A stretch of DNA of 63,999 nucleotides, filler included, from Circinaria calcarea (taxonomy: Eukaryota): assembly GCA_051942165.1 (NCBI GenBank). It is 6 parts of 6 records of this genome, joined end to end, with 100 filler letters (N's around TTAATTAATTAA, not from the genome) between each part and the next. Parts side by side here need not be neighbours in the genome. Positions count along the whole stretch, not along the records: positions 1 to 10,620 come from JAVECS010000784.1; 5 more parts are not named here. The stretch is one strand, 5' to 3'. This document shows positions 1-63,999 of the stretch, one piece after another (the stretch's first letter is position 1; each line of letters opens with the position of its first letter). The position numbers and the translations under genes are program-made. The notes beneath the pieces were generated by a model. It was not told the DNA's origin and did no database searches. It saw nothing but the letters and a program-made list of their open reading frames with translations.

Positions 1-2083
1 TGGTGGAGAAATACTTTGTACTGTTCTAGGAGCCGCCACTTGGGTGCCCAATTCCGAAATTAGAGGCTTTCGGGGGAGATTGGCGAGAAGGGTCGAAGAT
101 GATTCGAGGGATTCAATCGCAAAGGACAAAAACGCAATAGTCTTGCTATTTACACCCAAAGTCCACCGATACTCCGATAGTCTGGTGCGGTAAAAGTCCA
201 CTTCCTCTTGACAAGGGGCAGTTGCGAGGAGCAAGCAGCCAAAGGTGCTGATCAGGGCAAAGTTCACTTTGGAAGGAAAGTACCAGAACGAGTTCAAGTG
301 CTCGGACCGTAAGCGATTTACAAAGTCCATGGCGGAGATAAGTCGGGTTTTGGCGGCGGATCGACAGATATGAGTCAAGTATGGATCTCCATTGCTTGCT
401 TCTAGTGATCGAATGATACAGCGGTGGAGAGTTATCTCGGTTGCAAAATATGCCAAGTGTAGATATCCTTTGGTCGCGTTATTCCTGTATCAAAGGGTAA
501 AATAGAAAGAATGCTTACCTGTTGAGGAAGGCTTGCCTGTCGTAGCATTATCCATTTTGAGATCCAAGGGCAACTTGGAGAACCAGTCTTTGAGCCTTAT
601 CTGTACAGGCTTTGCCCTCTCCAGAATCAGCCGCGTGCCACCGGGTCCGGCATCATCCACTTCTTGCATCGCTTGCAAAGTGAAAAATGTATCGAGAACC
701 GTCGAGAGTATCTCTGTCAAATTGACCATCTTCTTCATCAATGCTCGTCCTCTGTCAAGCTCAACAACTGACACAGCTGCATTAGATATTCCATTAGACT
801 CGTCAAAATCCTCATCTGAAAGACCCTGGACGGCCCAATTGTTTGGAAAGATCGCGGATGGACGCCCATGCACCAGAGAGCACCATTTGTCTTGCATGTA
901 CAACGCCCATGCCAACCGTTTCCTCAATCCTTTTTCAGCGGGGGACAACAGCCAAGACGAACAATCAAGGTGCAGCCCAAGCTCATAAGCAATGGCAACA
1001 AGCTGTGTGTTCAGGGTTTTGGAATCAATGTTCGGTCGCTGCATCAGTAAAAGGCCAGCTTGAACAGTCGATAACGTTGGATTGCATATCGAATCCCCAA
1101 ACAGCCTCAGTGCAAGTCCTTCCACTTGGGAGGCATCTGGAATTGGAGATGCTGTCCTGGAATTTTCTTGGACCAGCAACGGAGTGGCGAGCGCATAGAT
1201 AGCGGCAAGTAAGGTAGGGTCCATGATCATTCTTTTCCCACCGCTACATTCCGAAAACACATCCTGCTGGACAATGGGAAAATTGGGATGAATGGTGGTC
1301 AGGTAGCGACGAAGGAGTGATGTACTGTGTGCTCCAACAAGTCTCTCCAATGTCCTTGACGCGATTGAGTTCACGCCCGTTGTCCCTTCAGTATTTGTTC
1401 CTCGATCAGAGAAAAAGGCAGTTCGCGCGTCTGCCTTCCGGTAAACATCATTCGGGCTCACGTTTCCATTCATAGCAGCCAAGTCCAGTAACATGGGTTC
1501 AAACTCAGTGGTGGGCCCTATATGTGTCCCGTAAAGTTCCGATCGCGAGACATCAGCATCCTTTGATCTGTTCTCCGAAGACTCGCTTTCGACTTTGGGC
1601 GGCGGGGTGCTGTTATATACATGGGAATCTAGTGCCGCGTCGGTCATCCCTTGAGGAAAAGATGCAATTGATCTGCCCTCGACCTATCGTCAGCATGTAT
1701 AGGTGGACAGCCTTGCCAGCGAGTGGATCATTAACTGACCTCCGCTTCGCGGCGTCGGGCTCCGTAGCTTCAGCGTCTGTCTTTCTCTTCCTGGGCTGGG
1801 GATCTTCGATAAAGGTACAATCCTGTCCGTGGACTCCACATGCCGCGCAACTCTTCTGCCCTTCGCCAGTTACACATTTGCTCTTGCGTTTCCGACAAGC
1901 GTCACAAGGGCGCTCCCGACGCCCTCGAGGAATAGTAGAGTTCTTGCTAGCCATTCCCGAATTTGGACTGATCGCGTGCCTCTTGACTGGAGTTGGCCGA
2001 ACGGGACCTGTGACAGGAGCTGAGAAGGGGAGAACGTCGATGGGGAAAGTAACTGGAACGACGGCCGTTGCCATACTGAGCAT
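1..2083 (-). CDS. Zn(II)2Cys6 transcription factor with fungal-specific TF domain, DAL81/TamA-like; 3' end runs off the window
   Basis: Binuclear cluster CDACRKRKSKC-x7-CAAC-x6-C; middle homology region (ELGLHLDCSSW...RKRLAWALYMQDKWCSLVHGRP); later exon GYLHLAYFATEITLHRCIIRSL. Introns inferred at 1739-1673 and 518-468. Start is ATG 2083 or 2074. Confidence 0.85.
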
Positions 2084-2969
2084 CACGGCGGGAGAAGTAG
2101 GTGCTGGAATTTTAGTAGAGCTGCATCTATTTCGGCTGGTTCCTGCGCCTCAATCACGTCGTCCTATCCCAAGGCAGATATGTTGGTATTTTCTCAAAGT
2201 GGAAGTTCGAACAGACGTTCAAAGTGCGTGCTGCTTGATAGTTGACTGATTGCTATCGCGTAACAGCTGCAGCAGCATCATGACGCTCGGATGTGGAGAA
2301 GAATGGACAGGCCGATAACTCATGCGGGGAGGGAGATAAATCCTCAGGGCTGGTGTTGGCAGTATCTGACTGTCGCTGAGTGTGTATCTCTCCATGTACC
2401 TGCCAACGCCAGTCATCGGCAGCGTGAAGATACAGGGCCGCAGCTAGACCGCGACACGCAGGCATACTGAGATCGGGACGGCTTCCGCGACGTGGCACTC
2501 GTAGTCTCGTGGGGGGACAAGTTGGATTTATCGTGGTCACGGAATGCTGTGATTGCTCAGTGCGAGCGATCACTGGAGATTCCAAACGTAACATAAACCG
2601 AGTACGTGCTTAGCGAGAATCTGAGGCTGGATATTGCCTGTGGATTCGGCCGGGGGGGAAGATAAGGAAGAGATAAGCGTTTTCGGTGTCAAATTCTTCA
2701 GTGTACAAGTCTACATATCAGTTTCTGCGACTTTGTACCTGACCTTTGCCCAGCCTGTCGGGAATCATCACGCGATATTTCATCATTGCTTGTGTAACGG
2801 TAAAAGCTTGGCTGAGATGTCCAGTACCATACAGGTGCAAGATTATTGATTAGTGGATATGCAATCTACTCCCACGCGTGCAGCAAGACCATCCGATCCA
2901 GAAGAAATGTTCTGATGATCGTTGCCCACGGCATATATAACTGCGAGAGCATGTGATTGCATCTATCGA

Positions 2970-5018
2970 CTACCGAGGCCATGTCTGGGCCACCTCGATC
3001 AGTGCCTGCAGCAACTCTTGATCCCCTGCATCTAAAGAGACGTTTCGGTGCAGTCCAAAAGGTGCAACGTCTATCGCGCACTTCTGCCTATGCGGTGGTA
3101 GGTGACCTGTCTGAAAATACCTTCGGATATGTCTGGCAGTACAGAGGGAAGGTAATGCCATGGTACAGTGACCGTAGCCCAGCGTTTCCAACACCGTGCT
3201 GCCGGGAAAGAGCTTCGAGGCTCTGAATGCGTATTCTAATGGCGTGACGGGGTCGAAGGATTGACTAACGAAGAGAATAGGATGAGCGGTCTTGGCGCCG
3301 AATGGCCCGGTAAATCGCCATTTGGGGCGAATGGAATAGCCAAGGCATGCCAACTCCCAGAGTGCGAACTTGTCTCCAAATCGCGAACTCCGGCGTCTGA
3401 TCTCTGAGAGTTGATTTCGGAATGCTGCTTGCGTTAATCCTTGTTGATCGTCGCCGTCGGCGCACAGGACACCCAGTGAAGCGCTATAGGGCTCTAGTTC
3501 AAACGAATTCGAAGACGATGAACAGGTAACGTATCCCAGAGACACAGCCAAGGATGTAGCATTACCGTGAGAAAGATCATGCGCCACTTGTGCGATGTGT
3601 GTGAAACTACTGAAAGGGCCATAGTAGCCACTAAACATAGCCGTGACAACATCGCTATGTGTAACAACTAGTGGACCATGTTCTGTAGATGTAGCAAGAG
3701 GTTTGTCCTTGATTTTCTCCAGGATTTCTCCGAGATAAGTATGGATTTGGGGGGGACCTCCGTCTCTGTAGATTGCACACTTCTCTGGACCAGCCTGGTA
3801 ACAACTGACTGTAAAGCTTTTAGTGATCTGGTCAATGTCCTGAAGGTCTCGAGAATAATCCCAGCGAATATAAAGGTAAGGATCAACCACACCGTCGAGG
3901 ACCATTCGACCAACGCGATGTGGTTGCATGGAAGCAAAACTCTCACCGAGGAAGGTACCATACGAGAAACCCCAGAAAAGCAACTTCTCTTCTCCCTTTC
4001 GCCAGGCGGTATCTTCCCGTATCCTCTCAGTGTTTTCATGGTTTGAGTTGTCAGACAACAGCTTCTCTGCAGTCCTCTCTCTCCACTCACCATGTCTCTC
4101 GATAATCTCCACCATGTCTCGAACAACGGATACAGTACTGATATAATGACCAAGATGTTCATTTCCATTGACACGTAAAGCAGGCACAGTAGCGTTTAGC
4201 CCAGAACAACTGAGGCCTATCGCAGATGCTTCTGCCCAGACTCTTTGAAAGGTTGCTTCGGAGTCATGAATAGAAAATCCGGTTGCCCGTTTTTCTATAT
4301 TCCAGGCTTCTCGAGAAAGTCGGCTTTTGAAACATGAGAACCCAGGAGTAGTATTGTTAACGCCGCGCGGGTCAAAGCTTATAAGATCAAAGTATTTCCC
4401 TTCAGATGAGAGCCTGCTCCCGCTTTTAGGACTTGCTGTCATATCTCCATCTACAATGGTTTGAATACTTCTGCCGTACTGGAGTACCAGATAAACTCCT
4501 GAGCCACCAGGCCCACCTGGCTTGATATTAGTTTGGAAGGTTTGATTGGGATGAGGACTTGCCGGGATTCAAAACACTCGCGCCGCCATATCTAGGATCA
4601 GTGATGGGGACCCTGGCCGGCCTTTTGATTATTGCAATGGCCATTTGATCGCCTTGGTTACCACTCGTCCCGTTCCAGTCCACAGGTACTTGAAGCCTGG
4701 CGCACTCATGACTGCCAAAGCACGTGTGATATTGAAGGTCTCCCGATGGCCGTATCTTTAACCGTCAACCATGTGAAATAATCATCATCGGCGTAACCTT
4801 ATGCGTACCTTGTCCCAGTAAAATGCAGCGGCTTCCTCTCCAATAGTGGGGATTTTGCCATGTAGATTTTCATTACTTGAAATCCAGTGCAAAGTTACTA
4901 AACACATAATGGTAGTAAAAAGACAAGCCAGCCTCCGATAAAGCCTGGACAAACACAGAGGCCTATCCTCCAAAACTTCTGATTGCAACATTCTCTTTCC
5001 GGAAGTAATATCAGACAT
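2970..5018 (-). CDS. Alpha/beta hydrolase with TAP-like C-terminal domain (tripeptidyl-aminopeptidase-like), N-terminal membrane anchor
   Basis: Exons about 5018-4809, 4755-4563, 4516-2970. Motifs CARLQVPVDW, NPGGPGGSG, FDPRGV, nucleophile GFSYG, LDGVVD, DPVTPL, GHC. Confidence 0.88.
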
Positions 5019-5604
5019 TGCTCCTCTATCAACTCCTAGTGAGGGTTTCGTAATAGGAGGCTAGTTCACGGCTCCGCTTGAGCTTCTTCTGTAAAAAGAG
5101 AAGTCTGTATAAGAAGAGCTCTCATACCGAAAATGAAGCAACTATGTCAAAGTAGGACTCTTAGACGGCGTTATGCTAGCAGGAATCATTTTCAAGCCCA
5201 AATCTCTCTTACCTTGCCGTCCACTAGATCCTCTGCCAAGCCAAGACGCTGGACCTCGTATCTACTAATGGTAGCAGGCATAACAGATGTTAGTGTGGTT
5301 GTCTTTCAATAATCATAGAAGGCCCAAACAACGGTTTGTTTTCATACAGAAAGACAGAATATACACCAGAGGATGTCCTCCATATTATACCTCTTTTTAA
5401 AAGAATTTATACAGCCTTTGCTGAGTGTACCCGGGTTGGTCGAAACCCACGCTAACATCTATTGTCCCTGCAACCATAGTATTGAGCTTCACCAGCGGTC
5501 TCACTCCATCAATCACCAATTGTATACTCTGTATGAATGATTTATTATGAAGCAGTCATTGCTATAGTGGAGCTAGGCACAATCGGAAACAGCGCGAGCA
5601 CTGC

Positions 5605-7237
5605 ATGAGCTTCCACCGTTTATGCCGCACCCAATCTCTACGCCATTATACTCTGGGCAGAGGGAATGGAACCAGGCATAGCTCAGGCATCTTACCGCTC
5701 ATTATTTGTAGGAATATGAAGCGCAAAGCGACCAACTTGGAGCCGGCTCCGAAAGCTAAGCGTACAAGAGAGCAAGGAAAAGATTACTGTGATGTCGAAG
5801 CGGTACGGGATGACCGAGGGAACACTGTCTGGCCAGCACCACCCAAGGCCATCCAAGATGCTAGGGCTTTTTTGAAATCCTGGTACGGGGGGTCTGATCC
5901 TGACTACAGATGCTGTGCTCATCAATATGCTATAGCGCTAGTGCACAGGAAAAGACACTCATTGTGCCAGATAAAGACGCAGACGGGTTGAGCAGTGGGG
6001 TTATTATACTACGCACACTTACGACCCTCGGTCTGGAAGCTTCCCAGATCGATGTACACCTAGTGACCAAAGGATCCAACATCCATCAAGAGTCGGAAAG
6101 AAGGGCGATGGAACAAAAGAACCCGAAATATGTGATTGTGGTGGACCAAGGGAGCCGCGCTGGACCTTCTGTTATCGACCGTGCGGATGCATCATCTCTG
6201 ATTATAGATCACCACTTGAGCGACGAATTCCCCCAAAATGCTCTTGTATGAAGGATCATCTACACCCGCCGAGCTCAGCTGATGACTGCTCAGGTTGTCA
6301 GTGGGTGCCATTACCCTCCGGTACCTACATCAGCCCTTCTCACCTACGAGATATGCAAGGCACTACACCCGGATATTCCAAGGGAATGTGCTTATCTCTG
6401 TGCAATTGGTACTCATGGTGATTTGGGAACAACGCTCAAGTGGAAGCCGCCATTCCCAGATATGACGGAGACGTTCAAGACTTATTCAAAGAAGGTCATT
6501 AATGATGCAGTATCACTGATCAATGCCCGTATGTTACCGTCTCAAGCCCTAAGAGCAGTCGCATGCTAACCGTAACATAGCACGACGGACTGCAAGATTT
6601 GACGTGGCTTCAGCTTGGCAAGCTCTTGTTGAGACGAGTAACCCCAAAGAGATTCTCAGTAATAAGCGTTTACTTCAGGCACGGGCTGAGATCAACGAGG
6701 AAGTTGAGAGACAAACTCATACCCCACCCAAATTTAGCAAAGACGGGAAGATTGCCGTCTTACGTATTCACTCTGCGGCGCAAGTTCATCCAGTCATCGC
6801 AACAAGATGGGTGAGTTTCTGCCCTGGAGACAGCGTATTCAGCATCGCTGACAATGGCCTAGGCCGGCCATTTACAATCCAAGGCTCTAGAAATCGTCAT
6901 GGTAGCCAACACCGGCTATTTACCAGGTATGGTTAACTTCTCGTGTCGCATAGCCCGATGCGCCCGCTCACGAGATCCGCCCGTCAACATTATTTCTTCC
7001 CTAAAAGCGGTAGCGGATTTGGACACCACCAACCTCGTTGCACGGATGGGTGAAAGCTTTGCGAGAGGCCACAAAGAGGCTAGTGGGGGTATCATTCCAG
7101 CGGCAGAATTCGAGGAGCTTATGGCATTGATGAAAGTTGGCGAGAAACCGGATCCTACACCAGGGGACGCCGTCAGAGTGAGGAAGACTGTCACGCCCCA
7201 GAAAAATAACTTGATGAACTATTTCAATAAGACCTAG
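5605..7237 (+). CDS. DHH-family phosphoesterase, RecJ-like (DHH plus DHHA1-like domain)
   Basis: Five exons with GT-AG sites: 5605 or 5716-5882, 5936-6245, 6294-6528, 6581-6810, 6863-7237. Motifs DKDADG, VVDQG, IIDHH, GTHGD, INAPRR, NFSCR, RGHKEASGG. Confidence 0.88.
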
Positions 7238-7535
7238 ATCTGGCTATGCTCGATCTCGCTTATGAACAAGACTACTCGGGTCCGGATTGGTGGAGAGGTA
7301 TTCTATCGACTGATGGGTATATGCAGCTCACTACCAAGCCGCCAAGGCTGTTAGGGAAAAAGGGTTCTACCTATTCCCGAGCTTCACTGCGCTCTCCAAC
7401 TGGGAAGCCCACTACCGCACTAAAGAAAGGTATCTTCCTCATAGCAAAACCCGAGCCCCGAACATCCAACCATTTGGACCTCTCTTTCTCGAGTCAAGCT
7501 ACATAGACTAGATCCCACATTGCAGTCATCCTCGC

Positions 7536-7595
7536 GAGTGGATACGAGCAGATAAGAGTGGATACGAGAATATAAAGCATAAAATACGAGCGATG
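7536..7595. repeat. 20-bp imperfect tandem repeat (GAGTGGATACGAGc/aAg/tATAA x2 plus a degenerate third copy)
   Basis: Read directly from the sequence. Confidence 0.7.
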
Positions 7596-8851
7596 GCACT
7601 CTGCATTACCTACCAGTGCTTCGTTCCGTCGATACCTTCTGCCACTTGCCGTGGATCTCCATAGGCTGAGGAGGGGGTAGCTACCGAAGAATAGTTATGG
7701 TGATGAATGGAACTTGGGGGAGGTGAACGGAAGTAGGTGAGGCAAGGTTGGTGGCAACGATTGGGTTTGGGGCGGTGAGGATTTTTTTGATGTGAAATTG
7801 ACAGAATGGGAGCTTGGACGATCCTTCTCTCGCCAGTTCCGGTAAGAATGTGTTGCGATCTACCGTCTGATGCAGTCCGAGCAGTGTCTTTGTAAAGGTT
7901 CTGATCGTTGCCCCGCACTCACCTCTCCTCTCTCCACTCAGCTTCCCTTTACTTCGGACTACAGCTCCGCATCGGCTTCGCATACCGTGAAGATCTGCAA
8001 TCCACACCTACACTTTCGAACTTCCCATTGCCTTGAGAAATGCTGTGTAACCCGGTTGGGGATCCTGGATGCGCGACTTCTCGCAGGTTGGATGGCATTG
8101 CGACAAGGGCCTCACCGGGAAGTCATGCAGGAGACCGGGTCTTTTAATTGCCCCTTGGACCTTGGAGATGAGGACTGGGCTCAATCTATGAGTTGATCAT
8201 CACCCGGGATGCTGTCTCAATACGGGTATCATCAGCCACTTCGCCTGCTTCCCGAGTCTTGTTAGATCTGCCGAAGCAGGATGGCCCAATATGACCAGGT
8301 GAATTTCTGCACGGCCTCTCTGTCAGGACGCTCCGGTTAATAACTGACCTCTCTTACCCTTGTTACACCCATCAGCGCTGCATGTATCCACACTGCAGAC
8401 AGACAACTTGACTTCATTACATAGGGATATGCAGGGCCAAGTGCAGCAAGATACTTTGGCGGATTGAGGTAATGGTTTGCCAAATATATCTTTCAGGAGT
8501 CGAAACCGACATTCACAAGAGAGATGCAATGTGATACGAAGCGTCTAACGTGTTTGGCAATGTCGCCGAAGGATTTACTGCTCGAGATATCAATGTATCG
8601 TCCTTTTCCATGTTTTCTTGACACTCTCTCACTATACTCGCTTGATAATTTCTCATTTCCAGCTATCTGGGCTTTTAAGAAGCTTAGGGCTTGGCTACCT
8701 CGATTCAGAAAGAAAACCCCCCCTGCCAAAATAGATCTTGACCTCTCCAACAGTACATATCAAATCATGTCGGCACACTCAAGAACATGTTGAAGAATAT
8801 TAAATCCCCACTTTGCCCTACGAATCGGGCCAGGAGTGAAGACTACCCACC

Positions 8852-10620
8852 ATGTTACTCGAGGCGCTCCGATGGTCGATCGTCTTTCTTGTCATGGGAG
8901 AAGCTGTCTCTGCTTTTGCCATTACTGGTGCTCTCGGCGGTATCAATGTAACAACAGGGCAGAGGCCTTCAAGGCAGGAAATTTCATCTTTTCAGTCCAG
9001 CGGCGGTCCTGCATTTGACCTCTACATTCTCGCTTTCCAACGATTCGTCCAGACAGATCAGACCCAACTGTTATCATATTATCAAGTTGCTGGTGAGTAG
9101 TTCAAATGTCTGTGTATTCGAGGGTACGTCGTCAATACTCTATAGGCATTCATGGATATCCCGCAGTCCCTTGGGATGGTGCCAAAGGGAAAGGCTACAG
9201 TGCTGGATACTGCACTCATGAGTCCGTTCTCTTCCCACCATGGCATCGACCGTACATGGCACTCTATGAAGTATGAGCACTTCTATACACTTTGCAGTCT
9301 TCAGTCTTGTTGATGATCGCAGCAAATTGTATGGAGTTACGCCCAGGAAATTGCAAAGAGATATCCCTCTTCTATTCGTGATAAATATCAAGCCGCGGCT
9401 GAGAAATTAAGGGTGCCATACTGGGACTCTACTACAAGTGCCATGATGCCTGACTTGGTCAATAATCCCTGGATCAGGGTTACGACTCCAAAAGGACTTC
9501 GCACCATAACGAACCCATTATACAACTATACCTTTAGTCCCCAGCCATCGGCATCGGAATTTCCATCTGGAGACGAGGTATTCTTCCTCTCCTGTTATGT
9601 TTCCAATTATCAAATCACATTGTGCAACTTGACCGCAAACTTGTGGAATCCAGGTCAATAATTATTCGCACTGACCTGATCTCAGCTTTCCAGTTACCAT
9701 GCTACCGTCCGAAGTCCAAGCTCCTCTAGCCAAAGCCAACCAGAACTTTCGAACAAGGCTTTGCAGATGAATGGACAAGGGCAAGTTCGTCAACCATTTG
9801 CCATAGGCCTAGCTGATTTTTGTAGGCTGCACGACGGGACCTATCAGTTACTATCATCCGAACCGAATTATGCCATTTTCTCAAATACGGCATACAACGA
9901 TGACGAAAGCTACGGTCACCAAAGCATTGAGAATATACACAACGGCGTCCATGCCTTTGTTGGTGGAATGGGTGGTCACATGTCCGCTGTCCCTTTTTCT
10001 GCATTCGACCCGATTTTCTGGCTTCACCACGCGTACGTCGGTCCCTTCCCGGAAACATAACGCCTGGACTGAGCAGTTATCACAGTAACATCGATCGACT
10101 CTTCGCCATCTGGCAAGCCCTATACCCGGATTCATACGTCACTCCCCAGGTCCCCGGAGCAGGAACCTACACCAATTCCCCCGATGAGTTCGAAGACGTA
10201 AACACAGGTAAACACTCCCCTACCCTCACATTCAATCTCTCCTCTAAACTCAAAACATCATCCAGCTCTCACCCCCTTCCACGCTGACCGTGCCGGTACT
10301 TTTTACACATCCGCTACCGTTCACAGCACCCGCGTCTTCGGCTACACTTACCCCGAACTCGAAGGCGAATGGACCCTAAACTCCACGCAGTTCGCGCAAA
10401 CCCTCCGGGCCAAAGTCAACGCGATTTACAACCCTCAGTCGGCCAACTCCTCGAAGCTTGCCAAACGTGCACCGAATGCAAAAGTGGTGGCCAATGCGGC
10501 CAGTTACCAATGGAGCATTGATATCCGCGCAGATAGGCAAGTTCCCAGCCCCGTTATCTATCTATCTTGAAAATATCCCTTGTCTAATACTTTCACCTAC
10601 ATAATCACTTACCTAATCAC
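8852..10620 (+). CDS. Secreted tyrosinase (type-3 copper protein), multi-exon, 3'-truncated by contig end
   Basis: Hydrophobic signal peptide; CuA region GIHGYP...[20 protein letters not shown]; CuB region [10 protein letters not shown]...GHMS...[21 protein letters not shown]. Confidence 0.92.
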
Positions 10621-10720
10621 NNNNNNNNNNNNNNNNNNNNNNNNNNNNNNNNNNNNNNNNNNNNTTAATTAATTAANNNNNNNNNNNNNNNNNNNNNNNN
10701 NNNNNNNNNNNNNNNNNNNN
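10621..10720. other. Artificial contig linker N44-TTAATTAATTAA-N44
   Basis: Exact 100-nt spacer with a six-frame stop core, identical at five positions. Confidence 0.98.
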
Positions 10721-10721
10721 A

Positions 10722-11754
10722 CCCGTTCACGCTCAGGAATACGACGAGCAGTACTGTCCTACCTCTCTCAGCACCGCCGCCACCATCTACTCTCCCTTCG
10801 TCCCCTGGTGGGCCCATTACTCTGGCTCGAACCAGCAATGCTGGTCTTGGGCCAGCTGCATCTTCATCCGCGCTGATGAATCCCGCAAACAACAATTTGC
10901 CGCCACCGCACTGGTGATGGGGTTAATCCCGCTCACATTCAAAGACATCGCTTGGCCTAGCCGGCGAGTAATTTTGTTGAGTAAGCCGCTGAACGCGTTT
11001 TTGGAGGTCGTCGTGAGGGCCCTAGGGACGGAGCCAAAGTGGCTGACCGAGAAGGAGATGGACGAAAAAGATGTAGTACGGGCTTGGTGGTTGAAAAGTG
11101 ACCTTGCGACGTTTACCTGGGGTCGAGCTGGGATTGCGTGTATGCTTACTGCCGTTGGTCTTGTGCTTTCAAGTGGTGCACTACTTTTGACAGAGTTGTA
11201 TTCGAAGCGAAGCGCTTTAGGATGCATCTACCCGGCCTTTGTGCTTAGCTGGTACGCAGTAGGGTTTGTGCCTGCAGTTGCACATACCTTTTTCTCAACG
11301 GTGCGGAAACGACGCGAGGAGAGAAAGTTTAAGATTTTGTTTGGGAACCGTGCTGTGGTCAAGGAGAAAGAGCTTGCAGCTATCATATCCGCTGTACAAG
11401 GTGGGGATGAATGGTGGATCGTGCAGCTTCTTTGGGCAATTTTCTACATTGCAGGAACCTTGATTGTACGTGGTATCACTTTGCCGGATGTGCTTCTTTC
11501 TGAACATGCTCACGTTAAAATAGTACACCTCAATCATGGCGGTGACGGTTATTGAATTGCTTGTATGGGTTCTAGCTAGTGCAGCTATGACTGCTGCATG
11601 CAAGTGTCTGGCGTTCTTCATTTGCTTGCTGGCGGAGAAGAACTCAAGACCTATACGGACGCAATCCTTCCTGAAACCAACCCGTGCTAATAGTGTGTTA
11701 CGAATGGCTAATGCGATGGCGGAGCCGGAGAGCATTGAGCTGATTACGAGATGA
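10722..11754 (+). CDS. Hypothetical multi-pass membrane protein, 5'-truncated
   Basis: Frame open from contig start (PVHAQEYDEQYC...KQQFAATALVMGLIPL); several hydrophobic segments; intron 11466-11524 (GTACGT...TAG) joins the second ORF, ending at TGA 11754. Confidence 0.7.
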
Positions 11755-12450
11755 GCGAACGATTCTTTACAGTTCAATCTGGACCACACCCTTGACTTGT
11801 TCCTGGCTTGGCCCGTCACAACAGTGGGAGGCTGTCCCACCTTGTCTCAGCGCAGTGTTCTGGATTCTGCTGCAAGTTTGGAAGAAGCTGGAATTTATTT
11901 CTTCTGGTCTCCCGGAACCATCCCCGAGTACTTTTCGATATATTATATGTTGCAGGCTGCATGGTGGCCATTTTCTGAAAACCGGAGACAGGTTGGGATT
12001 CATGTTGTTAGCTAATTCTGAAGTGAGGATATCTTATAAAATATTCCAACCCAGATCTTCAGCGTTAACAGCGTAGAAAACCCATTTGGAGTATTCCAAC
12101 CACCCAGGTCTCAAATGACTGGGAACGGGCCAGAGTATAAGATGCTCGACCTGGGGGTTTGTGGCGAGCCTTCAACTCGAGGTGGGCGTAGCTAACTATC
12201 AGCAAGGCATAGATCGTCTTGCGAAACCCACAATCTGTTGGAAATCATAGAGTTTACCGAGTCATGTGTTACCTAGGGGTAATGCGTGGTCCATGTTCCA
12301 CACTCACTCTCTACACACCTCTAAAAGCGTTTTTCCTTGTATGCTAGCTTAGATAGTTATATACTCATATAGCAATACATACCACCATACATACTGCTCA
12401 ACAAAAGGAGCGTCCCCCTGAGCATGACCCTGGGATAGTATTTGCGGAAC

Positions 12451-15025
12451 TCAATCCACACACCACATCTGATTATCCGGGGTTTTCTCTACCATGTCCC
12501 TATCCCCGAAGTGGCAGAAGCGCAAGATCCATCTAGCAAAGGTTTTTGCAATCCCGTCCTTTGAATTCTCGGCACCTAAATGCCGCGCCTCAGCGCTGCA
12601 CAAGTCCATCAGCTGGGGGTCTTGTAATGCTGCTTCCGCATATGGTCGACACTTCTCTTCGCCTACCGAATTAAGCAAATCTCCAATAGTTCCTTCGTTA
12701 GTCAAGGCTTGCTGGGCACAGTTTTTGGCTGCGTTATGATGGGTTTGATACCCCGGGGCTAACTTCTGGAAGATGGCATGCCTTTGAGCCTTGACGTAAT
12801 AAGTAGAGCCTTTGCTCTCGGCAATCAGTGCCACGATACCAGTTAAAGTCTGACGAATGTTAAAAAGCCCTAACAGCGAACTCGTCTCGTTGTCGTGTGC
12901 GGCTTGAGCCAGAATTAAGGCCAGCGAGAGCGGACCGTTTAACTTGTGTAGCTCTTCGTTCCATTTCTCTTCGAGTGATAGGGCATACCAATCCTTGTTA
13001 GTGTCCCGAAGCACCATATCATGCACGAAACTATCATCCAAGTTCTCACCGTGTTTTATCAGGTTGGGATGTAAGATATACCCTGGGAGCGAACATAACA
13101 ATCCACGGTTAGTCGGAATCCCAGTCATTTGATGATCTAGCCCTATGGGTCCGGCCCAGTCATCTCTAGGCAGTATTCCTAAGAAAGTCGATGGAGCCCA
13201 GCGGAAGCCGTCCTGGCTTAGTTTTCCTGGGGCCTTGGAGAATACAAGCCCCGTCGGAACCTTAGCCATCAGGGACCAGAAGGTCTGCATTCTTTGTGAG
13301 ATCGGGACCGAAGTAACTTTGGTAATATCTAAACCCACAAGACAGGCAAGACACAGAGCTTCGTCGGTACTGACGCTTACCGATCTGACGCTCAAGGCGG
13401 CGCGGATAGAAGGAATGTCCTGGTTGTAGGTTATATCGAATAGATTATTAACCTTACTTGCTCCATATCTCCCTATTATCGCAAGATCTATTGCGCGAGA
13501 CGCTGAAGAGGGAACTCGGCTTAAGTCAATACTCTTAAAGAGCTCCCCCAGATCCACTGCTTGATCGGCGAATTGGAACCAAACTCTTTTCGCCAATCTA
13601 CCTTCTTGTAATGTCCAGAGTCTTCGCATCCAGCTGCAACAGGAAACTCGCGCGAAGATCTCGATTGGAGAAAGAAAATTGCTGTTAAGCGATCGAAGGT
13701 ATGAATCCAGTACAAGCACACATTTCGCGCGCTCGTAAGGTTCTCTCATCCTATTTAATGCGGCTGTTTGCAGCTCTGGAGGGCGAACGGGGACACAGAT
13801 GGTGTCAATCCAGAATGGCATGCTTTCTTCGTGGTTTGTAACAGGAAGTCTATTGGCTAATGCAGATAGCTCTGATATTAAGCAGCTGTGGAGAGTATTG
13901 TCATCTGGGTTCCCAAGACCTTCCGCCCAAACGTGCGAGATAGCCACGAAGTCTATATCATCTTCTGCATTGCGCAAGGTGAGTGGGTGCATCAGAGGCC
14001 CATCACTGTCGACGGGGTTAATCAAAGGAATCGACCCACTCCTGAGAATACGAGCCAAGGCATCGTGATCCACAACTGCGAGGGAGCAAGTACAGCCGCT
14101 GCGGCTATGGGCGAGCTCGTAAGTAGATGAGTCAATTTGCAATGCAAGGCATTTCTCCGCGAAACAACTGCTGTGATCTTTTCCTAACCTCGGAGCTTGT
14201 AGGTTGCTGTAATAATACAAAACTCCAACGGAATCTGTCTCAATGTCAATTCGAGCAACATCACTTGGACACCAACCATTGCGGCGCAACGATTCAAGGA
14301 CTGGCTGGCCAAGATCTACAACTTTTGGTATTCTCCACCTCTGATCAACAGGCGTTTCGATACCTAAGTGTATATAAACATCCTTAATCGCTTGGTGCAG
14401 GTACTCTCCGAGAGCAGCGATGGCAAGAAATATCCGGGAATCAACTGGATCAGTGTCGTAGATTCCGATCCTTAAGGCAAGGTCTCGGACTTCAAGGATG
14501 CATTGGTAGATATGTGTGCACCTCTCTTTGACAATTTCAATAGCTGACCGGGATGTTGGAAGTCGCCCTATGGACCGTATTAGGCCAAGCGTTAGTATCA
14601 TTCATGTATAACTAGCGAGTCTCCCACATAGCAAATCCACAGCCGTTTCACACACATTCAACACGGGACTTGTCTGCGACAAGGTAGAGTGTCCAATCCT
14701 TCACTAACCGCTCTAGTTGGAAAGTAGTCAGGAATTTTGAGCCCAAGCCGTCCTCGGTGACAAAGCATGCAATATCGAACACAGGACCTAGTGCCTCTTG
14801 TAAGAGTCCAAAGTAAAGCCACGTCTGGATGAATGCTGCCTTTTCAATTGATAAAGGTTCCCTTCCATTGTAAAGGAACGCGATTCGATCATCTGGAAAC
14901 GAGATCTTCCAGCCTTTCCGGTCGGGATATGTGAGGAACGGGCCAGCGTCATACTCCTTGGTGCACACAAAGGGAACCTTGATAGGCGGTAAAGCTGGGT
15001 TACGAGGTAATGGTAGGTGGTCCAT
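12451..15025 (-). CDS. HET-domain (heterokaryon incompatibility-type) protein, about 830 aa
   Basis: Exons 15025-14656 and 14567-12451 splice in frame. HET motifs AISHVWAEGLGN, FWIDTICVP, VLVLD, WMRRLWTLQEG; N-terminal FIQTWLYFGLL block. Confidence 0.85.
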
Positions 15026-15487
15026 GTTAATATATCGCTTCTGTAGAGTGGAATAGAAAGGACTAGAACGCTTCTAGTTAAATATTGAACTAAGTGGAGT
15101 ACCAAAGCGACTTAAGAGAATCATCTTTCATGTAAATACGCAGTAAATTTAAGCAAGCAGTGTAGCGGCAATGTGCAGTCGAGGAAATCGAAGCTACCTA
15201 GTATATATAGACACCGCAGGACGACTGCAAGATCTGCGGCTCAGTCTACTCTATCCTTATACTTGTTGAACGAAGGCAGGTGGTATGCAGAGTGTGAAGG
15301 TTGCTACGTAGTATTTCTATGTGTGTGCGCTCGCCTTTTATGCTATGTAAGGCAATGCGCCGCTAAGCCTAATCGGGTCTATAGGGTGACTTTCCAAAAA
15401 GTAAATCTATCAGCAAGGAGTAGATCGTATCGTCTTGCAAAACCCATGATCATCGCAAATCAACCTTCCCTGCCTTGATGGGCTAGT

Positions 15488-18400
15488 TTAACTGTGCGAT
15501 ACGCACACACCGCCTTGTTCTTTGCACAAGGACATGGGATCTGCAATTTCCTGACGTTGTGACCCCTTGTCGTCCCTTTTCCCAATCTCTCCAGCACAGC
15601 ACAGATTTCGCACTCGGTTTGCGTGTTTTTCGGCCACTTCAACGCGCCACTTGCCATCATTCGGGCTAATGTTCCCTCGGCAGTTTGGGCAGCTTACTTT
15701 TCCGTTCATGTTTCTTGTGGAAGCCAGTGAGTTTGTCCGGCATGTACTACAGACAGGGCGTGGGCACTTGATTGATTCACTGACCCTTGCCAGGGAAAAC
15801 GCCACTACCTATCCTATAATTTGAAGGGTCAAAATACCAGTGCTGCCCACCCTTAAAGCGCAGCGAGAACGCTGGCGAAACGCTCACTCATTACCAGGGT
15901 CTTCTCCCCCTGTTTCCTCATCTGGGCCACCCTCATAAGGGTCCTCGCCATCGTTATCCGTGCTCGAAACCGGCGGTTCGACGTTGGTCTTGTGGCGATC
16001 GGGCTCTGCCCGGCGATGCTGGTGGAGAGGTGGCCGTAGGTATTGGTGCTGGAGTGCATCTCATTGCTATACCTAAGGTATGCTTGATATCTCACGTGCC
16101 AGATATCTCGTCCCGCAATACCCTATTGGGACATATTCCACCAATCCTCAAGATAAACTGCCAGCCCCGCGCATTCTCCACCGATTTCTCACCCCCATAC
16201 TTCACATTCAATCTTGAGTCTTGGGCGGTGTACCCGACGACCTCAGGAAGAGAACACTGTCGATAGGGAAACGGTGACTGGGTTCGGTTTGTGGTGAAGT
16301 TTCTTCCGTTTTGACGGTTGATATCATCCACTGATACCTGCCCGTTAATCGTATATGCCCTGGTCCGAGATATCCGGGGCATCTAAGACTGTCTGAAATT
16401 CCAGTACTCTCCGCCCGCCACTCTCTTGTCGATGTTTTCCAGATAGATCTGCAAAAATGCGTCCAGCTCTTTCTGGTCTGGTTGCAATTCGACAGTATAT
16501 CATATATATATACATCAGAACAATACTTCCTATTCTTGTTCATGGTCCCAAATACTTCAACTTCATTGGCCATACTTCGCCGCAGTTAAAAAAGTCCGCC
16601 ACAGGCTTTTGGGTATAACTGCTGAGCAATATGAACAGATATCTGTGTGAAGGAAATAGGGTGCTCCGCTATATTCCTAAGGTATAGGCAAAGACGCTGG
16701 GTAGAACGAGGTTTCGAGGTCCACGTAACTGCTGAATTCAATACTGCTTCAGTACTGCTTGATTGCTGCCCTTCGTGTGTGTATGAAAAAATCCCTATCT
16801 ATGCCTGCGCCAGTACTGCCATACCCCTGCCCCTCAGTCTAACCACATTCCGTCTCCACCACATCTGGTTATTTTCTTCGAGGGTTTGCGTGTGCCGTTT
16901 GAAGGTAACCGGATCAAGCAGGTAAAGAAAGGGTTTCAAGTTGACCGCAGTCAATTTTAACTCATCGGCAGTCGCATTTGCAATATAATGATTCATCTGC
17001 TAAATCCGTGGAAGGAGATCCGCATATGTTTGTGTGTCACTCACAGATTCATTCTTCCAGGCTTTAAATTCAGATTCGCACACAGATCAACTGGCTTATT
17101 GAGTATAGCGCTAGCAGATATTAATAATCTAGTATCGAAGCGGAGTTTTGCCAATACTTGATATGACCGAATTTTGATACTGTGAACATCGCGTTGTGGC
17201 TCTCAGTGATGAACCCGGAACGGAGCCGGGAGGTCGGAAACCAGATCCATTATTCCTGCTGAGCGTGTGAAGTATCTCAGACGTGTTGGAGGATCTGAAA
17301 TAGCATTGGAAGGAAAGGCTATTGCCCTGGTTCATCGCTACGCCCGTCCGCTCCGTAGATCATTGTTGCGCATCAAATCATCGTGATCTGCTGGTACCAT
17401 GAATAGCTCATGCGGTACCCCTTTCGATCATATATATCATCTGCTCACATCACTCAATGGAGACATATTTCAACCACCTTTTAGGAAGTGCGTAATCTTC
17501 GTGCATTTAACCCCAATCCCAATTCCGCATGCCTCGCATTCGATTCTTCAATGCACTTCAGTATATGCCATTTGGCAGATTAGATAGGTCCAGGTAGTTT
17601 GGGTAGAGACGTGTCACTGTTTAATCAGCTACATGTCTCCTTTTTTAATTGGAACCACGACGCACTCACCTGACAGTTGCGATACTGTATCGCCTTCATC
17701 CACATGACAACATACCAATATTCTGTATGGTCATCAGTTTACCGCTAGTGATTTATTTGACTAGCTTCTATATCTAGAATTAACAATCCTCTTTGTGCGT
17801 CTTCGTTTGTAATAGTACTTTGTGCAGCAGCGGGGGTGTTTCTGCGAATTCCTTCATTAGACTGGGATATTAAATGTCTTGTCTTCCTTGTTCCGCCTAC
17901 CGTAGGACACGGAGGTTAGTTAGGAAGATGATGAGTATCAACCATGGATATTTCGATAACCTGTATTGCTCTCCCTTTATGCCGTAGATATTTTTTGGTT
18001 ACAATCGTCATCGAAGGATACTGGTCTGACTTCCTTGCTTCCTCGAGCATGATGTACCTGTTAAGTGGGAGTCGAATTTGATCCATGCCCATATCGAGAT
18101 CGTCATCGTCATCGTCATCGTACGCGGCAGCGGCATCATGAACCCCACAAGTCCATAAATAACTCTAGGGAGCGACTTCTTAATAATCCAAGGAAATGCT
18201 TCTCTGGCGAATACTGACCTTATAGTCGATAAAGGGATGGTCATTCCACTTCCTATCTTTTCCTGAGGAGTGTTGCCGTTCAAAAATCTCGTCCATATTG
18301 TTACCAGTTTAGTCTCTGACAGCCTGTTTTATTGGGGGTTGGGTTGTCTTCCCACCTGGTTTCGGATCTGGGCCAGATAGTGAAGGTTGACTTTCCGTTG

Positions 18401-19700
18401 TGACCAATCGATAAGTGCGCCGGTAGTGTTCAATGATCCTTGTAGTATATAAATTACGTATGCCTTGAATTTGCCAACGTGATCAATAGCTAGATATCCT
18501 GGCTATTGACCTTCTTTGTAAATCCTCCCTGACCCGCCAAACGTCGTAATAATAATGAGTCATGAGGTAGTCCAATGGAACTCTCAATTCCAACAATCAA
18601 GCTAGTACTGCGTCGGCTAGCTTTACGTATCGTGGGATGTATTCTTTTCAGCTAAGAATATCTCTCGGCACTGTCGTATGTACATATCCAGGATCAATGC
18701 CATAGGCATGATATAGAAAAACATTCAAATCCTTCTTACCTTATGTTTGTGGCGCTCGTGCAATATAGAGTCCCTTGACTTGTCCATATACCTTGGATAC
18801 CTGCTGCGAAAATAAAGTCAATACCAAGTTGACTGGTGAACAAATTTGAATCTTTGAAGTATATATGGTGAAGGAGTAGGTCATGCCCTACGAATCTGGA
18901 AATCAGCAAGCCGACTTCCCATATATGTTAGTTATAATAGGGTTTAAACCGGGTTCTTTGTTCGTTTGGCTCTTCCATCCTTCGTCTCATGGCTATCGTA
19001 TTCCGAATGCACACTATGATCATTGTCGGAGAATATCTCTAGTTCTTGCTATTGAACAGCGTCATCATCAATGGCAGATAGACGTGGTGCCATAGACGAT
19101 GTGCACCAGAGGGGACTATGGCAACGACCCGGATATTCTTGGTGCGGAGCTGGAACTTCGACTGTAAGCTCCTTGGGAATTGAAGCCAGAGGTGGTATGT
19201 TTACGAACGAACCTTATGCTCCATCGCTGTCACTTTGCGGATCTCCGTGTGGTTGCTTGCTTGCCCGGTGAAAAGTCGGACACGGAGGAGGTGAGGAAAA
19301 GGCACACCTTCATGGCGTATACTTGCCATCCCCACCTCATCCCTGACATAGAAGCAAAGATTGCTCCTATAACGACGAATTCTTTTGGTCAGTGGAACAT
19401 GTACTCTGCGATTAGTTCGGGATAAAGTTTCCAAAGCATTTTCCCAAATAATTATCCGTTTCTCCTTTTGTACCTTTAAACACATCGTTTTTTCCCGCCA
19501 AGCTGTTGTAGATCTTCCAACGGTAGGAACAACCTTTCAATAGTATACATGGAGAATGAAATGTGGGTATATATAAGACGTGGTGAGGTACCGTAATAGT
19601 CACCAATACCTGTCGAATACCTTTTATACCAGAAGAAGCCCTTTGGTATACAAGAGGACGAGTGGCAATGTACAAGAGTTACCACTAAGGAGTGGACCCC
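15488..19700 (-). pseudogene. Decayed coding sequence(s) ending in a degenerate RING-like motif; extent uncertain
   Basis: Protein-like minus-strand fragments broken by stops and frameshifts (e.g. HAYGIDPGYVHTTVPRDILS*KEYIPRYVKLADAVLA*LLELRVPLDY at 18710-18570); CPRPVCSTC...VSCPNCR at about 15770-15675. Confidence 0.4.
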
Positions 19701-21337
19701 GAGCCTTGTATGTGGTCATCGGAAACCTAAAGCAAGCCTAGGGGGATGGTCGGCCTAATCTTTACGGATGATTGAGCGACTCACTGAATCACCTCCGTCA
19801 CGTAGACATTCAACGTGGATTCACCGTATCGGCATCATCTTTGCAGAGATTCCGTGTCGATTCACCGTCAACCGCCGCTGCCAAGAAGACATTGCATGAC
19901 AAATACCCCATCGGGTTAGTGCGATCAAATGTTGCAGTACTCCGGCACTCCGCAAATGATCGATTTATCGTGTTCCAACCGCTTGAGGGACAGATGTGCC
20001 GATAGAAGTAGTACCATCTGTGCGCTGCACTATACGTCTGGCAACGACACACGCGCCCCGCATCTTAAAGGAGGCAGAACACCTTCCAATTCCCTACAAT
20101 CACGAACAACTATTGCGGGCTTCATGACCCCTGCAAGGTCTGTAATCGCGTTCAACGCCCAGGGACGTAAAGTGTAGCTATTCCGCGCCAATAGAGTCAG
20201 ATTGTTAGTTACGAGGCTGGGAAACAGAGCAAGTAATAGATACGCGAGTTCGCGACGACACGGTGCTTTGGACACGGATTGAAGCACAATGTCATGCGTG
20301 CATTCGCAAGAGGAATGCTGGACGTATCGTAAATGCCTGCTGCATCAAGTAGCGGCAAATGCATTGGAGAGGCCGGACTGCATTGTGGCTTGCATTGGTA
20401 AAATCGATGAGGTCAATGATGTACGGAGATATATTACCGCTGCTAGAGAGCAATAACGACTATTCTTGAGCTCAAGAAAAGGGTCTGACTATGTAAAAAT
20501 AATTGCTGTAAAACAAGACTGGAGGTTGTTAGATTGTATCGTATGACCAAAGTCGATGCTCAAAACCCGTCTATGTAATTCTATGAATCGCGCCATTGCC
20601 CCAATTCGAACAAAGAAAGTGGGTAAATAGCAGTACAGAGGCTTGGGGAGGATTTATCCCAAAGGTATTTGGTACAAAGTTCCGGATACACTTCCAAGGA
20701 GGTGTAAAACAGTACGCTACAACAGAGAATAAAAGCAAAACCCAAAGACTCATTGATTGTCGAAGATGGGGTGAACGGGAGTGAACAGAGTGGGTAAAGT
20801 GCCCCCGGTACCAACTGAATAGGTAAATCCCGAAATCTGCAGTACATAGTGCAGATAAACAAAAACAGTAGTGATCCCTGAAAACACGGTACATAATGCT
20901 GCACGGCAAAGCACCAGCGCTAGAGCCAAGCAGTGGCTTATATCCTGGATAACATGCGCGCGACTTGGGTTGCATATAGACCAAGGACGAGGACTGGCAT
21001 CACAAGACGTCGCGACTAGCTCATATGTGGACAAGCCACACGTGGTCGAAAAGGTAGGTATTCTCATGGAGAAGCAAAGCACACTGGTCGTGCCGTGGAG
21101 TTGCAGAGATAATCGACGATGCAGCAGATAAGAAAAGGCAAATGATGTGAAAGAGGCTTGCATAGATCGCAATGTTCCCTATCCATCGGACTCAACAGAT
21201 TAAGCAGTCAGAGGTGCTGTTAAAATCGGAAAAGATGGTGTGCGGTAAAAGGGAAGGATTGGCCGTGTATAGAAGCCGCGCATGGCAGCAGAAGTAGAAG
21301 TAAGAAGGCATGATTGAGTGGCTACCGGGAAAGTCGG

Positions 21338-21437
21338 NNNNNNNNNNNNNNNNNNNNNNNNNNNNNNNNNNNNNNNNNNNNTTAATTAATTAANNNNNNN
21401 NNNNNNNNNNNNNNNNNNNNNNNNNNNNNNNNNNNNN
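21338..21437. other. Artificial contig linker
   Basis: N44-TTAATTAATTAA-N44. Confidence 0.98.
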
Positions 21438-21650
21438 GCGGCGAGCAGTGCTGTCTCTAGCGCTACTGCCTCGGCCGTGAACTCGGGAGCGGAGGACGGC
21501 GGAGATATGAAGTTCAAGGCGAAGAAGAAGAAGAAGCTTACGAGGCAGCAACTAAAGGAGCGGGAAGTGAGGCGGAGACTGAGACACATTGAGTGGCTCA
21601 ACTCTCCCAAGGGTACGCCCCATCCACCGGATACGGATGATGAGGCATAG
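21438..21650 (+). CDS. NEW1: C-terminal 70 aa of eEF3-like ABC-F ATPase New1/Elf1 (5'-truncated)
   Basis: KKKKKLTRQQLKEREVRRRLRHIEWLNSPKGTPHPPDTDDEA* matches my recollection of the New1 C-terminus (RRRLRYIEWLSSPKGTPKPVDTDDE). Not present in the supplied ORF track. Confidence 0.85.
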   Translation, partial: AASSAVSSATASAVNSGAEDGGDMKFKAKKKKKLTRQQLKEREVRRRLRHIEWLNSPKGTPHPPDTDDEA

Positions 21651-21849
21651 GCGTCCAGGTGTTGGGATATTTTCTTTTGTCTGGCTAGGCCAAAGAGACA
21701 CTTTAGTAATGTGGATACGGGTAATGGGGCTACATGGGAACAATAGACGGAGCCTTTTCTACGGTGCATATCCTTGATACCTAAGTTTTATTTCATCGGG
21801 TTCGTGGGATAGAAAGTTTTATAGAATAGAAAAGTCATAACGCAAGGTT

Positions 21850-24800
21850 TTTGTCTAATTCTTCCGTTTTAACCTTGGTCGTCGTGTCAGCCCAATATAT
21901 AGCCCCTACCAACGTAGCTCAATGAATTCTCACCTTGTTCTCCAGAAAGGAACGCAATTCCCATTCCGTTTGAGCAACAGGTTAAGGAACAAATAACAGT
22001 GCATACTCGCTTCAACATGACGCAATGGGCCCTTCCTTGTAATCAAAATCGACTTTCATTTCGGAAAGCCCTTTTGACGCTCGAGCCTTAGCTTCAGCCT
22101 CAGCTATACGACGCGTCTTCTATATTTCCAGCTGGCTGGTAGATTACGGAAGGAATCACCAGAATACACGGGGTGGGGATCGGAGGCCCGTTCTACTGTC
22201 TGTACTAGATACTCCTTTCCACTACCTTACCTGTGAGAATCAGCTCTTTACGTTGATGATAACCCAGAGAGGTAAATGGACGAATCCGGCCGCGGGCAAT
22301 GTGGTGGATATATCAACTCGGGTTTTTAATCTCTTCTTTCTTTCCATGTGTGTATGCCATCTTAGCGTCTAAACTGTACCTTTTCCCCTGCTTGTCCTGA
22401 TGAGGAGTTGTAGTCTATTTTACCTTTATGGTTCCTTTTTATTCGAACTGCTTGCGACCTTCTAAGCGTCTTGGTTGAGGACAGGATAGCCCGCCCCCTT
22501 CTTCCCCCGCCATGGCAGCTACACAGGCAGATCCTGTTCCTGCTTACGAGATCGTGCCATCGTCCGAGTAGGTACGTAGCCTACGGTCCAGTCATGATAA
22601 GAATGTTGATCACTCGTCGACAGGTTGGATGAAGCGGATGCCACTGTCGACAGCGACGGCAGAAATCCGAAAAATTGATTGATACCAACGGTTACATCTG
22701 GGTCAAAAGGATTGATAGTACGAGATAGATGTGTATGACATGCGAGAGCAGTATGTCTTGGATGAGGCAGGAGCAAAAAGGTACTCGAGTCGGGTGGAGT
22801 AACGATTGATATCTACTTCAAAGGATGTGCTCCCACCGGCATTCTCTGACCGAACACTTCCCCGCGGGATGGAAATCTTTGATTCACCAGGGTTACAGGC
22901 GGATTTCCCGAGGAAGCAACACTGGCGTTATTGGGTGCACTCCATGCGAACAACAGAGTATCGGAAACTCCTCAAACACCCCTAAATCTAGGGGGAACTT
23001 CATTCGGGAGTTTCATGAGATGGGAACAGGAGATGATAGGTCAAACGGGGCCATGCTCCTGCATAATTTGTCCCGAGGGCCTGAGCACAGGTATCTAGAG
23101 GATCTCTAGGGGCAAACTGGCGACGTGAGTAAAGATCCACCAGATCTCAACGATCGGGGATCTGTTACGATCAGCATCTCCCCCGAGCCGGCGAAGCGGG
23201 ACTTTCTAACTGCATGGGGTACCCATCAGCGACTGCTCAGCCATCAGCAGGGGCAGTGGCAGACCGACGTATCTGGAAAACAGTACTACGTTAGGAACGA
23301 ACCATGGAAGAGTTCTTTCTCGCACTCAGCCGAGGGCCCTCAGTCCCGCAGCGCGGCTTCAACACCACCTTTAACAATTCTATGAACGAAAGACGGCTTC
23401 CTCTGCCACGAGGGCCGAAGAAATCAGCAGGGTTCAGGCGAAAAGGAGGGATTTGCGTTGGTTAGTTGGTTGGTTGGGACTATGACACCCGAGGATGTGG
23501 TTCTTTCACGATCCGTACATGATCCACGCGGCCACGATGAACGAAGATGAATCAGGCTGTATCAGGCCTAGCGTCGGATTTGCGATTTTACCAAAAAAAA
23601 AAGGAGGGGGCCTGCGTTGGACGAGCGGGCTGGATGAAAGTTGTCGAGGGCATAACGATGGGCTTGTAAACTTACCAAAAGGCACTTTTTCGTAGAAGGA
23701 TCGGCTACTTTTCTGTCTTTCTTTTCTATCCAGCAATAAGAATGCAGCGAGCGAATCCAAGAGTCTTCTCCAGCCCAGAGCCGGATCCTCTCCCTCCCCT
23801 TTACGCTTTTTCACCCACACCCAAGTCGAAAACAGTTTGATGCGTTCATCATCCGTAGTCATTTGTTTAATTCCCATGGTCCCATATTGACCCTCACATT
23901 TTCCGGCGACCTATTCCTCTTCCGACTGCCTTCTCGACCGCATCGGCCCAGTCCCTCCCTGGCCACTTTTAGAGACAATCCCCCACGGCAAAGAACCGAT
24001 CACCCAAAATGCTCAACGAGGTTTCCTGCCACCCTGGGAGAAAGCCTCGGCAGCTCTGAGATCGTTCATACCCTTGCGCGCGCTTGGAAGTTGGAAGATA
24101 GAGTACTTCGTTGGAAGTGCTTTTGTTTGGGCGTGAGAAAGGGATGATCTCGCTCTTTGGGGGAAATCTGTTGCGGATTTGATTTCGGGAGGAATACGGA
24201 GTATTCTTCACGGTTGTGGAAAAAACGAAAGGGGGAAAAAAGAGAAAAGGGGGTTTTTCTCTCCAGAGCCGAGCTCTTGAAAACCTAGGGTGTCCATTAA
24301 TGCAGCAGCACCTCCGTCGGGGGAATATGGGTGATGCCATGCGAACGGTGTGCAGATGGAAGTGTGAGGAAAAAAGATGAGGTGTGAGGAGATTTGTATA
24401 TAAGTGTTACCTTTAATCAGGCCTCTGGGGGGGGGAATATCTGTAAAAAATTTCAAAGGGCAAAAGTTTTTGGACGGCAAGAAATCTTGGCCGGAACAGG
24501 TAGGAGTATAGTACACCTCCACCACAGTGAGAAAAATCCAAGGACGATTCGACCGAAGATCTGTCCTCAATTTTATAAAAATGGCTTCGGTCTCCATCAT
24601 ACCTCAATATTTCCAAATCCTCCCTCGTTTTCATACTTCACCTACCCCCTTCAACGAATCCATCAATCTGAGCGTACGCTTGCCAGATCGTGATATCGCG
24701 CTGGTGAGGATGGCGGGCAAGGAAAAGTCCCGGTTACGATGCGAACCCTATAGGTTTATCAAATTTAATATATATGTTGGTGGGTGCTTTGACGGTACAG

Positions 24801-25300
24801 ACCCTTTTACTTTATCCTATAAAACAAGGCCAGTAAGAAATCCCCATTCGGGGTATCAGCCATGGTAACCAATACCCTTTGCGTGATATCGGATTGATGT
24901 CCGCCCCTCTTGCGACATAAGAAGCTTGCGCCGAGCCCACTCTTCGTTCATTTCAACGTCGCACGGTCTGTTGGGGAAGAGAGAAAAGGGACCCGGCAGG
25001 ATATTTTCGAAATCCAGAATACGGTCAAAATCCCCTTCCTTCCTTTTGGAAAAGAGATGTAATCTTTTTCCGATTCGAATAGCTCCTTTTCGCCGCAACA
25101 TCAGGGTATTTAACAATTGGTCTTACAAGATACACCTAGAGCTTTCACCAAGAGTATAGGACCAGCCATCAAAGACGCTCAAAGCTGGGTGCGTCTGTAT
25201 GCGTAATCAGGCTCCCTCAATAAGTGGTCTTCACAATTTGAAAGCGCATTCTGAGAATTTTCAAGACGGAGAGAGAACGACATGTGATCGGACAGCGGGA
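21850..25300 (-). pseudogene. Disrupted gene-like region of unknown family (pseudogene or error-rich consensus)
   Basis: Protein-like fragments (DFENILPGPFSLFPNRPCDVEMNEEWARRKLL; TIWQAYAQIDGFVEGGR*SMKTREDLEILRYDG; MTTDDERIKLFSTWVWV) separated by stops and frameshifts in homopolymer-rich sequence. Confidence 0.35.
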
Positions 25301-28300
25301 AAGAGTGTTTGGACTGAATCTCCTCTAGCGACGGCCGATGATGAATAAGGGTAATTTGCCGTGGATTATTCTCGTCTTGGCGTTGCACAATACCGCAACC
25401 GGGGATTAGCTATTTGGTAGAAAGGAAATATAATTTCTAGTGATTGGTAAAAAGATAAGCTATTTGAGCAATCATAAACTAGGCACCCATGTTCGGGTAC
25501 TATATGATAACGAAACAATATCGTCGAAGGACAGTGATGTTGCCTTTATTACTAAACGTACGATATGGAGCCCAAAGGAGTAAACGTTTTGGTTATCGAC
25601 ATGAATCCGTATATACTGCCAGTTGTATATGCTAGTTGATAGCGTATTGTCAACAAAAGAGTCCAAAGAGTTTGGCTGCCTGCCTCAATCCCAATGAGTC
25701 CTGTAGAGCCGTAACGATTTTAGCCCCTGGGCTAGAGAGTCAGGCGAGCCATCTCGCATGCGGATTTAGTTGGTAAATATGCAAGTAAGCTCGAACAGAC
25801 CGACACGATGCTCTTAGCGTTCCACGCACCTGCAGTAGCACCTTGAGACACGACTGCTAGTGAAGCATGCAACATGATCCACTAGTACGGGGGCGATCCT
25901 CAGTTCACCTGAATACTGCAGGGAGACTTGTAACCGAGTGATGTGGCATGGGCTATCTGACTCTCACATAAGCTCCAGGCCGATTGCGGTTAGGGGTTTT
26001 CTATAACTTGTACCTTATGGATGTACACGAAGGAAATGTCCAGGAGATAAGCATAGAGGAGAGTGATTCTTAACGTGATAACCTAGTTATGATGCCCCAA
26101 GACTTGAAAGTCGACGTGTGGGTGGCAGAGGTCCAATGGTATTTCCACCGTCTCTTGGCTTCCAGGAATTATATCGACGATTGGAGCAGCAGATGATACT
26201 TCCTAATACCTTTGTGTCAGACTTCAATATTTGAAATAACTGTCAGGCACCCATGATGACCACTCCTCTCGAAACGCGTGCCAACAAGCGTTGAGTTCTA
26301 GTGGCGTCTTCGGTGTGTGATTCGGGAGAAAGTTTTTCTGCCCTCCACCCCTCTTACGGGCCTGGAAACATCTTTTCTCGGATCAAAGGTTGCCGAGGTG
26401 TCTTACCACAGACCTTGACCAATGGTGGTCGCAAAACCTTGAGTAGATCTGTCCAGGTTTGCCAACTTGGCGATAATGCCGTGCCCAAATGTAGCTCAAC
26501 GTAACCTAGTTCAACATAGAGGCAAACTCCAACGGCTGACAAGACTCACTAACAATTCCGCTTTCGGAAAAGAGCTTCACATAAATAATTCTAAGCCGGA
26601 TATGCTTTGAAATCCGGATGATCGGAAGACCCTAGTTTAAACGGCTTTACATGGCGTTGAAGATCACGGTGACGATATGAGTGGTGCTCGGCGTAGAGCT
26701 TGGCTCCTTCCTAATCGGTCTTTCCTGCTTCGCATTGATTTTCCAACTAAAACCTAGGATTTCAGTAATGCACAGGGGAAGACACGATAATCTGCGGAAT
26801 CAACAGAGCATTCTAGAGGGGTTTCATACACCATTGTGGCATAGACCTGTTGCACACAATAGAAATTCGAAAATTTTATTGGTAATAAGCAGCATAAACT
26901 TAGAACACTGTTCACGGTTGTGTAAGAGTCCGGCTAGAATACAGTGTATGAGAAGTTAATGGGTAAGGGATTACCGCCAAACACAAAGGTTTATTTGTGT
27001 AAGAAAGTAACCACAGTACGTGATAGAACGCTCGAATTTCTAGGACGCAAAAATTCATCTTAGTCGCTTAGGAATATGAAATAACGATTGATGCCTTTTC
27101 CTGATATATACCCAGTACCAGCGAGTATGCAGGCTATGTAGCTTGGCGGCATATGGCTGTGGCGTGGAAGGCCCTTCGCGCCCAAAGCTAGCATGTGGAT
27201 CTGCAAGTGGGTGATCGACTCAAACACAGGATTGGGCTTTGACAGCAGTAAACTACATACCATATGCAAAATCGAAAAGCGGCAGTATGTACTTTTAGGC
27301 CAATGCCGCCATGGATGTTCTCGATGCTCTCAGAGCATTTACCTTTCCTAGAGCTCTGCCGTTCAATTTAGGATGAATAAGAAAACCCCCTTAACTAGCA
27401 CGTTCCGCACATCCCAATACTCCATCCGCCCCTGAAAATAACGTGGCAGTCAAATGGAGGGGATAGGTATCAAGGTTTATGAATTTAATATCTTAATGTT
27501 CATGAGATAGCAGGTTGATTCGCTGTCCGATGGCAGATGGCAATCCTGATCGGAGATCATTGGATAAGCAGCCAGTCACTTGCAGTCGTCGAGGTTTCGA
27601 TGATAGGTAGAGCCTTTGAGTATTTCCAGGACTATCTGGGACAAAACCATATATTGGATGATGCAGATGTCGAAAGAAGAACGGCCCACCTTAGCTTAAT
27701 ATGAACATTGCATCTGCAGGGGATGGGACAGCCATTCGTCAGCAGGTCGACTCCTTGGCCGCATGTCGTTTGCCGGGAGTCATTCCAATGCAGGAGTAGC
27801 GTAACCAATCGGAATTGAATATTGCATACACAGCTAAACTAAACTGAACGCAGCCAACACTGAGAAAAGGTTTATCCCCACCAATCGAATTTAGCAGAAA
27901 TCAGCCTTCGTTTGACATGTAGACCGTAATGAGACAGATGAGATTTGACTTCCAGCCTCAATCATTATCCTAAATGCAGAATGACATTAAGTAGAGTACA
28001 ATACCACACCACGTTTGGACAGCTGGAGCCCCGGGAGATGCGCGTCCACACAGTCGGTATTAAGTACTGAGGTGAGAGGAGGCCAGTGGTGGGTGGCCTA
28101 CTGCATTCAGCACTCTCGGTGTACATCCAAGATCATGGAGGATGTGTGATCCATGTTGCGAATCCCGCCGGCAGGCAGTAGACCGGTCCCGGAAGATTAA
28201 TTATCGCCTCAAGCCGATGACAAGAGTATCTAGAGGATGATCGGTTGTCGCCCAAAGGATTGCAACTTGAGCTCGACTGTCGATGGTTACCGAGCCATGG

Positions 28301-31300
28301 ACTACTGTGAGTCTGGTAAAAGTTAGAGATCAGAAAGGGAGGAGGAGAGGAGTGGGCGTTGACGTCCAATCCCGGCAACATGACACAGCAGCTGCAAGGC
28401 CGCCGTACCCAAGCGCAGTCCGTGGGAGGGCCTGCAATGCAATGCAAGTGGCTTTGATCCTTTGCTCGTCTTAATTCGGCAGCACGTCTTAATCTGGACC
28501 GGTCAGCGGTGCAGTGATTTCTCGAGCCGTCCCCAATAGGTTCTCTGCACTTCAACGCCATACCCGTTGTGCGATGTTACTCCCCGTAAATGGTCCGATA
28601 GCGGTCTCCCTTCACTTCATCTTCTGAACGACTCAGGGATCAGGGCTGCGATTGCCTATGCAATGCCCTCGTCTGGGGACAGCCCGCAGTATATTTGCAT
28701 CAGTCAGTGCGGCCCTCAATCATGCGACCGATCGATCACGGAGCTTTCAGGATCACACACAACGGTTCATGCAGCCCCAGCTACTCTGTATCACGCTCTC
28801 GCACCACTAGTCGTTGGCACCAGCACATGGGAGGGTCCAAGCCAGGATTCGGCGTGTTGGGCGCGGCGAGGCCAGAGTTTCGCTTACGTGATGGCATCTC
28901 CAAAGTCCGTTACCAATCTCATCAGCGTACCTTCAAAGCTCGACGGAGATCCAGGCCGAAACGTGGGAGAGTTTCAGGACCGGGGAGAGTAGTGAGAACA
29001 GCTTCTCCGGCCCCAACGAATCCGCCCAAAGCCGCGTGGGAAACGGCACCAATGGAGTGGATCCCTTCCGCAGATCACGTCGATCCTGCCGATCTCCAAT
29101 CGACAACATGTACTTTGGGAGAGTACCTTGGTTTCCAGACCATTGTCACCAGTTATGATGGATTACCGCATTCGGGCTTTTTCTGCTGTTGTTATCGAGG
29201 AGACATGTCAGAGGCTTCAGAGCGCCAGCAAATCAACCCGGCACCAGGTCCAGGGTCGTGTGACTTGGTGTGCCCCTGCCCACGCAATAAAGGACGCATG
29301 ATAGCCGGCCGTCCAATGCCCAACGGCCGAATTCCGAATGTGGAAGCTGATACTGCCCCTTCGTATTCGGCCACTGCCGTTGACATATTCCTGCCGGAAC
29401 TGCAACTGAGACAAGAACTGGAAATCACCACTGGCGGTCCGTGTCATCGGTCTGGGGCAGACTTCCCGGAGAGCAGCAGGCGGCGGCACCGTGCATGGCC
29501 CTACGTCTAGCTCCGCATATGGCGGGTGAGACCCGAATTTTGCTTTTGTCCCATCATCTCACTTTAATGAAAACCTTGGAGCGACGTCAGGCCAATCCCG
29601 CAGCTGCTGAGAGCGACCCCAGGGGCGGGCCATGTCGGGCTTTAGGAATGGAAGCGCTGCACAGTGCATGCCGACAGGGCCATCCGATGTGCCTTTCCTG
29701 GCAAGCATAGCGGTGGACGGGGACACCTATTCCAGAGATGGCGTATCAAACGCTGAAAGCATGAGTGACATAGGTGGACCGGGTTGGTGCCCAGATCCTC
29801 TGGTCGTGATGCCTGCCGAAGCCTCTGTCCATTTGGCATCACAGCCCCCAAATTAATGGTGCCCTCTCCCATCCCTTGACCACCAAGGGCGGGATGACCG
29901 GCGCCACGTTCCGGGGATGTATCCAGCTAAGGCATGTAAATGATGAACAGATTACTCGCCCACCGTGCCGCATGGCTACAGTACTCTACTACTGTACATA
30001 CTCTACTCTATGCTCTGCCTGCTCCCATCATCGAGCGACTAGGGAATTCGACACCTATTAGAGTAGAGGCACCCGGCCCAAGAAAAGGATTGACAGGGTC
30101 CGCCCGCTCTAAGCGACCCGTTTTAGTTTGGAGTTTGGCGGACGGAGGCGCGCTTTTCGACGGCTAGTCATGTGGTTGGATGCATGGTCTGTGTGGCAGT
30201 CTCCCTCCTCTCGTGCGGTGGTAAGGCGTGTCTACTGTTCTGTAGTCCAACCCTCGGTCCGTTCTGGCAGATGCTCGTTGCGGAGTGCTGATTAGTTAGA
30301 CAAAGCGCTCAGCCGGCATGTCAGGGGCACAAGGTCGCTAAGGCCGGTGATGACATGATCCCAGCACAACGGGCAATGGGCTTCGACCGCTTTTCCAGAA
30401 GGCTGTCACATAGGCTGTCATCATGCAACGTTAAGTCCAAAGTGTAATTCCCGTCGAATCACTGCAAGCGAGCCCTTTGTTTTTGCCAAACCCAACCGCC
30501 AGCCCAGGCCGTGTTTCTATACGAAGGGAATCCCATACACCCTTCCCACCCTGGCACCGTTGTCCCATTGCCTAAATCATGTAGCTAGTCGTAGTCAGAC
30601 CCAGTGTCCTTAAACCACCACAGCCTCATCCCCATCCTCCATCGACCTCTTCCGCATGCACCGTCGATCATCGGGAATATTGCTTGACCGATAGATCGCT
30701 GCACTGCTGATTGGCTGGAGACAAGCCCAGGGCCAGAAGAACTCCCCCACCCCATGCGCAACTCATCCTCTCTTCAAATCTCGCCTCGCCATGTATCCTG
30801 GTCAGACCGCCGTCCGTCCACCGGGGCTCACAGTACGTGTCACACGTGGTGATCCCAGAGCGGCAGTCACAGCTCGGAGGCATTCAGACTTTGGATGGAT
30901 GCGCCATCGAGAGCACCGGTCCGGCGAGGTGATTACCCTGTTGCTTCAATGGAAAAGCTTGTCCTCCCTGCCAGCATGCGGGCTGAGATAGGGTTATGGA
31001 TATCCTGTCCTGGCCTTTGCCTCAATCCGGCCAAAGTCAAAAGTTGAGCGAGGGTGGGCGTCTCGCATTGACTTCAATGAAAAGCAGCGCATTGGTATTT
31101 GTACCGTCACTCTAGCCCTCCTCTCCACACCACAACTGCTAAGATCGTCGACTTACGCCCCCCTCGAGCAGGCCGGCCGCTTCTTTATATCAACACCCTG
31201 GCAAAAGGCCATGGCAAGGTGCACAACATCGTCATTTTGTTCGACCTTCATACTTTTCTCTCGACACAGCTGCCCTTGCCCCGCCGCAGGAACCGAACTC

Positions 31301-32050
31301 GATCTCTGAGGCGATCCGCACGCCCTACGGACTACACGGCATCTTTTGGCGGCATATAGCCTTCATCATCTCATCCAGTTTCATCCTCGACGCTGTAAGC
31401 CAAGACTGCTTGAAACCTTCCATCTTCCCCCCGTCCCCCCCGGAGTAATCATCGCCTGTTCGACTGGCCAAAGTGCAAGCAAAGACCTGCCATTGCCGAC
31501 CTTTATCGTTCAATAAGGCAAGGAGAGTAGGAGTGATTCGTCAGGGAATCCCTCGAATCCTCTCCCGGGCCCTGACGTTGGATTGACCAGGTACCCTCTA
31601 ATATCGGTCGGCCAAGTCGGACTACTGTAGCCCTGGTCGGTGTGCTGGGGGTGATTTGCTCTTGGGGCCCGGCCGCGTTTGACGGCGACCGTTGCACCTC
31701 CAAACCTTTGGCTCGTCCAGTAGATATTCACTCCCTCCGACGGGGGGCCCCATCAGCTCGGAGATCTGATCAAGCTTACTCTTCTAGCTGCCCCTTCCAC
31801 AGTTCCCTGGCCCTTCTCATCCATCAACGCCCATCAGCACTGGCCGGAAGCAGACTGCTCCCTTGATGAAGGGGGTTGTGATTACTAGTAGGATATCAAC
31901 ATCCTCCCAGTTCGGACCGCATTTGTAAGGACCCTCTTCCCCTAGATCTTCATCCTTGATATGTGCAGGCTGTATTGCGGAGCTGTTGTGTCGGTTGACT
32001 GTGGCTTCTCCGCACACTTGATAAGCTTCACGGTACTCTCTTTGATAGAC

Positions 32051-32150
32051 NNNNNNNNNNNNNNNNNNNNNNNNNNNNNNNNNNNNNNNNNNNNTTAATT
32101 AATTAANNNNNNNNNNNNNNNNNNNNNNNNNNNNNNNNNNNNNNNNNNNN
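32051..32150. other. Artificial contig linker
   Basis: N44-TTAATTAATTAA-N44. Confidence 0.98.
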
Positions 32151-32785
32151 CCCCTTCCACAACCCCGAACGTTCCCCCATTCCTTTCTTTTCCCTCCTCC
32201 CCATTCTTCTTCTCATCTTCACTTCCCCTTATTCCTCTCGTTTTTTTCCCGAAACCTGGTTCCCGATCCGGGTTCCGGGTTCCCGGTAAACTCGTTCTTT
32301 CTCTCACACCTCGTCCTTACTTCGTTCTTAACTCGTCGCTGTGGGATGGGTAGGGTACGGGTTGGAGTACGGGTACGGTTATCGTAATGGGGAATGAAAG
32401 ATCAAGATCAAAATCAAGGGCAAGGGGCAAAAAAGGGGGGTTGCTGAAATTGAGGAAAGGAACTGTCGATGGAATATGGGACTTGGGACTTGGGAAAGTT
32501 TGAGCAAGGGGATGGATGGGGGGGTTTTTTTTCCCCAACGCAAAAAAGCCCGTTCCGTTCGTTCGTTCCACCGACTCCACCGACTACTCTACCGATTCTA
32601 CCGATGAAGACGAAGGCAAAACGCCAGTGCCAGCGCCCAGAATTTGTGACTACGAGATGGGAGATGGGAGATGAGATGGGAAATTTGGAGATTTTGAACA
32701 AAATTGGGGAGGAGGGGGGGTTGTTTAAATACCGGATTGGGCATCTCGGCATTTGGGCATTGCCTTTACCTTTGTTTTGAGCAAG

Positions 32786-32889
32786 ACTAGGAGGACGTAG
32801 GACTAGGACTTAGGACTAGGATTTATTCATGATCATCGAAAAAAAAACGCTAAAGGAGACCAAGAGCCAAAGACCAAGAGCCAAAGACC
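32786..32889. repeat. Short tandem repeats: imperfect (GGACTA)n and 14-bp AGACCAAGAGCCAA x2.4
   Basis: Read directly; lies just downstream of the Spg5-like gene. Confidence 0.7.
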
Positions 32890-33027
32890 GATAACAAATA
32901 GTCTAATCAGAACCAAAAGACGCCTACCTAACCTAATGGCTTCTGGCAGGCATCCACCATGTTTCCCACCAAACCCACCACACTACCCTTCCAAAAGAAA
33001 AACCCCCCAAAAACCGCTCCAAACACA

Positions 33028-34489
33028 TCACCGCCTCGCACCGTCGCACTCAGCTAGGAACCGATAAATGCCCTCGACGCCTTCATACTCCTTACTCGTT
33101 CTCCTTTGAAACCGGCCAGACGTCAACTTATCACTCGCCGAGAAACTCGCGTCAAGCTCATCGGAACCGTAGTCTTCCATTCCCTCCTCGCCTTCCTCTC
33201 CATCTTCTTCTTCTTCTACCCACGGGTTTGAACCTATGGGGGGCAAAGAAGACTCGAGATGGGAATAACTTTCCTCGCTCGTGATCGATCGGGTCGATAA
33301 CCCTGCACCGGAGTCATGCGACGACTGCTCGGACGGCGAGAGCATATTCTTCCAATCCACATCCTCACGCTTTTGCGACGGCAACACATTTTCAAAGTAC
33401 CGCGTCTCGTTGTCGGTTTCGGAAGATGCAGCCGAATCGGCAAAGGGGAATAGCAAGGCCATCTCGGCGTCTCCATCTTCTCTCCATGCTTCGTCTTCAC
33501 GAATTACACCTCTGCGGATGGCGAGTTCGTCGCACAGAGATGATACGGTTTGGAAGTCGCAGCCAGGGAAGTGGACGCGGAGGATGGAGTTGGACAGGGA
33601 AAGGGGGAGGTCGCCGAGAGTGTAGAGACGTTTGAGATCGGAGAGGATGGCTGCAAGGTCTTGAAGGGCGTGAGCGAAGTCGATGGATAGGGTATCCAAG
33701 AGACCCTCTGCGTTCAAAGATGGCTCTAAGACACCTCCCGAGGAAGTCGTAGAGAAAGCACCGAGGGCAGTGACTGTAGGGCTGAGTGTGAATTCCAATC
33801 TTGTGCCCTTTGTAGCCTTTGAAGCAAAAGCCTTGCTCATAGTCTTGGTCGCTTTATCCTGTACCTCTGTCACAGCCTTCCACCTCTTCTCCCCCGTCTT
33901 CTGATCCACACCGTCATATCTTGCTTTCTGTCCTCCGAGCCAAAAAGTCCGAACGGCTGCGGAAACATTATGCACGACTTGTGCCTGACTGGCTGGCGTA
34001 TGGCTAAAATGCCTTAGACCTCCCTTTCCAACCCCGCCGAGTGTGTAGCCACCTGCTGAGCGAGGGAGAGCGCCACCTGTCAGATTCGGGCGGAGGGCCG
34101 ACGCGAACGGTGCACCTCCTTGTCGAACGATGGTCTTGCTAATAGTCGAGGTAGGAAGAGATGAGCGCGTAGGACGACCGAGATTTCGCCAGGCCGGTTT
34201 AGATGCGAGGTTTCGGATGGTGGTAGAGAACCAGCGGGTTTGAGCTTGGGAACGAGATTGGCGGAGAAATGCTACCGGATGGATGGGTTGGCGGGTAGTA
34301 CGAATGGGGATCGGTTGGAGTACTGCTGCGTTGGACTGGGGGAGTTTGGAACGGATGAGTGAGGCTGTTTTGGAAACGGCAAATCTGTGGTGAGGTTAAT
34401 TGACTGCTGGAGAAACAATTACTTCTCCGGACATACTTGATGGCCTTCATGGCTTTTGGGACCAGAAGATGGCCACTGGACGGCGCCAT
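33028..34489 (-). CDS. Stationary-phase protein 5 (Spg5)-like conserved fungal protein (family often labelled 'casein kinase II beta 2 subunit')
   Basis: Exons 34489-34437 and 34384-33028. Conserved blocks APFASALRPNLTGGALPRSAGGY, RHFSHTPASQAQVVHNVS, LGDLPL, LRVHFPGCD, YEGVEGIYRFLAECD. Family assignment is from memory. Confidence 0.75.
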
Positions 34490-35352
34490 GATGGTGGGAT
34501 TGCTGATAATGCGGGAGAGATTGAAATCTACTCTACAAGTTGATGTGGGGGATGAGGTGGCAAACCAAAAGCCACGTTCGAGCCACACCCGAGATAGGCT
34601 TAGACTAGGATTGCAGCCTTATCGACTTCGGTTAGGCACGGATTGGTGGAATGTGAAGCTCCTCTCTCAAACGTCAAGATATCATGGATAAAATACGTAT
34701 CAAACCAAGCGTGGTCGTATAAAGTGAACACTTGTGAGTGGGCAAGAACAACAATTGATGCAAAGGCAATTTTGATTTTTTTTGTATGCAGGCTGCTAGA
34801 AACCCTCCAAATCTATGGGTCATTTGCATTATTGCACCACAGCCAAAGCCAAGCTCCCCAGAAAGCCCCGCAAAGTGTCCGCCATGGGACCGAGTAAGGA
34901 GATGCTTTTCCAGCGCGTGGGCCCGCTATGCCACAAGTTAAGAAGACCGTAAGCTACTTGCTATCGCCAAGTCTGAAATTTCCGGCTGAGTTTCTGGATG
35001 TCGTGGTAAGCATGACCGTCGTGAAAGGATCGCTCCGGGGTAGGACTGCAATAAGCGCCTATCAGATACATGAAAAAGGAAGTTCGAATTTTGGGCAAGT
35101 GTTGCAGTATTACATGCCAGCATGATTGAATGGCAGTGGTGAAAGATGGTTATCATGATTACCTCCGATAACCGGTGGAGGTTCGATTGAGATGTCGGCG
35201 AGCATGCGCTGAGAGACTTTGGTCCGGAGAATACTCCATCCAGTACCTTGCAACAAATCTAAAACATGATTCAGACTCGGTATTGGACTTGACCGTCTCG
35301 ACTGCTGAAGTCGTAGCGCATAGATGCCAGAGGTATCGAGGTTGTGAAACTA

Positions 35353-38300
35353 TCAGCGTTCAAGCTCGGCCTTGAGATTTGCGTCGATAATCTTGTCGAT
35401 TTTAGAACGGTTCCTCATGTTGAAGGCGCCGTTCCTCCAAGCCGATCGAAGTTTATCAAACGCCAACTTCTCCTTTCGAGATGCCTCCACCTTGACTAGA
35501 TCGACATAGTCTCGCGCCAGATCATCCGTAATGACTTTCTGGCCGAGCACCGACTCGTCATAGTAAAGTATCAGATTCCGGACGCCGACGTTTGATTCTC
35601 GTTGGGCAGCATCTTCGAACGCCAGGCGCCTAAACTCCTCATACATACGGGTGTTGAAGTTTCGAACCAAGAAGTGAGACCAGAACTGATACAGAATGTC
35701 CATGTCACGATGACATTGGCCTATTGCCGTCTGTTCGCGTTCCAACAATGCATTAGCTCGAAAGGCAGTATACGACTCATGCGTCAAATCGCTTGGTAAA
35801 TCGTCAATTGGAGTCTCCTTGTCTTTGACCCAAAATACCGGAGGAGCATTGCTGGTTGCACGTCTGGTGGTCGAGCCAAAAACAGGTGGGCTCCGTGATC
35901 CATGTGAGCTATCCAGATCACGACTATTATCCACTTAGCGACTGTCTAGGTCGGTAGCAAGACCGGACGGGTTATATCTTACCTGTCCGAGGTGTGATCT
36001 CCGTTGGTACTGGAGGCCGATTGTCGATCTGCACAACTAGCAAGTTCATCGGAAATGGTCCTCCCGTCGATAGAGCCGTTCGAGAAAGTACGCATTGCAG
36101 CCAAAGACGGTGGTGTCAATGGTGTTGCAGGACTAACTGGTTTCCGAATTACAATCATCAGGCTTTCAACTTGCTCATCGGAGAAGGAGTTTCCCACGGA
36201 TGTATGAGGTTCAAGCGGTGATAGCACATGATTGCTAAGAAGTGGTAGTCCAGGAGCAAAGTCTGGAACAGCAGCTGAAAGAGGGGTTTGGGTAATCTGT
36301 GCATCACTGATTTCTCCGTTAGACGCCGTTTGTAATACTCCCTGCACAAATGGTTGTGTCACTTCGTCCACGGCCCCGTCTAGAGTATGGAAGACATTAT
36401 CGTCCATACGGCTTGGTGCGGCTGCAAATGACGCTCTCCATGACACTGCGTTCCGGCCTCCCGATGCATGTTGTCCTTCCAGTATATGAGGCTGCGGTAC
36501 ATTTGGCTGGTGCATCTGAACTGGCCCATCGTTTTTGGCACCTTCTTCACGATCTTCCATGCTGAGAACCCACTGCTTCCATCCATCTACTGCTCGAACT
36601 CGATCAATCCCGTCTGCTCCGGTTTGCAGCTCTATTGTAGGGGCCTGGAGACAAACATATCGTACCAGGTCGATGTCAGAAGTGAGCTGTTTGATACGAT
36701 TGAAGTTTGTCAATACACTGAGAAATACGAAGCCCTGTGAGTCCATATGCTTGCGCAAGAATAGATCTTTGCAGAGGTTGTCCACCGAAAAGTAATACTC
36801 CCTAGCCAATGTTAGTCATAATGTGCTGTTCTCACGCGGAGGACGGCCTACATCTGCATTTGAACCATACCAAGAAGCTGCAGTTGTTCCACATATGGGG
36901 TATAGGGTATAGCGCTCATGATGCCTGGATGACCAACTTCATATGCGTACATGTTCGCTAGATTAGTTTGTATTGCTGGCAGTTGTTGACTACTCGAGGG
37001 GAGACCATTCGGGTAACGCCCGTATACTGGTGGATTTGGGATCGATTGAAAAATTTGAGATCGTGAATTTGCACGATAGGCCCTTGATTCACGTTGTGGT
37101 GAGTTGAAAGGCGCTACGTGAGGCTGAGAAGTTGAATGGCGATCAGTATAAGAATGTGACTTGGAAGGTGGATATCCTGAAGTGGAGTTATGACTTGCGT
37201 GACGATTGGAAATGTCCTGTCCGTTGGCTGGGTTGTTGCTACCGAAGCCATTTACTCCACCTCTGCTTCCACGGAAATTGCCTCGCCCGCGCTCCGGTCG
37301 TCCTTCACCACGTTCACGAGGATGTGAGTATCCATTCGAATCCCGAAAGAAATCGGACGGACGCATGGAACCTTCACTTCTTCGCTCTGGTCCATTCGAT
37401 TTGGGATTAGCATGATCAAATAAAGGCTTTTGTGGCTTGTCTTCTTGGTCAAGACCATTTTGTGCCGGCTTCCGACCTGGCTGGTATGCACCTTTGAGTT
37501 GAGACGGAGAAGCTTGATGTCCACTATGGGAACTCTCAGTCTGGGTTGCTGTCGAGGTTCTACGGTTCTCGGCCTGGTCAGGATGGCCCTCTTGAGCTGA
37601 ATTTCCTTCAGTCGTGGAATTTTCGTTACGCTCATCCTGTACCGCTGCATCTGCAGATTTCCGCTGCTCCCTTGAAGTAGGTGGTCCAGCGCTTGCAGCC
37701 CTCCTTGGTCTGGCCGCAAACGATCCGCCTCTGGGTGGACCCATATCTCCTCTGCCACGCTCACCTCCTGAGACAGCCGACACTGCTGCGTTGGTTGGAT
37801 TGCCTATGAAGGGCTTCTCCCCATTAATGCTACCATGCGACATATGACCCCCTCGAGAACCTGTTTCCCTTCCTCCACGTGGAGGTCGACCGCCTCTTCT
37901 AGCAGGTGGAAGCGGGGTGGCAAAGACTGCAGAAGGAACATAAGGTACCGTCACCCACTTTTCCTTTCCATGGGACTTTGGAACCGAGACTTTTTCTTTT
38001 TCGTTCTTTTCCAATCTGTCGCCTCTATCCTGCGCTCTCCTTTTCTCCTCTTCTTGAGCGCTCTCAGGAGTAGGCCAAGATATGGCATCACTAGGCGGCG
38101 GAGGAGGTGGTATTGACGCAGGTTTCACAACTTCCGGTGAACGCGGCCCACGTTGCGTGTTGCTATCAACCCCTATCATAGTGGTGAGTACATATACGGA
38201 GCAGGAGTTGGAAGTATGAATTACCTTCTTCGTTATCGCGGACTGTCCTATCGCCAGACTTTCCGACTTCTCTGACTACACCAAAAGGCTTGGTTTCGTC

Positions 38301-39077
38301 CGGTTGACTACCAGGCTTCCTTCTCCTCGCGAAATCTGGTTTTTGAGACTCTAGACCGTTAGGCAAGCCAGATTCCTTATTTGACGAACCAACTGTAGAC
38401 AAAGCTGGTCTCAGATCTTTGCTTGCCTTCGCCTGCTTCTCCTTTCTCTGATCCCAAATATTGAAGCTCGGTGGAGGTGCTTCCCTCAATTGGGAAGGAG
38501 CCGGTACCTGATCCCATGAAAGCACCTTCATATCCTCACTTTCAGCACCTTGTTTCTCACCATTCTCTGCGCCTCCTTTCCTATCGTTCTCCGTGTCTCT
38601 TTTCCCATCGTTTTCTTCTCCGTTCTGAGACGTCTGAGAACGCTTATCGAATGTTGAATCGGAGGACCCGTTAGTCCTGACGAAGAGATCGTCTTCTTTA
38701 GGCAGGGTCGAGACCGATAAACCACTCAGGTCAGGAGTCGTTGGTGTGGAGATTGCAGTCTGAGATACCACCGGAGATTTCGGCGGTAGTGCTAGAGTCC
38801 CATTCAGAGTATCCTCTGTTTTCTGCTCGTGATCCATCTTAGGTGTAATCTGGCCTTCGCTAGCTCTCCGAGGTGTCACCATCTTTTCCAACGCGTCCGA
38901 GTTCTCTGCACGCTGATCTGCCCCACCGCTTTTTGTTCCAGTCTCCGTGGTGTCTGAGAGGGGCTTTTTAGGTCGATGAGAGAGGGAAGGAGATCGACCC
39001 TTGGCTGCCTCTGCGTAAGAAAACGAAGGACCTGGTGAAGTCGTTCCGCTCCCTGTATTCTGTGGCGACCTAGACAT
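35353..39077 (-). CDS. La-related RNA-binding protein, LARP1/Sro9-like, with La motif and C-terminal DM15-like region
   Basis: Exons 39077-38225, 38172-36852, 36801-35983, 35923-35353. La motif [25 protein letters not shown]...[11 protein letters not shown]-rich low complexity; C-terminal [29 protein letters not shown]. Confidence 0.9.
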
Positions 39078-40618
39078 TTCCTCTTCCTCTCACCAACTAA
39101 GTTGAAATCGATCCGGGAATCCCCAACACGCAGCCTGGCTATCTAGGCCTTGGAGCTACCGAACTCGGAAGCAAGCTGAGGTGCTCTTCCAAGCCGGAGC
39201 TATACTCGTATCCTACCTGATCGATCTAGCTTGACTACCTCCTCCGACGCCTTTCTTGCCCAACCGCAGTCTGCTCGCCCGCCAATTACGGCACTCTTAG
39301 CAATACTTGAAACAAGTATTGTATGTAAGATTTGTGGGTATCGATCCTAGGCGGATGGATGACGTTTTCACTCTAGAAATAGAGCAATCGGTGTAGAGAC
39401 AACAGGCCACTGGGATTGAAGCGAACCGATCGCCAGGCTTTGCTTTGAATGCTGGTAGAGAAGTAGCTTGTACTGATACGCAATAGTTGCCAAAGTACCT
39501 AAAAACAAGTCAGCAAGAGCCTGTGTAACGTGGGGCTTTGGTCAGGTTGCTATAAGAGTGTTGTTGAGCGGAAAGTGAACATGCGAGCGCAAACAAGGCC
39601 CCAAAATAAGCACACGATGCATTGAGCGGTCTCACGAGACAAGTATCATGATACCGGGCGTTTTGTACGTACTGGAAAAACGCCTCTTCGTCAAGAGAAA
39701 TCGGACCACTCAGAGGGTAATTTGGCAAACGGCCGCGCCGATCACCCAAATTATCTAAGTCGAGGTGTGGGGGGGGGGCCGCAATCCGTACAAGGCAATT
39801 CACGAATATCTGGCCACCGACACAGCTCGTGGGCGGTGTAGTACACGGTCGTATCCGGTCGTCACCAAAACTATGGAGAGTGGGAAGGGGAGAGAAACGA
39901 AGGAGGAACAGGATGTTTGGTGCTGAAGTGACCTGACGCAGAGTGTTTTTTTCGTGAAGCTAGCGCTGTGTGGTACGGTACCTAGATTCAACCTTACTGC
40001 ACCCGAAGATGTGACGGAAGCGCAGTTTGGGTGACCGATGCTCCGGAACGGCCCCTCGGCCTCCCGTCTTCAAGCTCGTCCATCAGGTCAATTGGTTGTC
40101 TACAGCATCCATGCCTTTCATACAGTCTACGCTGAGGTTGATCCTAGATACGAATCATCTATGCCCAGGCTACACAGTATCGTGTCGCACTCGAGCGGAC
40201 AAGGGGTAAACCGCGGGCCAACGCATTCACTCTATTTTCACACATGACATAGTGCTTGCCCATGCCATACAATCTTCAGGATCTCTAGCCATTTCTATCC
40301 GTGTCCGACCAAGAGGAACTTGTTATACGCAACAACACGAGAAGAAGACCGGCTTGACTATCTCGTTTTAAAGGGTCAAGGACATCATTGTTTCAGCGAC
40401 CTTTGAAGGCCTCCGATATCTCACGTGGCGTAGTGGTAACATCTCACACGACTGGACGAGCTTCTTCCGATCTTCGCCAGCTGGGAAACGCCGCGCATCA
40501 ATCGGTTCGTTTACAAAGCGAGCCAAAGAAGCGTGTCACGTTCTTCACGAGTGATTGAAAGCTGTTCCGAGGGGTGCCCTGGAGTTATTAGCCGGTACGT
40601 TCTCCACGTCACAGTTAC

Positions 40619-42124
40619 TCACACTGTTAGAGTCCTCCTTTCCAAGGGAGCTTCCTGCTCGTCGACTTCATGATTCACCTCCTCCTCCGGGTCACTGATA
40701 AGGTCAGCCTCTGATTCATATCGCCACAGATTCTCTTCTCCGTCGTAGAGCCATTTCATCGTATCCCTATCATCTACCTCAAGCAGCAGCTTCCTTCTTA
40801 AGCCCACTGTCAACCAATTGAGGCAATCGAGGTTCAGAGCAGAGCCTGCCGGTGTCTCAATAAGCACTCGAGGGATTCGAGCAAGATCACGCAAATGGTA
40901 TTGTTGCAAGCAGCCCTTCCAGGCTGGGATGTTGTCGGGAGCTTTTCTTATCCAGTCTCTGTTCATGATCCGTATTTCCATTTCACTGGTAAACGACAGC
41001 TCAAGGGTCTGCAGCTGCATCCTTCTAGCCAAGAATAAGAGTAATGTGGGTTTAATCCTCGCCCCACTTCCTACTCTAACCGTTCTCACAAGCTCAAGCA
41101 ACCGTGGAGCAAGCTTCTTGACGTATCGGCGCTTGCACCCTTTGAAAAACCGTAAAAGCTGGGCATCGTATTTTCGTATCGGCGAGGTGAATATACCGAA
41201 GCTATAGAGGACTATTTCCGCTTCATCACGAATTTGTTGGCAAGTACTTAGTAAAGGGATTACATTCTTGGTGGTAGTGTCAAGCCAGGGTTTGATGTAT
41301 GGGTGTATGCGACGGTTCGCGGGCAACAGTGCAAAACGGTATACCCGGTCGCGAACGCTCCGGTCAAGGTCAAGGAAACGGAACGGCAAATTTTGTCGGC
41401 AGTTATTGTAGTCTTGAGGTCCGCTGGCCACAACATTATTGGAAGGACGCTTGGGTTGCTGCAGCAAGCTCGACTTAAGCCAAGGGAGGAACTCGTCTTT
41501 GAATTCCGGGAAGTCATAAATGACGCCGCCTTTGATGACCGGAATGTCAAAGTATGTTAAACTCTTGATCTGTAAGATTGCTTCGACCCATTCTTTATCC
41601 TTTCTGCATGTCTCAACCCACCACGGCCCTTCTCGTTCATCGCCCGGGCCCCATAGTATAAGACTGTGAAGGTTCGGACATTCGTTGGCTAAGAAGGCCA
41701 TGAAGTATTTCCAATCAAGGAGAGATATCGTGGCATGATAGGACTCCGAGTAGCATTTTCGCTCAACTCTGCGGATTAACCTTCGAAGTCTCCTTGGAAA
41801 GGTTTCGAAGAATTCATACGAAAGCTTCACTGAGTCGGACCAGTCCTGGTACATGAGGTTCCACGAAGAAGTACCATACAGGATTGCCTCTGACTCAATT
41901 TGCAGTTGACGACAGGTACGAATAATTGCGACTTCAAACTTGGGCTTGAAGGCCGCGTCCCAATGATATGGAAAGATCTGTCGAACTGCAGTTGGTGCCA
42001 ATCCAAGGTTATTCTGGTCATACTCTTCAGGATGCTTCTCATCAGGGAAGGGTACCTCGCCGATGATCTGGTCTCTGATTTCTGCTGGCAAACGAAGGAA
42101 AGCGGAGGTATGGTCTGTTGCCAT
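40619..42124 (-). CDS. Hypothetical 501-aa protein with two tandem F-box-like modules
   Basis: Intronless ORF. FLRLPAEIRDQI...IIRTCRQLQIESEAILY recurs as FLDLDRSVRDRVY...LLSTCQQIRDEAEIVLY. Confidence 0.75.
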   Translation of the reverse strand: MATDHTSAFLRLPAEIRDQIIGEVPFPDEKHPEEYDQNNLGLAPTAVRQIFPYHWDAAFKPKFEVAIIRTCRQLQIESEAILYGTSSWNLMYQDWSDSVKLSYEFFETFPRRLRRLIRRVERKCYSESYHATISLLDWKYFMAFLANECPNLHSLILWGPGDEREGPWWVETCRKDKEWVEAILQIKSLTYFDIPVIKGGVIYDFPEFKDEFLPWLKSSLLQQPKRPSNNVVASGPQDYNNCRQNLPFRFLDLDRSVRDRVYRFALLPANRRIHPYIKPWLDTTTKNVIPLLSTCQQIRDEAEIVLYSFGIFTSPIRKYDAQLLRFFKGCKRRYVKKLAPRLLELVRTVRVGSGARIKPTLLLFLARRMQLQTLELSFTSEMEIRIMNRDWIRKAPDNIPAWKGCLQQYHLRDLARIPRVLIETPAGSALNLDCLNWLTVGLRRKLLLEVDDRDTMKWLYDGEENLWRYESEADLISDPEEEVNHEVDEQEAPLERRTLTV

Positions 42125-42759
42125 GATGGCAAAGTGTACTTGAGATCAAAGAAGCTCAAGTACTTGTTGGATCCGCGTATGCGACGCCCAAGGAAATGAG
42201 CTCTTCTATAGAGGTCGCAGGTGATTTTAGAACGCGGTGGTGTTCCTTAAGCAAGGTGTGAAAAAGGGCAAGGGTAAATGTCAATTAGGCAGCAGTTGCT
42301 GGTAGATCTTCAAGCAGTCGGTTGAGTATGATATCAACCCAGAGCTCCATCTAGCGTCAGGTATTGACCTAATACTATATGAGATAATCTTTTCCTGTGC
42401 AATGTGTACGAATATCTAGATATCTTCATTTTGTCATTAAAACATGAAATATCAAACAGATTCAGATGGCTAGAGCAGTTGGACAAATTACACGCGCCAA
42501 TGCTAAAAACAGCCTTGACCCTGGATAGCTTCATAGGGTCAGAATAACCCGAATACCCCTGTCCAAAAACCACCTCCCGAATCTTCAACCACCAAAAAAA
42601 CCCCGCCCCACCACAATCGTGAAAAAGCTCCAGTAGCAATGGCCTACCCCCAACCAAGACCTTCGTACTCTCAGGATCCTCAAATATCCTACCAAGCCCC
42701 AACACCCCACTTCGCACCCAAACCCTTCGATTCCAGTACCCCTCCGCCCCCCCCCCCCC

Positions 42760-42859
42760 NNNNNNNNNNNNNNNNNNNNNNNNNNNNNNNNNNNNNNNNN
42801 NNNTTAATTAATTAANNNNNNNNNNNNNNNNNNNNNNNNNNNNNNNNNNNNNNNNNNNN
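42760..42859. other. Artificial contig linker
   Basis: N44-TTAATTAATTAA-N44. Confidence 0.98.
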
Positions 42860-43907
42860 ATCCCTCCCCCAAGAAGGCCCAGCCCACCAACCGACCATCC
42901 ATCCAGAGCAGAGTAGAGCGACCAAAAAAACTCCACCAAAGCTCTGCAGTTTCGTTTCCCTATTCAATCACCATCGATAGCACTGATACCCGTCTTTCAA
43001 GAAACGCCTTTTGAAAACATTACTATAGCGTAGGGTAGGTGAAACAGGATTGATCCCTTTCTCCCCGCCCCCCTTCCCGTTCTCAAAAACCTTCGACCTT
43101 CTCAACCTATCTATCTGTTTCAAGGTCGATGTTGCTCGACTTGGGGGTTTTTTTTTGTTTTTTTTAGTGTGCTCGCTTACCTTACTTCCAAACGATGAGG
43201 AGGGAGGGAGATATGATTTGACAATTGAGTTTTCCTCGCCAAACCCAATGCAAAGCAAACGCAAAGCTGGAATGGGGATCTCCTTAAAAAGAAAATTTGA
43301 AAAAGAGATTTCGATAGAGCGGTGGAAAAAGCCAAAGGCCCGCGAGACATGGGATGGGATGGGATGGGGCTTTTTCATTTCATTTTTGGTACGGATGTAC
43401 AGATGTCCTCCGTAATGAATGTATGAACTATTTGGAATGTATGAAATTGGATACCTAGATTGGGAAAGGGGGCAGGTCCTGTACCTTATAGTAAGAGGCT
43501 AAGAGCGCCCTTCTAATCTGGATTCAGGGGAAATATTGTCAGTGAACGAGCGAGGGGAGTTTTCTTTTCCTATTGGGGGAAAAGGGGGGAGGGGGCTTTG
43601 AGGCCTTTTTTTTTGGGCTGGGAGTGAGTTCTTAATAAGTATGTCTTATGTCGTATGCCAAGGAGATGGATCCAGATTGTGTACTGTAGAAAACATCGGG
43701 TTCCTTCTATTTGTGGGGGTTCGAATAAAGATAAGACAAGGTAAATTAGTTATGAACTTACGGGACTGGTCGCTTTTCCAAGAACCAAAAAAAAAACGAA
43801 TAGACTTCCCGTAGATAAATATTCAATCACTTTCACCATCTGAGGAATGGCTTTGGTTTTTTGCCATTCGCATTATGTCATCTCAGATACACCATTCTAC
43901 CTATAGC

Positions 43908-46168
43908 CTACTTCCCCCCTTTACCGGTCGGAACGGCAAACAGCACCGCCGGCTCCCCATGCCCAAAAGCCCGATCGACGCGAAAATACCCCTTCCGCTC
44001 AAACTGAATCACCTCATGCTGCCTCAACGCCGCGACATTTCCATCCGCCAGCGCGGGCGTCCGGAACTCCGTCACCGGCGTTAAGAAATCCTCCACCTTC
44101 TCATCTTCCTCAATCTTATCCTTGCTGATCAGGAAATCGAAATCGACGAGTTCGACGGGAATCAACTCTTGTCCCTCGGTCGAGAGCCATGTGATTTTCT
44201 TGGCCGTGGTTTTGACGTCCCCTTGGAGGTGCAGATCAAGCTCGAGATGCGTGACGGTGGAGAGGGAGAGGGGGTTGAGGGAATGTGTGATTTTGCGGAC
44301 AATGGCGTTGCCCCAGTTCATGAGGGTGATTTCTTCGTCCTGGGCGAATGTGGCGGCGTCTTCTTGGTCGATGAGAATATTTTGGCTGAAGGCGACTTTT
44401 TTGGTGCCGAGGGAAGGGTTCTTGCCATGTTTGGGTTTATCCTCGGTATAGGGAGCTACTCGGGCACCTCTGATTGTGGTTGGAACGGCTTTCTCCTTGG
44501 TGACGGCCGTATGACGGGGTGCGATAGGATCAATGTACTTTTTGTTTGTTGCCCAAAAGAGGGTCCAATCAAGGTTGACGATGTTTCGGCTGGGACCTTG
44601 CTTAAGGATAAATTCGCGAAGGGCTTCGATTGTCATTCCTCTTCGTCTGATCCCTCTGATTGTCGGAAATCGGGGGTCATCCCAGCCCCAGACTATACCT
44701 TGTTCGACGAATTTGGTGAGCTTTCGTTTCGATAGGAGGGTACGAACAAAGTTCATGCGGGCAAAATCCCAAATATGCACCTTTCGAAGACTGAGAGCCT
44801 CCTGCATCCACTCGTACTGAGGATTGCGGTCTCGATATTCAATCGTTCTTAAAGCATGCGTGACACCTTCAAGAGAATCAACAATAGGCACACAAAAATC
44901 GTATGTCGGGTAGATTTTCCATTTGTCTCCTGTTCGATGATGTGGTTGCGGGTTGCAGCGGTATATCACTGGATCTCGCATGGCCTTGTTGGGATTATCC
45001 ACGGACATTTTGGCTCTGATACACCACTTTACCCCCTCCTCCGTACCCTTCTTCATCTCCTCGAAATGCCCGAGATTATCTTCTACGCTGTCACCTCTTC
45101 TCTTACTCGCTATCCCATTCATCCGCTCATCTCGCATCACCATCTGCTCGGTATCATCTGCATAAGCTTTTCCCTCTTCCAGCATAGTTACGCAATATTG
45201 ATACATCTCTTCAAAGTAATCACTCGAATAACTAGTTTTGTCTGGTTTGATCCCCATCAAAGCCAGGTCTTCAACGATAGCATCTTGGAATTCTTCCTTC
45301 TCCTTGGATGGATTCGTGTCATCAAATCGACAGATGAGAGTGCCTTTGTACTTTTCATGAGCAAAGTAGTCGTTTAGTAAAGCTGCCTTTGCGTGGCCAA
45401 TGTGTAGATACCCCCTGAAATAGTTGTGAGTGCGATTCGAAGTCAGGGCTGCCCTGGCCGATGAGACTCACGATGGCTCGGGAGGGAATCTTGTGACCAC
45501 TCCCTTTTCTGTCTCGGGTAGAGCGATCTCATAACTAGCGCCTTCCTTACTCTTTGCAGCCTTTTTCTCCTGGGCGACAGCATTCATGGACTGAATGACC
45601 GTGGCAATCCACGGATTTGTCTCCTCCACGAATCTAAACCATCGGCTCACGTTTAACATACTCCCCTTCTTGATGGCTGCATATCCAACTTTATTGCCCC
45701 TGATTGCGCCCCAGACCGACAGATCGGCAGCTGTGAGGGTGTAGCCTACAACGTAGGATCGTAGCGTCAGGTGCGAGTCGAGTTCGAGAAGGGGACTTTC
45801 CACGGCTTTGAAGTCGGTAGGATAAAACGGTACAGTACGAGCAAGCCATTCTTTGACCTACAAGGCAATTGATATTTTAAAAATACTAATTAATGAGAGG
45901 GTAAACTTACGAGAGCCTCGCTCTTGCCCAGAATCAATGGATATTCTTCGAGAAGCTTATTTGCGGCTTTCTCGGATCCATGCACAGGACTGTCAGTTCC
46001 CAAAATTAGTTCTACAGCTGCTGCGTTTCCAGACTGGAAACCGTCGACTTCATGGTATTGGATGTTTATTGAAGCATTCGGATCAGTCTCATTTGCGTGC
46101 GTTGCGATAAGGAGTGCGGGAAGAAATGTAGCTTGGTTCGCTTTGGAGGCTATGTTCAGCGTGGCCAT
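43908..46168 (-). CDS. GUS1: Cytoplasmic glutamyl-tRNA synthetase
   Basis: Exons 46168-45911, 45857-45472, 45414-43908. GST-like N-domain, VVTRFPPEPSGYLHIGH, RFDDTNP, YPTYDF, LSKRKL, GWDDPRFPT, QFERKGYF. Confidence 0.96.
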
Positions 46169-46374
46169 GTTTGTCAAGACAGTTCCTGAAACCTCTACCG
46201 TGATAGATACTAGAGAGACGCCCAGTATCGAAATCTGAGGGGTGAGAAGATTAGGGCTGCAGGGAAGATGAGCACCCGGTACCCTTGCCCCGGCTACGGG
46301 AGGATACCTCCGAATGACCGACATTGCCAAACGACATTGGTCAAGCTCTCTCTATACTTGTAACTGCAAATAAG

Positions 46375-47397
46375 ATGACTTCAAAAGGTCTACAAAGAAC
46401 ATGTGTAAGCTCTAGAAATCTTTCGTCAACCATCCAGTGCCAGTATCGACCCCGACTACCACCCATCACTGCGCCTGTCCTCCCAAAAAGAACCGCATCC
46501 GGACTTTCCAAGATTCCTAAAAACCAGAAAGCGAAAGCTGCTGAACCAGTGAAAAAGCGAAAAGCTCGCAATGATTTCGTGAGACACAGTCTTAAGGATG
46601 CTCAACAGTTCGCCCTCTGTGACGCTATGAGGTGCTCCTACTCCGCTCATGCCATAGTAAGCCTTCCTAACAGCTCGCCAGGTATATTCGCGCCTTCGAG
46701 GTCGGTCGGTCACCGACATCCTCCAAATACGAAGTACATGTTACATTGAAGACCCTTAAGAATGGTCCCGTGGTTCGCAATCGCCTACGTTTACCTCATG
46801 CCGTAGATACGTCCCAGCGCATATGCGTGATTTGCCCCCCGGATTCTCCTGCTGCCAAGGCAGCGATCAAGGCTGGAGCCTCACTCGTCGGCGAAGAGAC
46901 GGTATTCGATGCGGTCAAGGAGGGTCGGATTGAGTTTGATAGGTGCATATGTCATGTGAACAGCTCTCAGAAGTTGAACAAGGCAGGCTTGGGACGTGTA
47001 CTGGGACCAAAGGGGCTAATGCCAAGTGCAAAAAATGGGACTGTGGTGAAGGATGTGGCGGGTAGCATAAAAGAAATGGTCGGCGGAAGCGAATACCGGG
47101 AGAGACTGGGCGTCATTCGTATGGCCGTTGGGCAGCTCGGTTTTACACCAGAGGAGATGCAAAGGAACATAAGAGCCTTCATGGATGGACTGAAGAAAGA
47201 CCTTGCGCTGCTCAGTGATAAGATAAGTAAAGAAGTCCACGAAGTGGTGAGTTCTATGCGCATGGACAATGATCTCCCAGTGTTTTGTCTAACCTCCTCG
47301 ACAGGTTCTCAGTTCGACAAATGCTCCAGGATTCAGCCTTAACGGCGATTTCAGAAGCTCGACATCTCTTCCTTCGCGCGATTTAGCCATTATATAG
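46375..47397 (+). CDS. MRPL1: Mitochondrial ribosomal protein uL1m
   Basis: Exons 46375-46631, 46682-47246, 47305-47397. Basic presequence-like N-terminus; RLPH, LGRVLGPKGLMPSAKNGTV, VLSSTNAPG. Confidence 0.92.
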
Positions 47398-47916
47398 GTA
47401 GAAAAACTCTCCTTGAAACTTGTCATCCACTCTATATTGCTACATGGACATCCTTACGTAACTTAGTAGTCACTGCTACCTCGTAATTCTTTGAACATGT
47501 TAGACACTCCTAGTTTTTTGTATCAAGGGTACTACATTTGGTACTTGCTAGTTACCATAATGCTAGACTGTCTCCTTTATGAGCTAGTGAAAAGAAAATA
47601 ATTGAATGATCATCTCCATTTGGATACATATGCTGATGGCGAAGTGTAAAATGTTCTGATTACTTGGTGGAAAAGCAATCCAATTTATTGGCACGTGCAA
47701 GATCGGGTTTTAGAGGTTATATTTTATTATTGTTTCTGATTCTTTGGCGAGGATGTCGTGGGTGGTCTAGGTGCTAAGACCCGAGTCAGCCAGTGAAGAG
47801 AATTCTGAGGCTAACCCGAGAGACGAACTTTCTACCAGAGCATTGACGTGTTTCAACCGCCCCGTCCGCCCCAGGGGAAATGGTGTATCATCAGCTAAGC
47901 ACTAAAGGAGTACAGT

Positions 47917-48020
47917 AAGGGTTAGGGGGATTGCCTGGAGGCCGCATCCCCCCAAGATCCCTTACGAGAACCTTTTTGCCATTTGCTGAAAGGTCATGGG
48001 TTCGAATCTCGTTGCCCTTG
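47917..48020 (+). tRNA. Degenerate, probably intron-containing tRNA-like sequence; isotype unreadable
   Basis: 3' half is canonical: variable loop AGGTC, T-arm ATGGG-TTCGAAT-CTCGT, acceptor 3' TGCCCTT pairing 6/7 with 5' AAGGGTT. D and anticodon arms do not fold cleanly. Confidence 0.4.
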
Positions 48021-48503
48021 AAACTTTGTTTTGGATTTTTGGAAATTTTTTTTGGCCTTGTTTACGGAATTCCCTTCAATCTGAAAATACGGGTATTGGA
48101 CGTTCCGAGACTTCTCGCTTTTAATTACAGCCCATTACCTCCTGCCTAAGTATGTTTATAGCTATCTAGCCCAAGGCACGTATATTACCTTTATATATGC
48201 ATGGATGATTTGAATCTTTAAATCGCTATACCTCTTTTTGGTTACAAAATTTAATTGTCTTTTGGAGGCGGTATACTAGCATGTTAGTTAGACTTGAGAC
48301 GCACATGTTGAAAGTCAATTTGAATTATATTTAGAGGATACTGAAGTCAAGCGGGAATACTAGGAAGGCGAGGCTCCTGGGCATACAAATGGTAAAGTTT
48401 CAGAGAGGAGGTTAGGACTACTAAGCTTAGACAGAGTTCTACGAATAACAGACATGGCGAGGTTGAGATTAGTCATTAAGGTCAAAACATTCGCGAGCTT
48501 TGT

Positions 48504-49396
48504 TTATTTTCTCAAGACCCTTAGGGCCTCGTCTGACTCGCCCATATCTCGATACAAAGCAGCTGCTTTCAGTACGTCTTCTTTCCCGTAATGATCAGGG
48601 CTGCCCTTCCTAGTTAGAATGTTGCTCAAGTCCAGCATTAACGTTTGCCTAAGTCTCGACAGCCTTTCCTCCTGCTTTATTAAGAATGGATGTTCCGCTC
48701 CGACCTTCTCCATAAGTCGTTTAATATAGATGTACTGCTGTACTCGTCTCTGCAGTCTCGACACAGAAAGTACGCTTGCATCTTCTTCGCCATCACTCTC
48801 CTCCTCGGTGTCGCTGATGTTGAATGGCTCATCCTTGTTATCCGGCGAATTCGCTCCCATCGATACCAACATGAGCTTTTCCTCCAGCTCCTCTAATCTC
48901 TGGTCGATTTCCAGCAAGCTCCTGCCTAGCTGCACCTCTTTTCTAATCTTCCTTCTCTCGTCTACCAACTTCTCCACCTCCTTCCTCCTGTCCTCTATCT
49001 TCTTCTTCAACCCTTCAACGTCCCTTCGAAATCCCAGTAATCCAACCGTGATCTCCTCGATCTTCTCCTCTCCGCCCTTGAGACTCCCGCCCAAAGAAAG
49101 GAAGTCTTGATAGTTGTTGTTCACCAGATCTAACAATTCCTTATTCAACTCTTGACTACGTGTGCGTAACTCTGTCCGTAGATCCTCGAGTGTCTGATGA
49201 CGGTTGTGGAGACTTGAGAGGAAAGCCGTGGGGTCAAAGTCCCGGGTCAGGAAGGCGGAGCGGGCCAGGGGTTTAGGATAGGGAAGGTTATCCTCGTCGG
49301 GATCAGAACCTGAGGAATCGGAGCCACCGAACTGGTGGATACAATTAGAGTCCTTGTCGTGACATGATCAATTGTACTTACATAAAAGCGATTCAT
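48504..49396 (-). CDS. COG2: Conserved oligomeric Golgi complex subunit 2
   Basis: Exons 49396-49382 and 49331-48504. FDPTAFLSSLHNRHQTLEDLRTEL...ELLDLVNNNYQDFLSLG. Confidence 0.9.
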
Positions 49397-49595
49397 GATT
49401 CGTCGAGGCAGTAAAGTGTGTTCCCGAGAGCTTGAATTGAAGTCTGACCTTGTTCAAGTCCAGCCCTAGATATATTTGCCGAGCTTCATCTCGCCGCGTC
49501 CCACCCGTATCATCTTTATAAGCAATCATGTCCTAGACACGACTTAGTGACGACGTGAACAGCCAATTATCAATACTACTACCTCAGCTCTCATC

Positions 49596-50721
49596 ATGGC
49601 CTCACCCCCTTATCGATCCCCCGCAGCATCCCCCCCATACACGCCGCATGCCACCATACCAAATGCCAAGAAACGCCCTTCGCTCACTGGCCACTCTCAG
49701 TTAAATCCAAGTAAACGTCGTAAACCCTCTTCTTTCTCAACCTCAGCAACATCTGCTCATCCTCTACGTCAAACCTCTTTTCCTCCCGAAGAGTCCATTA
49801 TCGGACATGATGCGCGGAGTCCTAGTGTTGATAGTGATTTCACGGGCATCACCGGAAGGCAAAGTGTCGGGACTTCTGCGACAGCTCCAAAGAAACCACG
49901 AGGAAGGAAGAAGAAAGGCCAGGAGAGTGTGAAGAGCGGGACCCCTAGAGGAAGAGCTGATGGTAGGAGCGCGACAGGACAAGCAGGCGATGATGGCGGA
50001 GAAGATGAAGAGGAGGATGAAGGTGATGCCGGCGCGGGCATGGTTGATGCTGGAGGAAAGGTTGATAAAGCTGCGGAGAAGAAGAAGATGGCGTATGTCA
50101 GTCCGACCTGCTATAGCGAGAGCTTGCGACTGACAGTTGGATCCGCAGAGTGCTAATTGATGCTTTCAACTCGGACCAAGCCAATCGCTACGATATGTAT
50201 CGACGAGCTAAGCTTAGGAAGGAGACGGTCCGCAAGGTATGAGCCTTTTGACATCCTTTTCTTTCATATCGGAGACTGATTGATATCTACAGATCACGAA
50301 TCAAACATTGTCCCAATCAGTTCCTCCTTCTGTGATTACAACTATCAATGGCTTCACTAAAGTCTTTATCGGCAACGTCATCGAACGCGCACGGGAAGTT
50401 CAACAGCAGTACGCGGCTGCCGAAAGAAGCTTACCATCACCTCGTCCGGAGGGTCCTATAAGTAGAGGTATCGTCCGCTCAGGGCAAGACGATTATCTCA
50501 ACGGAAATCTTCTAGGCCATAGTAGCCCTGATGTACTTTCACATAGACCAGGGGTACCAGACTCACTTGGTCCTCTTCTCCCAGATCACCTTCGTGAATC
50601 GCAACGACGATACCGACGGGATGGAGAGGGCGGAGGAGCAGGGCTGGCAGGGCTAAGTCTGGAGTTAGGATTGCCAGGGACCGGAGCTGCAAGATTACAG
50701 GGAAGGCGACTATTTCGATGA
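49596..50721 (+). CDS. TAF11: TFIID subunit 11 (hTAF28-like histone fold)
   Basis: Exons 49596-50092, 50149-50236, 50293-50721. QANRYDMYRRAKL...ITNQTLSQSV...GFTKVFIGNVIERAREVQ; GPLLPDHLRE. Confidence 0.9.
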
Positions 50722-50921
50722 ATAGCCTTGAGTGGCCGAGTTCATAGATGATCTGGAATTCCAATAGACAGGCAATGATTAATGACCACCGGGGGTCCAC
50801 TAGAGGAGTGTGAGTACGGTACGCCGGAAGGAGTGTGTCGCTTCGGATAACCATAGCTAAGGATTAAAAATTGACATTTCCATATTTGCGGAGCGGAATG
50901 TTCTAGTGGTAGTATTATACA

Positions 50922-51674
50922 TTATGCCTTCTTCCCGCCTTCAAAGTCACTTTTCTGCAAATTCCGTGTCATGCTCGGCAACCTAACCCTTAGCCCATCG
51001 AGTTCCGGGGACATCTTCACCTGACAGCCTAACCTCGACGTCTCTGTCAACCCGAATGCCAAATCCAACATGTCGTTCTCGTCATCATCAGGTTCCGGCA
51101 TCGCGTCATATAATTCCTGTGACTCGACTATCACATGGCAGGTTGAGCAGGCACATGAGCCACCACAAGCGCCTGGGGATTTGCAAGGTTAGTATAGCCT
51201 CTGGGCAAGGGGCACAGTGTAGAGAGAGAATACCCTCCATTTCCAGATCCTCTGACTGGGCGATATCGAGGAGATTGTCGCCCTTTGCAACGGTGTAGGT
51301 ATGCTCATCGCCTTCCTTGTCGATGAATGTAACATGTAGTCTAGAGAGAGCGCGCCCATCAGCTACCGTGAAGACAATGAAACCTGCGCAAGTAGATTGA
51401 CTGACTCTTCACCGGGTTTGGGGGGCGTTAAATGGCCATGGGCTGCTACAGACGAAACAGAAAAGCGCCGCCTTGCCCTGGAGAAGAAAGTCTCTTCCCT
51501 TCGTATTCTCCGTTCCCTTGATTTTATTGAGGTCCTATGAATACCTGCAACCTGTTGACTCGGATACCATGCTCTTGCTTGGGATATGGATCTGTTCTGA
51601 CACGGAGACAATGGGCTTACTCTGCCATGTAAAGAAGTCCGAATAGTACGAAAAACTGGGCAGCATAAGGACAT
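50922..51674 (-). CDS. YAH1: Mitochondrial [2Fe-2S] ferredoxin (adrenodoxin homolog)
   Basis: Exons 51674-51406, 51340-51234, 51172-50922. Arg-rich presequence; MEGACGGSCACSTCH; ENDMLDLAFGLTETSRLGCQ. Confidence 0.95.
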
Positions 51675-51883
51675 GCTCAATTATCTGTGTTTACAGCAGA
51701 AATGGCTTTTGCGACAAATGCCGTTGCTGACGTCGTTTGAGCAGAAATTCGGTTTCCAGGCTTCCGGGGGGCAAGGCGAGGCGAAGATTCTTATCGCCGA
51801 AAGTTGCCCTGATTCGAAAACATCATCATTGTTTGGTCAACTTTGTACAACTCCGTCAATTCTCCCCGTCATCTAATTGCACA

Positions 51884-53457
51884 ATGTCCAGTCAACAAGA
51901 AGGGCCCAACCCCTTAAGACCTTACTACATACCGCCCTCAGTCGGCTTGCCACTGGATGAGACCACCAATGTATCCTCTACCCGTGGCATAGGTAGTAAA
52001 CACCCATCCTCTACAACGACAGCAAAGCCTAGCTTTGGCACTTCAGCTCGCGACATTCTCTCCGATCTCGACTATTCGGATTACCTCTCGGATGCCTCTC
52101 CTTCAGCGACAGCGGTCATTAAGGGTCTGGTGGATCAGGCATTATGGAAATACAGCAGCGTACTCTTGGCGCAGCCGTTCGAGGTTGCAAAGACAGTCCT
52201 ACAGGTTCAGCATGGCGATGCGATGAGAGACAGATTTGCAGATGCAGCAGAGAATGAGGAGATGAGGAGGCGACCTGGGAAATACCGGCATGATGATTAT
52301 GGTGTCAGTCAGTTCTTGGAGAGGTTGAGAACTACCGCTAACATACTTTTGAAAGGTTCCCTCTGACGACTCTGATCCTGACTCCCCTTCCTACTTTACG
52401 TCCGCCGCTCCTCTATCACATACAGCCTCACGATCTCCCCGTCCTCATCGCCATAGGCATCATCGAGGCCGATCATTCTCACGATCTTCTCCACGAACTC
52501 CCCTCACACCCCCTGTATCACATTATTCCCAAACTTCCCCCCACACCCACCGACTAATTTCCCGGTCTTCCGTCACCGCAACCCTCTCTCACCTCTGGTC
52601 CACCGAGGGCGCTTGGGGGATATGGAAAGGAACGAATAGCACCTTCATCCACTCCGTCCTCCTAAGTACCTTGACCTCATTTACGCGATCGCTCCTTTGC
52701 GCCCTCCTTGCACTTCCCGACCCGGGCCTTTCGTTTTCTCACTCACAACCACCGTACCTAATACCCATGCCATCTGCCATTGGCGGTTTGGATATCCTTT
52801 CTTCACCTTCGCCCCTGGCCAGCCTAATAGCCGCAGTCAGTGCAGCAGGTATCGCCGGGATCATTCTAGCACCGCTAGACACCGCACGGACGAAGCTTAT
52901 GCTTACCCCTTCGACGCATCCACCAAGGTCCTTAATACCAACACTGCAATCCCTCCCCTCATGGACCCTTCCTTTCTCCATTGCTCCTGTCACATTTCTT
53001 CATTCCACGCTCCCAACTCTCATTTCCGCCTGCACGCCTCTTTTTCTACGCTCCCGTCTCGGCATCGACCCCGTCCTAACCCCAAACCTGTACGCCATTG
53101 CCACTTTCCTCTCCCAAACTCTCGAACTCGGCGTCCGCCTCCCTCTCGAAACCGTCCTCCGTCGAGGCCAAATTGCCATCTTCACATCACCCCATTCATT
53201 TTCCTCCAAACCTTCATCAATCTCCACCCAAACCCCTCCTCTCCAAACAACTGTGGAGGTCGGTCCCTACAAAGGCCTGGCAGGTACAATCTACCACATC
53301 GTCTTCGAAGAAGGTTCTCGCGACGAGCACAGTACTTCTTCCGGACCGGAAATTGTTAGCGGGACGGGAGGGGCGCCGGCGTTGAAAGTGGGAACAAGCG
53401 GGAAAAAGAAAAAGGGGCAAGGACTCGAGGGTTTGTGGAGGGGATGGCGGGTGGGGA
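51884..53457 (+). CDS. UGO1: Mitochondrial fusion protein Ugo1 (carrier-like), 3'-truncated
   Basis: Exons 51884-52303 and 52356-contig end. EGPNPLRPYY, LAQPFEVAKTVLQV, EGAWGIWKG, LAPLDTARTKL, LPLETVLRR, GLWRGWRVG. Confidence 0.88.
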
Positions 53458-53557
53458 NNNNNNNNNNNNNNNNNNNNNNNNNNNNNNNNNNNNNNNNNNN
53501 NTTAATTAATTAANNNNNNNNNNNNNNNNNNNNNNNNNNNNNNNNNNNNNNNNNNNN
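53458..53557. other. Artificial contig linker
   Basis: N44-TTAATTAATTAA-N44. Confidence 0.98.
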
Positions 53558-54174
53558 TCAACTCTTTCCTTCTTCTCCTCTTCTTCCGCTGCTTCCAGAT
53601 CACCCTCAAAGGCCCCCTCCAGTCTAACTTCTCGCATCCGCCAGATCTCCTCACTACTAGGCCCATTGCTATACTTCGTATCCCTTGCCCGATAATGATC
53701 CTGGATTCTCCTTTTTCTCTCCTCTTCCCCCATCATCCCCCTATTCGTACGCATGCAGAACCAGAAATTATGCCATTGGTCGGAGCAATTGCGGATCTTG
53801 CCGTAGCGATAGATGCTCGTAAACTGTCCGCCTAAAGACTGACAGTAGAATGCGCTGTCGAAAGCGGCGCGGCAGGACATTGTGGTAGGATAGAGGACGG
53901 AGGGAGCGATTGAGGAGTGGTTGATCTGGGAGGTACTAGGGGCAGCTTGAGCGGGAGAGGCATCTTCTTGTTCCGTATGAAGCTCTTTCAAAAACTCCTG
54001 GAGCTCCGCGTCTGCTTGCTCATCGCGCGAGAGCACTCGAGGCTGTTCTGGAATAGGTTTTGAAGAAGGTTGTGGTCCTCGGGAGTTTGTAATCTCTGGT
54101 CGAATGGAGCTCTCATCTTTTATGCATGACGGTGCACCATCTGTAGCTGCTGGTTCACCCCAGAACCAACCCAT
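53558..54174 (-). CDS. EMI1: Early meiotic induction protein 1 (twin CX9C), extreme 3' end truncated
   Basis: MSCRAAFDSAFYC and CSDQWHNFWFC (two CX9C motifs), YRYG, GPSSEEIW. Confidence 0.88.
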
Positions 54175-54412
54175 ACTTTGGGCATAGACTTGGGCAATAA
54201 TCAATGTTCAGGTACCCTATGTGCAAAGCCAAACTTTCCGGGACATATGCAAGGTACGGCACCCTAGATAGCGTCATTCACGCGCTGGAATCGATACACG
54301 CTCAATCAATTTCCTCATCATGCGCCATAATTTATTTAAGCACTGACACCCATTGAATGACTCGTCTGGGGACTCCTCAATTCATAGCTATGGGGTATTG
54401 AATCAATGCACT

Positions 54413-57089
54413 ATGCTTGGTTTCAGAGATTGGGGCCCTCGAGCCAATCTATCCTGCCACAGCTTTCCACGACGACAGTATTGCTTTACAGCAAATAGTT
54501 TTCGCCCTAGATGCTCACTGCCGCAACTCCGTAAAGAGGTGCGACAAAAGACTACACAGGCTGGCGAAGATAAATCTGGGCATATCAGTGCTGAGCCCAA
54601 CGAGGGTATCTTTTTCCTTGATAGTATAACCTCTACACTATAATTTTGCTGGCAGCGACTGACAAAGTTCTTAGATGTGTTCCCTCTCAAACTTCGCTGG
54701 CTTCTTCGTCTACCATGGCTTCATGTCGAAAGATCCATCCCTGATCTCATGAAACGCCTGAACAAACCCTACATAGGTGCCGCAGACCCCATGAGCATCA
54801 TAGAGCGTGCCGTACCGGGGAATCTACCTATCAAAGTCACAGAAATTGTTCCTCGTCTGAAAGAAGGTGGAGCATTTGTCAAGTTTTTCCATGACCCAGC
54901 AATACGAGCAACTGAAATTGAAGGGACCATTCGAGAGTTTTTAAAAGAAAATCCAATAAAGCCGTGGTTCAATCCGTGGAGGCGCGTGAGAGCCTTTCTG
55001 GTCTTAGGTAGGCCATGGATAGAAGACCTCTATCGGCTTCCGAGTTCAAGATTGAAGGTCGAATTCTTACCGGCTGCGCCAGGAGGCGAAGCTACCGAGC
55101 TCTCTCAGGAAATGCTTTACTCGCTCTTTCGGAGATATGGCAAGTTATCAGACATAGTACCTCAGCCAATGGACTCGAAAGTAGTTCCCAAATATGCCTA
55201 TCTGAATTTCAGATTGACCAGACATGCTATAATGGCCAAAAATTGCATGCATGGGTTCGTCCTGTCCGAAAAGGAGGGTGGGGGAAAGGCAGGAACTGTT
55301 TTGCGGTTAGCATATGAGCAAAAGATCAAAGCCCATTGGATCCGAGATTGGCTTGTAAACCATCCAAGGATTGTCATACCTGCTGCCGCTGCTTTGTTAG
55401 CTACTTTCACCGTCGCTATATTTGACCCGTAAGTTCTCTATCTTGGCCAAGTCCCTTAGCTGACACCCTCCAGAATTCGAACGTTTTTTATCAAAGCTCA
55501 CGTCACACGTACCTTTCACATCAATGATAATGTAGTAATAAAGTGGTTACGGTCACAGCTCACTCGAGCCAACGATATTCTTAGCTTCAGACACCATCGA
55601 CCTGAAGATGCTGGATTTAACGCCATCTGGGACGATAGGAAAGACAGTATCAAGCAAATTCAGACCTGGTTGATGGAGACAGCCGATACCTTTATAGTGA
55701 TCCAGGGACCACGAGGATCTGGGAAGAAAGAGCTGGTCTTGGATCAAGCCTTGAAAGGTCGTAAGAATACTCTTGTCATCGACTGTAAGCCAATACAGGA
55801 AGCTCGAGGCGACGCCGCTACCATATCTGCTGCCGCACTAGAAGTCGGTTACCGGCCTGTCTTCTCATGGATGAATACCTTCAGTAGCTTGATTGATCTA
55901 GCTGCCCAAGGAACTATTGGAACCAAGACTGGCTTTTCTGAAACTCTTGATACCCAATTGGCGAAGATATGGCAGAATACTGCAGCTGCACTCAAGCAAA
56001 TAGCTCTGGAAGGGCGCAAAAAGGATGACAAAGACGCAGACCTTGGAGACGACGAATATCTTGAAGCTCACCCAGAACGTCGTCCAGTAGTTGTGATTGA
56101 CAACTTCTTGCACAAGAGTCAGGAGAGTAGCCTGGTGTATGATAAGATCTCCCAGTGGGCGGCAGCATTGACCACGGCGAATATTGCTCATGTCATCTTC
56201 CTGACAAATGATGTTTCGTTTTCAAAGTCCCTCAGCAAAGCCCTGCCAGATCGTGTTTTTCGTCAGATATCATTAGGGGACTGCTCGGCAGAGACAGCCA
56301 AGCGTTTTGTGATCAATCACCTTGACGCAGATGCTGATGACAACGAGGGCGGAGATACAAAACTTACGCCATCTCAAAAACGTAATGACCTGGGCGAACT
56401 TGACAACTGTATCCAAACGCTTGGTGGACGGCTTACCGATCTTGAGTTCTTGGCTAGGCGGATCAAAACCGGCGAGAGCCCTAGCAGTCAGTACACAGCT
56501 CTGTCATTGTTTTTGAACTCTGCTAATGCATGTCACAGAAGCCGTCCAAGAAATAATTGAGCAGTCTGCATCGGAAATTCTGAAGATGTACATCCTTGAT
56601 ATCGACCACACATCTCGGAAATGGAACCCAGAACAAGCTTGGCTGCTCATCAAATCTCTTTCTGAGAAGGAGAACCTACGTTACAATGAGGTACTTCTGT
56701 CCGATACCTACAAATCGGGTGGGGAGTCAACCTTACAAGCACTGGAGCAGGCGGAGCTCATTACTATTCTATCATTGAATGGTCGACCACATAGCATCAA
56801 GCCTGGTAAACCCGTTTATCAAGCTGCCTTCCGATTATTAACGCAAGACCACGTCTTGAAAGCAAAGTTGGACCTTGCCATCCTCTCGGAATTAACTAAA
56901 ATCGAGACGCAAAGTATTGATAAGTATGAAATAGAGCTTCACCTTCTTGCCAAGTTACCCAAGCAGCCTGGAGAATTGCAGCCGCGGGTTCAGTGGCTGT
57001 TAAACAAGCTGCAAAGCTGTCAGGCTAAGGTGGAGAAGTATGAGTCGGAGAGCGGAGAGCTCAAAAAGGTGCTCCAGGTGGAATACTAA
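54413..57089 (+). CDS. YME2: Mitochondrial escape protein 2 (RNA12; RRM plus P-loop)
   Basis: Exons 54413-54623, 54675-55428, 55474-56486, 56539-57089. PRLKEGGAFVKF, GRPWIEDL, GPRGSGKKEL, PVVVIDNF, LGGRLTDLE. Confidence 0.94.
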
Positions 57090-58699
57090 TGCTGTAAGGT
57101 ATTGTATCAAAAGGATCAGGTTTTTGTTGTACATATGGGCTTCGGTGTCTCGGACTTGGGAGGGACCACCCGTTATATACCACTCTGTTGGTCGATTTTA
57201 AACTACTCAAATTTTACTAGGCCTAAAAACCTCTCTCTACTTCATACTGATATTCAAAGCTCTTCATTGCCACAGTCATATTCACGGTCTCTATATAGTC
57301 TTGACATGGTAGCAGGGGTCATTACGGTTCTAACCCCCTGGATATATAATCCAGTGATATATACTGCTCAAAGACTTTTATCTCTTCCCTCTTCATTAGA
57401 GTTAGCATCATGCTGTAACATCACCTTATCTTATCGCCTTCCCGTCTCTGGCTGTGCTAGAACCCCCATCCTCGTATGGGCAGCCTCGAACGCACTATAT
57501 GAGTTTCCACTCATCCCATGCCCGATTTACTTTCCTGCCGAGTACCCGCCTAGTACCAAGTTAGTGTTCACATCTTGCATGTCAGATCCCCCCAGTTGGA
57601 GGGCAGTGATCATACACTGCATCCTCCGCTGCCTTGTTAGTCTACTTTGCCCTGTTGCCAAAGACCTATATGGTCTAGGCCATACAGCTCTTTAAAATAC
57701 CCCGCCTTTTACCATATATGTATACACAATTCAGAACTTTTTGGTCTATTACGACCACAGCGGTTTGCTGCCGTATATATGATGTTGAGTTCTGAGGCCT
57801 GGATGAGAAGACATAAGTCTCGGAGTTTTCATTCTTTCCACAAGAGGCCCAGAGAGGATTCACTTGCCGCATACTCTATATGACATCAACTGGTTAACAT
57901 CAACTGGATTGTTTCGTTCTATACATTGCCTGTGCTTTACTAAGGACCTGGCTTGTATCGTGATATCACCTCTGGGCTGCCTTGGGTGTTTGTTCTTTGA
58001 CTAGCTATAACTCGTTGTGGACTTAATAGCTTACGACCAGTCATCTTCTTATATAGCGGCACTAGAATCCCTTTTCGGCCCGCTTAGGACTACGCTTTTG
58101 ATATATATATGATCATAATCTAGCTCAAGGATGGGGAACCATCGTGTCTCACTTGGAGGTGAACAGGTATATCCCCCCTGGCCTTCTCAGTCGGACAGTC
58201 CCTTGGGAAAATTGTCGTCTGTTCAGGTACATACGTAAAATAAGATAGAGAGCTGCGGAAGCGAACTATGAGAGTCTGTTCCTTGTCCCATACCCGGGAG
58301 ATTTAGGTATGATCGCTGTCATCTCGTCCAAATACTTGGACTGTGCACGGTCAGCGAATCGTGACACAAGTGCCTTCACAAAAATCCTCTCAATGAATGC
58401 AGTCGGCAATTGGCCTACCCCATACTATCTCCCCGTTCATTGTTTCTTTCTAGATGCTGCCACGCTTTCTTCAGGACCGGTATAAGAGAGCAGAATGGAA
58501 CGATGAATCTGAAGTGCGAAACCCTTTCACAGAAGTTCTGTACGAAGACTACGTTCCCAAACTTAAACCTTTCGAGGCGAGTTTGCCGACCGGAAGAGAA
58601 AAGCGGAGGGCGTGGGAACGCATTCTTTGATTCTGTCGTGGATATGATCAACGAGATGGCTACTAACGTATTGTTGGAGGGTAATTTCACTCCATGAGG

Positions 58700-60428
58700 T
58701 GGGGAATTTTTTGTAGCTGTCTAGCTAGCCTTGAAACGCGGTCTCGCTACCATACGTTTGAACTCAAGTTAAGGAGGCCAAGAAGTTGCAGAGAGAGAAG
58801 GAGACCAAAGTAAAACGTCTACCCCGTACGTCTTTTTCATTTGTTGACTTCATCAAGCGGCGGGATTGGGTGGTTAAGGAGGACTATGAACACAAGCCAG
58901 TTCAAAAAGCGAAAGGAAAATTGAAAGTTGAGGAAGAGGTAAAGAGGCCCACCAAGAAGATAAAGGTATCACCTTCGTCGAGAGATAAGTATATAAGAGA
59001 AGATACTTCAGAAGAAAGTATCAGAGGAGCAGGCTAAGGCCGGTGCTAAAGACAAGCCCACGACCAATGCGAAAAAGACGAAGGGCGCGCCTTCATCGGA
59101 AGACAAGTTATAGAAGAGAGTCGAGGTCAGAAGGAAAAACCGGAGGAGCTGGCTAAGGCCAATGGCAAAACCACAATTACTGGCCATGGTCAAATGACCA
59201 GTTTTTCTATATTCAGGAAATTTCAGGACCTTGATTACACCTTAGACATGGCAATCCACTCTTCGGTCCACTAGCAGCCTGGAGATACATTTTCAAAGAA
59301 TCAGAAGAGGATGCTGGCGGGTTGAGAGATGCTCTCTGTTTGCCACCAGACAAGATCTCCCTCGATTACTGGGGAGAACAAGCGAACAGCTTGGAAGTCC
59401 GCCTGTGGCTAGGCCGCCCATTGAGCCCTATCTGATTGCTGGCGGGATGCAAAGCAAGTCGCCGAGGAGATTGAACGCATTGTTGGTTTGCATGCACATC
59501 CCTAAAATAGGCTACGACCGGCACGCAGTCAGATAACTGTGTCAACCTTCAAACCAACGGCTAATCCTGAAGTAACGTGGCTTGACCATTACCACATTAT
59601 TGGTATCCCACCGCTTGTTGACATCCTGAAGTCTCATTTACTGAATTACTGTCGGCAATAATATGGGGATCCTAGCGCTATTCTTTATAGCTCCGGCTTA
59701 TTCCCTCCTCAAGAGGTCTAGTTTTAGTACATTGATTACGTCTTGCGCACCCAGTGGCTCACCTTATATTTTGTTTCTTATATATGAAAAGACGATGCTT
59801 ATCAAGCGTAGGATGGCAACGGGCCTAATCACCCAGTGTATAATATAACTCGCATACGGTCACGATGGTGACAATAAGTTCTGCAGCTCAGCCTACCATA
59901 CCATCAGCTAGGTTCAACCTCCAAGCGGCTCGCAAAGGGAAGACCAGCAAGGCAGTGGGAGGCATATCGCTTTACATGATGCTATTTCCAGGTCGCAGCT
60001 GACTGGATAAACACTGGCCCTACATCCCATCGGAAGAGCTTCGTTCAGAAAGCCTCATTGACCTTACTACGAGCCTCGTTCGAGGAACAACGCCGCCAAG
60101 AACGTATTACGAAATAAGATACGGCCACCCTTTTGCCCTTCGGTCACGGGTTTTACTCTACAGGTATCGAGTCACGAATCTTGAGGTTCACGAACTTCTT
60201 ATGCAATTCCTTACCACTCAGAATGTGATGCGTATGAAGGGGGTCGATGCGAGCGTAGACAAGCATACACACAAAAAGAAAGAATTAGATCAGTCGTGGC
60301 TAAATTGGCGTCGAACTCGAAAACCTAGACAAAACCCGTCAGGTAATGATGAGGAAGATGAAGAGTCCCAGGATGAAAAGAGGCAAGAGGCAGAGGTGGA
60401 GGCGGAAGCGGAAGCAAACGAGGATTAG
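58700..60428 (+). pseudogene. Degraded gene relic with Lys/Glu-rich N-part and acidic C-tail
   Basis: Protein-like segments with stops and frameshifts: SFVDFIKRRDWVVKEDY; QVAEEIERIVGLHAHP*; PLVDILKSHLLNYCRQ*YGDPSAILYSSGL; NLEVHELLMQFLTTQ...EAEAEANED*. Confidence 0.45.
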
Positions 60429-61223
60429 TTGACAGAACCGTGTATGAGGGTACCTGAGGGCGGGAACAAAAAACTGCTACGGTCCTTTACTCTAGCAGTG
60501 GACGGGGACTACATAGATGGGCATAATGCTGGATATGTCTAAAAAACAAACGAAATAGACCATATTCTAATTACCGGTCATGCTTGGACCTATTAATGGT
60601 TGCGTCCATAATGGGATTGATCCCATTTTAAGATAGTAGCCTATACTTGGTCTGTCTCCCTCATAATCAATGGGTGCAAAAAGTACGTAAGCCGTCTTCA
60701 TCACAATTTATATCTGGTCATTCACTTTGAATTGGGCGTGTTACATACATTATGATGATAACCTACGTGATGATCGAAGCCGGTGAGTAAAAAGTTGTTG
60801 CCGAAAATAATAGTATGGTACTGGAGGGGCCCTTACACAGGAATTATAGCTTATCGAATAATGTAAAGACTTTGAACGCGGAGAATGTCCGTTATAGAAT
60901 CTCGACCTACATATAGTGTAGTAGGAGTGGAGTACCCCTCATCCACTGGTTGTCTTCCATTGGCGATGATTGATTTTTGCTCATCGGGGCCTCGGATAAA
61001 CAAGAGCTTGCCTGTACGAACCAAAATATATCAATGCCTCGGGCCGATTATCCTAGAATATGATTCCAAACCAAATACGGTAATTCTGCACGTCCAACCT
61101 GCCAATAGTAGCTATCCTCAGTATAACTTGTCCCATTTAGCTGTGCGATGTCTGCAAGCGCATGCAGTGGACATTGCTGAAAAGCTAAAATACTATGTAG
61201 AAACTAACTATCCCATAGCAGAC

Positions 61224-62190
61224 ATGTTCTCCTACCTTCCCCCCTTGACACTTCACGATGTAAGAAACCTTAACCAAAAGCTCCACTCGCTCTTGGGTAG
61301 CTCCACAGAACTAACAGCATCAGGCCCATAGCTTATGGTATCCGACCCTCTCAGGTCATTCGGTGCCATCATCTACCGCAGCCACTGGCACTCATCACCA
61401 TGCCAACCCCCAGCAAAACCGCAACTCACACCCTACGGTACCAGTACGAACGGTCCTAAGCATCTTGCGCTCCGAGGAGAAAGCGCTACTCCAACGAAAG
61501 AAGAACATTGAACGTTTCGGCGCGGCATGGCTCAAACCCCCCGGGGTAACCAAGACCTATCAGGGCATATTGGACGAGCAGGCGGAGAGGGAGGAGCAAG
61601 AGGCTGTTGCGCAAAGGTACACACAATCATCTTCGGGGACTTCCCACCGGAGCCCCGTTTCGCGCTTTTGGAAATTATACTAATCCTTGCCGGGGGGTTT
61701 CTTCTCTAGGGAAATGGCGATGTTGGAAGCTCAAGCGGCTGCAGAGGAAGCCGAGGACGGCGCCGACGTTATGGATGACGGCGACGACGGCGCGGAAGAA
61801 CGAGACCTCGACGACGAGATTCCCGACGCCGACCAAGAAGAAAATGTCGATGTGGATGACGGGCAAGCTTGGGAAGATGAGGACGGAGACGATGCCTTGC
61901 CGAATGAGGAAGGCGACGGGGATTATGCCGGAGAAGAAGGTGAGACGCAGGTTAGGGATCTGGACGATGATGTTCCCGAGGGCGGCAGCTACCAACACAC
62001 GGATACGGATATTGAAGATGAGAGCAGTGAGGATGGAGCCGATATAGCTCGAGAGTCATTGCCGGCGGGTGTATCTCGGAGCGGAGGACTTCCTAGTTCG
62101 GTGTTTGGGAGCAGTCCGAATGTACAACCGCGGGCTGCAGCAAGGAGGAGTGGTAACTTGCCTAGAAGAGGTCAAGGAAGAGAGAACTGA
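61224..62190 (+). CDS. APC15: Anaphase-promoting complex subunit Apc15 (Mnd2-like)
   Basis: Exons 61224-61259, 61324-61616, 61710-62190. RKKNIERFGAAWLKPPGVTKT; acidic tail with ERDLDDEIPDAD and RDLDDDVPE. Confidence 0.85.
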
Positions 62191-62378
62191 GATCTTGAGC
62201 CTGTATAACGTCATGGGACTCTAGTTTTACGAATGAAAAATAATTACTGAATATTTGCCAAATCTGTACGAAAGCCGAGCTGGATATGCTTTTACTACAT
62301 GGCTATTTATCACGGAGCTACCATCCCATATTGATAATCCTCCAACTGGTTTAGAGGCATCCTGGACTGTAACAAAAC

Positions 62379-63999
62379 TCATATAAACCACATACGCCCG
62401 CACTTCCTTTCCTCAAACGCCTCACCATTCATAATACCATGAATATAGCAATCACTGACAAATTTGTGTACCTGACCGTCCTTCCTGACTACAAGTGGTA
62501 GTTTCCCACCTTCACATAGAACAACCAGATCATTTACTCTCACCACGTCACTAGCGAGTCCAATGTACCCCTTCTTTGTTCTCACCAACTTACGGTTTGG
62601 GGTGCGTTCCATCATTAATTGAAACTCAGAAGGCAGTACAACCGGTGGCAAACACATCAACTTGCGCAAGATCCCCCAGAAGAGCGACATCAGCATTGCA
62701 AATCCCAGAGCCCACTCGAATAGTGGGGAGGGTAAGATTCGCAGATAGGCAAATTTCAGGTAGGACCGAGTCCATATAAGATAATGTGCTTTTAGACCCT
62801 CTCGATCTGCGGCCATAACCTCGGGGGAGTTGCAACCTGCAATCAATACTTGCCAGTAAGCGTCCTCGAGATCTTCTCCGGTGATGTACTTCTTCTCAGT
62901 AGGGAGACCGGCGATGCTCCTCCAGTTTATATGCCGTTTACGTCCTTCGAATTCTTTGCGCAATAGTTTCATAGAGAGAGAGGCGCCATCGTTCCCTGTT
63001 TCCAACGGCTGGGTCTTGCCAAACTTTGCAATTTCATCAAAGACGAAACCAGACAGGCCGAGGTGATGGCCGTCCCGTGCGAATTCAGGCGAGCACTGGG
63101 TAGCCCGAGAGGCGCAATATCGAGATGGGCTCCACACATTATCTTCCGAACCGATAAGGGAAACTACTTCCACTGGTCGGCTCCAGTCAGGAATCCAGGT
63201 CGGTGAGTGCGAAAACTGGTCAATTCGTGGCACACTTAGAATATCCAAGTTCCTCTCCCAGGTAAGTATCTTGATGGCTAAATCACGATAAACCTCCTCA
63301 ACAGGGAGGCGATAATCTATACAGATGTCTAACCCTTCCGGACCAGCGTTCTCTGCTAGCCCAAAAAGGGCAAATATCTTGTCTCTCGGGTCTGTCGTCA
63401 AGGCGAGGCGATGTCGAAGGAGAACTGAGAGTAGGTCGTTCCGGCTTACGCAACTTTTAAATGCCTCACGCGAGAGGAAAATTTGGATAGGCTGCCTATG
63501 ATTCGCAGTGTAGAAAAATGGCGTCAATCCGATATTATACGTGAAGTAAAACCCCTTTAGAAAGTCATCAAAAGGAAAGATTGCTCTTCCACAGTAAATA
63601 GTGATGGAGCGTGCCACGACTGCTTCTTGGATAACCCAGCCTCGGCTGAACCATGGCCGTTTCAATATCGCAAAGAAGGCTGCCCAAGCTGGATCAGTAC
63701 ATGCTGGCAGATTATAAACTCGGCGAGACCCGAGGTTCCCAGCTCGATAAAATTTCGCCTGTCGTCCGAAGCATCCCATTTCTTGTCTGCTTCGATCAAT
63801 TTTGGTACCAAGGCCAACCCAAGCTGGCTATTGTCGGCTTCTTCGCCAAGCCAGGCGATAACTTGTGCAGCCTTTTCGTAGATTTGGCGCATGAGACGAA
63901 CCTGTTGATTTCGCTCATCAATATCTTGCTGATTTATACAGATGGCGTCTGCCCATAACGTTCTCGTTTCGGATCTATGCCGCAGTTGCTGGAGTGCGA
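62379..63999 (-). CDS. HET-6-like heterokaryon incompatibility protein, 5'-truncated, with an apparent frameshift near 63725
   Basis: LWADAICINQQDIDERNQQVRLMRQIY, VIAWLG, PWFSRGWVIQE, TDPRDKIFAL, PTWIPDWS, FVSDCYIHGIMNGE; the motifs lie in two reading frames. Confidence 0.85.

What the first reader, a model, noticed from the sequence alone, without database searches (positions are those of the whole stretch)
5716..7237. Catalytically intact RecJ-like DHH enzyme in a fungus
Seen: a five-exon gene encoding the DHH motifs in RecJ order: DKDADG (cf. DxDxDG), VVDQG, IIDHH, GTHGD (cf. GTVAD), INAPRR (cf. LNAAGR), NFSCR and RGHKEASG (cf. GGHxxAAG). Established: RecJ is the bacterial/archaeal 5'-3' ssDNA exonuclease; its best-known eukaryotic relative Cdc45 has degenerate catalytic motifs, and Ppx1/Prune carry a DHHA2 domain instead. 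Inference: this is an active RecJ/NrnA-type nuclease, possibly of old prokaryotic origin and now intron-bearing. I know of no functional characterisation of such a fungal protein, although generic 'DHH phosphoesterase' annotations exist in fungi.
Basis: partly seen in the sequence, partly recalled or inferred. Interest (0 to 1): 0.75.

Follow-up and report, generated by a model that had tools for sequence, protein, structure and literature searches.

The report
Fungal RecJ-like nuclease tied to UV repair
This lichen-fungus gene encodes an unstudied, apparently active relative of the bacterial DNA-trimming enzyme RecJ, found across fungi, whose bacterial counterparts usually sit beside a UV-damage repair gene.

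Summary
Window 5716-7237 (+) is a five-exon gene. Its spliced product (438 aa) is letter for letter a protein predicted from a Circinaria calcarea assembly. An RNA contig from a close relative confirms intron 1. All seven RecJ motifs are present and near-invariant in the family.

The predicted fold (pLDDT 86) is closest to the bacterial RecJ catalytic core (Z 28-29). NrnA-type enzymes score 15-19 and Cdc45 16-23. It is not a RecJ orthologue: it lacks an OB-fold domain and scores 56.7 bits against a 396.9-bit cut-off.

New here:
- The family was found in chytrids, Blastocladiomycota, Basidiomycota and Ascomycota, including Neurospora NCU06018.
- Fungal members carry a basic N-tail and a conserved C-terminal motif resembling a PCNA-interacting (PIP) box.
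- Bacterial homologues (32-40% identical) lie next to the UV-damage endonuclease gene uvdE in 39 of 80 loci. They lie next to an ATP-dependent DNA ligase in 6 of 80, and one is fused to a ligase.
- Fungal sequences form one clade nested among bacterial ones.

Best reading: a nuclear nuclease that trims DNA ends in excision repair, probably downstream of UVDE. Activity, substrate and PCNA binding are untested. I found no paper on the family.

The parts
5716..5882 (+). Exon 1 (residues 1-56, phase 2 end). It includes the basic bipartite-NLS-like stretch KRKATNLEPAPKAKRT (5719-5766) and the family motif WPAP (5830-5841).
   Evidence: The model is disordered over residues 1-19. K2 and R3 are near-invariant, and W39, P40 and A41 are conserved in 42 orthologues.
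5883..5935 (+). Intron 1, 53 nt, GTACGG..TATAG
   Evidence: An RNA contig of run X3 joins 5881 to 5935, skipping 53 nt with GT..AG ends.
5936..6245 (+). Exon 2: the DHH domain core. Motif I DKDADG (5970-5987), KGSNIH (6069-6086), motif II VVDQG (6138-6152), motif III DHH (6207-6215).
   Evidence: Pfam DHH E 6.9e-9. Aligned with RecJ. Conservation.
6246..6293 (+). Intron 2, 48 nt, GTATGA..CTCAG
   Evidence: An in-frame stop follows if it is left unspliced. One RNA-library contig runs through it unspliced, so splicing here rests on protein homology.
6294..6528 (+). Exon 3: end of the DHH domain. Motif IV GTHGDLG (6408-6428) and the start of motif V.
6529..6580 (+). Intron 3, 52 nt, GTATGT..CATAG. 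It splits the Pro codon of motif V, INAPRRT (6519-6591).
   Evidence: The joined product is identical to P0001.
6581..6810 (+). Exon 4: motif V arginines R239/R240, the helical linker, the first strand of the DHHA1-like domain and the family motif AQVHPVIATRW (6778-6810).
6811..6862 (+). Intron 4, 52 nt, GTGAGT..CCTAG
6863..7237 (+). Exon 5: the DHHA1-like domain with motif VI NFSCR (6935-6949) and motif VII RGHKEASGG (7064-7090). A disordered Lys-rich tail follows (7160-7234), ending in the PIP-box-like motif QKNNLMNYF (7199-7225). Stop codon at 7235-7237.

Best explanation
The gene encodes a nuclear, metal-dependent DHH/DHHA1 phosphodiesterase built like the catalytic core of bacterial RecJ, without RecJ's OB-fold and C-terminal domains. 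It most likely trims single-stranded DNA from a 5'-phosphorylated end during excision repair. The bacterial family it descends from is a partner of the UV-damage endonuclease UvdE and of ATP-dependent DNA ligase. UvdE nicks immediately 5' of the lesion and leaves a 5'-phosphate. The RecJ-like enzyme is proposed to remove the damaged 5' stretch, a polymerase fills the gap, and a ligase seals it. In fungi the enzyme gained a basic N-terminal tail (probably for nuclear import) and a conserved C-terminal PIP-like motif, which would hold it on the PCNA clamp at the repair patch. Shown here: gene structure, intact motifs, fold, family range, bacterial gene neighbourhood and fusion, and the conserved tail. 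Inferred: catalytic activity, DNA as substrate, 5'-3' polarity, PCNA binding, and any role downstream of fungal UVDE.
For: Catalytic equipment.
- The residues that bind the two metals in D. radiodurans RecJ are D79, D81, D83, D135, H159 and D223. The general base is H160 and the 5'-phosphate pocket and leaving-group residues are R280, S371, R373 and H397 (PMC4846377, passages read).
- They align with D68, D70, D72, D126, H148, D202, H149, R240, S341, R343 and H384 here.
- These positions are near-invariant among rows that cover them, in 341 eukaryote-type and 92 bacterial rows.

Fold and sequence.
- The AlphaFold model has pLDDT 86.3 and pTM 0.84.
- VIA-align gives bacterial RecJ cores Z 28.4-29.2 (332-348 residues aligned, 18-21% identity; a manganese-bound core crystal, 1ir6, gives 27.2). 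Archaeal RecJ, GAN and HAN give 19.2-24.4, Cdc45 16.4-22.8 and NrnA, Rv2837c and GdpP 15.4-19.0.
- By sequence, the only solved relatives are RecJ-type: 4 of 5 hits and 9 of 9.
- In NCBIfam the best of 4 hits, all RecJ-type models, is TIGR00644 recJ at E 1.3e-15.

Link to repair in bacteria.
- In 80 bacterial loci holding a homologue, a uvdE gene lies beside it in 39, and within 500 bp of the aligned segments in 38. Among the 58 loci with at least 1.5 kb on both sides, the count is 32.
- All 16 of 16 tested neighbours pass Pfam UvdE at E 1e-37 to 1e-68.
- Three arrangements occur (divergent, upstream co-directional, downstream co-directional) across Myxococcota, Acidobacteriota, Cyanobacteriota, Planctomycetota and Actinomycetota.
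- Of 10 sampled genomes where the two genes are not adjacent, 8 hold uvdE elsewhere, against 4 of 14 control genomes.
- An ATP-dependent DNA ligase lies beside the gene in 6 of 80 loci. In one of these only a DDE transposase separates them.
- One 919-aa protein fuses the ligase to this domain.
- One locus has ruvA-ruvB-DHH with an overlapping stop and start.
- The same genomes keep a true RecJ (5 of 5), so this is an extra, specialised paralogue.

Fungal additions.
- Of 224 eukaryote-type members with a full tail, 198 carry Q-x-x-(x)-[LIMV]-x-x-aromatic-aromatic within the last 30 residues.
- Of those 198, 10 have canonical spacing, for example QKRLESFF in Sorochytrium, and 188 have one extra residue, as here.
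- 206 of the 224 carry the hydrophobic-x-x-aromatic-aromatic core.
- The motif sits at the end of a disordered Lys-rich tail. Bacterial homologues lack both tails.

The gene is transcribed and spliced in a close relative.
Against: - No activity was measured.
- RecJ's OB-fold domain, which gives ssDNA grip and processivity, is absent.
- RecJ Y80, which stacks on the +1 base, is Lys here. The equivalents of R109 and Y114 depend on the alignment: K101 and H106, but L98 and S103. DNA-over-RNA preference and the complete 5'-phosphate pocket are therefore not established.
- An archaeal DHH-type PAP phosphatase (8a8k) is nearly as close structurally (Z 27.1).
- The uvdE link is bacterial only and is carried over 32-40% identity. 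None of 80 fungal-type metagenome loci (791,735 bases) has uvdE or a ligase within the held flanks, and the window has none either. Operons are not expected in fungi.
- 41 of 80 bacterial loci have no adjacent uvdE, and 2 of 10 sampled genomes have none at all.
- In this species the tail motif is not a canonical PIP box, because Q sits one residue too far. Neurospora has no Q (ENTITNYF) and chytrids have L-x-x-F-G-F. PCNA binding could not be tested.
- A UV dimer at the very 5' end might block a one-nucleotide exonuclease.
- From recall: fission yeast runs the UVDE pathway with FEN1 and Exo1, and as far as I remember it has no member of this family.
Confidence: 0.5

Rival explanations
1. It is a DNA-end-processing nuclease that works with PCNA or ligase in some other pathway, such as base excision repair (5'-dRP or blocked-end removal), Okazaki-flap or gap processing, or nick and break sealing. 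It would have no special tie to UVDE in fungi.
For: The same catalytic, fold and tail evidence applies. Some bacterial homologues pair with a ligase (6 of 80 loci and one fusion) or with ruvAB rather than uvdE. 41 of 80 loci show no adjacent uvdE. UvdE itself also cuts at abasic sites and other lesions (PMC6264785, passages read). RecJ digests DNA with abasic sites (PMC4846377).
Against: uvdE is by far the commonest neighbour (39 of 80), and 8 of 10 sampled non-adjacent genomes still hold it. Among named sources of hits I saw no budding yeast (only the best 120 of each list were visible). Saccharomycotina is also the group reported to have lost UVDE (PMC7145719).
Confidence: 0.25
2. It is a small-substrate phosphoesterase of the NrnA/pAp-phosphatase kind, clearing pAp, nanoRNA or dinucleotides, as some automatic annotations state.
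For: JGI names some members 'nanoRNase/pAp phosphatase (c-di-AMP/oligoRNAs hydrolase)'. The second-best structural match is a DHH-type PAP phosphatase (8a8k, Z 27.1, 302 of 316 residues aligned). There is no OB fold. RecJ's ribose-excluding tyrosine is not clearly kept.
Against: No NrnA-type model appears among the NCBIfam hits at E <= 0.01; all 4 hits for the fungal protein are RecJ-type. NrnA, Rv2837c and GdpP structures score Z 15-19 against 28-29 for RecJ. A neighbourhood of uvdE, ligase or ruvAB and a ligase fusion fit DNA work, not nucleotide scavenging. A nuclear-import-like tail and a PIP-like tail conserved in 198 of 224 members are hard to explain for a metabolite phosphatase. Other JGI members are named 'single-stranded DNA-specific DHH superfamily exonuclease'.
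Confidence: 0.15
3. It is a non-catalytic scaffold, like Cdc45, that only binds DNA or partner proteins.
For: Cdc45 shares the fold (Z 16.4-22.8) and is the known eukaryotic RecJ relative.
Against: Cdc45 lacks three metal ligands and the 5'-phosphate pocket (PMC4846377). Here every one of these positions is kept and near-invariant from chytrids to ascomycetes and in bacteria. No Pfam CDC45 hit appeared at E <= 1.
Confidence: 0.03

Closest known systems
Bacterial RecJ (5'-3' ssDNA exonuclease; TIGR00644 / COG0608), e.g. D. radiodurans 5f56, T. thermophilus 2zxo, S. aureus 8y30
   Same: All seven motifs align: DxDxDG, D, DHH, GTxxD, NAxxR, SxR and GHxxAxG. So does the GVxGIVASR-like strand motif, which is AQVHPVIATRW here. 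It is the best structural match, Z 28.4-29.2 over about 340 residues covering RecJ residues about 29-419, and the best sequence match in PDB and NCBIfam.
   Different: Only 18-22% identical. It scores 56.7 bits against the 396.9-bit cut-off. There is no OB-fold or C-terminal domain. It lacks the long inserts RecJ has between motifs III-IV and IV-V. Y80 is replaced by Lys. Bacteria that carry the family also carry a true RecJ (5 of 5). Fungal members add an NLS-like N-tail and a PIP-like C-tail.
Uncharacterised bacterial 'DHH family' proteins next to uvdE or ATP-dependent ligase (Myxococcota, Acidobacteriota, Cyanobacteriota, Armatimonadota, Actinomycetota and others; loci L001-L080)
   Same: This is the same family. 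Members are 32-40% identical over residues about 38-404. They share family-specific motifs: WPAP, [RK]GExxH, AQVHPLVAxRW, ANxGYLPGRVNF and GHxxATGG. The fungal clade nests among them.
   Different: The bacterial proteins are 337-370 aa with neither tail. About half have His instead of the first Asp of motif I (44 H against 37 D). Their genes are linked to uvdE or ligase, whereas the fungal genes are not. I found no publication on them.
Archaeal RecJ-like nucleases (GAN/RecJ-Cdc45, RecJ2, HAN) and eukaryotic Cdc45
   Same: DHH plus DHHA1-type two-lobe fold. Z is 19.2-24.4 for the archaeal proteins and 16.4-22.8 for Cdc45. NCBIfam RecJ_archaeal matches at E 1.8e-9.
   Different: There is no CID or GINS-binding insert. 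The match is lower than to bacterial RecJ. Cdc45 has lost its catalytic residues (PMC4846377), whereas this protein keeps them.
NrnA / Rv2837c / GdpP / DhhP and the archaeal DHH-type PAP phosphatase (8a8k)
   Same: Same superfamily and similar size, with no OB fold. PAP phosphatase 8a8k gives Z 27.1.
   Different: NrnA-type structures give Z 15.4-19.0. No NrnA-type NCBIfam model appears at E <= 0.01. The gene context and tails point to DNA.
PIP-box proteins of the PCNA clamp (FEN1, DNA ligase I, Pol32 and others; consensus Q-x-x-[LIM]-x-x-[FY]-[FY], recalled)
   Same: An extreme C-terminal motif follows a disordered basic linker. Spacing is canonical in some members: QKRLESFF, QSNLTGYF and QKRLDQFF.
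   Different: In this protein and 188 of 224 members the Gln is one residue further out (Q-K-N-x-L-x-N-Y-F). Some members lack the Gln. Binding is untested.

Membership tests
DHH/DHHA1 phosphoesterase superfamily | DHH-domain motifs I-IV (DxD, D, DHH, D) and a Pfam DHH match | tested here: met
   Exon 2 scores 36.5 bits against the 28.1 cut-off. 4 of 5 full-length orthologues hit DHH at E about 1e-9. The window protein as a whole gave no DHH row in that scan. The motifs are invariant.
DHH/DHHA1 phosphoesterase superfamily | DHHA1-type C-terminal lobe (GGH/GHxxAxG motif) rather than DHHA2 | tested here: met
   RGHKEASGG aligns with RecJ GGHxxAAG. The fold aligns through residue 406 with the RecJ DHHA1 lobe. 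Pfam DHHA1 and DHHA2 models themselves gave no hit at E <= 1.
RecJ proper (TIGR00644) | Score above the curated equivalog cut-off | tested here: not met
   56.7 bits against 396.9. The match covers only residues 44-200.
RecJ proper (TIGR00644) | Seven RecJ signature motifs with metal ligands and catalytic His | tested here: met
   alignment with five true RecJ sequences. Residue list from PMC4846377. Conservation.
RecJ proper (TIGR00644) | OB-fold ssDNA-binding domain after the catalytic core | tested here: not met
   After residue about 410 there is only a 25-residue disordered tail. Structural alignments stop at RecJ residue about 419 of about 700.
RecJ proper (TIGR00644) | Terminal 5'-phosphate pocket (R109, R280, S371, R373 in DrRecJ) | tested here: inconclusive
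   R240, S341 and R343 align with R280, S371 and R373. The R109 equivalent is K101 but L98.
RecJ proper (TIGR00644) | 5'-3' exonuclease activity on ssDNA | not testable with these tools
   This needs biochemistry.
NrnA / pAp phosphatase (COG0618-type) | Sequence-model or closest-fold membership | tested here: inconclusive
   No NrnA-type NCBIfam row at E <= 0.01. NrnA-type structures give Z 15.4-19.0, but a DHH-type PAP phosphatase gives Z 27.1.
Cdc45 | Degenerate catalytic motifs; CDC45 Pfam family | tested here: not met
   The catalytic residues are all present. No CDC45 row at E <= 1. Z 16.4-22.8, below RecJ.
Ppx1 / Prune (DHH + DHHA2) | DHHA2 C-terminal domain | tested here: not met
   No DHHA2 row at E <= 1 in 5 proteins. 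The C-lobe carries DHHA1-type motifs VI and VII.
PIP-box PCNA ligands | Q-x-x-[LIM]-x-x-[FY]-[FY] near a terminus in a disordered region | tested here: inconclusive
   The window protein has QKNNLMNYF, with Q displaced by one residue. The strict form occurs in 10 of 224 members, the +1 form in 188 and the h-x-x-aromatic-aromatic core in 206. The tail is disordered.
PIP-box PCNA ligands | Binding to PCNA | not tested
   No fungal PCNA sequence could be reached with the session's tools, so no complex prediction was run.
uvdE/ligase-linked bacterial DHH family (unnamed) | Full-length homology with the family-specific motifs, and phylogenetic inclusion | tested here: met
   32-40% identity over residues 38-404. 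Shared motifs. The fungal clade lies inside a starred set with 16 bacterial rows.
uvdE/ligase-linked bacterial DHH family (unnamed) | Gene adjacency to uvdE or ligase | tested here: not met
   None in the window and none in 80 fungal-type loci. In bacteria the counts are 39 of 80 and 6 of 80.

The most novel reading that the evidence does not exclude
UvdE plus this RecJ-like nuclease, sometimes with an ATP-dependent ligase, forms a compact bacterial 'nick, trim, seal' excision-repair cassette that has gone unnoticed. The nuclease entered an early fungal ancestor from bacteria, gained introns, a nuclear-import tail and a PCNA-docking tail, and is the dedicated lesion-removing nuclease of the UVDE (alternative excision repair) pathway in filamentous fungi. 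That step is currently assigned only to FEN1 and Exo1, from fission-yeast work.
Probability: 0.3. Interest if true: 0.8.

Novelty: new variant of a known kind. Interest (0 to 1): 0.62.

Why it matters
Eukaryotes are generally thought to keep RecJ only as the inactive replisome subunit Cdc45. Here is a catalytically intact RecJ-core enzyme conserved at 65-80% identity across three ascomycete classes and present from chytrids to mushrooms, including model organisms (Neurospora NCU06018, Zymoseptoria, Fusarium). I found no paper on it.

The bacterial neighbourhood data give it a concrete, testable job next to the UV-damage endonuclease. That enzyme determines UV tolerance in many fungi, and its loss makes the bat white-nose pathogen UV-hypersensitive (PMC5750222).

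If the link holds, it would fill in the poorly defined excision step of alternative excision repair. It would also define a new bacterial repair module and add a PCNA client. Knockout strains and simple nuclease assays would settle the question quickly.

Tried and rejected
- **First gene model.** It used a TACGGG donor for intron 1 and gave 435 aa. I replaced it with GTACGG..TATAG, which gives 438 aa, matches P0001 and is confirmed by RNA.
- **Pfam on the whole window protein.** It gave no DHH row, although exon 2 alone passes. I take this as a filter effect, because 4 of 5 orthologues hit DHH.
- **Whole-genome search of the window's own assembly.** No genome is held. Paralogues (Cdc45, Ppx1), UVDE and PCNA of this fungus therefore could not be looked up.
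- **The listing of cluster members for names of distant hits.** I obtained taxon names from the search for homologous proteins and from the record titles of genome loci.
- **The search for related loci with the 20-sequence alignment.** It failed for want of a conserved stretch. A 7-sequence alignment worked.
- **Possible DHH-UvdE fusion in Actinomycetota.** Long ORFs in L058 and L073 suggested one. I rejected it. In L073 the DHH and UvdE parts lie in different reading frames. In both loci the UvdE match begins only at residue 234 (L058) or 301 (L073) of the long ORF.
- **Other fused domains.** 18 longer family members were scanned. Only the ligase fusion P0223 showed one.
- **Synteny with uvdE or ligase in fungi.** None in the window and none in 80 fungal-type metagenome loci.
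- **Non-fungal eukaryotic members.** The most divergent eukaryote-type row, P0264, is from a basidiomycete. Every named eukaryotic source seen was fungal, but only the best 120 rows of each list carry names, so absence elsewhere is not shown.
- **ESM Atlas.** It only repeated 'DHH, Ascomycota' and one archaeal DHH cluster.
- **Earlier findings of this scan.** Nothing was on record for this sequence.
- **Sequencing runs.** Only small shares of the words were held (0.05-0.10). Apart from the intron 1 joint, the contigs say nothing about expression level. Parts without RNA cover (6371 onward) are not evidence of anything.
- **Complex prediction with PCNA.** Not run, because no fungal PCNA sequence was reachable and an archaeal stand-in would not be a fair test.
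- **Complex prediction of the bacterial DHH-UvdE pair.** Not run, because I do not claim that they bind.
- **Literature.** The search was swamped by general fungal papers and is uninformative.
Full report
**1. The observation**

Window 5716-7237 on the + strand holds a five-exon gene. The exons are 5716-5882, 5936-6245, 6294-6528, 6581-6810 and 6863-7237. The introns are 53, 48, 52 and 52 nt, all with GT..AG ends.

My first model put intron 1 one base off. The corrected splice gives 438 residues, identical to P0001. NCBI labels P0001 a hypothetical protein of a Circinaria calcarea (lichen-forming ascomycete) metagenome-assembled genome.

The neighbouring genes are typically fungal: a Zn2Cys6/Fungal_trans regulator, an alpha/beta hydrolase, a tyrosinase and a HET-domain protein.

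One contig from a metatranscriptome run, about 95% identical to the window, joins 5881 to 5935 across exactly 53 nt with GT..AG ends. This confirms intron 1 in RNA of a close relative. A second contig from the same RNA library runs unspliced through intron 2. The rest of the gene had no RNA cover.

**2. What the protein is**

*Sequence searches*
- Exon 2 alone passes Pfam DHH.
- Against solved structures the only meaningful hits are RecJ proteins. T. thermophilus RecJ scores E 3.2e-7 with the single sequence. All 9 hits with a 42-sequence family profile are bacterial or archaeal RecJ or GAN.
- In NCBIfam all 4 hits are RecJ-type models. The best is TIGR00644 recJ at E 1.3e-15, but with 56.7 bits against a cut-off of 396.9.

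*Structure*
- The AlphaFold2 model built on 42 orthologues is confident (pLDDT 86.3, pTM 0.84). Residues 1-19 and 414-438 are disordered.
- Foldseek and VIA-align both put RecJ-type proteins on top.

| Structural match | Z |
|---|---|
| Bacterial RecJ catalytic cores (D. radiodurans, T. thermophilus, S. aureus; 332-348 residues aligned, RecJ residues about 29-419) | 28.4-29.2 |
| T. thermophilus RecJ core crystal bound to manganese (1ir6) | 27.2 |
| Archaeal DHH-type PAP phosphatase (8a8k) | 27.1 |
| Archaeal RecJ2, GAN, P. furiosus RecJ, HAN | 19.2-24.4 |
| Cdc45 | 16.4-22.8 |
| NrnA, Rv2837c, TM1595, GdpP, DhhP | 15.4-19.0 |

*Motif alignment*
- A multiple alignment with five true RecJ sequences taken from bacterial genomes lines up all seven motifs. 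It also aligns the strand motif AQVHPVIATRW with RecJ's GVIGIVASR.
- I used the residue roles established for D. radiodurans RecJ (PMC4846377, passages read). The metal ligands, the catalytic His, R280, S371, R373 and H397 all have counterparts: D68, D70, D72, D126, H148, D202, H149, R240, S341, R343 and H384.
- These positions are near-invariant among the rows that cover them, in 341 eukaryote-type and 92 bacterial sequences.

*Differences from RecJ*
- There is no OB-fold or later domain.
- It lacks RecJ's long inserts between motifs III-IV and IV-V.
- Y80 is replaced by Lys.
- The equivalents of R109 and Y114 are K101 and H106 in the multiple alignment but L98 and S103 in the pairwise HMMER alignment. 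I leave that open.

The protein is therefore a minimal RecJ-core enzyme of its own family. It is not a RecJ orthologue, not Cdc45 (whose catalytic residues are lost) and not Ppx1/Prune (no DHHA2 domain).

**3. Range and origin of the family**

An exhaustive HMMER search over 1.84 billion representatives found 845 relatives at E <= 0.001 and 152 at E <= 1e-30.

Every named eukaryotic source I saw is fungal:
- Lecanoromycetes, Leotiomycetes, Eurotiomycetes, Sordariomycetes (including Neurospora crassa NCU06018 and Fusarium) and Dothideomycetes (Zymoseptoria, Alternaria).
- Basidiomycota (Neolentinus, Fibroporia, Tulasnella, Kwoniella, Sistotremastrum).
- Chytridiomycota (Spizellomyces, Borealophlyctis) and Blastocladiomycota (Sorochytrium).

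Only the best 120 rows of each list carry names, so absence from yeasts or other eukaryotes is not shown. I saw none.

Orthologues in three ascomycete classes are 65-80% identical to the window protein.

Relatives of 337-370 aa, 32-40% identical over residues 38-404, are bacterial. A scan of one genome per prokaryotic species found 84, of which 80 loci were kept. They lie in Myxococcota, Acidobacteriota, Cyanobacteriota, Chloroflexota, Armatimonadota, Planctomycetota, Actinomycetota and others.

I built a quick maximum-likelihood tree of 94 rows. Of the 137 rows assembled, 43 were dropped for redundancy and the rest used.
- All 36 eukaryote-type rows fall in one clade (SH-aLRT 100), and its internal order follows fungal phylogeny.
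- This clade sits inside a starred set (95) with 16 bacterial rows.
- The root on the RecJ outgroup is weakly supported (22), and one outgroup row is on a very long branch.

A bacterial origin in an early fungus is therefore the likely reading, not a demonstrated one. I name no donor.

**4. Bacterial context, the main functional clue**

- A Pfam scan of neighbours in nine loci showed DUF3140-uvdE-DHH in two cyanobacteria, ligase upstream in one locus, and ruvA-ruvB-DHH with overlapping stop and start in one.
- I searched all 80 loci with one cyanobacterial UvdE (E <= 1e-8). A uvdE-like gene lies beside the DHH gene in 39, and within 500 bp of the aligned segments in 38. Among the 58 loci with at least 1.5 kb on both sides, 32 have it.
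- All 16 of 16 sampled neighbours, from six phyla, pass Pfam UvdE at E 1e-37 to 1e-68.
- The pair occurs in three arrangements. It is divergent in Myxococcota, Acidobacteriota and Sorangium. uvdE is upstream on the same strand in cyanobacteria and Gaiellaceae, and downstream on the same strand in Solirubrobacterales and a Phycisphaeraceae genome. This argues for repeated selection rather than one inherited accident.
- Of 10 sampled genomes where the genes are not adjacent, 8 carry uvdE elsewhere, against 4 of 14 control genomes.
- An ATP-dependent DNA ligase with all three Pfam ligase domains lies directly upstream in 6 of 80 loci. In one of them a DDE transposase has been inserted between the two genes.
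- One 919-aa protein fuses such a ligase (residues 1-540) to this domain (residues 578-911).
- All 5 of 5 sampled genomes also encode a true RecJ above the cut-off. The family is therefore an additional, specialised nuclease.

**5. Fungal-specific features**

- Bacterial members end shortly after the last helix.
- Fungal members carry a basic N-terminus. Here it is MKRKATNLEPAPKAKRT, of bipartite-NLS type, and K2 and R3 are near-invariant.
- They also carry a disordered Lys-rich tail ending in a conserved short motif. I examined the 224 eukaryote-type sequences that have at least 35 residues after motif VII.

| Tail motif within the last 30 residues | Members of 224 |
|---|---|
| Canonical PIP spacing Q-x-x-[LIMV]-x-x-aromatic-aromatic (QKRLESFF, QSNLTGYF, QKRLDQFF) | 10 |
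| Same, with the Gln one residue further out (QKNNLMNYF here; consensus Q-K-N-T-L-x-N-Y-F) | 188 |
| Hydrophobic-x-x-aromatic-aromatic core, with or without the Gln | 206 |

- Exceptions are Neurospora (ENTITNYF) and chytrids (L-x-x-F-G-F).
- The position, the disorder, the flanking basic residues and the canonical form in early-branching lineages make a PCNA-docking motif the best guess.
- The PIP consensus and examples such as Pol32 and FEN1 are from my recall, not from a call. I could not test binding because no fungal PCNA sequence was reachable.

**6. Mechanism proposed**

UvdE/UVDE cuts immediately 5' of UV dimers and several other lesions, leaving a 3'-OH and a 5'-phosphate (PMC6264785, passages read). 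The step after that is described only as flap creation and excision, followed by filling and ligation (PMC7145719).

An enzyme with RecJ's two-metal site and most of its 5'-phosphate pocket is suited to enter at that 5'-phosphate and remove the damaged stretch. Without the OB fold it should be distributive and make short patches.

In bacteria, uvdE, this nuclease and sometimes a ligase would form a compact nick-trim-seal set. In fungi the nuclease would be imported into the nucleus and held on PCNA beside the gap-filling polymerase.

Every step after 'the residues are there' is inference. A dimer at the extreme 5' end could be a problem for a mononucleotide exonuclease. The substrate could equally be a displaced flap or another 5'-blocked end.

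**7. Evidence against, and rivals**

- The fungal gene is not linked to UVDE or ligase, either in the window or in 80 fungal-type metagenome loci.
- 41 of 80 bacterial loci lack an adjacent uvdE, and 2 of 10 sampled genomes lack it altogether.
- The PAP phosphatase fold is nearly as close as RecJ's, and some automatic annotations call members nanoRNase/pAp phosphatase.
- RNA-versus-DNA preference is open.

| Reading | Weight |
|---|---|
| UVDE/PCNA-linked DNA trimming | 0.5 |
| Other DNA-end processing | 0.25 |
| Small-substrate phosphoesterase | 0.15 |
| Inactive scaffold | 0.03 |

**8. Literature**

Seven full-text searches found no paper on a fungal RecJ-like enzyme, on NCU06018 (0 papers), or on a uvdE-DHH association. 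One search was swamped by general fungal papers and is uninformative.

- I read passages only, not whole papers, of PMC4846377, PMC6264785, PMC10140301, PMC7145719 and PMC5750222.
- PMC10140301 describes ligase fusions with a metallo-beta-lactamase nuclease. It contains no occurrence of the terms DHH or RecJ.
- Subscription journals and supplements were not searched, so transcriptome or knockout tables mentioning these genes may exist.

**9. Verdict**

The added findings are a pan-fungal family, a PIP-like tail, bacterial linkage to uvdE and ligase, and a nested fungal clade. Together they turn a generic 'DHH phosphoesterase' into a specific, cheaply testable candidate for the excision step of the UVDE pathway. 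I rate it a new variant of a known kind, with interest 0.62.

Noticed in passing
L017:4455-4799 and L026:4365-4709 (cyanobacterial loci): A DUF3140 gene (Pfam E about 1e-36) sits directly upstream of uvdE and the DHH gene on the same strand in two cyanobacteria. It may be a third member of the same repair unit.
   Followed up: partly
L038:4146-6963: In a Vulcanimicrobiota genome the DHH gene follows ruvA and ruvB, and its start overlaps the ruvB stop. This suggests co-transcription with Holliday-junction branch-migration genes. The genome holds uvdE elsewhere.
   Followed up: partly
L034:5090-6936: In an Abditibacterium genome a 266-aa PIN-domain protein gene overlaps the start of the DHH gene.
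   Followed up: no
P0223 (919 aa, source unnamed): This is a natural fusion of a three-domain ATP-dependent DNA ligase with the DHH/RecJ-like domain. In the tree it groups with an Acidobacteriota member whose gene lies beside a separate ligase (L029).
   Followed up: partly
Alignment A1, N-termini of P0033, P0065, P0070, P0082, P0089: Some fungal orthologues are annotated with 30-80 extra N-terminal residues rich in Arg, Ser and Leu, upstream of the conserved MKRKA start. These could be mitochondrial presequences from an alternative start, or annotation artefacts.
   Followed up: no
window 10621-53557: The window contains 440 N, the first at 10621. These are assembly gaps. One interrupts the region just downstream of the tyrosinase-like gene (9317-10570).
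   Followed up: no
window 490-2149 (-), 2970-4568 (-), 9317-10570 (+), 12451-14601 (-): The neighbours of the gene are a Zn2Cys6/Fungal_trans transcription factor, a TAP-like alpha/beta hydrolase, a tyrosinase and a HET-domain protein. None is repair-related.
   Followed up: partly
P0264 and P0366 (Sistotremastrum, Obba): A very divergent second lineage of the family occurs in some Agaricomycetes (30% identity, long branch). It may be a paralogue with relaxed or changed function.
   Followed up: partly
Bacterial family alignment, motif I: The first Asp of motif I is His in 44 and Asp in 37 of 81 bacterial rows that cover it (H-x-D-x-D-G against D-x-D-x-D-G). Fungi almost always have Asp. This may mean a difference in metal site B.
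   Followed up: no
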